From: Lingula anatina
Taxonomy: Eukaryota; Animalia; Brachiopoda
Assembly (NCBI GenBank): GCA_051362555.1
Contig: CM120641.1
Span: 2,480,001 to 2,544,000, forward strand
Direction: 5' to 3'
DNA: 64,000 nt
Shown: positions 1 through 64,000 of the stretch, in pieces
Layout: the number at the start of each line of letters is the position of its first letter
Position numbering within the stretch: the stretch's first letter is position 1
The notes under the pieces: model-generated
The model's database searches: none
The model's input: only the letters and a program-made list of their open reading frames with translations
What the model was told of the DNA's origin: nothing
Translations under genes and position numbers: made by a program

Positions 1-990
1 TATGGAGTAAACTAGGTCACGCTTGCTCAGTGGAGGACAGGTGAGAGACAGGTAGATACATTTGGCATATACTGTTAGACATGTTTATCAAGGTAAAGGA
101 CGATTTGGTCCAATTCCTTCATGATAAATTATAATGAAATTTCATGTTTGCCTCTCTAAGTAAAACCTGTATCAGTTTTATAACCGTGATTTATTTACAC
201 TGCATATAAACATAGGACTGTGTAGCATTGTATGGGATACCCAGCCCAGAGTGTAACAGTATAGTATCCTAGTTTACAGTTCAATACATCAATGGTAATC
301 TAACCCAGGTCTTTAGTAATACAAACCAGCTTTAAGTCTAGAGATTGAACTAGTGCCTGCTCTTCCATAGTGTGTGTAGGCTGGCCTAGAAATGATCCCA
401 GTGAATACATGGGTTTATAGGCTCCAGTTTGCCTGCCACAGGAAAGAAGCTGGAAGTGGCAGCTAGTGGCCTGGGTGGAGTAATGAAGTAGCTAAAGGAT
501 ACTGATGTGGCTCACTCCTAGGTCAGGAACATAGTTATTATACAGTGGTTGCTGACTGGAGCCCTGGTGGCTCTACTTGTGAGTAATGTGTGGTTTGCTT
601 AAGAATTTCAGCTGATGCTATGTGTCATGTTATTACACAGCAGTTAATGTTGTGGGCATATTGTCGCTGTTGGTGAATTATAACACTGGAGAGTGGAGGG
701 AAGGGTTTCAAAGACACTTAGGAAGATATATATGTGTTACAGTGGACCAGGGCTATGACTGAGAGTAATTTACGGTTGCTGTGAAAATGTCTCTAGACCA
801 GTTAGCTTTTGGCTCATTCTAGGTACATTTCCCTTACTTGCTAGCAGAAGCTGCATTCAGACAAATTTTAAGATATAACAGGTTGAGGTTCATGTGGTGT
901 CACCAGAAGGAAAACTGATATCACCATTGTAAGTGTTTGAAGAGCAAGGTAAAAGGGCCTTGCATGGAAAGAGGCATCAAGGAAAAAAAA

Positions 991-1006
991 TATATATATA
1001 TACACA

Positions 1007-1050
<44 letters not shown>
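991..1050. repeat. (TA)n(CA)n microsatellite
   Basis: Visible dinucleotide run. Confidence 0.95.
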
Positions 1051-1053
<3 letters not shown>

Positions 1054-1119
1054 TGGACTAGAAGGAAAACATGTTGTTTATTACATGATAACATACTTTT
1101 TTTTTTTCGCAACCTCCAG

Positions 1120-1834
1120 GTGTTTTAGGATCCAGAGAGTCATCCATGTCTGAAGAATCAGCCAAAGAAGACCCCAGACAAATTCTGAAACAGCTTGAAA
1201 AAGAAATAACAGCTGGGAGAGATGTTAAAGGGAAGAGCATCCTTAAGGAGTCTTCCAAGGGTGAAACAACCACCCCGGAGACTGGGAAAGGCATCCTTAA
1301 AAGTGCTGCACCAACAGCGACCAGTGCCTCTGAGGACAGAATGATGGCGCCACCGTCAGCATCAGAAATCACCAGAGGGATTCTAAAAAGTGGTACAGAG
1401 AAAAAATCTGCAGACACAGCCTCCAAAAGTGAAGTGGCTGAACCGAAAAGCATTCTGAAAAAGGACAGCTTGAAAGAGACTTCACCTCCTTCTGCAGCAA
1501 CAGAACCTGAGAAGGGAGTTCTGAAGAAAGAAAGCTCCTTTGACAAGTCCAAAGGTCACATCAAGAGCATACTGAAACCAGACTCCAACTTTGACAAATC
1601 CAAAGAATCGCTGTCGCATCCAGGTGTCGTTCACAGCAACGGTACAGAAACCAAAGAGGAAGATACGTCATTGTCAGAGTCTGACCTGGATACTCTTGTG
1701 CAGGAAAACAAAAATGATGTATCTGTTGTAAAAGCCGGAGACCTGGATGACATCATTCAAGCCAACGAGCACGTGAAGACCCCGAGTAAAGACACTCCAC
1801 CCAGTAAGAGAAAGGAAAGGAAGGCTAACGAGAG
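1120..1834 (+). CDS. SVIL: Supervillin exon (N-terminal disordered region with SILK/GILK repeats)
   Basis: ccag acceptor at 1116-1119, open frame, AG|gtaggt donor, in phase with exon 5982. Confidence 0.75.
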
Positions 1835-4800
1835 GTAGGTGCATGGGTAACCATGCTGATCAGTATGCATGTTTATATATATATTTTACATTGTTAAGGA
1901 TCCGATTAACAGGGTGGCTATCTTCTAAACCGGACAAGATTTACCAACATTTGCATATCAATAGAAAGCTTATTTCAACTGCTTTTCATTCCATATCCTT
2001 ATTTTATTATGTAATCATTACATAAGGAAATATAACACTTCATAGGTGTTCTCAGCATGATCTTTTTACCTTAGTAACTAGAAGTCCACTATGCTCAAGT
2101 TAGTTATGATTAGATACATTGTAATTAAGCTGATATTAATAACTTCAAGAAGGGATGGGAGTGTTAGCTTTTAGGATATGACTCTTTGTTACTAAAATAT
2201 CCATTTGTGTGGCCTTAATCTATTAAGTAAAAATATTTAAACAAAATGCTAGACATATTTTTCATGCATTCTTCTGGTAAGTATATTGAAAATATGATAA
2301 TAATCAAAACAAAACAAGATCAACACCAATAGTAAAAAGACCCCTTCCTTTTCAAAGGTTTAGGTGTATGATAATAATCTATTCAAAACAGAAACTTTGG
2401 CCAGGTCTCAGTGTGTTGTGAGTAAACATGAGGTGCTAGTGTTAGTGTGTTTGTAAAGTTGAGTGAGTACACACTGTTCTCACCTTTGGTGAAATGTAAT
2501 AAGAGAGGCGTTAGTGGTTACTTTTGACAGGACCCACTTCACCAGTGACAAAAATGGATTATAATCTTGAGCTGAATCTTAACCACTCCATTTTGATATT
2601 TTTGTCTGTAATGATTAGATATATAATTTGGCTGTTGATGACTAATGAAATGGATAAGGAAACATGCATTATGAATCCTTGTGACCTAAGTATGTACTTG
2701 TCTAGTCTTTATCTATTTCAATGATAAATTGACTAGATTTTATGTATTTGCTTTGCTTAAAAATATATTTCGCTAGATTAATTCAGGAAGTTTTGCTATC
2801 ACATCAATGTGACATGGGCAAACACCATTGTTGAAAACAGTTCAACCTGCCATTTACACAGAAAATTTGGTTTATTATAAGAGAAGTTTTCCCCCAGCAA
2901 AAAGATAAAACTCCCCATGGATGGACATAAAACACAGGCCAGTAAGAACTGGACAATCAAATATCAGGCCCATAGCCAGCAATTTTAAAAGGGTTGGGGG
3001 GTCTTTTTCTGAAAAAGTTAACATTTTACCATGAAAACTTCATGTACCTAGAGAAAATTTTACCCATAGGGGACCTTTTATCGTCAAAAAGGGGGGGTTA
3101 TTGCTAACCCCCCCCCCTCCCCCCCCGATCCCCATGGCTCCAGGCCTGAAATATATACAGGGAAGATAGGCTCAAACCAAGGGTGAGATAGGAAAGAGGC
3201 TGGTTACCTTTTACATATTTGTCATGATATGATATCGCACAACATTTCATATAACACCTAATACAGAGGATTGATCTGAAAGTTCTGCTCACAGGTAGGC
3301 ATGTTGGGGGGAAAGGGCAGGTGTGAATATTTTAGGGATTTATAAAACTTAGTAAGTTAGTAGGGTTTTCATCAATCACTTTTAAAAAATGCTGTTTCTA
3401 AGAAATATGCCATAGATGGAAAGCCTGCATCACAACACTTTGAAGTAAGTAGATCATGAATTTTTAATAATTTGTCCTATATTTTAAATTCAACTGTTTT
3501 GCTTTCTTTACAGTACTACAAAGATCATGTTAGATAAGACCATTGAAGTTTACAATGTTGATGTCAGTATTTTATGTATATTGATTTATAAGGACACACC
3601 CATGCTTATGACATCATGAAGGACAATAAACAAAATAAAACAAAATCAACATCAATTGGTATAAATGCATCTTCCCTTTCATAAAGTTAGTTGTGTGATA
3701 GTAATCTGGATTTACTTTGACAATAATAAAAATCATTATTGCCATAGAATATTCTTTATGTTAAAGGAAACAAGTATGTACGAGCACACAAAATACAAGA
3801 GTTAATGTGTGCATTGATTCAGGAGAACAAAACAAAATTGTATTTATCTTCACATTAATGAAAGCTTAGGGTTCCATTGAACATTGAGTATATGAATTGA
3901 AACACTTTTGTTGAGACATAAAATGTGATAATTTTATTCAATGCACACCAGGAATAGAAATGTGAAAACTCGAATACAATGCTGGAAAGACAAGCCAATC
4001 AGTTTACGTGACAACTATTCTATACGAAAACTAGAAATGTGCCTTTAGTCACCTATATTAGTGCTATCATATTACACCTACGTATAAAGGCTGACTGACA
4101 AAACGCAGTTCCTAGCTATATATAGTAAACACAAATTTTACAAAGTCGGATGTCTTTATCTATAAATCTGTAAAATGTAAACTTGCCTTAGAGGTGACCC
4201 AGTTAATCGGGTGTCTGACAGTTATAATAGTCACTGCAATGATATTAACATAGATAAAGGAGAGAGATGAAGAGACATCAGGTAAGTTTTCTGTTTTAAC
4301 TACATCAAAAATCAGGTGTGGGAAGGCTTAATCTTCAGGTTTCTTTGTATATAGACTGGAAATTTTACTAACTTGTTTCATCAGACATCTTGATTGATTA
4401 AACTGCGATTTAGATGTTTGAATCACAGCAGGGTGGTTTTGTAATACCATTCTCTGTACAGTAGAGGTTCTAGTACCTAGCCTTTATAAGTCAAAAATCC
4501 TTAGCTGATCAGTCCTTTGTTTGATGACACTGAAAGTCTTCCAGGTTTCTTGAAAACCGGACACATTTGACTGTTGTATTTTGCTCCCCCCCCCCCCAGC
4601 CCCGACCCTTCAGTATAGAACTGTGCATTTCCTGATTTTTTTCACTTTCATGATTGTATTACACACTAATGCCATATTATCAATTTCCTTTTTAACATTG
4701 TTTTAAAGCATTTCAAAGACTTACTGATTACATTTGGTGCCTGTGTATCACTGGCTTTATGGATCATTTAGCACTTTGTGAGTACACTTTGTGAGGGGGG

Positions 4801-7800
4801 GGGGAGGCAGTTAGTGGGAATTGAAAAATGAAAGAAAATATCAGATAACTTGCCATTAAGATGTCATTGACTTAGATAATTATTGAACTAATGGACATAG
4901 AAATTAATTGTTCATTGTTTAAACCAAAAAACTCTGCTATCTCCATCAACTTGATATCACAATGGCTTTCTCATCACAAAATGAGATCATTCTGTCAGGA
5001 GCCTAAGTGGTTCTATTGACTTTTTGTTCTAATGATTCACTGTGGCTTAGAGAAATACAGCAGCTGCTGCAGACTACCAAGGTAAAAAGTATATGGTCTA
5101 TATAATCAAGATTGTCAAATGATTTCTGTACATCTTCATTTGAGAGAGAAAGAGAGAGAGAGGTCTGATTTCTAACTTAACCCCAGTCAATGTTGTAAAG
5201 CATGTAAGTTTGTAGGGGAGACATTTTATTTTGTATGTGGTCTCTTTCTTTATGTGTAAAGACTATTACAGATCAAGACTTGCATAGTATGATAAGAGAA
5301 ACACCAGCCTTCAGTGATAATTCATTCACATGAGTGGTTGGACCTGGTTACTGTCTCAGGAGCTGGTCTCTATACATGTAGGTGTTGAATTCCAAATAGA
5401 GATTATCAATAAATATCTACATGTGGAGACACACGCACACTCTGAATGCTGTATGCTATAGGCTCACATGAACAGTTTTATAACTGTTTGATAACATTGA
5501 GGCCATTTCCGAGAATACATGGAAGGCGTTACTTGTTAAACCACACTGAGCTGCAAAATTTCTCAAATATAGGAATATATAGTTCTTTCAGTGCAATATT
5601 GTATGCGTGTCAGTAGTCTCATTACATTGTATCTGGAGGTATGTATAAGGAAGCCATCAACCCTGTTCTGTGAGTCATACACAGATAGACTGTTAGTTAT
5701 ATACCTTCTGGCCATAGCAAGGTTAACAACAGAGCAGTTCTATAAAATGCATTGATCTTTTATTTATCAGGTTGTAAATAATACAGTGATGCCTGAAAAC
5801 AGGAAGTTTCGGAATAGAAAATGTGCAGTATGTTAACTCTGCCAGGATAATTAGATTTGTATTATGTATATATTTTATATATTTGTTCAGTGTATTTTTC
5901 TTGGTAAATGTTGAATTTTGTAGATATTCGGTTGAATTAAGCTAGATAATTATGTTTTTAGCGTCTTCTTTATATTCACAGGTATAATACTTTGGGGGCA
6001 TCATCACCTACGCCAGAGAAATCTCCCAAGAATCAGAGAAAGATAAAAAGCTACACACAGGAGCGGCACAAAACCCAACCCATCACGGACGCTGAAAAGG
6101 AAGAAGCTGAGAAAGAGGAGGAGGGTCTAAAAGTCGGCTCCTCTATTAAAGAAAGGTCAGAGAAGTAGCTAATTTTTTTAATGTACAGACAGTTTTGTAT
6201 GTATGCTCAAGTAACCATTCATACAAGTCTCTATTTTGACCCATTCTAAATTAAAGTATAATACTTGAATTGTTCTAAAGCATCCACATAGTAGTCGTGG
6301 CATCAATTTTTATGGGCAAGCTCTGTGGGTACATTCCCAGTGAAACTATTGTTCTATATAGATTGATCTAGCTTATGGAAATTAATAGTCACCTTCTATA
6401 TGCTCGAGGAGGCATGTCGTTCAATTAATCTGATTGCATTCAGCGAGATTCCCTGGGGAGTTGGATCAAGCTACATAGAAGAATAGTTTCATTGGGAAGA
6501 TGCCCTATGTCTCTAGACATATAGCCATTACTTGTCCACTGGGAACTACATTGTAATCCTTCAGTTTCCTGTATCCTAAAGCAATGTAATTGAGTTAAGT
6601 TGTGTTGCATGTTGGGAGGGAAAAATGATGTAGTGCAGTGCTTAGTCGTCACAACTGTGCTTGAAATGTGCCTGTTGCCTTAAGAGAAAATAGCAGAAAT
6701 AAAGAAACAAGGTTAGGATCAACTTGACGAAGCACTGCAGTTCACCAGTTAAAGAATCAATGGTTAAATCTGTGAAATTCTTTGCTTAATTGCATTTGGA
6801 AATCTGTCTTGACTCACTTGGGCATGTTTGCCTCCAAGATAGCTGGCAAGTGTTGTTAGTTAACATGTGGGGTTTAGGTGTGTTTAGACTAGGACTTCTT
6901 TAGACAGAAAATTGGTCTAGCTTATACCAAGATTACTAGTTTGCCCTGCATTGACACTGCACTCTTGCCAAATGCCAATCAAATTTGAACTGGGCTTGGG
7001 AAATTTAGTGAAATTATTCAGTCACTGGTCACTATTTCTACTTAAGACTAATGAATTCTTAGATCTGCTGTCCCAAATGACCAGTTGCCTAAAACTTCGG
7101 AGAGTTGCATTGTTATTTTTCTCCTTTCTCTTAAACTCAGTGAAAGGAATTTAGTTTTTTGTGTTTCAAGTTTGAAATTGCTTTTGAATTATCTACTTTT
7201 TGAATGTTTTTTTTAAATCTGTTATTGAATGCATATGTTTGCATATGGTAAGGCACAAACATGGAATGCAGATAGTATCTACATTTCTTGCATAATTTAT
7301 GTTAATGAGGGCAAATTTTCAAGGCAGTTGCTTTAATATTGTATTTGTTGCATGTATGTCGAGTTATATTTCAGCTGTTGTCTCTTTACTCTAGCATTTA
7401 CAAAGATAGAAGCTTGCATATAGGAATACCACACTTAACAGTTGCACCATTCTGTGGTATCAGTGACATGGCATTTACTTCTTGTTGTCAATTTAATTTA
7501 AGCAAAGTTATTAAAATATTTTGTGCTAAAAGTATAGAATAGAGAAAGTTTTTTTAGATATATCTAAAAGTCCATCTGGGTATTGCTTTATGTCCTCTCC
7601 CTCCCATCATGTAGAGCGTGGTGCTTGCATATTAGTCTATTTTAATATCCATCCACTTCTGTCTGCCTGTTTTGTTGCTTTCAGATCTTGAAGACATGGA
7701 ATAAGAAAGATTTTTCTTGTAAAATTGGACCTGGCAGTCCAAGAATAAATTCAGTTTTCAGAATTATGATCCATTTCTTGTTTCATGGTACAAAGGTCTC

Positions 7801-10800
7801 AATCATGTCAATATTTCCCTTCTTTGTTTGTATTTGTAAAGATCTCGTTTTCTCAATTTCAGACTTGCCTTCCTGAAGAAGAGTGGCGATGAGGCATGGA
7901 AGAAGAGGATAGGGAAAGATGTCAGCGGGGAAGACTCCCCAGTCAAGCTGCGCGACAGACCAGCCCGCCAGGGTCTTGATGTCAAAGAAAACACAGGCAG
8001 CATTGCAGACCGCCTCAATCAGATTGCTAAGTCATCTCAGGGATGGAAAGACCGAGTAGAGGAAAAAGATGTTGACCAATTCACAGTGGAAGGAAAAATC
8101 AACAAACAAGGTAGTGTGTGTGTCTATGTACATGTAAATTTTTTTTTAATCATAGAAGAAATTGAATTTAATTTCTTTGATTAAAATGGTGTATACACAG
8201 TGCAGTTTTATATATGTATCAATGGAGATACATAGCATTGATGTGAGATGTAGTACAAATTGTATTTTGGTTCTCAAGTAACACTTTTAATTCACCACAT
8301 TAAAATACATTAGGTGGTTTTGAACAAAAAATACATGACACACAGACAAATACATACTGTAGATATATTGTTTGTCCTTACATACCAAAATTCTGAACAA
8401 GTTTTCATTCAGAAAACAAATAAAGGATTCAAAATTTTTGATCACTGTAATTAGCTGGTTTTCATGTTTATAAATAATCATGATGCTGTGCTTCCTAGTT
8501 TCATCACAACATCATATTTCATGTTCAAGACATTTAATAGAAATTATATTAGTGTTTTTGTTATATGACATGTGAACACTTGGAAATATAATTGTAAATG
8601 GCAAGACACATGAATATTGCCACATTGTTTCTTGTATTATTATCTTGTGCTATATTCTCTCTGACTGAAATATTGATTTTATTTTTACAAACATGAGAAG
8701 TGTAGATCATCTCTTTTCTTTGTATTTTACATCATTTGGTATTTCGACGAGTACTTGCCTATTTATTGAAAAATTTCTGTTGCTAGTCTTTAAGATGTAG
8801 ACATCAGTATCAGTTTGAAGATGATTTTGTTTCATTTGTCACTTCATTAAGCATGTTGTGTGCACAGAAGCCATCTTTGGACTGGTTTTAAACAGTTAAT
8901 GGTTCAAAACTTTCCCAGTGAATTCATTAGGAATATTTATCTCTGAAAACAGTTACAAAAAGATCTGCATGAGTAGCAAACTCTGAAATCACTGGAAGAT
9001 TTAATCAGAAAAAAATAGAAAGATGTTTTAAACATACATGTTTTAGTCTAAAACCAGTCTGATAGTGGCTGTAGTTTCCACAGGCACTGTGTTATGATAA
9101 ATATAGAATATATTGCACATAATTTCAACATTCACACTTCTCAGAAAGACATAGAGAAGCACACTATAGTTCAGGCACGCCTTGGGTAGTAATAAAGCAT
9201 GTGGTATATTTCAGCTACTCAGTTGAAAATTTTTTAAAGAATTTTGTTTTAATTTTTCCAGGTTTGATATTGAATACTTCAGTATTTGAATTATTTTAAA
9301 GATACACAGGCCCATATTATTTTTATTGATTTGGTTAAGTGCACAGATCAAGAGTTTGCACTGAATAGAGCTTATATAATTTACTGGGAAAGATGTGCAC
9401 TAGGCTGGGATCTGGCTAATGGAATTGAAATGTGTGAAGATGCATGCTTAGACTTATCACATTGGGTCTAAAAGCAATATCAGCCAACAAGCTTAATTTC
9501 CAGCCGTAAAGTTGTCAGAGACTTAAGGAATTTGTACTGTGCCGTGAACAGTGGAATGACTCGAATATTAGTTTGACTGTTTGATATTGGGTTTTAGACC
9601 TAATCACACAAGTTTCAAACCAGTCTGAAATCAGTTTCAGATAATTTTTTGAAAAAGTGAGGCTAGCGCATAAAAAATCATCTTAATTTTCTTTCCTTGA
9701 TTCAGGTAGACAAACTTATTGAGATTTTGTTCTGCATGATGTTTTACTATCTAAGCATGTATTTACTTCTGCCCAGGATCCAGACTTACTGTTCACGACA
9801 GTCCGCTCCTCCAGCGCAAGAAGAGATCATCTCCCAGAAGCTCCTCTTTTAAGTTACCCAGAGGTAGATCCACATACCGTCCTCGTCTCATCCAGTCTCG
9901 TCTCCACCTCCTCCTCCTCCTCCTCCTCCCTCTGTTCCCTTCCCTAATACCTGTGTTATATCTGTAGAACCTCTTCTTTGGTCTGTTCAGACAAGGACAT
10001 TTTAAGACTGAAAATTGGGCATGGGTTACAACTTGCCTATATTGATGAACCAGGGTTTCTCCAGAGACCCGAGTGGCAGTAGGAACTCTGATATCTGGTT
10101 CATATCAGATTGTGCAAGTTGGACCAAGTTGCAGTCTTGAATAATCCTTGTCTGAACAGGTGTTTTGTCTTGTGGATATTTTATGAAGATTTTTGTATGA
10201 GATTACTTAATGAAATATAGAAATCAAGGTTCATGTTAATACCTTCAAATATGATTTTTGGCATGCTCTCTAATTTATTATAGAAACTCATGTAACAGTC
10301 AATGGTAGATTATATTTAATGTTGAGGCATGCCTTTTTGTGTTGAAAGAATATATATGCTTATAAGTAAAGGAAGAAATTGTTAATGATGTTTTTAGAAT
10401 GTGTTATATGATATGTTAGCAATTTTGATTTCAGGGTAAATACCTTTTATTGACATATGGGCTTTCGTTAGCATATTAATGTGTTAAAAACAATAGTTGT
10501 AATATAAATTGGTTTTAAAAATTAATATTTTTTCTGTTGGTGAAATTTTCTCAGCAAACATAAATAAACACACATCTCTGCTGAGGTGAAATATGCAGTT
10601 TATAACAAACATTCAAGATAATTTACTTCTGCTTTGTAAAAAATATAAAATGTTTGATCAGTTATAGAAAATATCTATTGACAAGCACATTAATATGCTA
10701 GGGTTGCCCCAGTAAGCATTCATTGTGTTCATATATTATTGAAAATTATCCCTGGGCTTTTCAGAGAAGCAAGACGACTCCCTTGCCTCTTCCACACCTC

Positions 10801-13800
10801 GGGCTCCGCCTGCCCCTGGGGCGTTCAAGCTTCCTCCCCTACCCAAGCATACTCCTCGAGGTAATTTACAGGGAAACGGCAGAAAATTTATCATTATTAT
10901 TATTATTGGTGTCATTGAAGAAATAGTGAATGATGAACTGCAGCTTTTACTACCAGGCACAACATGCTTTGCATTTTGTTTTGTTGTTCAGCATTGTTGG
11001 TTTTTGTAGGTGTTAACATTTTTCACAATTTTTTTCCACAAAGTTCCAACATAAATTTCATATTGTGTTACATGAATGCTTCCTAGTTTTACCATATTGC
11101 ACTTATAACTGACAACAGGGCCTTGTGCTTCTACTGTATGTTGTATATCACCTGCATGATTCTGTATGTTTGTCTCATTTCCCATAAGCTTCTGATGACG
11201 CTGAGGATGAGGAAGGTAAGCGTGTGTGATGGTGATGGGGATTTTTTTAGGTGGTGGAGGGGTACTTAGTATGGTGATGGTGGTAACTCTGAGAGTTTTA
11301 GAAGAGCTTTTAAAGCTACTCAACAAAAGTTAATTGAGATGTGGCCAGGGTTCAGTGCAACTTCTCAAGTAGGCTGAACTACGTAAGGGTGTAACAAGCT
11401 CCACTTTTCAAGAAAAACCTTCACAAAAGCAGATGACAAATTAGCTTCTCTGAAGTTATTATATTTTGTTCCGATTATTATACTGAAATGAAGTCAATTT
11501 TACAAAATCCATTAGTTCTTTTTACTGCCCAACATAAATTTTGTTTTAAATATTGAAATTAGTCATATAATTAAAAGTTCTAGTTCTTCAATACTGTTTG
11601 ATTTTCAAATGAAGAAAAAGAACTTTGCTTGAATCGGGTTGCTTTTGTTGACTTTTCATAGCTTGTGAATTCTCCCTGAAACCTTTATTCAAATTTTCCT
11701 GCTTACAATAATGTACCTTACAAAACATGAAAGTCTTATCTGGCTTTTCAGCTAGTATTTCATAACTAAACTAACTCTAAACTTTAAACTATATTTATAG
11801 CATTGTCATTGGACATATGTTTTTGCCATCTGTTGGCAAAATTCATACTCCTGTATTTATCCATAAGCCTTTTCTGTGTTGCTTCTTACCTGTCCCCCTT
11901 TTCTCCATTTTTTTGTTGCTCTCCCATATTGCTGTGTAGTGACTGAATTAACCGTGTGAGTCCTTGTTAGGAGCAGGCATAGTTAGATTAAGCACTGTGA
12001 AAGAAGAGTCTTCTGCCACTACTTCTGCTAATACTAGAACTGCTACTACTTCTACTAATACTGGAACTGCTACTACCAGGCAGGGTAGATCCTGCAAGGT
12101 TCAGTTTGTTGGGTCTTTGCAATGGAGAGAGACAGAAACAGGTGTGAAATTTTTAGTAAAAATTACTGTCAAAATGGGTGATGGACTTTTGTCTATCTTT
12201 ACTGAATTTTTTTTTTTCATTTAGAAGTTTAAAGCAGTGGAGGGAGTATCTATCCCTCAGTTAATTTATCCTACCAAATCAGTTTAAAGTAACCAAAAGA
12301 TCTTATAGAATAACATTAATTTGAAAAATTTTTTGTCACAAGTGCTGTAAGTTTTATTTGAACAATTCTGGACCAGGATGGAATGGTAATATATACATTT
12401 GTATGCCACCAAATGTATGTCATAATATATTAGGGTATGTAGATATTAATTTTGACAAAATATGCAAGTACTCTGTTACTGTAACAATCTATACAGCATT
12501 CCCTTTACACTATGTGTATTTGTGACAATATAATTCATTATTTACAGGCAAACTCCAGAAATCATTCACCGTAGACGACCCAGAGCATGCTGCCGAGCAG
12601 CATAAGACATCAGAGATGGGGGTGGAGGCCAAACAGATCAACAAGGTGCAGGTGCCCCAAGCAGACGATGAAACTTTTGACGCATTTTTCCAAAAACCAG
12701 CTCAGACTAAAGAAGATTCTGAGAGTGTGAGGGTGTCTGTGGATGATTTTAATGAGTTATTTATGGATGCTGGAGAAATGTAAGTTGCTTTCAGGAAAAA
12801 ATGTTTTGTTTTATTTGCATGCAGTAAATATAAGTATGAACGAGTAACAGACCAACAAATTCCTGCATTTGGCAGTGCCTTGTATGCAGTATGTATACAT
12901 CTTTGTATTGTATCGTTGACTGTGGTTATTATAAATCCAGTATGGTTTATGTAATATGATTAATCTGTAGACATAAAAAGTCACTTGCAGATGTTTGATT
13001 TAAACACAATTTATGTCATTGCGATTCTGTATGTTCTCTAATCTTGTTTTGTCTTCACTTCCAAATCTGAATATATTGATCCACAGGACATGCTTGTAAT
13101 CCTGTAGGCTAACTGCTATCAATAGGAGTTCCCATAAGATCTCTTCAGATATTTTGCCTTAAGATATGTCCCAAAGAGATACATAGTTTTAAAGCATATC
13201 AACATTAGAGTGTTCACACAACCTCATTTGGAGCAAAAACATATTTTGGGATGATATCTAGTTTAGTGTTAATTTAGTTTTGTGTGAACAGTGATGGGAA
13301 TTGCCCGTGACAGGTTGCCTGGAGGCCAGTTAGTGTTATAACCTGATCTACAATATTGTCATCATTTTCTAGCTATCAGTAAAAGTTGTAAGGTCAGAGT
13401 CTCTTTTGGGTAGAGCAATTAAGGCACATATATATAAGGACTGAACACTGCACAACACTGACTTATTTCTCTTTATTTCCAGATTACAAACAGCAAAGAA
13501 GGCTCGTCCACAGAGGCGCAAGGCAGGATCGAAAAACCCGCTCAAGTCTCTGGCTGCCAGGAAAGACATCCAGTCTGAATATATCGAGATCAGGACAGAC
13601 GTCGCTGATAGAGAACTGAAGAGGGTAAAGAGACAAGCAAGTATGTTGAATTTCATTTTGAGAATCTTTGTCAATATCTTTTTCTTTGTCTGTTTTTTTT
13701 TTTTTTTTTTTAATCTGATTTACAAATTTTACCACATTTGTTAATTCTTCATAAGGATCCTAGGAAGACAATTATGAAAATGTGTAAAATTTTATAAGTT

Positions 13801-16800
13801 CATGTACAAATATTCTCCACTTAAGTACTCATTTCATTTTCTTTAAACTTCCCTCCATTTTACATTCAGCAAGATAAAGATAGGATTATGATCAATATAC
13901 TGGAGTTTGTTTTACATGAAGGTCTGTATGTTTTAGCCTTATTGCAAGGCCTTCTTCAGGTAAATCTGAGCTGTCACTAGTGTGGGGACATCCTGCCCAG
14001 ATTGTCACCACTTAACATCAATGGCAGACCAGCTTCAGTTCAAGTGAAAAAGATGTTAATTTTGATAATGCATAAACGTAGTGACCTCCAGTTTCAGTGG
14101 GAAACTCCAGTATGATATTAAATTCTTATAATTCCATCTTAGATAAAACAATTTGATGAATCAACACTTTAAAGTTTGCCATTATTTAACAGTTGCCTCA
14201 GAAGCAGGGTTAGCAGAAGCAGCCCTGGCAGGTTTAGCCAGTACAGAAGATTTTGCTAAAATTGCCCTGAAGAAGATGAACCTGTCCCAGGGGGCTGTGA
14301 CCCCAGGGGGTATGGGCAGAATGGATCCCTATAAATCTGTCATGCTACTACAAGTGAAAGGTAATTAAAAACCTCCAGGGATTTTTGTATGAAATGAAGT
14401 ATTTGTTTTCTTGGTATGGATACCAGTTCAGATTAACTTTTGTATAGATGTGAATTGGTGCTATGGAAGTAAATTAATGGAGAAAGAAAGGTATATTAGG
14501 CATTTTAAATAAAAAATGGAAGTAGAATGGCCGCAGTTTGAGTGAATTATGTTTGAAGAGTTGGCCAAAACATGATTTTTCTTTGGCAGGAATTCTGTAG
14601 TTTTACACACATTCTTAAAAATCTACAATAAGAGTTGGTTATGAGCAGATGAATCATTTGTCCCCTGCAGGTAGGAGACATGTTCAGACGAGGCTGGTGG
14701 AACCTTGTCCGCTGTCAGTGAACAGTGGCGACTCCTTTGTTCTGATAGTGGATGGCTCTGTGGTACACTGGACGGGAGAGTATGCCAACGTCATCGAGAA
14801 GGCCAAGGTTAGATTTATTTGCTTTTTCAATCCAAGTAACTCATCAGAAGTAAAAGTAGTAGTAGTGTTTGTGAATGTGAAAATGTATTAACCAACCTGA
14901 CATCTATGACAGTCTCTTGTATCTTACACAAATAATAATGACATTAATATTAACAATAATAATAGTAATAAATTATTTCTTTTTCTCCATCCCCAGGCTT
15001 CAGACATTAGTACTTACATAGTCCAGAAGAAGGACCTGGGATGTAAGAACGCCAGAGATGTGGGGAGTGTGGACGAGAAGAAGCAGCACCTGGGAGCCGG
15101 GAAACTGTTCTGGAAGACTCTGGGAGGCCAAGATGAGTACACCAGTGAGTGAGATGCTGGTTAAAAATTCATTGAAGTTTGTATATTGTTGGATACAAGA
15201 TCTGAATCAAATATTTTTGAAAGAAAAGAATATATTTTGTGACTCATAGTCAAGTTGTTCTAAGTTGAAATTTAGAGAGAGAAATAATGAGAGAGGGAGA
15301 ATTAGAGGGTGCGTAAGAAATTCAATAATTATTAATGATAAACTTCTTGAAAACTTCAGTGAGTGGTCCCCCAGAAGAAGATGAGATCTATGAGCAGTGT
15401 ATGGTGCAGACCAACATGATCTACAGGTTTGAGGATGATTCACTGGTGCCGTACACAGAATACTGGGGGAATGTCCCCAAGTATGAGATGCTCAACCCAG
15501 ACCAGGTAATACTGTACACAGTGTGGTCTTTGGATGAAAAATTCCTTCTAGTGATTGTATGATCTTTAATGATTTTATTGGTTTGAAAAAGAAAGCTGTC
15601 ATAGGAAGTCATATAGTGGTGTGGAAGGGATGGACAGTTTGTCAGTGGAGATATTTTATGTGTAAAGAGAGTGATTGAATCTTGATGTACATTGTTCTCA
15701 TTGGTTGTTTCATTTTGGAAATATTTAAAACATAATATTGTAATGAAAATGACATTTAAGAGAAGCAAAAAATAAACTGCTTAACATTTAGTGATCAGTC
15801 TTAATTTAATGAAGGCACACAATTGTGTTAAACAATATGCTAACAAACTTTAACATCCATTTCCAGATCTTTGTGTATGACTTTGGCCCAGAGATGTATG
15901 TCTGGCTGGGCAAGAACATGCCATTTGACAAGAGAAAGATTGCCATTAAGCTCGCCAGGCAGATTTGGGACCAAGGTTACGATTACTCTGAGTGTGACAT
16001 CAACCCTTTCTCTCCTCTCAGAAGTAAGTGTGAGAAGTGGATCAAACATTTTAATTTTTCAAGTACCAAGACTCACTCTTTGTTTCCCGGTTTCTGCAAT
16101 TTGAAGAAAAAATCATAAGATATTTATGATTTGATTTTCTCAACTAAATCAAATTGTTTAAAAGATATATGTTCAATATAAGTAGTATCACTGTTTAATA
16201 AGTTACAATGTGCATGTGAATTAGATTCTACCTTTGAAGATAGTAAAACATAACAAAATATGTTAATCGTAAAAACATTCTTCAGGTGAAGAAGATGGAG
16301 GGGCTCCAGCCAAAGCTGATAAACGCCCAGACTGGTCACTGTTTGGGAAGATTACTCAGAATATGGAGACCATTTTATTTAAAGAAAAATTCCTAGACTG
16401 GCCTGATCCTGCTAGAATTATCACAGTAAAAGGAGCCGACACAGACAGTAAGACTAAGGTACATACTGTTACAGTATTGACATTATCAACTGTTGTGATA
16501 CAGTATTTATTTGATAATTAGCTATGAAAATGACCATAGGATTGATATTAAGATTTGACCAAATAGGGGTAAAGGATTGTTACACTTAAGAAATGTGTTT
16601 TAAATGAAGATTTATGCACAACATCTTTTTTTAAGGCACAGTCATATGGTGAAATTTAGAAATTAAAGATGAAAATTTTTTCAGCTGGGGTAAATTAGAT
16701 AGAAATAATTTGGCCTGCAGTGGCAGTGACAGAAAGGGTAACTAACAGGAAACCCTGGTATAATTGTACCACCAGCGTTAGCGCTGGCGGTACACATGGT

Positions 16801-19800
16801 TTCGGTCTCGTCCGGATCGTTCCGCCGGCTCCGCCGGCTCCGCCGGTTCCGCCGGCTCCGCCGGCTCCGCCGGACGGCTACCGTTACCGCTTCTCCTCCT
16901 AGACGGTAAGGCCCCCCATACCCATCTCATGGATTTAGGTCACCTATAATCTCAACTCGTTCCACGTAAAATTTGGGCTTTGTCGGTATTGGGGTCTGGG
17001 TGTGGCACTCATTGCAATGCACCCTTGTCTAAAAATGGCAAAATTAAATGCTAATTATCTACCCTACTGAAGGAGTTATGGGAAAAATTTCTATAGACGG
17101 CTTTCCAAAAGTCATATGTGTAGATTTCAAATATACCCTTGGATTTGACCTTTGACCTTTACTTCAAGGTCAAATGGGCCAAAATTTTCAAAAAAATGAA
17201 ATTTTTTACGAAAAAAAATTTTTTTGCCCTGTTATTCAGACACCACACAGACTTAACCAATAATATTATTGGAAAGTGTTACCCTTCAGGTCATCTTTCA
17301 TCTCCATGAATTTGGGGTCAATCGGTGCATTTTCACGGGAGTAGCGGCCATAAGATACCGAAACTGAAAACTGTCTCTAATTCGGGAACCGTTAATGCTA
17401 GAGACCCATTCTTTTTTGCATTTTGTAGAGCAAGTAAAGCCCAACACTGGAGGTGGTCTCGGTTTTTTTGTATTCCATACGGTTTTCGAGTTACGCTGTA
17501 TCAAAAAGTACATATTGGTGGTAAAAGCAAAATGTGCAGTACGGTAATGGATAATAAATTTTGAACTCTGGAAAAATAAAACATTAGGCTTGGCAAAGCA
17601 GACAACTTGTGTTCAAAAATGACATTATTTCATCAAATTTGAACTTCTGAAACTTCAGAGCACCTCTTATTTCAAGAATTTTGACCAAAATGACATTTTC
17701 TTTATTTTAATTAATTTTTTCTGTACGAAATTTAAGGCACATTATGGTAACTCCAAAATTATAACATTTAGTCCCTTATATCTCCAAAACTGGCAGAGAT
17801 AGGTCTATAGTTACTATTGAAGTTGAATAGGAAGTCATATACTGGCAATCTATATGTGACCTTAAAATTGACCTTTGACCTACTTTTCACCATGAACTGA
17901 ACTTTGCAAATTTTTCTTCCCTTTTATCTCCAAAACTGGCAGAGATAGGTCCATAGTTACTATTGAACTTGAATAGGAAGTCATATACTGGCAATCTATA
18001 TGTGACCTTAAAATTGACCTTTGACCTACTTTTCACCATGAACTGAACTTTGCAAATTTTTCTTCCATTTTATCGCCAAAACTGGCAGAGATAGGTCCAT
18101 AGTTACTATTGAACTTGAATAGGAAGTCATATACTGGCAATCTATATGTGACCTTAAAATTGACCTTTGACCTACTTTTCACCATGAACTGAACTTTGCA
18201 AATTTTTCTTCCCTTTTATCTCCAAAACTGTCAGAGATAGGTCCATAGTTACTATTGAACTTGAATAGGAAGTCATATACTGGCAATCTAAATGTGACCT
18301 TAAAATTGACCTTTGACCTACTTTTCACCATGAACTGAACTTTGCAAATTTTGCTTTCCTTTTATCTCCAAAACTGGCTGAGATAGGTCCGTAGTTACTA
18401 TTGAACTTGAATAGGAAGTCATATACTGGCAATCTAAATGTGACCTTAAAATTGACCTTTGACCTACTTTTCACCATGAACTGAACTTTGCAAATTTTGC
18501 TTCCCTTTTATCTCCAAAACTGGCAGAGATAGGTCCATAGTTACTATTGAACTTGAATAGGAAGTCATATACTGGCAATCTAAATGTGACCTTAAAATTG
18601 ACCTTTGACCTACTTTTCACCATGAACTGAACTTTGCAAATTTTGCTTCCCTTTTATCTCCAAAACTGGCAGAGATAGGTCCATAGTTACTATTGAACTT
18701 GAATAGGAAGTCATATACTGGCAATCTAAATGTGACCTTAAAATTGACCTTTGACCTACTTTTCACCATGAACTGAACTTTGCATGTAAAGCCCAATACT
18801 GGAGGTGGTCTCGGTTTTTTTGTATTCCATACGGTTTTCGAGTTACGCTGTATCAAAAAGTACATATTGGTGGTAAAAGCAAAATGTGCAGTACGGTAAT
18901 GGATAATAAATTTTGAACTCTGGAAAAATAAAACATAAGGCTTGGCAAAGCAGACAACTTGTGTTCAAAAAATGACATTATTTCATCAAACTTGAACTTC
19001 TGAAACTTCAGAGCACCTCCTATTTCAAGAATTTTGACCAAAATGACATTTTCTTTATTTTAATTAATTTTTTCTGTTCGAAATTTAAGGCACATTATGG
19101 TAACTCCAAAATTATAACATTTAGTCCCTTATATCTCCAAAACTGGCAGAGATAGGTCCATAGTTACTATTGAACTTAAATAGGAAGTCATATACTGGCA
19201 ATATAAATGTGACCTTAAAATTGACCTTTGACCTACTTTTCACCATGAACTGAACTTTGCAAATTTTGCTTTCCTTTTATCTCCAAAACTGGCAGAGATA
19301 GGTCCATAGTTACTATTGAACTTGAATAGGAAGTCATATACTGGCAATATAAATGTGACCTTAAAATTGACCTTTGACCTACTTTTCACCATGAACTGAA
19401 CTTTGCAAATTTTGCTTCCCTTTTGTCTCCAAAACTGGCAGAGATAGGTCCATAGTTACTATTGAACTTGAATAGGAAGTCATATACTGGCAATCTAAAT
19501 GTGACCTTAAAATTGACCTTTGACCTACTTTTCACCATGAACTGAACATTGCAAATTTTGCTTCCCTTTTATCTCCAAAACTGGCAGAGATAGGTCCGTA
19601 GTTTCTATTGGACTTGAATAGGAAGTCATATACTGGCAATCTTACTGTGACCTTGAAATTGACCTTTGACCTACTTTTCACCATGAACTGAACTTTGCAA
19701 ATTTTGGTTTCCTTTTATCTCCAAAACTGGCTGAGATAGGTCCGTAGTTACTATTGGACTTGAATAGGAAGTCATATACTGGCAATCTATATGTGACCTT

Positions 19801-22800
19801 CAAATTGACCTTTGACCTACTTATAATCATGAACTGAACTCTGCTAATTTCTTTCTCTTTTAACTCCAAACCTGGCAGAGATAGGTCCATAGTTATTATT
19901 GAAGTTGAATAGGAAGTCATATACTGGCAATTTACTGCGACCTTGAAATTGACCTTTGACCTACCTTACGATGAACTTAACTTTGATTGTACCATTTTAA
20001 GTTATATATATTTTTTGCGTATTTTGAAAATTCTTGTTGATTGCATTTTTATAGCTTGTCAAGCATAAGACTGGTGGCTGTGTCCCTTATTTTGTGTATG
20101 TGGGGGTCTATACGAATGCGCTTGCTCCAGCTGGTGGTACAATATTCGGAGGCGGTATCGCCTCTCTGATCCTCTAGTATTTAAACAAATTTTTTACATG
20201 TATTTCTTTTTTCCTTTTGCTCCTGTAGAATGAGCCAGCTGTAGAATTGAAGGCATATGACGCGGCAGTGATGGTTCCTCTAGACACCTCTCCTGTCACC
20301 CTGTGTCTGGAGGGACAGAATGTGGGGCGTGGCTTAAACTGGTAAGTATGGTTATATCACCCTGTGTCCTTAGGGCAAGATTGTGTGTAACATTAATATG
20401 TTTATATAGATGAGCTAAGCTATTTCTTAGAATGGTAATATATATCAACACTGAGTAACCTTCCATTAACCAATTTAATGAACTTTTGTCTAAATTAAAT
20501 TCCATTCCATTTCCCAGGGCTGAGGAATACGAAGGTTTGTGGAGAGAGTATGACATCTTGACTCTTGGTTTGGCCATGTGGCATATTCTGGAGTTTGATC
20601 ATTACCAGCTGCCAGAAGAGTGTCTGGGACAGTTCCACAACCAGGACACCTACGTGGTGCGATGGCAGTTCTTAGTGGGACAGAAAGGTAAGGGGTGATA
20701 TCAGAAAAAGGTTGTCATCTGTTTTGTTAGGCACTAAGAATAAGGCCATTATTTTTCTTTAATCTACACAGTACACTACCACATGTTGATTAAAAAAAAA
20801 TGGCTGCTTCATCTTCATCTTTTATACTCTGTGTATAGGTACAAAGGGACATGTCTTTTGTTTGAAATTCTTGAATATATCTGTAGTTAAAGTTATAAGC
20901 TTTGAAACAATATAGCTTCATATGTCTAGATGCAACAACATGCATTATGATAATCCAGGTTCTGTTCAAAATTATGCCTCTGTTTGCCTGTTGAATTCAC
21001 TACATCGGGTTTCTTTTGGCTCAAGCTTGGAACATTGCCTTTTCCTATTTTATCAATATCATTTGCATAACAAAGTATCCTTTCCCCTGCAGGCATGAAG
21101 AACCTGAAGGGAGGTGTATCTAACAGACAATCCATGACAGGCCGAGAGAGGTGTGCGTATTTCTTCTGGCAGGGCAAGGGTTCGACAATCAGTGAAAAAG
21201 GGGCCTCGGCTCTGATGACAGTGGAGTTGGATGAAGAAAGGGGACCACAGGCAAGGATTTGAATAGCTTATTTGTGATGCAATTAATTTTTGGTTATTTT
21301 CAATGAAAGATTTCAGTACTTTTGATCACAATCACTGTAGTTTAAAAGATATATTTGTAAGTAAATATGATGGGATGTAAATATGATATGATGTCTATTA
21401 ACATATATATATAGCATATACTTGAAATAGGCAGACATTTTACAAATATTTCATTTAAGGAAAGAATTGACATCTGTTTTAATTCATTAAAAATTCAGTG
21501 GTGGTATATTAATTCTGTTTGGTACATTGTTTGTTCAGGTACGGGTGACAGAAGGCAAGGAGCCTCCAGCCTTCCTGAACTTGTTTGAAGGCAGGATGAT
21601 AACATACATCGGCAAGCGCGAGGACGAGTCCACCAACACTCAGGGATCATGGCGGCTTTACGCCATAAGAGGAGAGCTGGAAACTGAGACAAATTTGGTT
21701 GAGGTTCCAGCAAAAGTAGAATGTTTGCGTAGTCGATCTTCCCTCCTCTTGCTAAACATAAAGACTGGGTATTTGTATGTGTGGCATGGGTGTAAGTGCA
21801 CAGCCAATACCAGGAAGAATGCCTTAGCAGCTGCTCAGAGACTTAAGAATAAGTAAGTGTGGTGGTTTGTTTTTATGGTGTATAAGTGGAGAATGGATAA
21901 TTGTTTTAATCCCAAGAGTCATTACTTTAATGTTATTATCCTCAAAAAATCCTGAAAATAAAGGGATTCAGAATGTGTTGAAACTGTTTTTTGTTGTTGT
22001 TTTTTTTATCATTGCAATATTGTATCAATTTTCTTACACATTTAAAAAAATGCCTTGTCACTTGAGTGTTGATAATTCATTACTTATATAACCTCTGCTG
22101 TGGTTTATAATATGGATTAAGTTGTTTATCAAGGTTTTATGTCATGTTGTATTTTGTGTATATCAGACATTTTCCTTTGATTTGGATCAGAAATCAAGTT
22201 TGTTCTCGACAGTTTTCTGCCTTCATTGGCCCCCAGACCCCTCAGTTGTTACTGGCCACTGAGCCATTTCTTCCTACTTCCTGTTAATTCTAAGTTTGTC
22301 TCACTGTTCCAGGTGCCCAGTGGAGGTGGGTCTCCATGAGAAGGCCTCCATCGTGATCACAGAGGTAGAGGAGGGCAGTGAGAAGTCCAGCTTCTGGGCA
22401 GGCTTGGACTGCAAGGACAGGGACAAATATGACACCTTGCTCAAATGTAAGCAAATGTTATCAAATATAGATAAACCAGTTAATAAGAGATTAAGTTTAT
22501 TTTTTGCTGATAGAAAAACTGTTTGGTTTTACTGAAAAAGATTGAATATCTTAGTTTATTTCACCTTATTGACTCAGATTTTAGCTTTTTATGTACAGAC
22601 ACAGATGTGTCTGTACATATTGCCATCACCTGCGTCTGTCGTCGCCGATCATGTCGCCGTCGCCGTCGCCGTGCACTTTTAGCGTTAACACCATAAGTGG
22701 AAGACAGTTTTACTTTTTGGCTTTATATTTACAGAGCTGACTATTATTCATAAAACGCAGGTCAAGTTCGAAAATCAGCATGATCGGGCCATTATTGTAG

Positions 22801-25036
22801 AATTTATGCTGTTTTTTTTCACTTTTCAGCATATTTTTACATTCTACTCTATTTTTCTTTTTAACTTCATGCAGAACAGGGCCCCATTTGAAGATACAAT
22901 TGAGCCAAGTAACTAAATGATTTAATGAAAAGATTTGACAAATTTGTGAAAAAAAAAACAAATTAGATAGGCAATGATCTCTAATTTATTATGCCTATGT
23001 GAAGCCACATGGCACCCTTACCTGAAGGTATTTATTGTAAATTATCAATACATCATCCAGTTTGTCATTCCATTTTTTTTCTGTTTTGCACATTCTTAAT
23101 ATAATGAGTTCAATCTCTTTCTTTTCAAGCTCCAGCCAAGTTTGACTACACCCCCCGTCTGTTCAACATGACCAGTGTAGCAGGAACATTTGAGGTGTCA
23201 GAAGTGCTCAATCCGTGCAGACATCCAGATTATGTGTCAGCATTCCCTTTTATACAGACAGATCTCTACAAACACTCTCAGCCAGGTTGGTGTGCATCTC
23301 AATGTCTGCTTGGTATACAGGGGTGGATCCAGAGATATTTTCTGACAGTCTTCCATATTGACTTTGTTTTATCCTTCTTCCATTTTTGACTGTCTTCAGA
23401 CAAACAATCAGACGCCTGTCAATGTAAACTTGAAAAATTCTGACCGTCTTCAGGAAGACCCAGAAGTCAGCCTCCATCCACCCCTGGTATACATTGTAAC
23501 TGTTGAGTCGGTGCACAAGTTATAAAATGATAGTGATATCAGCTAGTGATTGAGAGAGGAAATTTTAATAAAAATTTTAAAATAATAACCTTTTGTGTGT
23601 ACCAGAGGGGTCAATACAGTATTATTATTATCATCATCATCATCATCATCACTGTTGTTGTTGCTGTTTATAATATTGTTTTAATATAGGTGTATTTTAT
23701 ACTGTACAGAGGACCAATTTTACTTTTGCTTCAGTTTTATCATAAACACCATGTATTTTCATCCAATGTGTTTTTCCCATTCCAGCATTGTGCCTTATAG
23801 ACAACAAGACAGAGGTATTTCTGTGGCAGGGCTGGTGGCCCGAGGGGACAGAGGAGGACGAGAACGTCAAGACAGGGTCGGCTCACGCCAGGTTTGATGT
23901 AGACAAGAGACTGGCCATGGAAACAACACTGAAGTACTGCAAAGGTAAACACATACACACACACACACACACATTAAGTACTTCAAAGGTAAAAATATTC
24001 AGCATGTGTGCAACTTGAACCAGAAAGTCCTACACATTTCAATTCCCAACATGATAAAAAAGCAATCAACCTACATGATAAAAGAGCAAAAAGGGGGGTT
24101 TGGACTGTTCTAGAGTAATTTTTATTAAGAAATTTGTTATAAATCACTTCATACATGCAATTATTCTTTCTTTAGAATGCAATCCCTCTTCCCCTGCCAA
24201 AGCCTACTTGGTGTATGCAGGACTGGAACCAAAGCATTTTGTCAATCTCTTTCCCTACTGGGAGTACAGGGAAGATGTCACCAGCCTGAATTTAAAGGTA
24301 GGTGGAGACCCTAACAAGATGAGCTTTACTGTCAGTGAAGTGAATATAAGAGGATATGGGAGTATATTATTTAAGGAGGTTAATTATTATTATGTAAAGA
24401 TGTGTGTACTACTGTTAGTATGCATGTCATTCATTATTGTAAGTTATTATATCATATTGTTTATTTTTCATTACTTCTTACAAGATCATATTTAGTTTTT
24501 CTCTGTCTGTTTCTCTTGAAATACTACCCATGTGACACATTCCGTTGTTGACTTTCAGGAGGGCTTCGTGGATGGTCAGATGGACAATATGGAGGAGTCA
24601 ATGACGGAACTGTGTCGAAGCCGCTACACCATGGTGGAACTGCAAGAGCGCCCTCTGCCATCAGGAGTAGATCCTCTGAAACTAGAATCTTATTTGTCTG
24701 ATGAAGAATTTGAGGTACTTATAAGTTAAAAATTTATTCATGTTTGATCTGTTAGCCATTTGTACCCATTTTTAGACATGATTAGTTTTCCATTTGTAAA
24801 TCTCTAATATTATGTCAAAATGACTTATTAATTTAATATAGATCTTTAGATTATTGAACAGAAGGTTGTTTCTTCTTCTTCTTACTGATTTATCTTGTGA
24901 TGCTGGTCAATATTATTTTTGGTAATTTTCATTTTATTTTAATTCACAGGAAATTCTCCATATGACAAAAGAAGAATTCTACAGTTTACCAAAGTGGAAA
25001 CAATCAGATCTCAAAAAGCCAGCCGGATTGTTTTAA
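1120..25036 (+). CDS. SVIL: Supervillin (villin/gelsolin family), 3' part of gene, 25 exons; 5' exons lie upstream of the window
   Basis: Phase-consistent exon chain: 1120-1834, 5982-6155, 7863-8110, 9777-9863, 10765-10860, 11189-11215, 11971-12084, 12548-12779, 13483-13640, 14193-14360, 14671-14807, 14997-15144, 15360-15505, 15867-16023, 16286-16458, 20229-20341, 20518-20687, 21093-21250, 21539-21852, 22313-22446, 23130-23285, 23786-23944, 24176-24297, 24559-24714, 24950-25036. Supervillin-type motifs [56 protein letters not shown]; gelsolin repeats ([22 protein letters not shown]); villin headpiece [19 protein letters not shown]. Confidence 0.93.
2965..3148. mobile_element. Small MITE-like element
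   Basis: Imperfect terminal inverted repeats CAGGCCCATAGCCA / TGGCTCCAGGCCTG with G/C runs, flanked by direct repeat AAATAT. Confidence 0.6.
5982..6155 (+). CDS. SVIL: Supervillin exon
   Basis: YNTLG...RHKTQPIT...SSIKE; ag/gt boundaries. Confidence 0.88.
7863..8110 (+). CDS. SVIL: Supervillin exon
   Basis: [16 protein letters not shown]...SIADRL...QFTVEGK. Confidence 0.9.
9777..9863 (+). CDS. SVIL: Supervillin exon (87 nt, symmetric phase 1)
   Basis: [28 protein letters not shown]; cag/gtagat. Confidence 0.75.
10765..10860 (+). CDS. SVIL: Supervillin candidate cassette exon (96 nt)
   Basis: [31 protein letters not shown]; ttttcag/gtaatt; GC-rich island in an AT-rich intron. Confidence 0.7.
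11189..11215 (+). CDS. SVIL: Supervillin candidate 27-nt microexon
   Basis: SDDAEDEE; aag acceptor, G|gtaagc donor, symmetric phase 1. Confidence 0.6.
11971..12084 (+). CDS. SVIL: Supervillin candidate cassette exon (114 nt, Thr-rich)
   Basis: [37 protein letters not shown]; symmetric phase 1; weaker splice sites. Confidence 0.5.
12548..12779 (+). CDS. SVIL: Supervillin exon
   Basis: [10 protein letters not shown]...DDETFDAFF...VDDFNELF. Confidence 0.88.
13483..13640 (+). CDS. SVIL: Supervillin exon
   Basis: [22 protein letters not shown]. Confidence 0.92.
14193..16458 (+). CDS. SVIL: Supervillin exons 14193-14360, 14671-14807, 14997-15144, 15360-15505, 15867-16023, 16286-16458 (first gelsolin repeats)
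   Basis: [11 protein letters not shown]; [12 protein letters not shown]; IVQKKDLGC; [10 protein letters not shown]; [15 protein letters not shown]; RPDWSLFGK...[10 protein letters not shown]. Confidence 0.93.
16821..16875. repeat. 9-bp GC-rich tandem repeat (CCGCCGGCT) x about 6, inside the HINE
   Basis: Direct reading. Confidence 0.9.
17775..19985. repeat. 146-bp satellite array, 7 + 6 units separated by a duplicated ~350-bp spacer
   Basis: AAAACTGGCAGAGATAGG (or a close variant) recurs at 17786, 17932, 18078, 18224, 18370, 18516, 18662 and 19139, 19285, 19431, 19577, 19723, 19868; 18786-19130 duplicates 17434-17775. Confidence 0.95.
20229..25036 (+). CDS. SVIL: Supervillin exons 20229-20341 to 24950-25036 (later gelsolin repeats and headpiece)
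   Basis: GQNVGRG; [13 protein letters not shown]; YFFWQGK...ELDEERGPQ; GKEPPAFL; EVEEGSE; FPFIQTDLY; [15 protein letters not shown]; [21 protein letters not shown]; headpiece, TAA at 25034-25036. Confidence 0.93.
22590..22830 (+). mobile_element. Truncated HINE-like element (5' end only)
   Basis: T-run, then hairpin ATGTACAGACAC-AGAT-GTGTCTGTACAT and a (GTCGCC)n microsatellite; no 3' end recognised, so the right boundary is approximate. Confidence 0.6.
23318..23486. mobile_element. Small MITE-like element
   Basis: TIR CAGGGGTGGAT / ATCCACCCCTG, flanked by GTATA direct repeat. Confidence 0.65.
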
Positions 25037-26789
25037 CTGCTGAAATATTTGTGGATAGAGTGCAATACAAATTTTCAAGACAAGAACAATGATATGAAAT
25101 ATTTAACAAATTTTCCTTGTTAAGCTGTAAGCAAGATAATGTGAAAATAAAGTTTTGCTCAAGACAGATACTTAAAAAAAAATGTATAATTTAAAAATTT
25201 TCAAAGGTTCTTAAAACTCTGTTAGTGATGGAAAGGAAGCCTTGAAAGAAGGTAGAACAGAAACAATTTCTTCCAACATAACATTAGGTGCTCAAATCCT
25301 GTCTTCATTTTTTCTCATACAAAGCCTAAAATATTGAACTTTTCTTGTAAAGTCTTAATTGACCTCTTCTTGATGACCTTTGTTTATATCAGTTGTTTTC
25401 TTGTTCATTTGTACAGTTAATATATTGTATCATTATTTTTTTTTTCCATGACAGTGGTATACTGTATAGTCTCAACTGTGATGGTGGAATGGTGTTGTTG
25501 CCATGGTTACCAGTGTTAGTGATATATTTCATAGCAACAAGAAATGTACACGTGGAACTATTAAAGTTTCTGTATATATGTCAGAATGTAAAATATCATG
25601 TTGAACGCTGTATATTAATCATTCATATTCTCACCTTTTTTGTCCTCACGTCTCTAAAAAGTTGCTTTTTCTTCTCTGTGTTCCCTGCTCTTATGTATAG
25701 CCATTAGTCAAGACAGTTAACGTTAAATACTTGTAATTATATATATATATTTATATATATAAGAATTTAAACTTATAAGGTATTATTTTGTACATAAAAT
25801 CATCCATACAACATATTATACTTTGATAGAGGCTAGCTGGTATTTTCCTAACTAATTTCCTATGAAGGACATGATAACAGTCACTTTTGCTCTTTAAATT
25901 GAAAAGCTCTGGTGCAATGGTTTCTCTGTGTCATTCCTCTCTGATACAGAAAATAAATTGTTATACTTTCATGTATAATTTAATCAAAGGGAATTGCTTT
26001 GAAGTAACACTCATTAAGCTCCTGTTGTTTAAGAAAAATTGAGCTCATTAGGAGTCTGTTACTTAGGTTGTAAACCAATTGTATGTTTCTATATGCAAAA
26101 AACTCTTTGCTAAATAAAATATGCTATGCAGAAGTTCACTTTATTCTCTTATTCCTTGTGAAATATTTATTTTGAACTAGGGTAGATATGCCCACTGCCA
26201 AAGAATCAAGACTGGATTCTCCCTTGTATTTTGGAGAACTTGGGGGGGGGGGGGGGTTATTCGCCTCTACTATCAGCTTGGTGAGCTTCCGTGCCGTGAC
26301 ACCAACTTGATTAAAGTTGGCTAAGTAAAGGCATAGCTGAGACATTGAATACTTTGACTGGATTAACGTCTATCTTGCTATATGTTTTTCAAGTTCATTC
26401 TAATATTTTATGAAATTTATAAGATACGGAAGCCCCCCTTAATCATCTTTGCCACTGCACCATTATGACAACAAGGAAGGACTTTGATTATTGCTTTGTT
26501 GCTACACGTGAGAAACATTATCAAAAATGAGCTGTATCTACAATAGTATGCTGGTGGAGGCTTTACCTTCGACATTGTATGGTCCAATGATAAGACAAAA
26601 CTGACCCCCCCCCCCCCCCCAAAAAAAAAAAAAAAAAAAAAACAGCTGTTCTATCTCTTCCCTTCCTATATACTTGGTATGTACAGGCATAATTTGAAAA
26701 TACCATTTTTTATTTCAAATATTTTATTACAATATTTGTTAATTTATTTTTGACATTTTTTTCATTGTTCTGAGCTTCCTCACTTTTGA

Positions 26790-26847
26790 TTGTGACGTCA
26801 TTTCCTCTAGTCCGGAAAACCACGCAACGACTCGTTGTGACGTCATT
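26790..26847 (+). promoter_or_regulatory. Two perfect palindromic CRE sites (TGACGTCA) plus an ETS-like CCGGAA, upstream of the repeat-protein gene
   Basis: TTGTGACGTCATT twice (cores 26793-26800, 26838-26845) in a locally CpG-rich stretch 80-130 bp before ATG 26923. Confidence 0.6.
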
Positions 26848-26922
26848 GCTATCATAGAAACCGCACTGTCGAAATGTAGATATGCGCGTATTCAAAATGT
26901 TGCAAAAAATAATGCAGAAAAT

Positions 26923-27655
26923 ATGCCTTCCTGGCTAAGAAGAGCCTGGAGAAGAGTCAGTTGTTGTTCTTCGGGTTCGACCCGAGTTATAGAGTTCAGG
27001 AGACCAGACTCCGTAACCGAGAACAATGAAAAACTGACACAGTAAGTATTGCTTTCCGTTGCTCTTACTAGAGACTCCGTATCTCCATATATTACGTTGC
27101 TTCATCACTCTCAATGCCTGAAAGTAATGAAAGGGTGCGTATTATATAAATATAACAAAGTTTATCTAACATCAATTCAATTATTATTTAGGCCCATTAA
27201 GTTGAAAGAAAATTAAGGTCAGGACAAAATCTTCGATATTTCACATTTGCCTGCTTTTCTCATAGTTCCGAAAAACATGCACTAGAGAACTTGCATACAA
27301 TGGATGTGTTAGATTTCTCGAATTTATCTAAGTAAAAAAGTTACAAATGCGGATCATAAATTTAGAAAAGGTGTAAATGGTGTAAATTAGCTTGCTTATA
27401 GCAACTTGGTGTTATTTCATTCAAACAAGAGGTCCTTCTGTACAAATTAAGCCGATATGATTTTAACCAAGATATCAACCACGTATGTACACATTTGCGA
27501 ATTTTTCCTATACCTTTCTTTTTGCTCTTTCCTTTTTATATATAATTAGTGTTTGAAAAAAGTTTTTATTTTTTCAAGAAAGAAAGTGACATGAAAAAAC
27601 ACGGCCGTGAGGGGCTAAACCTAACTTGCATGCCAGGCTAATTCTTTTTGCTCTG

Positions 27656-27732
<77 letters not shown>

Positions 27733-30700
27733 TTTATCGAAGATCAAATGATCTTAACGTTGTCAAATACATCTTTTAAAAAGAGCACAGAAATACAAAG
27801 AAAAGTATCAGTTATTTCCTATGTACAACTGGTATGAACATTTCGAGGCTTAATGATATTGTCTACTTTCGCCCAAAACTCCTTATTTACTGCCTTACGT
27901 ACATTCTTTTGGGAAATAGATAAATCTTCAGTATTCAGTGACTAAATTAGTTAACATTAACACATATGGCATCTTACGGGCAACGTCATAATTTCGATTT
28001 TGGGGTAAAAAATTGAAAAATCAGTTTCTCAAATTTCTTTATAATCTGAGCACCCAGGATCACCGTTTCAACGCCGATTTAATGACACCATTTAGTACTC
28101 TACAACCCTGCCAGCGATTTTTCTTAGAAGTTTTCGTTCAGATTTTAATCGTTGATAAAGCAAAATAATGTCTTTGTTTAATGAAAATCTGTAATTTGGC
28201 CCTCATAACACCATAACAAAAACATTTAAACCAAAATGACGGCAAGGAATTGTAGCCTATACATTCCCGGTAAACTCTGACAATTTTCATGATAAAATTT
28301 TGTTCAGGGATGAAGTTACGCCCCATACCGATTACTATCATATCTCAAAATAGAAAGGTGTTAAATTGATGATTTAAACTTTGAGCTGCCTATGCTTATA
28401 CATGTACATTGCAACGAATAATATAAATGCCGACATTTTACATTTTCGAGGGTTTTTTACTGTTTTAAATCAGCACAGAAATAGATACATTATTGAATAA
28501 TTAGATGCAGAAAAAACTTCATTTTCACTATCTGGATAATAATAAAGAGTTAGTTACAATATCCTCAATAAGAATTGCTACTTTTTTTTATTTTTGATTT
28601 TTTTGAAAGTTGTTTTATTTACTTTTATAGAAAACCTGTAGTTGATCCTTTGCCAGAGGTCGTCCCAGGTCTAGTACCATCCCCAGAACCTAGGACCCAG
28701 CAAAGTGAGAAACCAGAAGGTGAGGCTATCCCTCCACCGCCTCCCTCTAGAACACCTGAAACACCGGGAAATGCGTTCCCTACACAAACCATGGACACCA
28801 CCAGCGAGACTGTAGCGAGCGCAAATCTGCCCAGGGAGACCGAGGAAGAAGTTTCCTGTGGATCAAGTGGCAGTCCCGATGAAGTAGTCACCGTGTCTGT
28901 GTCCTTCACTGAAACCCATGCAGATGACGCTGGAAATCACATTGGACTAGAGGACACTTTTATGGCTGACGGGATGAGCGAGATAACCACAGCTTTTCAC
29001 GGTACCTCAGATATGTCACTGCCCACATTCATTGGACAGGAAGACATGAAGCAAATGGTGGAGGTACAGGTGCAAGCCGTTCACCAGACCACCTCAGGAG
29101 CCTGCACTGAGAGCAAATACAGCAGCTCACTTCAAGACGCTCCTGAGAAACCACAGCCAACAACCGTGATCTTTGTGTCACCTTACACCCCTGAGGAAGA
29201 TGACACATTGCCGACTCCTGTATCTAATGAAACACCAGGCCCCGTCAAAGTAGACGTGTCTGGTTCTCGATCTAAAGTCTCGCTTTCATGTGCCACTCAC
29301 AGTGGACCTGGGTGCATGAGACAAAACAGCGGCGCCAGCGACGCCATCATCCGTGAGGACCCGGCAGCCTACAGCTCTCCGAGCGACGTCTCTGTCCTGT
29401 CATACATCAGCGATACACCTAAGGCCCGTGCTTACATCAGCTCAAGTGCAACCTCCATCTTGGAGGTATGGGGCGAGGAGAAAGAGGTACCATCTCCCAA
29501 TTCAGCTGAACCTGGATCCAACATGGATAAACACGGAGTAATTTTTGACGAAATCATTCCCTTCCGCTGCCCATCTGACGACTCTCTTGTACCAAATACC
29601 GACAACACACCTGCAGTAGGACAGGGAATTCACACAATTGGGAGCACTATCTTTGAAGACAAAGTCATTCTTGACAAGGTTGTTCCCTTCCGCTGCCCAT
29701 CTGACGACTCTCTTGAACCAAATTCCGACAACGCACCTGCAGCAGGGCAAGGAATTGACTCAAGTGGGAACAATCTCTTTGAAGGAATCAGAAACGAGCA
29801 TCAGAATGAGAAAGAGGTCGCACTCCGAACACCGATTGCATCAAAGTCGCCCGATTCAGCTAAACATAGACCCAGCATGTATAAATATGACGAAGTCATT
29901 CTTGACAAGGTTGTACCCTTCCGCTGCCCATCTGACGACTCTCTTGGACCAAATACCGACAACGCACCTGCAGCAGGGCAGGGAATTGACTCAATTGGGA
30001 GCACTATCTTTAAAGACGACGTCATTCTTGACAAGGTTGTTCCCTTCCGCTGCCCATCTGACGACTCTCTTGGACCAAATACCGACAAAGCACCTGCAGC
30101 AGGGCAGGGAATTGACTCAATTGGGAACAATCTCTTTGAAGGAATCCGAAGCAAGCATCAGAATAAGAAAGAGGTCGCTCTCAGAACACCGATTGTATCA
30201 AAGTCGCCTGATTCAGCTAAACCTGGACCCAGGGTATATAAATATGACAAAGACACTGTTGACAAAATTGTTCCCTTCCGCTGCCCATCTTACGACTCTT
30301 TTGGACCAAATACCGGCAATGCACCTGTAGCAGGGCAGGAAATTGACTCAATTTGGAATACTATCTTTGAAGGAAACAGAAGTGAGCATCAGAATAAGAA
30401 AGAGGTCGCACTCGGAACACCGATTGTATCAAAGTCGTCTAGTTCACCTAAACCTAGATCCAACATGGATAAATATGGCGAAGTCAATATTGATAATATC
30501 GTTCGCTTCATACATCCATTTAATGATTCTCCTGGACCAAATACCGACAAGGCCGCTAAAGCAGCACAGGGAATTGATATGAAAGTCATTGTTGACAAAA
30601 TCATTCCCTTCCACTGCCCGTCTGACGACTCTCTTGGACCAAATACCAATAGCCCACCTAAAGCAGGACAGGAAATTGGATTATTTGGGGACACTCTCTT

Positions 30701-33152
30701 TGAAGGAATCAGAAGCGAGCATCAGAATAAGAAAGAGGTTGTGCTCGGAAAACCGATTGCAACAACGTCGCCTGATTTAGCTGAACTTAGATCCAACATG
30801 GATAAAAATGACGAAGTCAATATTGGCAAGGATGTTCCCTTCAAATACCTGTATCGATTTAATGATTCTCCTGGACCAAATGCCGACAACGCACGTAAGG
30901 CAGAACAGGAAATTGACTCAAGTGGGAACACTATCTTTGAAAACGAAGTCACATTTGACAAAATTGTTCCCTTCCGCTGCCCATCTGACGACTCCCTTGG
31001 ACCAAATACTGACAACGCACCTAAGTCAGGACAGGGAATTGACCCAAGTGGGAACACTGTCTTTGATATCGAAGTCACTGTTGACAAAATTGTTCCCTTC
31101 CGCTGCCCACCTGACGATTCTCTTGGACCAAATACCAACAACACACCTAAAGCAGGGCAGGAAATTGACTCAAGAGGGAAGACTGTCATTGAAGAAATCA
31201 AAAACGAGCATCACGGAACACCAATTGCATCAATTGCATCAAAGTCGCCTGCTCCAGTTGAGGCTGAGGTAGAGGAATCCAACAGCGACAAAACTGATAT
31301 CAGCATCAAAGAGGTCCTTGTTGCCTTCCACTGTCCATCTGAAGACTCTCCTGTGTCAGATATCAACAAGGCACCAAAACTAAGACCCGATATCAGCAGC
31401 AGTGATACCTCTATTGTAGAGGTAATCGGGGAAGTGGACACACACGTACATCAGGCCAATGAAACAAGAGTCGTGTCCATAATAATACCTAACATGCAAC
31501 AGTCGCCTGATTCACTTGAAGCTGAACAAGGATCCGACAGTGACAAAAGTGAATTAAGTATCCCCGAGGATCTTGATTCCTTCAGCTGTTCATCTGATTC
31601 TCGTGGGTCGAATACCAATAAAGCCCAGACATCAATACCCGACATAAGCCCAAGTGATACCTCTATTCCAGAGGAAATCGGGGAAATACAGGTGGACCAG
31701 AACAAAGCACCAAATATAAGACCCGATATTAGCACAAGTGCCACCTCTATCCCAGAGGATATAGGGGAAGTACATGAACATCGGTACGTGGATACGGGCG
31801 GTGGATCCAGGGTAAAACCCGCCGCATCCATGTTTCCAGATTCAGTTGAAGCCAAGGGTGGAAATTCTAGCGACAGAAGTGATTCAACCATCCCTGAAGA
31901 CCTTGCTGTGTTCAGCTGCTTGTCTGAGATTTCTGTTTTATCCAGCAGCAAAAAGACCTCAGTAACAAGACCAGACATCAGCACTAGTGAAACCTCCATC
32001 TCAGAGGAAATTTGTGGATCCTGTGAAAACGTCCAACATTATACGAAGACTGGTGTCGAGTCGCCTTTAACACCAGATGAATCGCACTTGCTTAATACTG
32101 TGAAAGCGGTGCCAGTGTCAGACAGCGACCTAAGCATTATTGAAGACATCGCTCCATACAGTTGTTTTTCTGAGACGTTCCTCTCGACTGGAATCAGACC
32201 AGTTACTGAAACATCGATTTTAGAGGAAATACACTCCAGCGTCTCATCGGAATCTAACCAGATTGAAACTGTTCACCAAGAAGAGAACAGCTTCCAAAAT
32301 GGCCGTGATAGAGCCACCAGCGTCATATCCCAACCTGAGGAAGAAATCGCCGTCGGAAACACAGCTTCCAGGGAAAACAGCAGCCCAAAATCTGTTTGTG
32401 GAACAGACTCTGATTCAAGTGTTTCTGAAATAGCTTTATCGCCGCCTTGTTCACAATCAATACTTAACCGTGGGGTTGTCCAATATGAACATTTCAGGTA
32501 AGAGTCTTATTTCTTATACATAACTATGATAAAGTGTTTGTAGATGCAGAACGGCGTGAAAATAAACATTTGATATTTTAATTCAACTTTTTATAGTATA
32601 TTTTGCTTCATCATGGTTTTATCTTTTAAAATTGGTGGTTAAATAATATTATATTTATTACTTTAAAGTTCAATGTGCAATACTAAAAGAGAGAATCAGT
32701 TGGGTTAAAAATGTTCGTTTTATATATCCAGATCGGGGGCCACCGCCCAGACTCCACCCACATTGGGCAACGCTCATTATAGTCAAGATTCAGGCATTGG
32801 GAGCAACCCTGCCTCGGCCCGCCGCACTGGCAAAGCCTCAAGTGGCTTCGTTATACCTCGTGCGTACAAAACTACGCAGCGTCTTCAGCAACGCCTTACA
32901 GCCAGTAACAACCACGTGACAGTCAAACCTCGAGCTGTCACACCAGCCCCCAATGGTGTAGAAAATAGGACATCTAGACGGACAAATGAGGGAAAGGGCA
33001 ATGAAACAAGGAAAGTGCCCAAAGGTTCTCGGCCTACCGCCGCACATCATCGTCGACGCCGTAAGAAACCAGCAACACCTGTACAGAATACAGCTAAGCG
33101 TGCTCGAGAAGCCTGGGGAGAAGAGGGCTATTTATCTGATTTCGAGGACTGA
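26923..33152 (+). CDS. Uncharacterised ~1468-aa acidic, low-complexity repeat protein (3 exons: 26923-27041, 28631-32497, 32732-33152)
   Basis: Exon 1 MPSWLRRAWRRVSCCSS...KLT-CA|gtaagt joins in phase to tttatag|A-AAA-CCT; 3867-nt open exon 2; AG|gtaaga joins in phase to ccag|A-TCG; stop TGA 33150-33152. Confidence 0.8.
27658..27729. repeat. (TA)n microsatellite, about 36 units
   Basis: Direct reading. Confidence 0.97.
29540..31250 (+). repeat. Coding tandem repeats: 126-bp (42-aa) and 231-bp (77-aa) units, core DKVVPFRCPSDDSLGPNTDNAP
   Basis: CTTCCGCTGCCCA at 29561, 29687, 29918, 30044 and onward; about 10 recognisable units plus diverged flanking copies. Confidence 0.92.
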
Positions 33153-34596
33153 AATTTCAATTTTACTACGTTTTTCTTTTTTTTTTTTTTGGGGGGGGGG
33201 GAGGGGGGTAAAGGTAGGGGGGGGTTGTACATATTTTTAATATTTTCATTGAGTTTTTTTAAATTAAAAACTTCACATTAAGATGCAATTAAATGGTCAA
33301 ATGATAAAAATGTATAATATGAGAAAAAAGTCATCGTAGAAAAAATTAACGGGAAAAAATCAAACATATCTTAAGAACAGATTATCCATCACTGCGCGAT
33401 TTTGATTTTCACTGATATACTGAATGTTTTAACCAATTAAATTTTAGCATGATCATGTCTTTCTTGCCTTAGGTAGTGCAATTTAAGTGCACTTAATACG
33501 GAAGACATCAAGTCTACAAAAGATACAGATTAGTAACATGCCCTTAAAAACAGAAGTGGTACTATTAATTGGCACTGATAGAGCTAGGTGTCGGAAGGAG
33601 TGAACTACATCCTGAATTAATTTGGGTAGGAGCGGTTCAGCCAGTCTCCCATCCCTTAAATTTCTTAACGTTGGCACTTCGAAAGAAGATATGAAACGAT
33701 CGTCTTCTGCTAGATTATTTAGAAAAGCATTCATATTAATGGTGTCACCACGCAGTTTTAGCTCTCTTAGTCAAACAAATATATATATTGACTATATGTA
33801 ACTCCTTGAAATTTTTGTCTTATTTTTTTACCTGTATTAGTTAGTGTAGACTCAACCTCATACATCAACAGATGAGGCATGTCGGTAAATGTTCACTTCA
33901 CTTGTAGCGGTTTACCTTAATGTTCCTTTCCCTAATCCTCATCTTTGGATAAAAGCTTTGAAATAAAAAAAAAATCTTCTATGCTTGACACACGACATGA
34001 ACTGTCGTTTGGGGTATTGAAGTAATGTGAGGACCACCGATTTATATCGATTTCTTTTAGCCAACTTTATCGACATATTGTACTGTTCAAACGTTTCGAT
34101 CATATTATTATTTTTGAGTAATAAAAAAGATAAAGCACTGTCGATCAACAGACAGGTCATGTGACACGTTCATTTCAGTATATTCCGCCTGTGTAGTAAA
34201 TGTTTTAAAATTGACCTGGAAGAAGAGCTTTATTTATTCTGGTTATTGTTGCACAGTGACGATGCATGGTAAGTAAAAGGGAAAGAGAAAGTACATGTAT
34301 GATAGCACAAAATCGTATTTATCCTATTTTGACTTTAATATATGCGTTGAACAACTTGAAAACACATGATGACTGTACAACAATATTTATTTTATCTTTC
34401 ATTTCACACTTCTGAAGTATTACAGTTATTACGTTCAATTGTTTAAGATATCAATTTTATCAAATATTGTTTTTATCTCTATATATAATAAAATAGTACC
34501 ACCAATAACACTGCAATGAATTACATTCACCAGTAAAGAAGTAGAGCACATAGATCAGGAATATTTAATATACGATGAAAAGTATTTGTAAATTTT

Positions 34597-34640
<44 letters not shown>

Positions 34641-36944
34641 ACCAGATAATAAATCACTTTTGTGTGAAGTGATTTTGGGAATATCGTAATTGTGTCAGGA
34701 GGAAAATGAACTGTTTTAGTCTCATCTGCCGGCAATATATAAAATCACCACAGGACGTCTTTAAGGTGAAATGATTTAAAAGTATTTTTGAGAATCTGAT
34801 ACTGCTAACAAAATAAGTAATGTACATGTATGTTACTTTTCATCATAGTACACTCATGGAAAATAATGAAACTATGCATGTATTACCACCTATACTGATG
34901 AATAAACAAAATGATAATATCGAATCGGTATTTCTTCTAGACTTTTGAATGACAACTGTCAAAGTGACAAACTGATATAAAAGACTAGAAGTAGGAGCAC
35001 AAACAGGGTAGACTTCCAATACTTCAAATAAGATCACCAATTAAGTGCCCCTTGGATTATAAAAAAAAAACTAACTTTAAAACCCTTTAAATAAAAATAT
35101 GCTTTATTTCTCAAGCACCACAAATATGCCTACTTTTCTCGTGAATAACATAATATTTTGTCTTGATAAATCATGACCAAATGCAGAGACCAAATTGCCC
35201 CGAGCCAAGTGGTCCAACTATAAGATGTGTTTGTCTTTGGATTGTGGCCATTTTGATGCTAGAATGAGCTACATGCTAACAAATGGACATTCAACTATGA
35301 AAATTGGGCGACAGAAATGAAAAGGCCAGACTAGGGAACAGAAAATCAAGAGAAAATAAACGCATGGAAAACGTCGCAATACATGCAGTTTCTATGTGAG
35401 CGATACCAGTGGCTATAGAACTCATAGCACTGTAAGAGAGAAGGCAGTTTGTACTTTGTTCAAAGATCGGCATGAAACGCTTTCAGCAAAGTCCATCTGC
35501 AGAATAATCTGCAACAGTATGCCCTTTAACAGTAACTTTTGCTTTGTAGGCATTAGTAAAATATCAATACGTTGTGTTAATCCAATGTTTAAAACAATGG
35601 TCTCGGAAAAAGAAAATGTTTGATTTTCAAATCTAAGTGAAAATAATATTTTATTTGATTTAATGATTTCAAATGCCACAAAATCAATCAAAGCCTGTAA
35701 GAATAGAAACTCCGACATTGGCATGCAGACCTTTTATCGTGTTATATAGCACGACAGACACCGATTGTGTTGAAATCGTGAATTGGATATCTGTTGTAGT
35801 TATATTTTAATTTTAAAATGTTATATATAATATATAATATTATAACATAAAAACCAAGATGTATTTAGGTCTAAATGTGTAATACAGTATATCTGCACGT
35901 CGAAGAATCAAAGTCAATCGCAAAAAATCATTATAGATTTTTTTAACTTTGTGGGCTCTGAAAATGGTTGTTTCTCCCCGTGTTTGTAATCTAAATATCA
36001 AAAATTTGAAAAAATATCATTCCAACTAATGTTTCGATGCATATTTTTTTTTTAATAAAGCGTCTTCAGTGTATTATGATGTTATTTTTCAGAGATGTTA
36101 AATAACATGTATTAATCGACCAGTTAATTTACTACTGTTTTTATAATTGTTTCATTCTACATGTATTTGACCAGTTCCTTGGAAGGAAAACTTGGATGTG
36201 CTTTGTAATTTATCTGGCACTCTTCTGATCAGCCTTTGATTGCGGCATGAGAAAAAAGGCATAGTAGAGACTGCTTTTAATATTTTAATGATTTGTCATT
36301 AAAATGTAAAATGCACAAAGAGCAGATTAAGCGTAAACTACATCTTTATTTTTACCCTGGTACATATATGAGATTGTTATGGAAACATTTTATGTATCTA
36401 GACAATAAAGCTTGAAATTACAATATAGGTCAATTGGCTATTTTGCATAGTCTAAAAGGATTCTCGTCCAGGCTAAAACGCATTTTGTAGAGGGCTAAAT
36501 CAGAACGGAATGTTTGTATTTTTAAATTCTTAAAAGTAATAAAAAAAGCTACAAGTGCTAGTGCAGTACATATCACATTTGCCACGCGTCTCAGGTGGTA
36601 CAATTAACAGTCAGGTAGTTTGATTGAGTCCAGCATTACCTCTTCCTTGACATGCTCCAACTATATATATATACTACTTTACGACTACTATACGTGTTCA
36701 TTTACATACCCATTCAATATATAGCGTACGGAATACAACAGTGATCTACATTTGGCATTCACTGATTTACTATATTCTGTTTGTAAGATGTATGGCTACT
36801 ATATTCATTGGGCACGTTCGTCAACAGAAAAAAGAAGCAACACTTCAAAATAATCAATTAATTGCAAGCAACGCTACTTAATCTTTATATAGACTAAGAG
36901 ATTTATGAACGTTTTTTTTATTCAATTGCATTTCAATATATGTA

Positions 36945-37727
36945 CTCCCCTAGCAAAAAAGGTGTCACCCCTACAGCAATTATGTACATTGCTACAAAGG
37001 TACTCATAGTTAAATGCTTCTATTGCATAGCAACTATGTACGACCGATGATCGTGTAAATTGGGAATGTGAGTAAAACAACGTTGAGCTACCTAGCGTAA
37101 CCACTAAAACACTCCAACACTAACATTTTTTAAATATGCGGTTCCTACATGTAAGTGTGAGGGATTCAGTTTTTCCAAGTGGTTGACATAGGAGGGAGTT
37201 TTGACCCGCCGAATTGCCACAAGGTTGGGTTAGTCCTTGATAATTAATCAGAGGATTACACAACATCATAACCTAACAGGCACAATGGGCAAGATTGCCT
37301 AGGTAAAGCCGACAGAAGGAAACCACACCAAGAGAAGAGAGAATGTCAGTACGCTTTCCTCGTAGAAAACGTTTCATGGCATAAAGGAAGGTGAATGGAT
37401 AACTAAGGTATAACTCTGCAAACAAAAAAATCTCATACTATCTTTGCACCGTGCTTGGAACGCCATCACTGTACAAACATTACATACCTTTTTGACTCTA
37501 CGCACCGAAACGTCAGATGTGTCCTCCGACCCACATGACTCTGTACAAAATACCAAAATGTGACTTTGATCTTTTCACTATGGTTAACTCATTCATTAAT
37601 TGTACAATCAGTAAATTTTTGTGAAAAACATCCCTTTATAAGTTGAATTAAGAACATTGGTTTATTACATGATTTTCTGTTTCAATTCACGCATTGCGTT
37701 AGGGGGGACACTTTTTTGCTAGGGGAG
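36945..37727. mobile_element. Non-autonomous Tc1/mariner-type element (copy A)
   Basis: TIR CTCCCCTAGCAAAAAA(G)GTGTC / GACACTTTTTTGCTAGGGGAG, TA target duplication on both sides; homologous to 46665-47588. Confidence 0.85.
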
Positions 37728-38300
37728 TATATATCTAATTATTTTCTAATTATTTTGTCAAATGATTGAATATCTTAATATAATATCTCAAAAGAACAAT
37801 AATAGGATCACATCAGTTGTCTTTCAAATTGTGACAGCTACCTCTTAATGTTCATTACCTCTTAAAAAAGTGACAGCTGGCGGAACATCGTGTCTGTATG
37901 TCCGGTGGATAAAAAAAGCGGGGAACCAGAGACTGATTTTTTTATCAAATGTTTCGTCTAAATTGTAATCCAATGGAATTAAACTTCACAGCCAAGAAAT
38001 TGTTCAAAGAGTACACTAAAAGCGAGCTCAATGACTTTGATTCAAAATGCTGGAGGGGAGGGTCCTGGAAGAGGCCAATTACGATGAACATTTTGCATTT
38101 TTGCAGAGGATCGACTTGTCGCTTTTACTGAGACAGTAAAACTTTTATCTGGTATATTTAGATATTTCAAAAAGAGTGATAGTGCATTGAGTTTAGCTTA
38201 ATTACGAGAAAAGAAACTTAAAACATTTTAGGAAATTAAGACAAAGTTCATGGCATCTTTTTTATCCATGCATATCATATACATGTATGTTTGTCACATT

Positions 38301-38536
38301 TTAGCACAGATAACGCTCAAAGTAAAAACCGTTTTTATTACGACTAAAATAATTACCCACACTCCCGTATAATATGCATTTTCCATCAGGAGAAAAAGGC
38401 ATTTTATAAAAGGTGACTGCTTTACAACCTTCAAAATAGGTACAATCTTCTTTGCACGTTTTAGCATCAAAGCGAAGGGTGGTAGTGATCTTGGAGTCTG
38501 GTGTACTGGCAAACCCCTTCTTCCAACAAGTTTTAC
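38301..38536 (-). CDS. Terminal exon of the convertase-like gene encoding a PAN/apple domain
   Basis: ttttag| phase 1; GKTCWKKG...TCKEDCTYFEGCKAVTFY...GKCILY...YFERYLC* (6 Cys in PAN spacing); not present in the ORF track. Confidence 0.8.
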
Positions 38537-41500
38537 CTAAAATATTTAAAAAATCGTCTGAGTTATAAAATTGAAGATTTACTGGCAGCGAACACCACAG
38601 GTAGGTTTCAGGACATAAAGTCTGCCGGGGTCAGTTTAAAAACAACATTTAGCATTTAAAAACATATAAAATACGTTTAGTATCTAAACGCGTTTAGAAA
38701 TATACGTAAAAGCAAAACACGCGTGGAGCTGCTTAACACATTCTGCAGCATGCTTGGATACTTTGTGTACCTCCTTGCTGTAACTTGTGACTATTTTTAA
38801 TATGCCTATTAAGTAATGACCAAGATAACAAATAACGTTTTCATGAGGTTATCAGATGGTTAGATTTTGGTTATGGCACAGAATAACTCTATGATAACGT
38901 TATATGTAATAACTCCATGATAAAGAATGTCCCAGCTGACGAAAAGGTTATGGTATACAATAACTTGTAGAAAAATACGAAAAACGATTGTACAAAATGT
39001 TACAATAAAGTTATCTTGTTGAGTATTTTAGCGTTTTTAAAACATTCTGGAACAACATTATAATTATAAAAATGTTTGAAAACGTGGATTAGTTCAAATG
39101 ATTATTAAGACATTTATTTATTGTCATCATTAATGATATATTTTTTTGCAACAAGCACATTGTTAAGTACATTATGAAATACCCTGTGTAGGTTCCAAGT
39201 TCCACACAACACTAATCCATATCTGTTTTGATATAAACCTCCCATGGTAATACTTAGTTGCGTTTGAGAATGTTACATGTAAAATATCGCAGACACGTAT
39301 AGAATTGCATCAAAACCTTATGCTTTCAACCCGTATTTCAACACCTATTTTACTTAGGATTTATGCAGATGGTGATTGTGGTTTTATCATTAATTATTCT
39401 TATTCCTGAACCCATAAAAATCTAGACATTTACGTGATATTACCTGTTTTGAATGGATCCTTTGTTGTAGGTTTCTGTGTTGTATTTACAGCTACATTTA
39501 ACTGGCAGCTTGTAGGAATATCGTTGGTATTGGGGTCCATGGGTTTTCTATCCATGCCATATAAATGTAGTTTCATGGAATGAAGATAACCTTATTACAA
39601 AGAAACAAAGGAAAACAATGAAAATTATTATGATGTATACAAATGAAACGCTCAGTGAAAACTCAGTCCAATCAGAATGATGAAACCATTTAGAAAGCCT
39701 CTTTGCAACCCCACAAATGCACTATGCACTATTTGTTTTGATATTTATCTTTATGATATAACATTACGTAATTTTAATTAATTAAACATTATCTAATGCT
39801 ATATGATTAGTAACACAATTCTTTACTAGAGGGGCCTTTCAATGACACTATATTTGTGCTTGTCCTTTACTTATTCATTCGCTTGGGTTAATGAGGAGAC
39901 ATAAAGTACTACGGTGTATGTGCCAAGTCCTATTTTAAGGAATAGATGATAGAGTTTTAAATAACTTGAACATTCCTTTGTTTGAGAGGTGAGTGTTTGA
40001 TTCTTATAAGTAAATCTAACAGCAGAGGGACGAGTATTGTGTATGACATGTTAAGGAAACTAACCTTTAGATTTAATTGTTGGTTTAATCAGTATCTTTA
40101 GTCACTGTCGAAATAAGCTGAGAAATGTAAAATTCTAAATACTATCCCCTTACCTTGTTCTCCACTCTTGCTAGAATCTACTATATATAAATTCCAATGT
40201 TGGAAGTCACCGTTTGTGACTGCTTCTCCCCAAAACTGAACTGATTTGACCTGTAAAACACACTCACTTATTAACTGCCATCGTATGTGCTTTTTTTAGT
40301 TTAAACAGATCCGTTATTTTCAAGGTTTGGTGTATCCAAGCAAAAAGCGTAAATCACTAGTGTAACATGCCCTTATATGGGTATTTTCACATTCATAATC
40401 TTACCAAATATTTTCCAACATTGATAGGTTAACTGCTATGTAAATCCTAACATTTGACATACGGTACAAATTGTTACATTATCCAATGTTGGTCTATTTA
40501 AAATCTGTGCAAGGTCAATTAACTTATTTAGATCATTGGAGTTACTTTATATTTCTTGGAAGATAGTATTACAAAAGAATGATGAAAAGGTATGCATTAG
40601 TTATAGTCTATCCTAATGCATGAGGTACTGTATATCAAATTGGTTTTTAAAATGTAAAAATACCGTGATACTCAGGTCTTGAAAAAAGATGTCGTTGACA
40701 CGCCCTGGTAGCAGCAATCTTAAAGTGTTGGATGGCGATACAAGATGCATTTGTATACGGCCTCTTTTTGGAAACGTCAAGTTAAATTCTACGAGGACAT
40801 CTTCAAGGAACTGTATGTTACACTCCGACGGCACTTTGAATTGGACAAGTCTTTCGGGTATACCTATCGGCCTACAAAAAACCAGCATCGATTTTACAAT
40901 TTATTTTATTTCCTTAAGTTTCTACAGATATCTCGTTTCGACAGTCTCGTTTTGTCACCTTCGGGTTGTTTTTTAACTAACCTGAACGTTAAAAAATTTT
41001 CTATAAAAATTTTCTAAAAATTTTTTTTTATATTATTGCACTACGTGTACGGTATAAATTAATTTTGTCTTATTATGACACTACTTACCACCATTTTATA
41101 TTGGGTTCCACTACACAATGTTTCATTTCTTTCCAGCCTCCAACAGACCACCAGTTATCAGGGTGTGCCATGTTAATTAAGCGATCAATGTCTAGTTCAC
41201 CAAACCCAAATGTTGGTGACACTGTAAATATCAAATTGAAATTCGTTTTGCAATGTGTAAGGATGTCTGACACGTTTTACAAGTCTTACTGTTGCAGGTC
41301 CTCAAGTTGTCTTCTTGTGATATTCGTCCTCACAGAAGAAAAATAATTCTGGTTCATAATGCACTAAAATATTTGATGACTGTGACTTAATTCAAAATAA
41401 TTGTAATTTGAATATCTCCACTTTTAGACCAAATACTTGCCTGCAAATATTCGTCATCCCATTTGCTTGAATTACAATTTATGAACTGAAAATTTTGAAA

Positions 41501-42114
41501 TTTTTTTCTTACGGCAATTTTTCAAAACTTTCTCAAATAAGTTCGGTTCAAAATATTTGTAAGCAAATGTTACCTTTTGTGACCCTATATTTGTAAAATG
41601 TAATAAGTGTTCTTTTAACCTTTGTAGCCAGCAGCATTTTCTTCAAAGTTGTTCGGCAGGAGCCCATCTTTACTTCCACTCCGTGCAAGAAGATGCTTTA
41701 TATCTCTCCATGTTAGATTTGGACTACAATATCAATAGTTATTAACGCAATTAGGTTAATTAATCCAAAATCCTTTCATAAAAGATGCATTGTAATGATA
41801 AATACCGCAGCAATGGTGGTAATATGCCTAGTGAGTAAACCTATAACACAACTTAATAAATGTTTTCTTTTCTAATGCTATCATTATGTTATCGTTCTAT
41901 TAGCTTGTATTAAGGCCATAATGACTCGACCAACTTGACCCGACCAACTTGAAAATAATTATGAATTTGTTTTTGTTACGCACATCGTGTATATATTAAG
42001 TGTATTGTGGGGTTTGTAAAAATTCTTTGTACTTTCTACTCAAGTTTGAAATAAATTATCTATCTAGTTTGTTTACAAAAGCGGTGTGCGTGCGTGCAAA
42101 CTTAAGCTCCCCTA

Positions 42115-42152
<38 letters not shown>

Positions 42153-45100
42153 TCACAAGTAAAATAAACACACTTCTCTTCCATGACTAAAGCTATCGCT
42201 CCAGACGCCATTGGCACTGCGGCTGAGCACCTGGAGAAAGACTTTGTGCACTTGTCTGTACCAAATGTAGTCACCTGAAATTTTAAAGAAAAATGAACAT
42301 CAAAGCTAACACCAACACATAGCATGAAGAATGTACAAGCTCGCAATCATTTACAAAAGACACGATACCATATATCAAGAGAGAGTGAAAGATCACTGAC
42401 AAAGACAGAGAAGCTATACATCTGCCGGTATATACGTACAATTTCCGTTCCCCCTGTATTTTGGGATGGTGCTGCAGCAAAGGTTGCAGAGCAATTTTCA
42501 CCAGACTTCAGCATACGTTTGTTTCTGTCCACAGCTGTAATGCCAAGGGTAAACACTGAGTTGGAATAGCCATCGTAAGCGCAGCTGTCACCGGTAGGCC
42601 CTCCGTTGCCAGTTCCCCACAGATACACCGAACCTTTTCCATCACGTCCCTGAAACGTGTCATTAGTGTCATAAATATATATTCTTAAGAATAAAGTGCA
42701 AAATTGCTGAAATGTTAAGCCTTCCTAAAATAGCATTAAATGGCTACAATGTTAGTTGCACAGTCTTGTAATTACAAAATGCATTATGCTTGGAATGGTT
42801 TGTATATTTGAAGATGAGAATATTGTTTGGAAAGCATCAGCTGTGCATTTGCAGTTTCTATAGACCTGCATACTTTATAGACCTAGAAAATCCTTAACGT
42901 AAACTAAACCCCAGTTTCATCAACGCTGGATAAAGCTATCCTATGGATGTTCATTGGATAAAATCGCTATCCTCTGGGCAGTTACCCTGAGGTTAGTAGC
43001 CGCTTTAACCGAAGGATAGCAATATCAAAGACCAAAAAAACTTTCATAATTTCCATACACATCATCATTTCCTTGAGGTATTATTTAAATAATTCATATG
43101 GTGACAACATCGCGTAAGTTCAAAATCTCGATCTATTACCAGTTTCGTTCCCTCCTCCAAAATATCTAGTACAGGTTTTTTTGGTCCACCAACTGAAATC
43201 CCAGAGTTGCTTATTGTCCAACTGTTACTATAAATGTGGATGTCCTTTGGCTTGTAGGATAAGGCCTCCATTAAATGCGTAGTTTTAAGTGTACTTTTTT
43301 GACCGAATACACGCAAATCTGAAATAAGTATTAGAGAAATTAATTCAATCATCAGTCATTTGAGTGCATTATAATAACTTTTACATCAAGAAATATATAC
43401 AGAACAATGATTTATGCATAAAATTGATGAAGGAAAAGCACAGGTTTGGCTACAGCGCACAGCAGCACGATTCAATCGGAAATTACATATTTGTTGAATC
43501 AATATTGTAAATAGAAAGTCCAGAGCCGTGTATTTTACAAAAAAAGTGCCACGTTTTATTTTAAACAATGGAATTAATTTAGGGTTCAATTTTCATGGAA
43601 AGTTACATATGATTCCATTAAAGTTACCAGTGACTGACAGGAAAAGTGACACATTTAACACAGCCTACCAGCAATGGAAGCCTGAGGTGCCACTCCAATT
43701 CCGCAAAGATTGTTCGATTTTGCCGATGCAACTCCTGCCACCTGGGTGCCATGACTGAAATGTAAACTAAAGACTTAATTTTTATTGCGATGATATTACA
43801 CTGTGTACCATGTCAGTAGTTAAGTTAATTGCATGGTTCTGTCAGTACATATAATTATTGACAGTAATTCTCTCTCTCTCGCTCGCTCGCTCTCTCTCTC
43901 TCTCTCATTTTAATACCTTCTGATATCACAGGGGCCCCTAGTATATAGCCATTATAGCCTGTTGCAAAATTGAAGAAAACAATTTTGTAACAGCATACTA
44001 ATGGCGATCCCTGGGGTCATTTAACCACTAACTTGAAAGCTTCACCTGAACATACATGTAGATATTTTTTAATTTCTTGGTATACATATCTTACGTGGTA
44101 CATCAACATATAGACACGATTATTTGTAAGACTCGACAAAGACTTTACTTCCTACGGCGCTTGAGATCATTCTATGTCAACCGAAAATCGCTTGTAAAGT
44201 TTAACTGGGCGATGATTGAGATGTATTGACACTCTCTTTCACCGTTTTATAAGGTAGTGCTACAGCAGGAGACAATAATCACTAGTTTGTTCATGCCTAC
44301 CGGTATGTCATCAATGTCATGACAGTCAGACTACGGTAATATTCAAAGCAAACTTTACACGTAGCAAAACCATTTTTCTAACAGCAACATGAATTTCTAT
44401 GAGCACAATGGATTTTATAATATTATATTTTTTAACAACAGCTCACATTAATTTTCATGTTATTATCTCATCTTATCTTAGTACACACAGCGCTCATTAC
44501 CAACTCCTACAAAATATACCAATCGCCAAAAAAAACAAAAAAACAACAACTATAATTCCCCTGTCACACATTTGCACATAATTACACTGAAATATCTAAA
44601 ACGCTCCAAGTCATGTGTACGTGCGTGCTCAATAGAAACGTTTTTAAACCTACCTTCTTGACTGAACTGGAACATTACCCCAGAAGTTTTTGCTCAGCGC
44701 TCTGTCCTTTAGAAAGATTAATAATAAAAGCTTATAAATAAATAGATGTTCAGTTTTTATTTAAAAAAAAAAAACTTGTGACATACGCTTATGAGGAGAG
44801 AGAGAAAGAGGGAGAGAATAGCTGCCAATATTTACTTGCACTGGCAGGTCCATGCTATCAAGAAGGGCGGGAGCATGTTTCTGCTGGCCATGGTTTACAT
44901 CTTTCCTTGACGGGGATGGTAGACTGAATCTAGCATTTTCTGTTAGAAAAGGGAGTCCGACGTTTTTTGCTGGAGAGAGAGAGGGAGAGAGAGCAGAATA
45001 ACTTACAACCGATAAATCAGGATGGTCCAGTACACCATTATCCAAAAGCCCAATTGTCACCCCTCGTCCAGTGTAACAGTGTTCCCATCCACTCTTTGCA

Positions 45101-48100
45101 TTGAAAGGCTGTTCACTCTAAAAAACAAGTAACTAAATTCTTTTCATTTCTGAAAATTCAAACAATAAGCGTTTTGCAAATCAAGGCAATTCCAAGGTAC
45201 GTGTAACCGCAAACAACCATTGCTAATCTTTAATTTGCCGTGCATGTTAGCTAAAGTCTCTCTCTATCTAAACCAACTTCTGCATACTTTGAACTTGGTA
45301 GTTTAAACTTAGTTTACAATATGCATGTACATTTGCCTACAATTCTAATTGCAAGGCAACGACCAACGCCTCCAGTTTCTTTTCAAGAACTTTAATGGAA
45401 AATATTTTCATTGTTTCATCTGTGTCCTAAATACTCAAAGAGTCACCGAAGCTCCATTTTTGCTCGAACATATGAAACAAAATAGTTAATATAAGAAATT
45501 GAAATTGATCAAAATGACGCAGTAAGATTACCATTGTATTTTAACAGTTTTGAACCATTTGGCGAAAATACTTACCAAATACCACTTTTGTGTTCGCCAC
45601 ATTGGATCCTTTATGGTTTCCCAAGTGTTAACATCTGCAGACAACAGGGTGTACATCTCTTCTGTCTCGTAATCTACCCATTTCACCTAAATGTACAAAT
45701 TAATAGCAACAGCAACAGTTGCCTTTTTAATATTTGCAATTAGTTCCTTTTAATAGTGAATATATCTCTATGTTGCAACTGAGATAAACTGTTGTCCACG
45801 AAGCCACTTTGAAAAAGAAAATAAATTATTTGGTATTTTTAAAAATAACATGCTATATAGTTTGAACTACATCCAAAAACATTTTACCTTTGTATCAGAA
45901 GCTAGTAAGGTGAGGGAGTCGCTGTCTTGGTTTTTGTCCAGAAATGAATAGTAATTACCGTACACCTGAATAAAAGGTTAATACACACAAATGTAACTGT
46001 CTAACCCGCCTGTTTTAAACTTTTAACAACACAGACACAATACAAGAGAATAACTTCTCCTGTTTAAAACAAATAGAAATAACATCTTTTAAAAACATGA
46101 TTAAAGCAAATATGACAATACCAGTAATATATCACGTATAACGCATTTATGTCTCAGGCCAGATTGAAATCCAGTCAGATTAAATTGGATTTTTGATTAG
46201 ATTTAGGCCAATTTTAAATCGGCTTAGACCCAAACAAAATGTCAATACTGCCTAGGCGAAATTAAAATCTGACTGGACAAGATTTAAATCTATCTAGGAA
46301 AGTTTGAAATTTAAGTATTAAAACAGATATAATTAGTGAAAATCACCATGAAAAAAAAATAAATAAATAATACATTATATGCTGATTATAATAAGCCAAG
46401 TGTATTTTTACTATTTCGTAAAAACATTTATTTAATGTTTCTTTTGTATTATTGAAATTTTAATCTTACTTAGTCAGACTTTAATCTTGCTTGGACAGGC
46501 CAAATTAAAACTTCAGTTCTGTCTAGTTCATATTAACTATATTTACATATTGACGGATTTCAATCTGGCTTGCGACATGGCCTGTAACACACACACACAC
46601 ACGCGATAAAACAAAACCCAAATTATTTATTCACATTGACAAGACCATTTGATCAAAATATATACTCCCCTAGCAAAATGTGTCACCCCTACCGCAATCA
46701 TGTACATTGCCACAAGGATACCCATTGTTTAAATTTTACTATAACACAACAACTAGACAAACAATCATCGTGCAATCTGGGGATGTTAGTAGTAGGTCAT
46801 TGGCTTACCTAGCGCTAAGCGTTATATAGTTAAAATACTTTAATACCAATTATTTTTAATATGCGGCTCCTAAGTGAAAGGGATACTTTTTTTTACATAG
46901 AGGGAGTTTTGACCGCCGAATGGTTTACTGAAAAGGACACCAGCCAATAACTGGGCAATGATACTTAGCGTCTTCAGAATGTATGGACGCGTAAGGGTTT
47001 GGGGAACAGATGGTAAGGAGTAACTATTGCGTAAGCGAGCTGGCAGTGGTCAACGGGAACCTTAACACAGAACGTTGCATACTAGAAGAGAATTCTGTCG
47101 AGAATATCTTTTGGGACCATGATCAACCATTTATGCTTAAGCATGATAATGCTACCCCACGTACAACTAATGCAACAGCACTCTGGTTATATGAGAACCA
47201 GATTCAGACCCCAGTGGCCGGTCCTGATTAGAGTTCATTAAAAAACATAGAGAATTAAAGCTTGGGATGTCTTCAGAATAATGGATAACTGAGGGATAAC
47301 TCTGAAAACAAAAATGAAGTAACACCTTCTTTGCACCGTATATGGAACGCCATCAATTGCACAAAGGTTATAGAACTTCTTGGCTCCACGCACAGATGCG
47401 ACTGGTGCGTCCTCCAATCCAGAAGATACTCAAAAAGTTCTAAAATATGACCTTTTTAAAAACTATGGTAATTTATTCCTTGGTTGTACAATCTGTAAGT
47501 TTTTGTAATAAAATGTTTAAAAGTTGAATAAGGAACATTGGTTCATGACATGATTTTCTGTTTCATCTCACGCATTGCTTTAGGGGAGTATAGATAACAG
47601 TTCCTTATTTTAAAAAGGAAACTCGGTTCTGCAGCATTATTTAAAGCATAAACGTTACCAGAGCGATGAACACTTTACAAAACGCAATTTACTTTTGGAC
47701 AGAAAAGATTTGACAAACCTTATTCATCATGTCCAGTCCGTATCTTTTTGCAAAATCCTGAACCTCGGAAGCACTTATGTCACTTTTAAATTGAACGATC
47801 AGTGTCCTCTCGTCCTCAAATGACCTTGAATATTAAATCAAACCGATATCTAGTAAGCGTAAGTTGAATATTGCCGTTTTGCGCACCAAGCTTAGTACTC
47901 CATGTTCATATCCAAAAAGAAAGTGATAAAACATGATGATGGACTGTCAATATTAGTACCGGTGTAACGAAACTGGGGGTCCGTGTTACAGAAAGTCCGC
48001 CCTTTATTTACTTATAATGGTTAGGGTTAGCCTGACCTAAGAGGGTCAAAATCTAGGGCGAGGCTTACCTGCTCAAACAAATAGGAAACGGACAATATGG

Positions 48101-48417
48101 GGGACTCTCTGTCACGTTACACCGGTGTTCAACTTCAGCTGTCACTGTAACAAGCCAAACTGTCCCAGCCTAAAGCATTTCGATAAAACTTTTAAAATGC
48201 CCACATGTGGTAAATAGCACTATCATAAAATCTTCGTATTTACAAACATAAGGTACATTACAATGTCTTCATGATTGTTTATCATTCGGCTAGAATGAAC
48301 GAACACAGATAAGTATACTTTCCAATTATCAAAATAATTTAGTACTCACCTCGCGATACCTTGAAGCGTTACAAAAACTAATATCAAAATGTGTGCCTTC
48401 ATCCTTCTTCTTTGCAT
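38301..48417 (-). CDS. Divergent proprotein convertase-like subtilase (S8B): signal peptide, pro-domain, catalytic domain, P domain, Thr-rich linker, C-terminal PAN/apple domain; 16 exons, 675 aa
   Basis: Minus-strand exons 48417-48350, 47824-47719, 45965-45888, 45686-45576, 45117-45007, 44706-44654, 43754-43669, 43318-43140, 42649-42440, 42274-42174, 41723-41620, 41221-41089, 40871-40664, 40250-40154, 39590-39444, 38536-38301; all GT-AG, phase-consistent, 2028 nt, no internal stop. Motifs YTGRGVTIGLLDNG, HGTQVAG, IHIYSNSW, GRDGKGSVYLWGTGNGG, DGYSNS, NPNLTWRD, FGFGELD, LVSPS, FWGE. Confidence 0.9.
46149..46578. mobile_element. MITE-like inverted-repeat element in a convertase intron
   Basis: ATGTCTCAGGCCAGATTGAAATCC (46149-46172) inverted as GGATTTCAATCTGGCTTGCGACAT (46555-46578); short degenerate internal repeats. 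Confidence 0.65.
46665..47588 (+). mobile_element. Tc1/mariner deletion derivative (copy B) with a DDE transposase remnant
   Basis: Same TIR and TA flanks as copy A; remnant GNLN...FMLKHDNATP...WL...GPD resembles the Tc1 FQQDNAP...WP.SPDL region. Confidence 0.82.
47958..48126. mobile_element. Small MITE-like element with an internal GGTTAGGGTTAG
   Basis: Perfect 12-bp TIR ACCGGTGTAACG / CGTTACACCGGT. Confidence 0.65.
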
Positions 48418-48449
48418 CTGAACGCTGTTAATACTGAACGCTGGCGACG

Positions 48450-48499
48450 TTTTTTATATCCGACTACTACCTGGTTGTGGTTACACAGTTAGCCAATGG
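48450..48499 (-). promoter_or_regulatory. Candidate TATA box and CCAAT box for the convertase-like gene
   Basis: Minus-strand TATAAAA about 35-40 bp upstream of ATG 48417; CCAAT at 48493-48497. Confidence 0.45.
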
Positions 48500-50829
48500 A
48501 AACTCGCGAATCGGCGAACATGATAAGAGGGCGCAGGGTCAATACTCAAGGCAGGTGTCAATTTTGAGAATGCACTGCAGTCTAAGATCATAGTAAAAGA
48601 CATGAATATGTATCCAACACTATTCATTAATATTTGACCGCATCAAATGTGTGATGAGATTCAAATTTTAAATTTCTAAGGATAGAAGATGTAACAGCAT
48701 TGGGTTTTGAATAATAAAACAAATCTTCAGAAAAGAGAACGTATGCTACCCTTTTTACCTCTTTAAACTTCTAGGTAGGCCTACTGACAGATCCTAAACC
48801 CATACCTCAAATCATGTTTACAAACACACCGTTCGTTTTCTTCTTGTTCTTATTCATTAATCTAGATAGATATCTGAAATGATTTATTTCTGAATTAAAC
48901 ACCATGCACTGTTATCAAACCAACCTTACTTTGATGGTATGCGATGTTGTCCTCTTTTCACAGCCATCTGTTCCTCCTTGTGACTAGCTGATCGTGACAC
49001 AGAAATGAATCTATATTAATTTTCTTTACCCGGTCTTCAATTATTTCGAACAAGTTTAGGCATATGAGTGAATGTCCACAATCGTCCAACAGTAAAATCC
49101 ATTATGATCTTGATAAGTTGGAACTCAATTTTTAGTTACTGTCAAACGTTGGTATCTTAACCTAAGATCTTTCACAAAGAACTGACCCCGATGAGTTTAT
49201 CAGTAGAGTCATATAGCAATTTTAGGAATTGAATTATCTAGTATTGAAAGTGCCATGTGTCGTTTTCAGAAATTCAGAGCTCTGAAACTTAATTTAAATG
49301 CTAAATGTCAGTGTCCTGTGCTAAATAATAAGGACAAAAATGCACAATCGATGACTGTAAGAGCAGATAAATTTCATTTTATTCCATTCCTAGCCTTTCA
49401 CGTTGAAAAAAAAACAACCATATACTTGACCAAAAATTGCTACAAACCATATAGTTTGCAGAATACTTTTCTTTTAAAAAGTCACAGAGTTGCTTGGTGC
49501 TTGTAGGCCTACTAGGTACATGGACATCAATGCGTCAGCCATATTGTTGCCATGGCAACCAACGGGCCAAAAGGGACTGCCACACTTGCAAATTACTGGC
49601 GGTGCTGGCACATAGGCATTCATACTGTATGTCTACCCAGCTGCTATGATGATCATATGTAGGTATTCGATGTTTTAGTGTCTGGCGTATCTGGGTAGGT
49701 GCATTTCTAAACGTTTTATATGAAAATCCCAGTTTACATTTGCCCTGCAGCATTGTGCGAAATCGTACAGATACACGGTCTCCATAGCCTCTGTAATTTT
49801 TTCAAGTAAAACTTTTGACAATTTCTTCACAAGCCCATAGGCCGAAGCGTCATGTAGAAGACATTGTACAGCTACCGTACGGTCATTGTTCAGTCATTGT
49901 TCAGTGAACTTGCAGTGAGCGTGATTATAGTCAAACCTGTTTGTGGTTTCTTTCCATTCCTTTTTTTGGTGGTTTAGGAGACATAACGATAGTGAAGATG
50001 CTTAAAGCCTTAGAGTTATTCACTTGCATAAATTTGGAAATCGTAATTTTCCTTAATCTGACCAAATGGATGAAAAGAAATTATCGATCTTCAAGGAAGC
50101 CGCACGCACGGAAGACGTACGGCAACTGCACTGATTGGTACAATCACTTTTCAACAGAAAAGGCCAATTTTCCCCCGTGACCTCCAGATCATGCCAGAGT
50201 AATGTACTGTAAACGCACTCGTAGCTACTTAACCTGTCAAAAAAAATCGTATGGAATATCGCGGTGCCCGTGTCTAGGTTCAAACTTACTCCCTTTTTTA
50301 AAAAAATCCAACCCTCGTCATAGCAAAAAAAAAAAATGTAAAAAAAATTATACAACTACAGAAATTATAATCCCAGTCTCTGATTGGAACATATTTATCT
50401 ACGGAAATGAAAATAATTTCGTCAAGGATATAGCAGAAATACCCACCCTGTTTACGTCTTTTTCTTTTCTTTTTATCGTATTGTACATTGATCATTCATT
50501 ATAAACGAAAACTCTCAATTTGCTGACTGATTTTTACAACTGTACTTAAATAATTTTTGTACTTCTCTCATTTTTTTTCTGAAAAAAAGGAATATCGGGT
50601 ATATCTTATTGGCTAATAACAACCGATCAAATATTTAGCCATTTAGGTTGGATTAATACACAGACACGATAGATAAAATTACTAATTGATAAAAAGGAAT
50701 TCTTGCAGATGTTAAAAATAAAGATAAAGCTCTGTGGTACTATTGAAACGAGTTCAATAACTAGATGTTTGCCTGTCAGCTTTTAACATTAGACTTATTA
50801 TAAAATAACACATCTTTTCATGTAGTTTT

Positions 50830-51055
50830 GATATTTGAGCTGAGGGACAGAATCATCTTTCCGTTTAAATGATATGACCATTTGGTTTGGATTGTTTTTC
50901 GTGTTTTGTGCATATTATGAGCTCCAGGAACATGTCAAGTCGGCGATCGAATTGTCCAATGATCTCAGTGACTGTTTGTATCGTCCATATACTTGTGTGT
51001 GACATGACACTTACTGGGTGGTACTTGTGGACCGATCATCATAAGGACAAATCAG
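50830..51055 (-). mobile_element. Degraded LINE reverse-transcriptase fragment
   Basis: Frameshifted translation HKYMDDT/TVTEII ... MVISFKR matches the YxDD region of CR1/L2-type RT. Confidence 0.55.
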
Positions 51056-51669
51056 TAATCATTAAGAGGATTAAACATGAAGTTCATTTACTAAACTGCA
51101 TATACAGTATTCATGCGAACTGATATAATTGTAAAAAACATGGATAAGATAAGATCCTCAAATGCATACCCTCTTTCCTCATTTTATATTGAACTCAAAA
51201 CACAATGCTCTAATGAAACGTTTATTTTCTTACAATTTTTTTAACAGAAAACTTTTATTGGATTATTTAGTCTTTGTTTCTTTCTTTATTGGCTATAGAA
51301 ATGGACAAAGGCCTTGGCATTCAGTACCAACGTTCTGGATATACAGAATTTGATTTAAGATACATCTATGCATCATTGCAAAAGCAATCAAGTAATCATT
51401 CACGAAATTCAAATTGCGGGATAGAATGGGTTCAAGAGTTCATTGAATCCGAGAAAAAGGCACCAATTCACCCCGGAGAAAGCAGATAATGAATAAACTA
51501 CATGGATACAATACTGTGTGTGTACTATAAACGCTCGAATATTTATCTTCAATTCCAACAAACACTGTTCTCAAGATTGAAACCATAGTTTGTAATCAAC
51601 TTACGTTCTACGCAGAATTACACAACAGCATCAGTAGACGACGAGAAATAATGTATCGTTATCTGGCGA

Positions 51670-53360
51670 TCAACCGTGAGTCAGCTCTTCGCAATGAATA
51701 CATTCCGACATGCGACGATGATAAGGACAGCACAAGCAGGAGACAAACATGACGTTCCGTATGTGTGTTCTTTGAAGCACCTTGCAGGATTCAGTGCTGA
51801 AATTACAATTAAAATAAACACGTAAAAGTAATTGCCATTCATTACAAACCAAATGATAAGTAAACAATTTAAAATGTAAACGTTCTTTTTCCTCAATCAA
51901 AAACTGACTGCAAGGACCACAGGCTTCAGTAAAAAAAAACTTTTAGTATCTTTGTGTGGAAGGCAGTCAAAAAGTAAATAAGTTAAAAGACTTTTGTTAA
52001 TTATCAACTTCTAATTTAAAAAAAGACGTACCAAAAGTTTAGATAGTCACAGGTGTTCTTATTAACATAAGCATACTTCCATGCAGCAAATTGCCCCCCT
52101 GAACACTGTGCATCAATGAGCTCTCCGTTTTGCCTCTTAACTCTTTTTGTTTTGTCACTCGGTTCCTCCTCTAGAAAAAAAATACAAAAAACGTCACCAA
52201 CTTTTTGTGAATGAAGCACTGTCATCATAATGACTTATATTATGTACATCACCAAAACCGCTTGGAATGTCAAGTAAATTTAGGAAATTAGGAAGGAGGT
52301 GGCAGTCAAACATTATTTGGAACTTTTAAAATTATGATTATTTGGACCAAGAGTGTGCCTTGTCTCCTCTTCTCAGGAGACGGAGGGGTGGGTTGAATAA
52401 TCCGACATCTACATGTATTATGTGGGAAAGGGTGCTATCAAAATCCGTTATGATAAACAGTACGTATCTAAGTTAACGACTCAATTTAGCATCTGGCATA
52501 CAATTGGGATCTACATACATAGCGTATATTAAATTAGACGGCGCATTCATTTGGATCTTATATAGGCCTAGTATCTTTTACGTTGTTTGTGATCTATGGT
52601 TTTGGTATTTAGAAGCAAGCCTTATGTGTTGCAGACCAACTCCAGCGTTACTCTTGCGTTTTTCTTGTTATTGTTGTTTTCTAGCTGTAAGTTTTTCTCC
52701 ATTGATCTCATTATCAACGATTTGGCGTATTTATATCAAAAACGTAACGCATCTTAAAAGAAACTTGCTAAATATCATAATAACTAAATGTTCATCAAAT
52801 TTGGGACCTTTATCTAATAAGAAAAACTCTAACAAGGGGCAGCCGTATAATTATAGAATCAGGTGCACTTTCAAATACCTTCAAGAAACTCGGCGTCAGC
52901 GGGTAGCTTTTCAAAACGGTACACTGGAAAGCCTCTTTCAGCAACGAAGTTTTGCATCTCTTTCGGCAAAAACTGAATGTTGGTGAGCGGCCCATCAGAC
53001 AGATAAAACTTGCGCAAGACATCGATTGTTTCGTTGCTGTTCATCACACCATGTGCACTAGCCTGTATTGAAAATAGAGGAACACTTGAAACGTGTAGAC
53101 AAGCAGTGTATAAATATTACACAGTTAAGAACTCATCTGGTCAAGCATATTTGCTATTTGGGGCATACATGTATATTGTGTTTAGAAATCGTTCAGTTGT
53201 CTCCGATATGTAGTTGAAGTAATGCGTAAAATATTTAAGTGGTACAAACCCAAAGTTTTGCCATTCCGATTTCAATGTGCTCAGGATCAGCATAAATCGA
53301 ACGATCCAGATTTATTAATTGGCACTGTTGGCTCGCTGGTAGGCAAAGTATTTCGTTTCC
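51670..53360 (-). CDS. BRICHOS-domain precursor with RVKR cleavage site and Cys-rich C-terminal peptide; last 4 exons (53360-53250, 53062-52879, 52170-52032, 51796-51670), 5' exons not found in the window
   Basis: GT-AG phase-consistent chain; GNEILCLPASQQC and FYLSDGPLTNIQFL...PVYRF align without gaps to tenomodulin-type BRICHOS segments recalled from memory (GYTGIYFVGLQKC; WVPAEKPIENRDFL); KRVKR then a 75-aa 9-Cys peptide. Confidence 0.72.
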
Positions 53361-55455
53361 CTGTAAATAAAGCTTTTCATCAAGTTTTCCGTTTACCTTT
53401 TTTTCTTTTTTTTTTTTTTTTTTTTTGAAAATATACTGTAACATTAATATAAAAAAATTGGCCAGACCGAAGTAAACACTAAATGATATACATTTTATAA
53501 AAAATATAATGCATTGGCCAAGGTTTAGATATATTGATACACTGGCTATATACAACATTGGTCAAAAAGGTTGTCCCAACTTCAGTATCATGTGCTTTTA
53601 TTTATAAATGATCACATCATAGGTGAAGATTGTTATAAATAGTGATTTTCATTCCAGATACCATAACTAACATGATAAGTGATACAGAGAATACAAACTA
53701 GCGGTGAAGTTAATACCGACAATGACAATGATTGACATTTATTCCGTAATTTAAGGCCTCCGACCCAAAATACATGTCCAACTTCACCATAATTTTCTAC
53801 TAGTAGTAATGTAATTATGAACACCGAATAAATATGAACATATATTCATAATTGTCCCTTTTTGAAAATTTTAAATGATTGTTAATGTTATAATAGTCAC
53901 GTTCTTAGTCAAAACTGTGAATTAAACTCACTTCAATAGCAACAAAGCTTTTCTCGTAATGCAAATGCACTAGTTAAAAATCTTGCTAATGAGAATATGC
54001 CATCCGTACTAATGTCAGACAAAATCCAAGTAAATGAAAGTTCATTTTTACTGTGTTTTGTCCATAAGTACTGTATCTATCCCTCAAATCGCTATACAAC
54101 GGACACAGTAGTAGAAAGTGTATCTCGTTTTCTACAGTATGAAATCTACGGTCTTTTTCTATATTCATGTGGCGTCCTTTTTCAATCATCAGACTGTTGC
54201 TTGAGCAGCGAAAATTTGATAAATCACGTTTCTGTGTATAAGACAGTGGTAATGACAAATATCTTTCTGGATTTAGAACTATTTATACAGTTTGTATGAT
54301 GAGCACTTTGACGATGAGTTTATATCAGCAAACGTCTTTTGTAATGCACAGTCTGTCACTCGTGTTGTGAATTGGTTCATAAACTCATTAGCATCTCCTT
54401 ACTCATCCACGATCCAGGCATAGCCGAAACCATACTGGAAAAGGAGGTGTTTTACATGGGTCGCCCACGTCGTCCTTCCTGCGGAGTCCAGCTGATGCAA
54501 CATGATATAGCAATGTCTTGGGTATCTCACTGAAGGCATAGATGTCAATCTTGTCCAATACTTGATGCACCTGGATATATAAGTTACGTATAACGGTATT
54601 CTCCCACATTCACTTAGCGCCATAAAATTTGTAACGTTTTGATTCAAACACGCTACTCGTTTGCAGAACTGGACATGAGTCCGTTCTATTTTTGAGTACT
54701 GCTGATAACCCCATATCTCAAGGGCATACATACATTTTAAGAATTGGTTTTATTGCTGAGTCAAAGAGTTTAAAGGCTTCGTTGTGGTGGAAAAACCCAA
54801 AATACGACTGGTATCTCATTATCGCATTTACGGCCTCGGAGGCTTACATTCCAGCTGTTCAACAGTTCTAGCCCACGACATGCAGGTTGTGAAGATTGTG
54901 CCTAGGTATTTGGAGTTAAAAACCACCTCGATTTCGCGACCCTGCAATGTCCACTTTTCATAGTGTCTAAGGGGTCCACCCCTCCGAAATACTATTATTT
55001 TAGCTTTATCCAAATTTACTTTCAAATTAGTCGCTTCAACGAACACGGTCTGCCCCTTCTTAATTGCCTCACTTAAAGTTTCTATTATAGCTGATGCAAA
55101 GAGATTGCTATCGACACGAGCAAACAATACCGGGTTATGTATCAACTGCAACAGAAGACTCGAGTAAAGGCAAGTCAAATATTAGAACAAAACTCTGAAG
55201 AACAAATCAGGCTTAGTTTTAAAACACGTATAACAATTTTATTTGATGATAATAAGTCACGATCAACAAAAGCGTAGTTAAAATGGAAAATTTTAAATAG
55301 CTAATACATCAAATAAATATCAATGTCTCATTACCTTTATTACATGTGTTGCTAGTTTAGTAGCCTGATGCACGACCTTCTCTCTCAAGTACCGCTAGAA
55401 TCATCTTCTTTAGGTGATTTATATATTTATTACTGTATAATACACTTTTCTGCGT

Positions 55456-55700
55456 TCATATGGTCATCTCCTCGTCTATAACGTTCATGTGGCGCAGGTC
55501 AACCTTTGAGGGACGTCCACTTCGTGGCTTATCTGCAATACCAAGCCCTTCGTCGTATTTCTTTAACGCATAGTAAATGACTTGTCGCGACACTTTAGGG
55601 CCTTCATTTTCCATTTGTGCGGTTATGTTTTTAATTCGCACCCCTTGTTCTCGGAGGGCGATGATACGCAGAGGCACGTAATCGCTAAGAGGCACCTTGA
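55456..55700 (-). pseudogene. Tc1-like transposase N-terminal helix-turn-helix fragment
   Basis: LRIIALREQG...VSRQVIYYALKKY...DKPRSGRPSK (GRP linker typical of Tc1/paired-type HTH); truncated by a stop. Confidence 0.65.
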
Positions 55701-56183
55701 AATTGTGATGATTTGGAAAATTTGAGTGTCGATTTATACCGTTCACTTGGCAGGTGACACGATGGCATGGAAATCAGTGACATAAACAGGTCATATTAAA
55801 CAAAATACTTATTGGCCATTTAGGAAGTCCAGATACACAAACAATCTTGTTGACACGTGTCAGTTGATTTAATATTATGTGCAATTGATTAGTTTGGATT
55901 GAAGAGCGTCATCGCAATGTTAACATTAATTTTAGACGACGCGTGTCACACAGTAGTGATTATGTAATAGTCAGGGCTTAATCACTGTGTTTACCCAGCA
56001 TGAATAAAGCTAACCTGAACTGATTGTTAATTAATGTGAGATGACACGTGCCAACCAGTGAAGTTAGCCCGAGAGATTGTAATCCAGTTTTTTAAATTAA
56101 TTTCTTTTGATGCGTTTAAGTATGAAGAAGGCTTTTGGTTAAGTTTGGGCTTTAGATCGTAAAGATGAACTATTCCTATCGTT

Positions 56184-56579
56184 TTGAATTACATATCAAA
56201 CAATGATAGAGAAACAGTTCCTACTTTGTGTCCTACAGAATCAAGGAATCAGTCTTTCGGCCGGCCACCCGTCGCCTTGTCAAATAAAGAAATATTCGAA
56301 ATTCGACAACGGGCCAGTTCCCCAGGCAACTTTTGCGTTCAGTTGATGGGAAGGTTGTTTACGATTGATGAACGAATACGAAAGGACAGAAATGTTACGG
56401 GTGTAGATGAGAGAGATCCTATATGCAAATATAGACTGAACTATATTAAAGATATGGCTAACAAAATGTTTATCACTGAAACAACTGACAAGTCTTTTTG
56501 GAAAAAATGCATTTCGTCTATGAACAAAGCTAATAGAAATATAAGGACATACTATAAAAATAAATTTCAATCTTGTTAA
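56184..56579 (+). CDS. BEN-domain-like ORF inside the inserted segment
   Basis: SSPGNFCVQLMGRLFTIDER...NVTG...DP..LNYIK...WKKCISSMN matches the BEN domain pattern; AATAAA follows at 56613. Confidence 0.62.
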   Translation: MNYISNNDRETVPTLCPTESRNQSFGRPPVALSNKEIFEIRQRASSPGNFCVQLMGRLFTIDERIRKDRNVTGVDERDPICKYRLNYIKDMANKMFITETTDKSFWKKCISSMNKANRNIRTYYKNKFQSC

Positions 56580-58638
56580 TAATATGTATATAGGGAATAC
56601 AGTTTAGAGCCTAATAAATATTACATGTACAAGTAGTGTTTTATTTGATCTTTAATAAATTCATTTATTAAACTCTATGTAAATTCAATCAATTCATAGC
56701 TACAATGTACACGAAAATTGCTGTCATCACCGAATCTTTTTGGTAAAGCGTCTTTTAAAAATCACTGTTGGCAAGTTCTTATTCTTAAAATCTCCGTATC
56801 AGAGTAGAGTGATCAAAGTAGAGTGAAGCCACCGCGCATTAAAGGTCAATTAACGCTTGGACGAACACTTAATTGCGACCACGCTCACCTTCGATCTTTA
56901 TCTCAGCGAGCTAGGGTTAGGCTCTTTTGTTAGCAGAAAGTTTGTCACGATAATTGCCCGACGGGCAGGGTATGGAACTATTGTTAACAGAAACCAAACA
57001 GCGTATGGATGACAATGTTATTCCATAGTTACCGAGCCAGGCCGTCCGTACAACCCGCAGCGACCCGGAGGGTAAGTAAGGGGAGATTCCGGCGGCACTG
57101 TACATCGATTTGAATACCGTAAACATTTTGCCGTCTTTGCGTATCCCTTCGCGTACTAAACTGTTCCAGAGCTTCGTATGAATGCAATTGTCATATGCTT
57201 TTAAAAAATCGACGAAGAAGACATAAAGGCGTCCCTTCCTTCTTGTAATATATTTTGGTTAATTGCTTGTAGGTTAAAGATGTTGTCCGTTGTGGTAAAT
57301 ATCCTTTCCTGAATCCCGCTTGCGCCTCATCAATGACATCATTACTTTCTGCCTAAGTTGTCTAGCTGTTGCTTAGCACTTTAATGAAGACCTTACTTAG
57401 GCTGTTCACAACAGTTATCGCTCGGTAATTATTAGGGTCAGTCTTAGACCCTTTTTTATGAAGCGGTGTAATTACACCAGTACACCATTCCCTTGGAAAC
57501 CGTCCAGACGACAGCAACGCATTAAATAGTTTGGTCAAATACGGCAAAACAATGTCAATCGTATATTTATACATTTCAATGTACGCCCCATCAACACCCG
57601 CTGCTCGTGCGCTATGTAAAGAATACAGACTTTCTTTAATTTCCTCTGCACTTATCTCCATATCAAGCGCTTCAGTTTCTCTCTCATGTCTAATATTTTG
57701 AAAAATACTTTGTCCAAGCGTAGGCTCATTATTTATGTTCTCTGTGGAGAATAGAGACATAAAATAATTATATCAATAATTGATTGAGACACGATCAGAA
57801 TCCCTACTGTCAGCTTGCTTGTTCGCTTTCTTTATACACGCCCAGAATTTACTAGGATTTTCGCGATTGTCAATCAGTTCATTTCGGCGTTTTCTTTCTA
57901 GGTCTAAACGCTTTGATCTGCATAAATTTTTAAAGATGCACTTGGAGTCTAAATACTCTCGTATGTCAGAGTCGGCCTTAGTTGATCTATATCTGCGTAA
58001 TTGCTTCAATTTTTCGTGCTTTGGACTAGCACATTGTGCATCCCACCATTCCGGCTGAGTACGACGTCGTCTCCTACTTTGGTCACGTATCATACACTTG
58101 CAGCTGTTTGAAAAAGAGAAACGAATTCACTCTGTAAATCTATTACATTTGCGTCCGTTACAACATTGGTCTTTTGTCTAGGAAGCTAGCAAAAAGATCT
58201 TTGAATTCGTTCAAAAAGATATCTCGATTTGCTTCGACCCATTTACAGGGGGTATACGTCGTTAATCCTCATATCCTCATATCCTAGTTGCAAAACACAA
58301 GTAACTGGAAAATGATCGGATTAATCCAAATCGCCAACATTAAAATCTTGAATTGGAAGTAGCTCGGTTGAGGCTGAAATATAGTCTACGACGCAAATGC
58401 CATTGTTTGCTGTACACGTTATATTTCCCTCTTCATCACTGTAGCAACCATTTAAAATGTGAATATTCCTCGTGCAACATAACTCCAGAAGTGACAGCCC
58501 AAAGTTATTGACCTCGGTATCACAGCTTTTACGAGGTGCACAAAATGTGTCACCGGGGTAGTCAACTTCTGATCCGAAGATGTAATTGACATTATCCTCT
58601 GGAATATAGTCTAGAAAGTTTTTAACACGCGCGTTGAG

Positions 58639-61600
58639 CACCCAAACCCAATATAGAGGTGCATTTCACAAGTTCAAGTCTCAAAAAATGAAATTGAATG
58701 AATTCGATGTATTATCCAATTTTTTAAAACTTACATGTGTATAGAACAAAAATCCACAAATGTCCCAATTTTACGCCCACGCGTTTCTGTTTTGTAAGCA
58801 AATAAATTGATAGCCGTTTAAAGTGAAAAACGCGTAAGAAAGAACATACGTTACCACGGAATCGCCTGATATAAACACGATCATTAGTTGAGCGCTGTGG
58901 AAATTTGTGCAAGCTAAAACACTATCAGAACCCTATGAGTCATTAATAATGGAAAAGTGATAGGAAAATACATTTAAATTGACCAGATCTAGGAAAATTA
59001 CTTTCAAACTAAAGATCATTTTTCTTTACAATGTCCACGTTGATGACTCTTTCAATAGCAGTAATTGTCAATTAAATAGGGAATTGAAAACTTTGTTACC
59101 TAAAAGTTATCTACCACTGGTCATATTCGTCGTGAATTTAAAACTCATTGACAGTTTCAAATTTTGGGCGTATTAGTTACAATACCAACTACGCCTCGCA
59201 TCCTTCGCATACCGTAATGTAACGTATGTTCCACAGCCATAGAAAAGATACGGGACACGAGTTTAATAAATATTGATAAGATATTTTTTCGCTTTTTTTT
59301 CGTAGAATTTATTGAGGTGTTTAATAGTAACTCAGACATCAAAAGTGATAACCTATTACACAAACACGATCCGCGTATCAAACGTCCTAATCATTTGCAT
59401 GTAAAGAAATACAGATCTAACCTACCACCTCTTTAAACGAAACCTTTTTCAACACACCTATAGGTTTTCCAATACAGCAGAGAATTCGTTCAAAATGAGC
59501 TTTACTATCCTCCCTGAAAGGTCTAAATTGTCTTGCGGATTTCGGCACTTTTGGGAATTAAAAAAATGTATATATGTAATGTTTGTTCCATCTATAAAAA
59601 GTAAGTGGCTCACAAAATTGTGTTTTTAAGTCTTTCCATTGAGTGAGTATAAGAAACAGATATCATTTTAGAGTTCAAGGGTCTCTACGGTCCTTATCAG
59701 TCGCTATTTAAGACAAATTATAGGCTGCATGATTTCTTGTAAAAGTTTCCTTGAGATTTCTTAGATGTTCATATTGTGTTTTTACTCTGCCAACGTGCTC
59801 CATGAATTTTTTATTTTGGTTACTGGCGCTCTTGGGCTCTACTATAGTCGTCTCGTTCAAAAAACCGTATACAGCTTGCCTTTTATTCCTGCTACTCCCA
59901 TCCGTCGACCTTTCGACCAGTTCATCCCCTTTTCGCGAGTTCTCGACCAAAGATTCCGGCAAATGCCAGTAGCAGCGGAAAGAAATCTGAGACAACGGTA
60001 CGTCAATCTTCCCAGCCACTATATTATGCACAATTTTCATCTTACTTCTTGGTGTAACTCGTTAAACTTTACCCACTGTAGCCAAAAAAACATTTTCTAT
60101 AAGTCATCATATTTTTAGGATGATTAATCTTATTAAATATTATATGTATATATAATATTATTTTTATCCCTAAGGATAAAGGCAACAATTTGCTACATTG
60201 TCATTATTGCTAAAATAATTAGGGTAGGGGGGTTATAAAATAAAAGCCGCCTTGTTTGACCAAATCTTGAACAATCGATATTCTTTGTTGCCTTCTTTTT
60301 GTTATAAATAAGACTATGAAAGTTTGTGGTACACTGGGATGGAGGAGACATAAAAGTAATTGTTTCTGCACAGTGTTAGCTTGAGTGCATAGCCTGCTGT
60401 ATGATGCGTTCTGTCTTAATTTTGGGGCATGTGGGAAATTCAGGTGGTTCCATATTTCGTCTTCTACAATGGCTAAACCGTTGCCGGATAGCATTCTCCC
60501 TCTTGCTTATGGCATTAACCTGTGATTGTAGTTCTTTATTAGTCCATTGTGACTGCCTACAGTTTCTTTTCAATCGTTTCCACGTTGTGACCACCTTGCA
60601 CACACAACAAGTGGTGATTGCTGTGGACTTGCCTCGGCAACTACTATAGGAGCTAGGAGCTCTTCTTTCCTTTGGTGATGTCTACGTTTTCGCGATTTAG
60701 ACTTCGCATGCCTCTTTTGTCTTTCACGACATTTATAAGGAGGCGGAAGGTAGGCCTACATAGTATTTTGAACCCGTTTTCTTTCGCTTCCAAATAAGCG
60801 TCACCCTCATTTCTTTTTTACGAGATCGATATTTTTTTCAAATCTCAGCTCTTGTTTTCGCATTTTTCTGAAATAATGATGTTCCGTTCGGTATCAATGT
60901 ATTTGGCACTGCGCTCACTGCGCTCTTTGGCGATTATTTTTTCCTTGCATAGTTTTGTTTGACATTTATTTCCGTCTTTGACATTCATTTCTGTATTTGA
61001 ATTTAATTTTTTATTTCGACAAAATCATTCACTTCGCCTACATCGTTACTGAGGATTTTATGGATTTATTTACACTTGTAACTAACCTCATCTAATCTTT
61101 AGCTCGAGCAGACGTCAGAAAGAACCACCTGACATCTCAAACAGAAGCTAATTTTTCTTTCGGAGCCAGTTTCGGGCACAAGTAGATTTTCACTGGTAAC
61201 GTATGTTCCGGTAACGTATGTTCCAGGCCACCTAATTTTTATTTTCATAACGTGTTCTTATATATTTTGAAGTGATTCGATCATGTTAAATTAAATATGA
61301 CGTAAGGACGTTTTTTTATAAATATTTAAACCGTAACTAATGGGGCCTGCGTCATAGCTTATACTAGGTAACGTATGTTCCCTAGGAAAATTGACAAAAT
61401 GTTTCATTTTGTACAAGTACTTGGTGCAAGAGAAAACAATGTTTTCTTTTGCTGACAGAAAAATATATCGTGATTCCATGATAGTTTGACATTTCAGATA
61501 TAATATTTGGAGCACGAGGGGAGAAATAATTTATTAAATGCTTATTTTACTGTCGGTAGGGTGTATTTTCCCCGTTTTTTTAATATTCAGTGACAGGCAA

Positions 61601-61957
61601 ACTTAAGTCGCTAAAAAACAATTAACTGCTCTATACAGAAGCTTTTCGTAATTTTTTACAACGTTATACTTGTAGGAGATAAATTAAAGAACAAGACCCG
61701 TGATGATTGAATTTTCAAAGTGATTAAAACGCTTCAACAGATAACCGTTATGCATTTGTGACAGTAACGTATGTTCCTTTTTGGGGTTAGATGATGAATT
61801 ATTTGTTATTATTCGTGGTTCCAGGAAAGTGAAAATTTAATACAAACTTCTTTATGTGGGACCCTAAAATAATCAAACATAGTTTGTAATCTGTGCACTA
61901 CATATTTTTAGAAACATGTCTGTGACATCGTTTGCACCTCTATATTGGGTTTGGGTG
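58639..61957 (-). mobile_element. 3.3-kb DNA transposon (Sola- or Chapaev-like; superfamily uncertain) with decayed transposase, inserted in the LINE endonuclease
   Basis: Perfect 25-bp TIR CACCCAAACCCAATATAGAGGTGCA; 4-bp TSD TGAG (58635-58638, 61958-61961); repeated GTAACGTATGTTC motif; remnant FMEHVGRVKTQYEHLRNLKE. Confidence 0.88.
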
Positions 61958-64000
61958 TGAGGTCACCAGCCACAATGAATGAAATGTTACCAAGATCAGA
62001 TTCAACTAATGAAAGTTTATCATTTTATGCTTCAATTCCGTTACTGTTTTGTTCGTCGTATGATGATGAATGCTCGGGTGCTACATTTGTAAAGATTATT
62101 ACGGTGTTTGATTGTAATTTGCTAAGTCCTTTCTCTATCAATAACAAGACACAATCTTGAAATTCACTGTATATACGTTTCACCAATCCTGATTTTATAA
62201 GCCAATCCATCACTAACACGGTCACACCCCCTGCCCCGTGTTGGCTGCGCGAGGATTTTCTTGGGCTGTCAAGATTTATAAAGCATGGGAATACTTGTAT
62301 AGCTGTCATTTTGCGTCTGCCATGTTTCATTTAATCCAATTAAGTCAAATTTCTGCAGAAATTGGTAAATTCTACATGGTTTCGGCTGTTTCACAATCAG
62401 GGGTACAAAATAGGGGTCACATTGAGAGAAAAATGATCTCTGATACATTTGTTTAATTCTTAAACATATAAAAAAAATTACATCTTAACTATGCCATCCA
62501 CAAATTTTAGAACACAATATTAAGTACTTTTTGTGCTACGCTCAAATAAACAGAACGCCCCTTAGGCTATGATCTGGGGTTACGGACACTACACATTCAA
62601 GTAACTGATGCTTTTGTAACTGAAATATCATATTGTTTACCAGTTATTTTTGCCAAAATTCTAATAAATATCAAAATAAAGATATAACAGCAGTACTTTA
62701 ACCAAAAGGATACAAGTACATGTATTAATCAAAAAGTTTTTTAGAGAAACACCACACCACGTTTTTCAGTGGATGCTGGAGCTTGGTTGTGTGTCATTCA
62801 GTTTGACTTTCATTCACCAGAATTTAATTTAAACTTTTCTTTCTGTTGCTTGACCTTTTTTATTTATTCTTTTTTTTCAGTCTTGATTCCTGTTTTTGGA
62901 GTATTTTCTTCTTTTTCATCTCTCGTTAATTTGCACCTCTTGTTCTACTGTTTTCAGGATTGTTAGGTTTCTGCTTCTCCTTGACTCTCTGTCAGTATTT
63001 CCTAATTTCTTCTTTTTACTTTAGTCTTTCTTGCTGGGCCAGCCTAGGATCATTCTTCTTTTTTTTGCTTCTCTGTTATGTTACGTGCATTTAACGTCTT
63101 CCTTACATGCTTCAGCAAGATTATTAGCATCTTTACGGATATTAGCTCTTGACGTCTTTTTTTTTTTTTTCAAATTATTTTTTGCTAACAGTAAAATTTT
63201 CAGGATCCCTTTTTCTTCTCCTATTTGGCTTTTTGTTTATTTTCATCCATATTTGATACTTCATTCATTGAGAGTATAATAAATGTACTGTTAAATATAC
63301 ATGTATTGAAGTGTTCGTACCCCCTCAAAATATATCATATACATTAATCATAGAATATTAATCCATATACAGTTTATTATTTTGAAATTAGCTTTATTTG
63401 GCAATATATTCAAACCAATATTGTTCACTTTGATTGCAAAGAGTAGCATCTTTACTGATATTATTTCTTTGCAAAATAATCAAACTTTTTATTCATACTT
63501 ATGACATCGCGGCGGATTTTTAGTAGCAGGGTTTTAGTATCCATGTCCATGTTCTCCTCCTCCGAGTTCTGGGAGTCGAAGTCATGTTCAGAATCTGGGG
63601 ATCTCCTGATGATTTCCGTGTTATCATTACGGGTTTGAGACGAACCTCCACGGCCCCCACGTCTAGTCGATCCGCTTCGTGATTTTACTCCGGCCATAAA
63701 CTCCAAATTAAATAAGCTCTGGACTGTTGGTGTCGCCATAAAATGTCGTTTAACTACGCCAAACTTTTCTAAAGACTGTCACTCTCACAACATTTGGATA
63801 TATAGCAGTAAAATGGTACGATGGATGACCCACATACGCTACAACTTTCGTGTGTACAGTTATTATGTAATTCGTAAGATGAGTAGATGTCGTAGCGCCA
63901 GGCTAATGTCGACAGCATCAAATTCACTTACTTTTCGGCCGATATTCCGTTGCCGTTATTTGGATCTCAAAGTCTTCACAAATTTGTCCACAGTATACAT

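Follow-up and report, generated by a model that had tools for sequence, protein, structure and literature searches.

Fixed specificity for basic residues is exemplified, as a rule, by the kexin/furin scaffold, and the non-basic mammalian PCSKs (S1P and PCSK9) derive from other subtilase lineages. Furin/PC1-7 and yeast Kex2 (S8B) share with the Lingula anatina protein described here the signal-pro-S8-P architecture, the D/H/S/N catalytic set and the spacing of the pro-site from a conserved Trp; the R-X-K/R-R pro-site is theirs and is missing from it. SKI-1/S1P (PCSK8, MBTPS1) cuts at R-X-aliphatic-Z, with Leu the best residue, its own prodomain at RRLL included (PMC8310232). Invertebrate kexin-like genes, as here, are treated by Tao et al. 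(2019; bioRxiv 10.1101/802215; PCSKX and 'long-branch furin-like'), who report that Lingula has several furin-like genes and that amphioxus has duplicated ones on long branches, and who left out five incomplete Lingula models; their main text has 0 occurrences of 'active site' and 0 of 'basic', and no discussion of active sites or of basic-site loss. A literature search, mostly confined to papers outside subscription, returned no account of invertebrate kexin-like proteins with non-basic pro-sites.

The locus (minus strand, 48402-38301) lies in a 64,000-nucleotide stretch of L. anatina DNA, hereafter the window, and is a 16-exon gene coding for 670 aa in the order signal, prodomain, S8, P domain and PAN, the last in place of furin's Cys-rich/TM tail (Table 1). 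Both domains by which Tao et al. recognise kexin-like proteins are present, the S8 domain (PF00082) at 115 bits and the P-domain exon (PF01483) above cut-off. The window protein is identical at 439/442 residues to the L. anatina RefSeq model 'furin-1' (P0001), which starts 5 codons upstream of the exon 1 start codon used here. The frame is open across 16 GT-AG exons, and 4/15 introns were spliced in RNA reads, in 3 of the 8 same-species runs examined out of 9; the exon 8-exon 9 junction is present in X1, X2 and X3, and exon 15 is covered by variant-bearing reads at 39503-39582 (X1, X3). A pseudogene was ruled out by the open frame and splicing, and sequencing error was rejected because the independent RefSeq model carries the identical odd residues. 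The coding RNA variants, 3 synonymous and 5 non-synonymous among the 8 listed, are too few for a verdict on selection. Within the window, tblastn returned no tandem PCSK paralog, and none of 100 scanned ORFs (161 in all) had a Pfam match that would mark a neighbouring gene.

Table 1. Exons and pro-site of the kexin-like gene, in window coordinates
Feature	Position	Strand	Remarks
Exon 1	48350..48402	-	Start codon and signal-peptide-like hydrophobic stretch (judged from sequence and AF2 helix 2-22)
Exon 2, prodomain	47719..47824	-	GT-AG, in frame, agrees with P0001
Exon 3, prodomain	45888..45965	-	About 7 residues short relative to furin across the internal-basic-site loop
Exon 4	45576..45686	-	Last prodomain strand, pro-site, catalytic-domain start; exon 5 junction: X1 3 reads, X2 5 reads
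YTLL, predicted P4-P1 of auto-activation site, residues 91-94	45642..45653	-	Register W+9 to W+12; predicted in cleft
Exon 5	45007..45117	-	Catalytic Asp142 and Asn143 (furin D153, D154)
Exon 6	44654..44706	-	D191 loop, shortened; 7 junction reads from exon 5 (X1)
Exon 7	43669..43754	-	Catalytic His172
Exon 8	43140..43318	-	S4 region (D233T, E236L); alignment-template strand SWTISN (G255T, D258N, D264G)
Exon 9	42440..42649	-	Oxyanion Asn274; D301/D306/E331 equivalents retained; A292G, W328K, Y329S
Exon 10	42174..42274	-	Catalytic Ser346 within FSRCS (H364F, G366R, T367C)
Exon 11, catalytic domain	41620..41723	-	Junction to exon 12: 5 reads in X3
Exon 12, catalytic domain end	41089..41221	-	RefSeq model P0001 ends at exon 12
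Exon 13, P domain	40664..40871	-	PF01483 22.8 bits (cut-off 21); low right-strand RNA depth in X1, X2, X3; no junction listed
Exon 14, P domain	40154..40250	-	GT-AG, in frame; no junction listed
Exon 15	39444..39590	-	Last P-domain strand and T/P-rich linker; alignable to paralog P0002
Exon 16, PAN/apple domain and stop	38301..38536	-	PF00024 27.5 bits (cut-off 21.4); joined solely by splice-site and phase inference

Furin numbering was verified with horse furin (P0031) and then mapped to the window protein. All four catalytic residues that the initial annotation had described as kept were located: D153 corresponds to D142 (45042-45040), H194 to H172 (43753-43751), the oxyanion N295 to N274 (42607-42605) and S368 to S346 (42226-42224), the last in an exon just outside the coordinates of that annotation. 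Its retained D301, D306 and E331 were confirmed by the same mapping, and Y308 is also conserved; D301 and E331 are presumably the S1 calcium site, as in furin structures. D154N, G255T, E257S, D258N, D259S and D264G were found exactly as first reported. The D153-H194 spacing is 30 residues versus 41 in furin, with the start of exon 6 backed by junction reads; the D191 loop is therefore shortened, as had been claimed. The reported change of TDAVEA to TTHLME was right about the loss of both acids, but its residue pairing was one position off, the anchored alignment giving D233T and E236L. To these we add H364F, G366R, T367C, A292G, W328K, Y329S, L227F, D174N and P256I, all but the last explicitly new relative to the initial annotation, as are the P and PAN domains and the lack of an internal second-cleavage loop in the prodomain. 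The acids lost are D154, D233, E236, D258 and D264, and the S1 aspartate pair is incomplete (D258N, D306 kept); the S2/S4/S1 acids of furin (PMC2515848, Table 2) are largely gone. Furin GTS reads RCS in the window protein, and in furin G366, W328 and Y329 form the lining of the putative S1' site (PMC8453481).

In place of furin R-X-K/R-R, the pro-site reads WVDYETEEMYTLL↓SADV (arrow, predicted cut), which bears out the earlier description of it as non-basic. YTLL occupies W+9 to W+12, the same positions as furin RTKR (45653-45642), and YTLL↓S aligns without a gap to furin RTKR↓D. Residues P6-P1 of the tail include no basic residue, no RxxR or dibasic site lies near the boundary, and across residues 1-130 a dibasic/RxxR pattern occurs just once, as KR at 44-45 inside a prodomain helix. 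The prodomain also contains an internal LTLL↓A resembling the pro-site; as a second site it was treated as chance, and it sits in a predicted helix.

The window protein falls inside a long-branch clade (support 97/95) of Lingula, nemertean, sea-spider, amphioxus and coral proteins. Furin orthology, implied by the RefSeq label, was rejected by an AU test in which the window protein and P0002 were constrained to join 7 furin-type rows (a loss of 84 log-likelihood units, p 1e-75), a group chosen after the tree had been seen and one that involves long branches. A presumed PCSKX group (acorn worm, Owenia, Hydractinia and shark 'PC3-like'; 99/99), whose label is inferred, forms a separate clade with RxKR sites. 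The alignment comprised 32 clade rows and 164 outside rows (196 in total). From the prodomain counts, 7/32 clade rows were dropped because the prodomain strand was not alignable (three of the 7 show RSKR or RVKR), and 41/164 outside rows by the anchor filter; P0153, P0249, P0268 and P0295 (incomplete domain match) and 6 rows sharing a 90% cluster with a kept row were also dropped. Alignments, trees and counts were based on a 14-exon 561-aa model, whose tail differs from the 670-aa model past every scored position.

Within the clade, P2 is Leu in 20/23 rows (4/123 outside) and P1 is basic in 4/23 (118/123 outside). W+11 is Leu or Met in 23/25 rows, while the other offsets from W+5 to W+16 reach at most 5/25; the pro-site signal therefore exceeds chance. 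W+12 is Y/F/L/M/W in 20/25 rows and W+13 is small in 23/25, giving a clade consensus of (R/K/Y)-x-L-(Y/F/L/M)↓small. The clade sites RELM, RSLF, RALY and RHLY fit the S1P motif, and the window YTLL lies outside it because its P4 is Tyr. SKI-1/S1P belongs to another subtilase lineage, whereas the window protein has a P domain, furin-like sequence and furin/Kex2 as nearest structures, and the likeness to the S1P motif would be convergent. Most of the change was inherited from an old clade and is not peculiar to the window gene. As to conservation among relatives, to which the initial annotation had looked, the leucine-based site and the matching pocket changes are mostly shared and G255T is not.

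Pocket and pro-site covary. Position 236 is acidic in 14/14 clade rows with basic P4 versus 2/11 with non-basic P4; in P0002, the closest paralog, a RELM site goes together with a conserved E236. Phylogenetic pairing gave 5 independent P4/236 pairs, on average 4.7 in the same direction and no pair in the other (sign test p 0.0625); with only 5 pairs the test is unable to reach 0.05. Eight other acidic positions showed no link to P4 (p 0.18-1). D258 and D306 are both conserved in 2/32 clade rows, each of which has Arg at P1, versus 151/164 outside; D306N occurs in most coral and two amphioxus rows and D258 changes in protostome rows, and the independent P1/S1 pairs number 3 (2 same, 1 tie; p 0.5). 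Exceptions are two P1-Arg rows without D258 and two P4-Tyr rows with E236; a coral subgroup with D306N/S nonetheless has RVKR in 2/4 rows. A nemertean member without catalytic His, Ser and Asn has RSKR; D/H/S/N are intact in 30/32 clade rows. D154 as a P2 switch is unsupported, being kept in 21/32 clade rows, and no single pocket residue accounts for the P2 Leu in the clade. As a signal in sequence, this covariation indicates that the tail binds in the cleft; it does not by itself imply that the tail is cut or that substrates are turned over in trans. With a clade-wide non-basic site that covaries with the pocket, and an intact gene whose transcripts are spliced, the changes point to coordinated change and not random decay, in line with the initial proposal.

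Structure prediction placed the tail in the active site when the prodomain and catalytic domain were modelled as a complex, with the cut set at P1 by our choice. The complex scored 0.70 (best of 3 controls 0.00), above a mark passed by 51/78 solved microbial complexes and 2/108 mismatches, and by 71/105 and 2/126 for eukaryotes; at least 89% of contacts agree between runs and partner pLDDT is at least 81. In P0001 numbering, tail residues 91-99 contact D147, H177, 237-242, N279 and 349-351, and W238 packs against Y96/T97/L98. The pass, which agrees with the anticipated position of the pro-peptide C-terminus, may stem from likeness to solved furin-prodomain complexes (9fie, 9fid). Furin is the best PDB sequence match (E 7e-61) and the best fold match (TM 0.66, 36% identity). 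AF2 of the uncleaved allele gave a fold pLDDT of 87.5 and a prodomain pLDDT of 85-96, with residues 93-105 below 50 and no tail strand; for P0002, R95-E96-L97 is drawn as a strand (block mean 60).

Judged from these sequences, the clade enzymes would likely cleave at sites with a hydrophobic and not a basic P1 residue. Recognition of P1 Arg would have been lost in the clade when one S1 aspartate disappeared (D306N or a D258 change), and the clade would have gained Leu at P2, retaining the P4-Arg/E236 pair; in the window copy, P4 would later have become Tyr together with E236 to Leu. Its tail YTLL would occupy its own active site and be cut after Leu94, the retained D301 and E331 being read as calcium site and not as basic specificity, and PAN would direct the enzyme to extracellular partners. 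We consider the chances about even that the window gene encodes a probably secreted kexin-type zymogen with a predicted self-cut after Leu94 and a preference for (aromatic/hydrophobic)-x-Leu-(hydrophobic) over basic sites. More tentatively, and at somewhat under an even chance, the clade may be an unrecognised seventh animal kexin-like lineage that predates the cnidarian-bilaterian split, survives in corals, amphioxus, brachiopods, nemerteans and a sea spider, and switched on the furin scaffold from paired-basic to S1P-like (R/K/Y)-x-L-hydrophobic cleavage, with tails that spell its specificity and this gene as a Tyr-x-Leu-Leu cutter with PAN.

It is possible, if rather unlikely, that the protein instead resembles PCSK9, making one self-cut at YTLL↓S or merely binding its tail, keeping its prodomain and acting as a secreted inactive binder through its surface and PAN. 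PCSK9 offers the precedent (PMC8310232), as a secreted subtilase with non-basic self-cleavage, here shared as a prediction, and a C-terminal interaction domain. Tail-pocket covariation demands no more than binding and a single intramolecular cut, the loop that in furin bears the internal basic release site is absent, and the prime-side pocket is heavily changed (G366 is non-Gly in 23/32 clade rows versus 1/164 outside). Against this, the repeated P4/236 and P1/258/306 pairing resembles specificity tuning, which is easier with trans substrates, and the internal prodomain loop is conserved at full length in several clade members. PCSK9 itself is proteinase-K-like with an I9 prodomain, whereas a Pfam search of the window protein gave no PF05922 match at E 0.01 and the P domain is present.

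Less probable still is a real hydrophobic-site family in which the fast-evolving window paralog is crippled or under relaxed selection, G255T blocking the substrate strand or S1. In subtilisin, S1 is restricted and activity reduced when a side chain is introduced at Gly127, and the transition state is less well stabilised when Thr220 is changed. G255T and T367C are each unique to the window protein among 196 rows, and D174 is lost. Gly255 is retained in 30/32 clade and 159/164 outside rows; the sole other clade row without it is the nemertean protein with the dead catalytic site (G255S). Outside the clade, three rows whose D/H/S/N are intact do without it (Ser in two; Glu or a misalignment in the third). 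The terminal branch is long (0.9 versus 0.32 for the paralog), and at 67 clade-conserved columns the window protein departs 13 times, close to the 15 and 11 of two catalytically altered rows, against 1-8 in seven intact rows that were themselves used to define the columns. The prodomain Pfam score is weak (PF16470, 17.6 bits; cut-off 25.5), AF2 leaves the tail unplaced, and the gene is weakly expressed, with no signal in 5/8 RNA runs. Yet the frame has stayed open through all 16 exons, and the splice sites canonical, despite ~50% divergence from the nearest paralog; D/H/S/N, D301, D306 and E331 are conserved, the fold is confidently predicted, and the private P4 R-to-Y change has its counterpart in E236L, a pairing that other members show too. 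A protease that is still monobasic (Arg/Lys), has relaxed P2/P4 and is activated in trans or elsewhere comes to mind because D306, D301 and E331 are kept, with Y308, and because two protostome clade members have P1 Arg with D258 lost, but it is very improbable given an S1 remodelled by D258N, A292G, G255T and P256I and the lack of basic residues and sites in and around its own tail.

If the hydrophobic-site reading is true, a hydrophobic-cutting group derived from kexin would break the rule of fixed basic specificity and converge on the S1P motif, and the clade would offer a natural series in which enzyme and substrate change in pairs, P4 with 236 and P1 with 258/306. Many invertebrate 'furin-like' and 'neuroendocrine convertase-like' annotations would then be functionally mislabelled. 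Work on cnidarian neuropeptides has a gap over the enzymes for non-basic precursor processing, and the clade would supply candidates for this role in corals and other invertebrates.

The window DNA is intron-rich and of animal type. Its protease matches 'furin-1' (P0001), a Lingula anatina RefSeq model ending after exon 12 of the window gene, at 439 of 442 positions across residues 1-442. Eight same-species RNA runs were mapped, with 6-26% of each read. Three of them (X1, X2 and X3, from a single study) gave minus-strand exon coverage and joints supporting introns 4, 5, 8 and 11; the portions read of the other five (6-26% of each) gave neither coverage nor joints, and the joints listed include none for introns 12-15. 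Exon 16 lies outside the stretches covered by RNA mapping, and we infer that this PAN exon belongs to the gene; PAN also terminates the sea-spider member of the clade described below. The coding variants listed from RNA (three synonymous, five non-synonymous) are uninformative. One polymorphism, Ala96/Thr at window position 45638, falls on the predicted P2' residue and occurs in both RNA reads and the RefSeq allele.

Features of the window and of its protease
Feature	Position	Strand	Details
Protease gene	48402 to 38301	minus	16 exons, every intron GT-AG; single open frame of 670 aa
Catalytic Ser codon	42226-42224	minus	from furin-numbered alignment
S8 domain			Pfam 115 bits
Prodomain			Pfam 17.6 bits, below cut-off of 25.5
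P domain	exon 13		Pfam 22.8 bits (cut-off 21)
PAN domain	exon 16		Pfam 27.5 bits (cut-off 21.4)
Short repeat, 25-nt inverted ends	47958-48126 (intron 1)		RNA reads from many other loci, depth >100, loose ends; looks like a MITE-type element
Small intronic repeats	39700-39910 and 42920-42950		draw RNA reads from other loci
Open frame, 1308 codons	28575-32501	plus	acidic, Ser/Pro-rich; ~10 imperfect copies of 'DKvvPFRCPSDDSLGPNTdnAP'; no match in Pfam scan; probably a single large exon from a nearby gene
Open frame, 230 codons	1146-1838	plus	repeated K(G/S)ILK motifs, which we take to resemble PP1-binding SILK motifs; no match in Pfam scan

Furin-numbered alignment bore out the residue claims of the initial annotation, namely an intact catalytic machinery with altered pocket and pro-site; around D233/E236 the residue changes stand, but its register was off by one residue. 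Further changes are L227F, A292G, W328K, Y329S, H364F, G366R, T367C and D174N. The AF2 model of the window allele is confident (pLDDT 87.5, pTM 0.79), and its closest structural match is furin.

Searches with the window allele and profiles yielded a domain alignment of 202 rows, and trees were built on the catalytic and P domains, leaving out pro-site columns and including pocket columns. The window protein and the Lingula paralog P0002 form a sister pair (support 100/100) within a protostome group that comprises three Lingula paralog rows, Lineus, Tubulanus and Nymphon (99/91). This group nests in a clade with amphioxus and coral proteins (17 of 42 rows; 97/95), and other trees were similar. 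A constrained placement of the window protein among furins was rejected by tree test. The clade may reflect long-branch attraction or convergence, since branches are long throughout, tree building used pocket columns and the clade's limits were set post hoc. Among individual rows, P0150/P0272 (Nymphon striatum) is an arthropod clade member bearing a PAN domain, and P0125 (Styela clava), P0123 and P0175 carry tandem degenerate kexin domains, most without catalytic residues.

With positions numbered from W, the conserved Trp in the final strand of the prodomain, furin RTKR occupies W+9 to W+12. The corresponding pro-site is YTLL in the window protein, RELM, RSLF and CELF in Lingula members, RELR in the sea spider, RHLY, RELY and RYLR in amphioxus, and RALY, KALY, RVLY, NELY, YKLL, YQLL, YILH and YEMY in corals and rows placed among them; IASR and RVPR are exceptions. 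Of the clade rows that passed the filter, 20 of 23 place Leu at P2 and 4 of 23 a basic residue at P1; the corresponding counts in other rows are 4 and 118 of 123. Neighbouring offsets vary among clade rows. Many of the coral rows are closely related to one another; about six deep sublineages show the Leu site. D/H/S/N is complete in 30 of 32 clade rows. Seven rows have no alignable prodomain strand. RSKR or RVKR appears in three of these, among them a protein devoid of the catalytic His, Ser and Asn. Such a loss of catalytic His, Ser and oxyanion Asn marks P0273/P0228 (Tubulanus), a clade member whose N-terminus is short and whose site is the canonical RSKR, a sequence pattern suggesting a likely pseudoprotease processed in trans.

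The furin subsites listed in Table 2 of PMC2515848 are S4 (E236, D233, D264), S1 (D258, D306, A292) and S2 (D154, D191). Among 25 clade rows, position 236 is acidic in all 14 with basic P4 versus 2 of 11 with non-basic P4. On the tree this gave five independent pairs (mean 4.7 concordant, 0 opposite; p 0.0625, the floor for five pairs), one contrast being the window gene versus P0002 (YTLL/L versus RELM/E); eight other acidic positions had no P4 link of this kind. Both S1 aspartates (D258, D306) are retained in 2 of 32 clade rows, both amphioxus proteins with P1 Arg, versus 151 of 164 outside, and in none of 21 clade rows with non-basic P1 (just three independent pairs, p 0.5). No single pocket residue accounting for P2 Leu was found among clade rows; position 227, F/Y in 25 of 32 clade rows and Leu in 138 of 164 outside, is a lead only. 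The clade cleft is very probably adapted to a non-basic, P2-Leu tail.

A complex prediction for the prodomain and catalytic domain, separated by a cut at P1, scored 0.70 (best control 0.00); in it the prodomain docks, the tail contacting the triad, oxyanion Asn and SWT strand and W238 packing on P4-P2; the cut was placed by choice, which biases the register, and the predicted docking may echo solved prodomain complexes. Uncleaved AF2 models form a P4-P2 strand with moderate confidence in the paralog and leave the tail unplaced in the window protein.

As the most likely reading, to which we give an even chance, the window protein would be a secreted zymogen that, once self-cleaved at YTLL|S, acts on hydrophobic sites. 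Ranked second, and unlikely, is a PCSK9-like product that cuts itself once and stays inhibited; in its favour, the internal release loop is missing and the prime side altered, with G366 non-Gly in 23 of 32 clade rows versus 1 of 164 outside. A crippled copy within an active family comes third and is rather less likely. The window protein alone among 196 rows has Thr at 255 and Cys at 367, and its branch is about three times as long as that of P0002; according to PMC8453481, the furin alignment template Ser253-Pro256, which includes G255, pairs with substrate backbone. A relaxed basic cutter ranks last and is highly improbable. Cleft adaptation of the family is better supported than any claim on turnover by the window copy.

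The window protein fits the kexin-like proteins by domain definition, yet lacks the features of basic-specific convertases and fails furin grouping. As a self-cleaving, hydrophobic-site enzyme it would work like SKI-1/S1P, whose motif is given as R-X-aliphatic-Z in PMC8310232, yet it is not SKI-1/S1P. Tao et al. 2019 (bioRxiv 10.1101/802215) noted that amphioxus and Lingula have duplicated furin-like genes on long branches, whose sites go unmentioned in the accessible text; judging by the tree, the clade is unlikely to be their PCSKX. Shark 'PC3-like endoprotease variant B' proteins (P0212 cluster) group with presumed PCSKX rows, a placement that, under this inferred label, is at odds with the loss of PCSKX in vertebrates reported by Tao et al. 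2019. A literature search of incomplete coverage found no description of the clade's pro-site motif. The observation is real, no artefact, and broader than first noted; the clade is probably an undescribed subfamily of a known enzyme family, and it offers a sharp, testable cleavage prediction.
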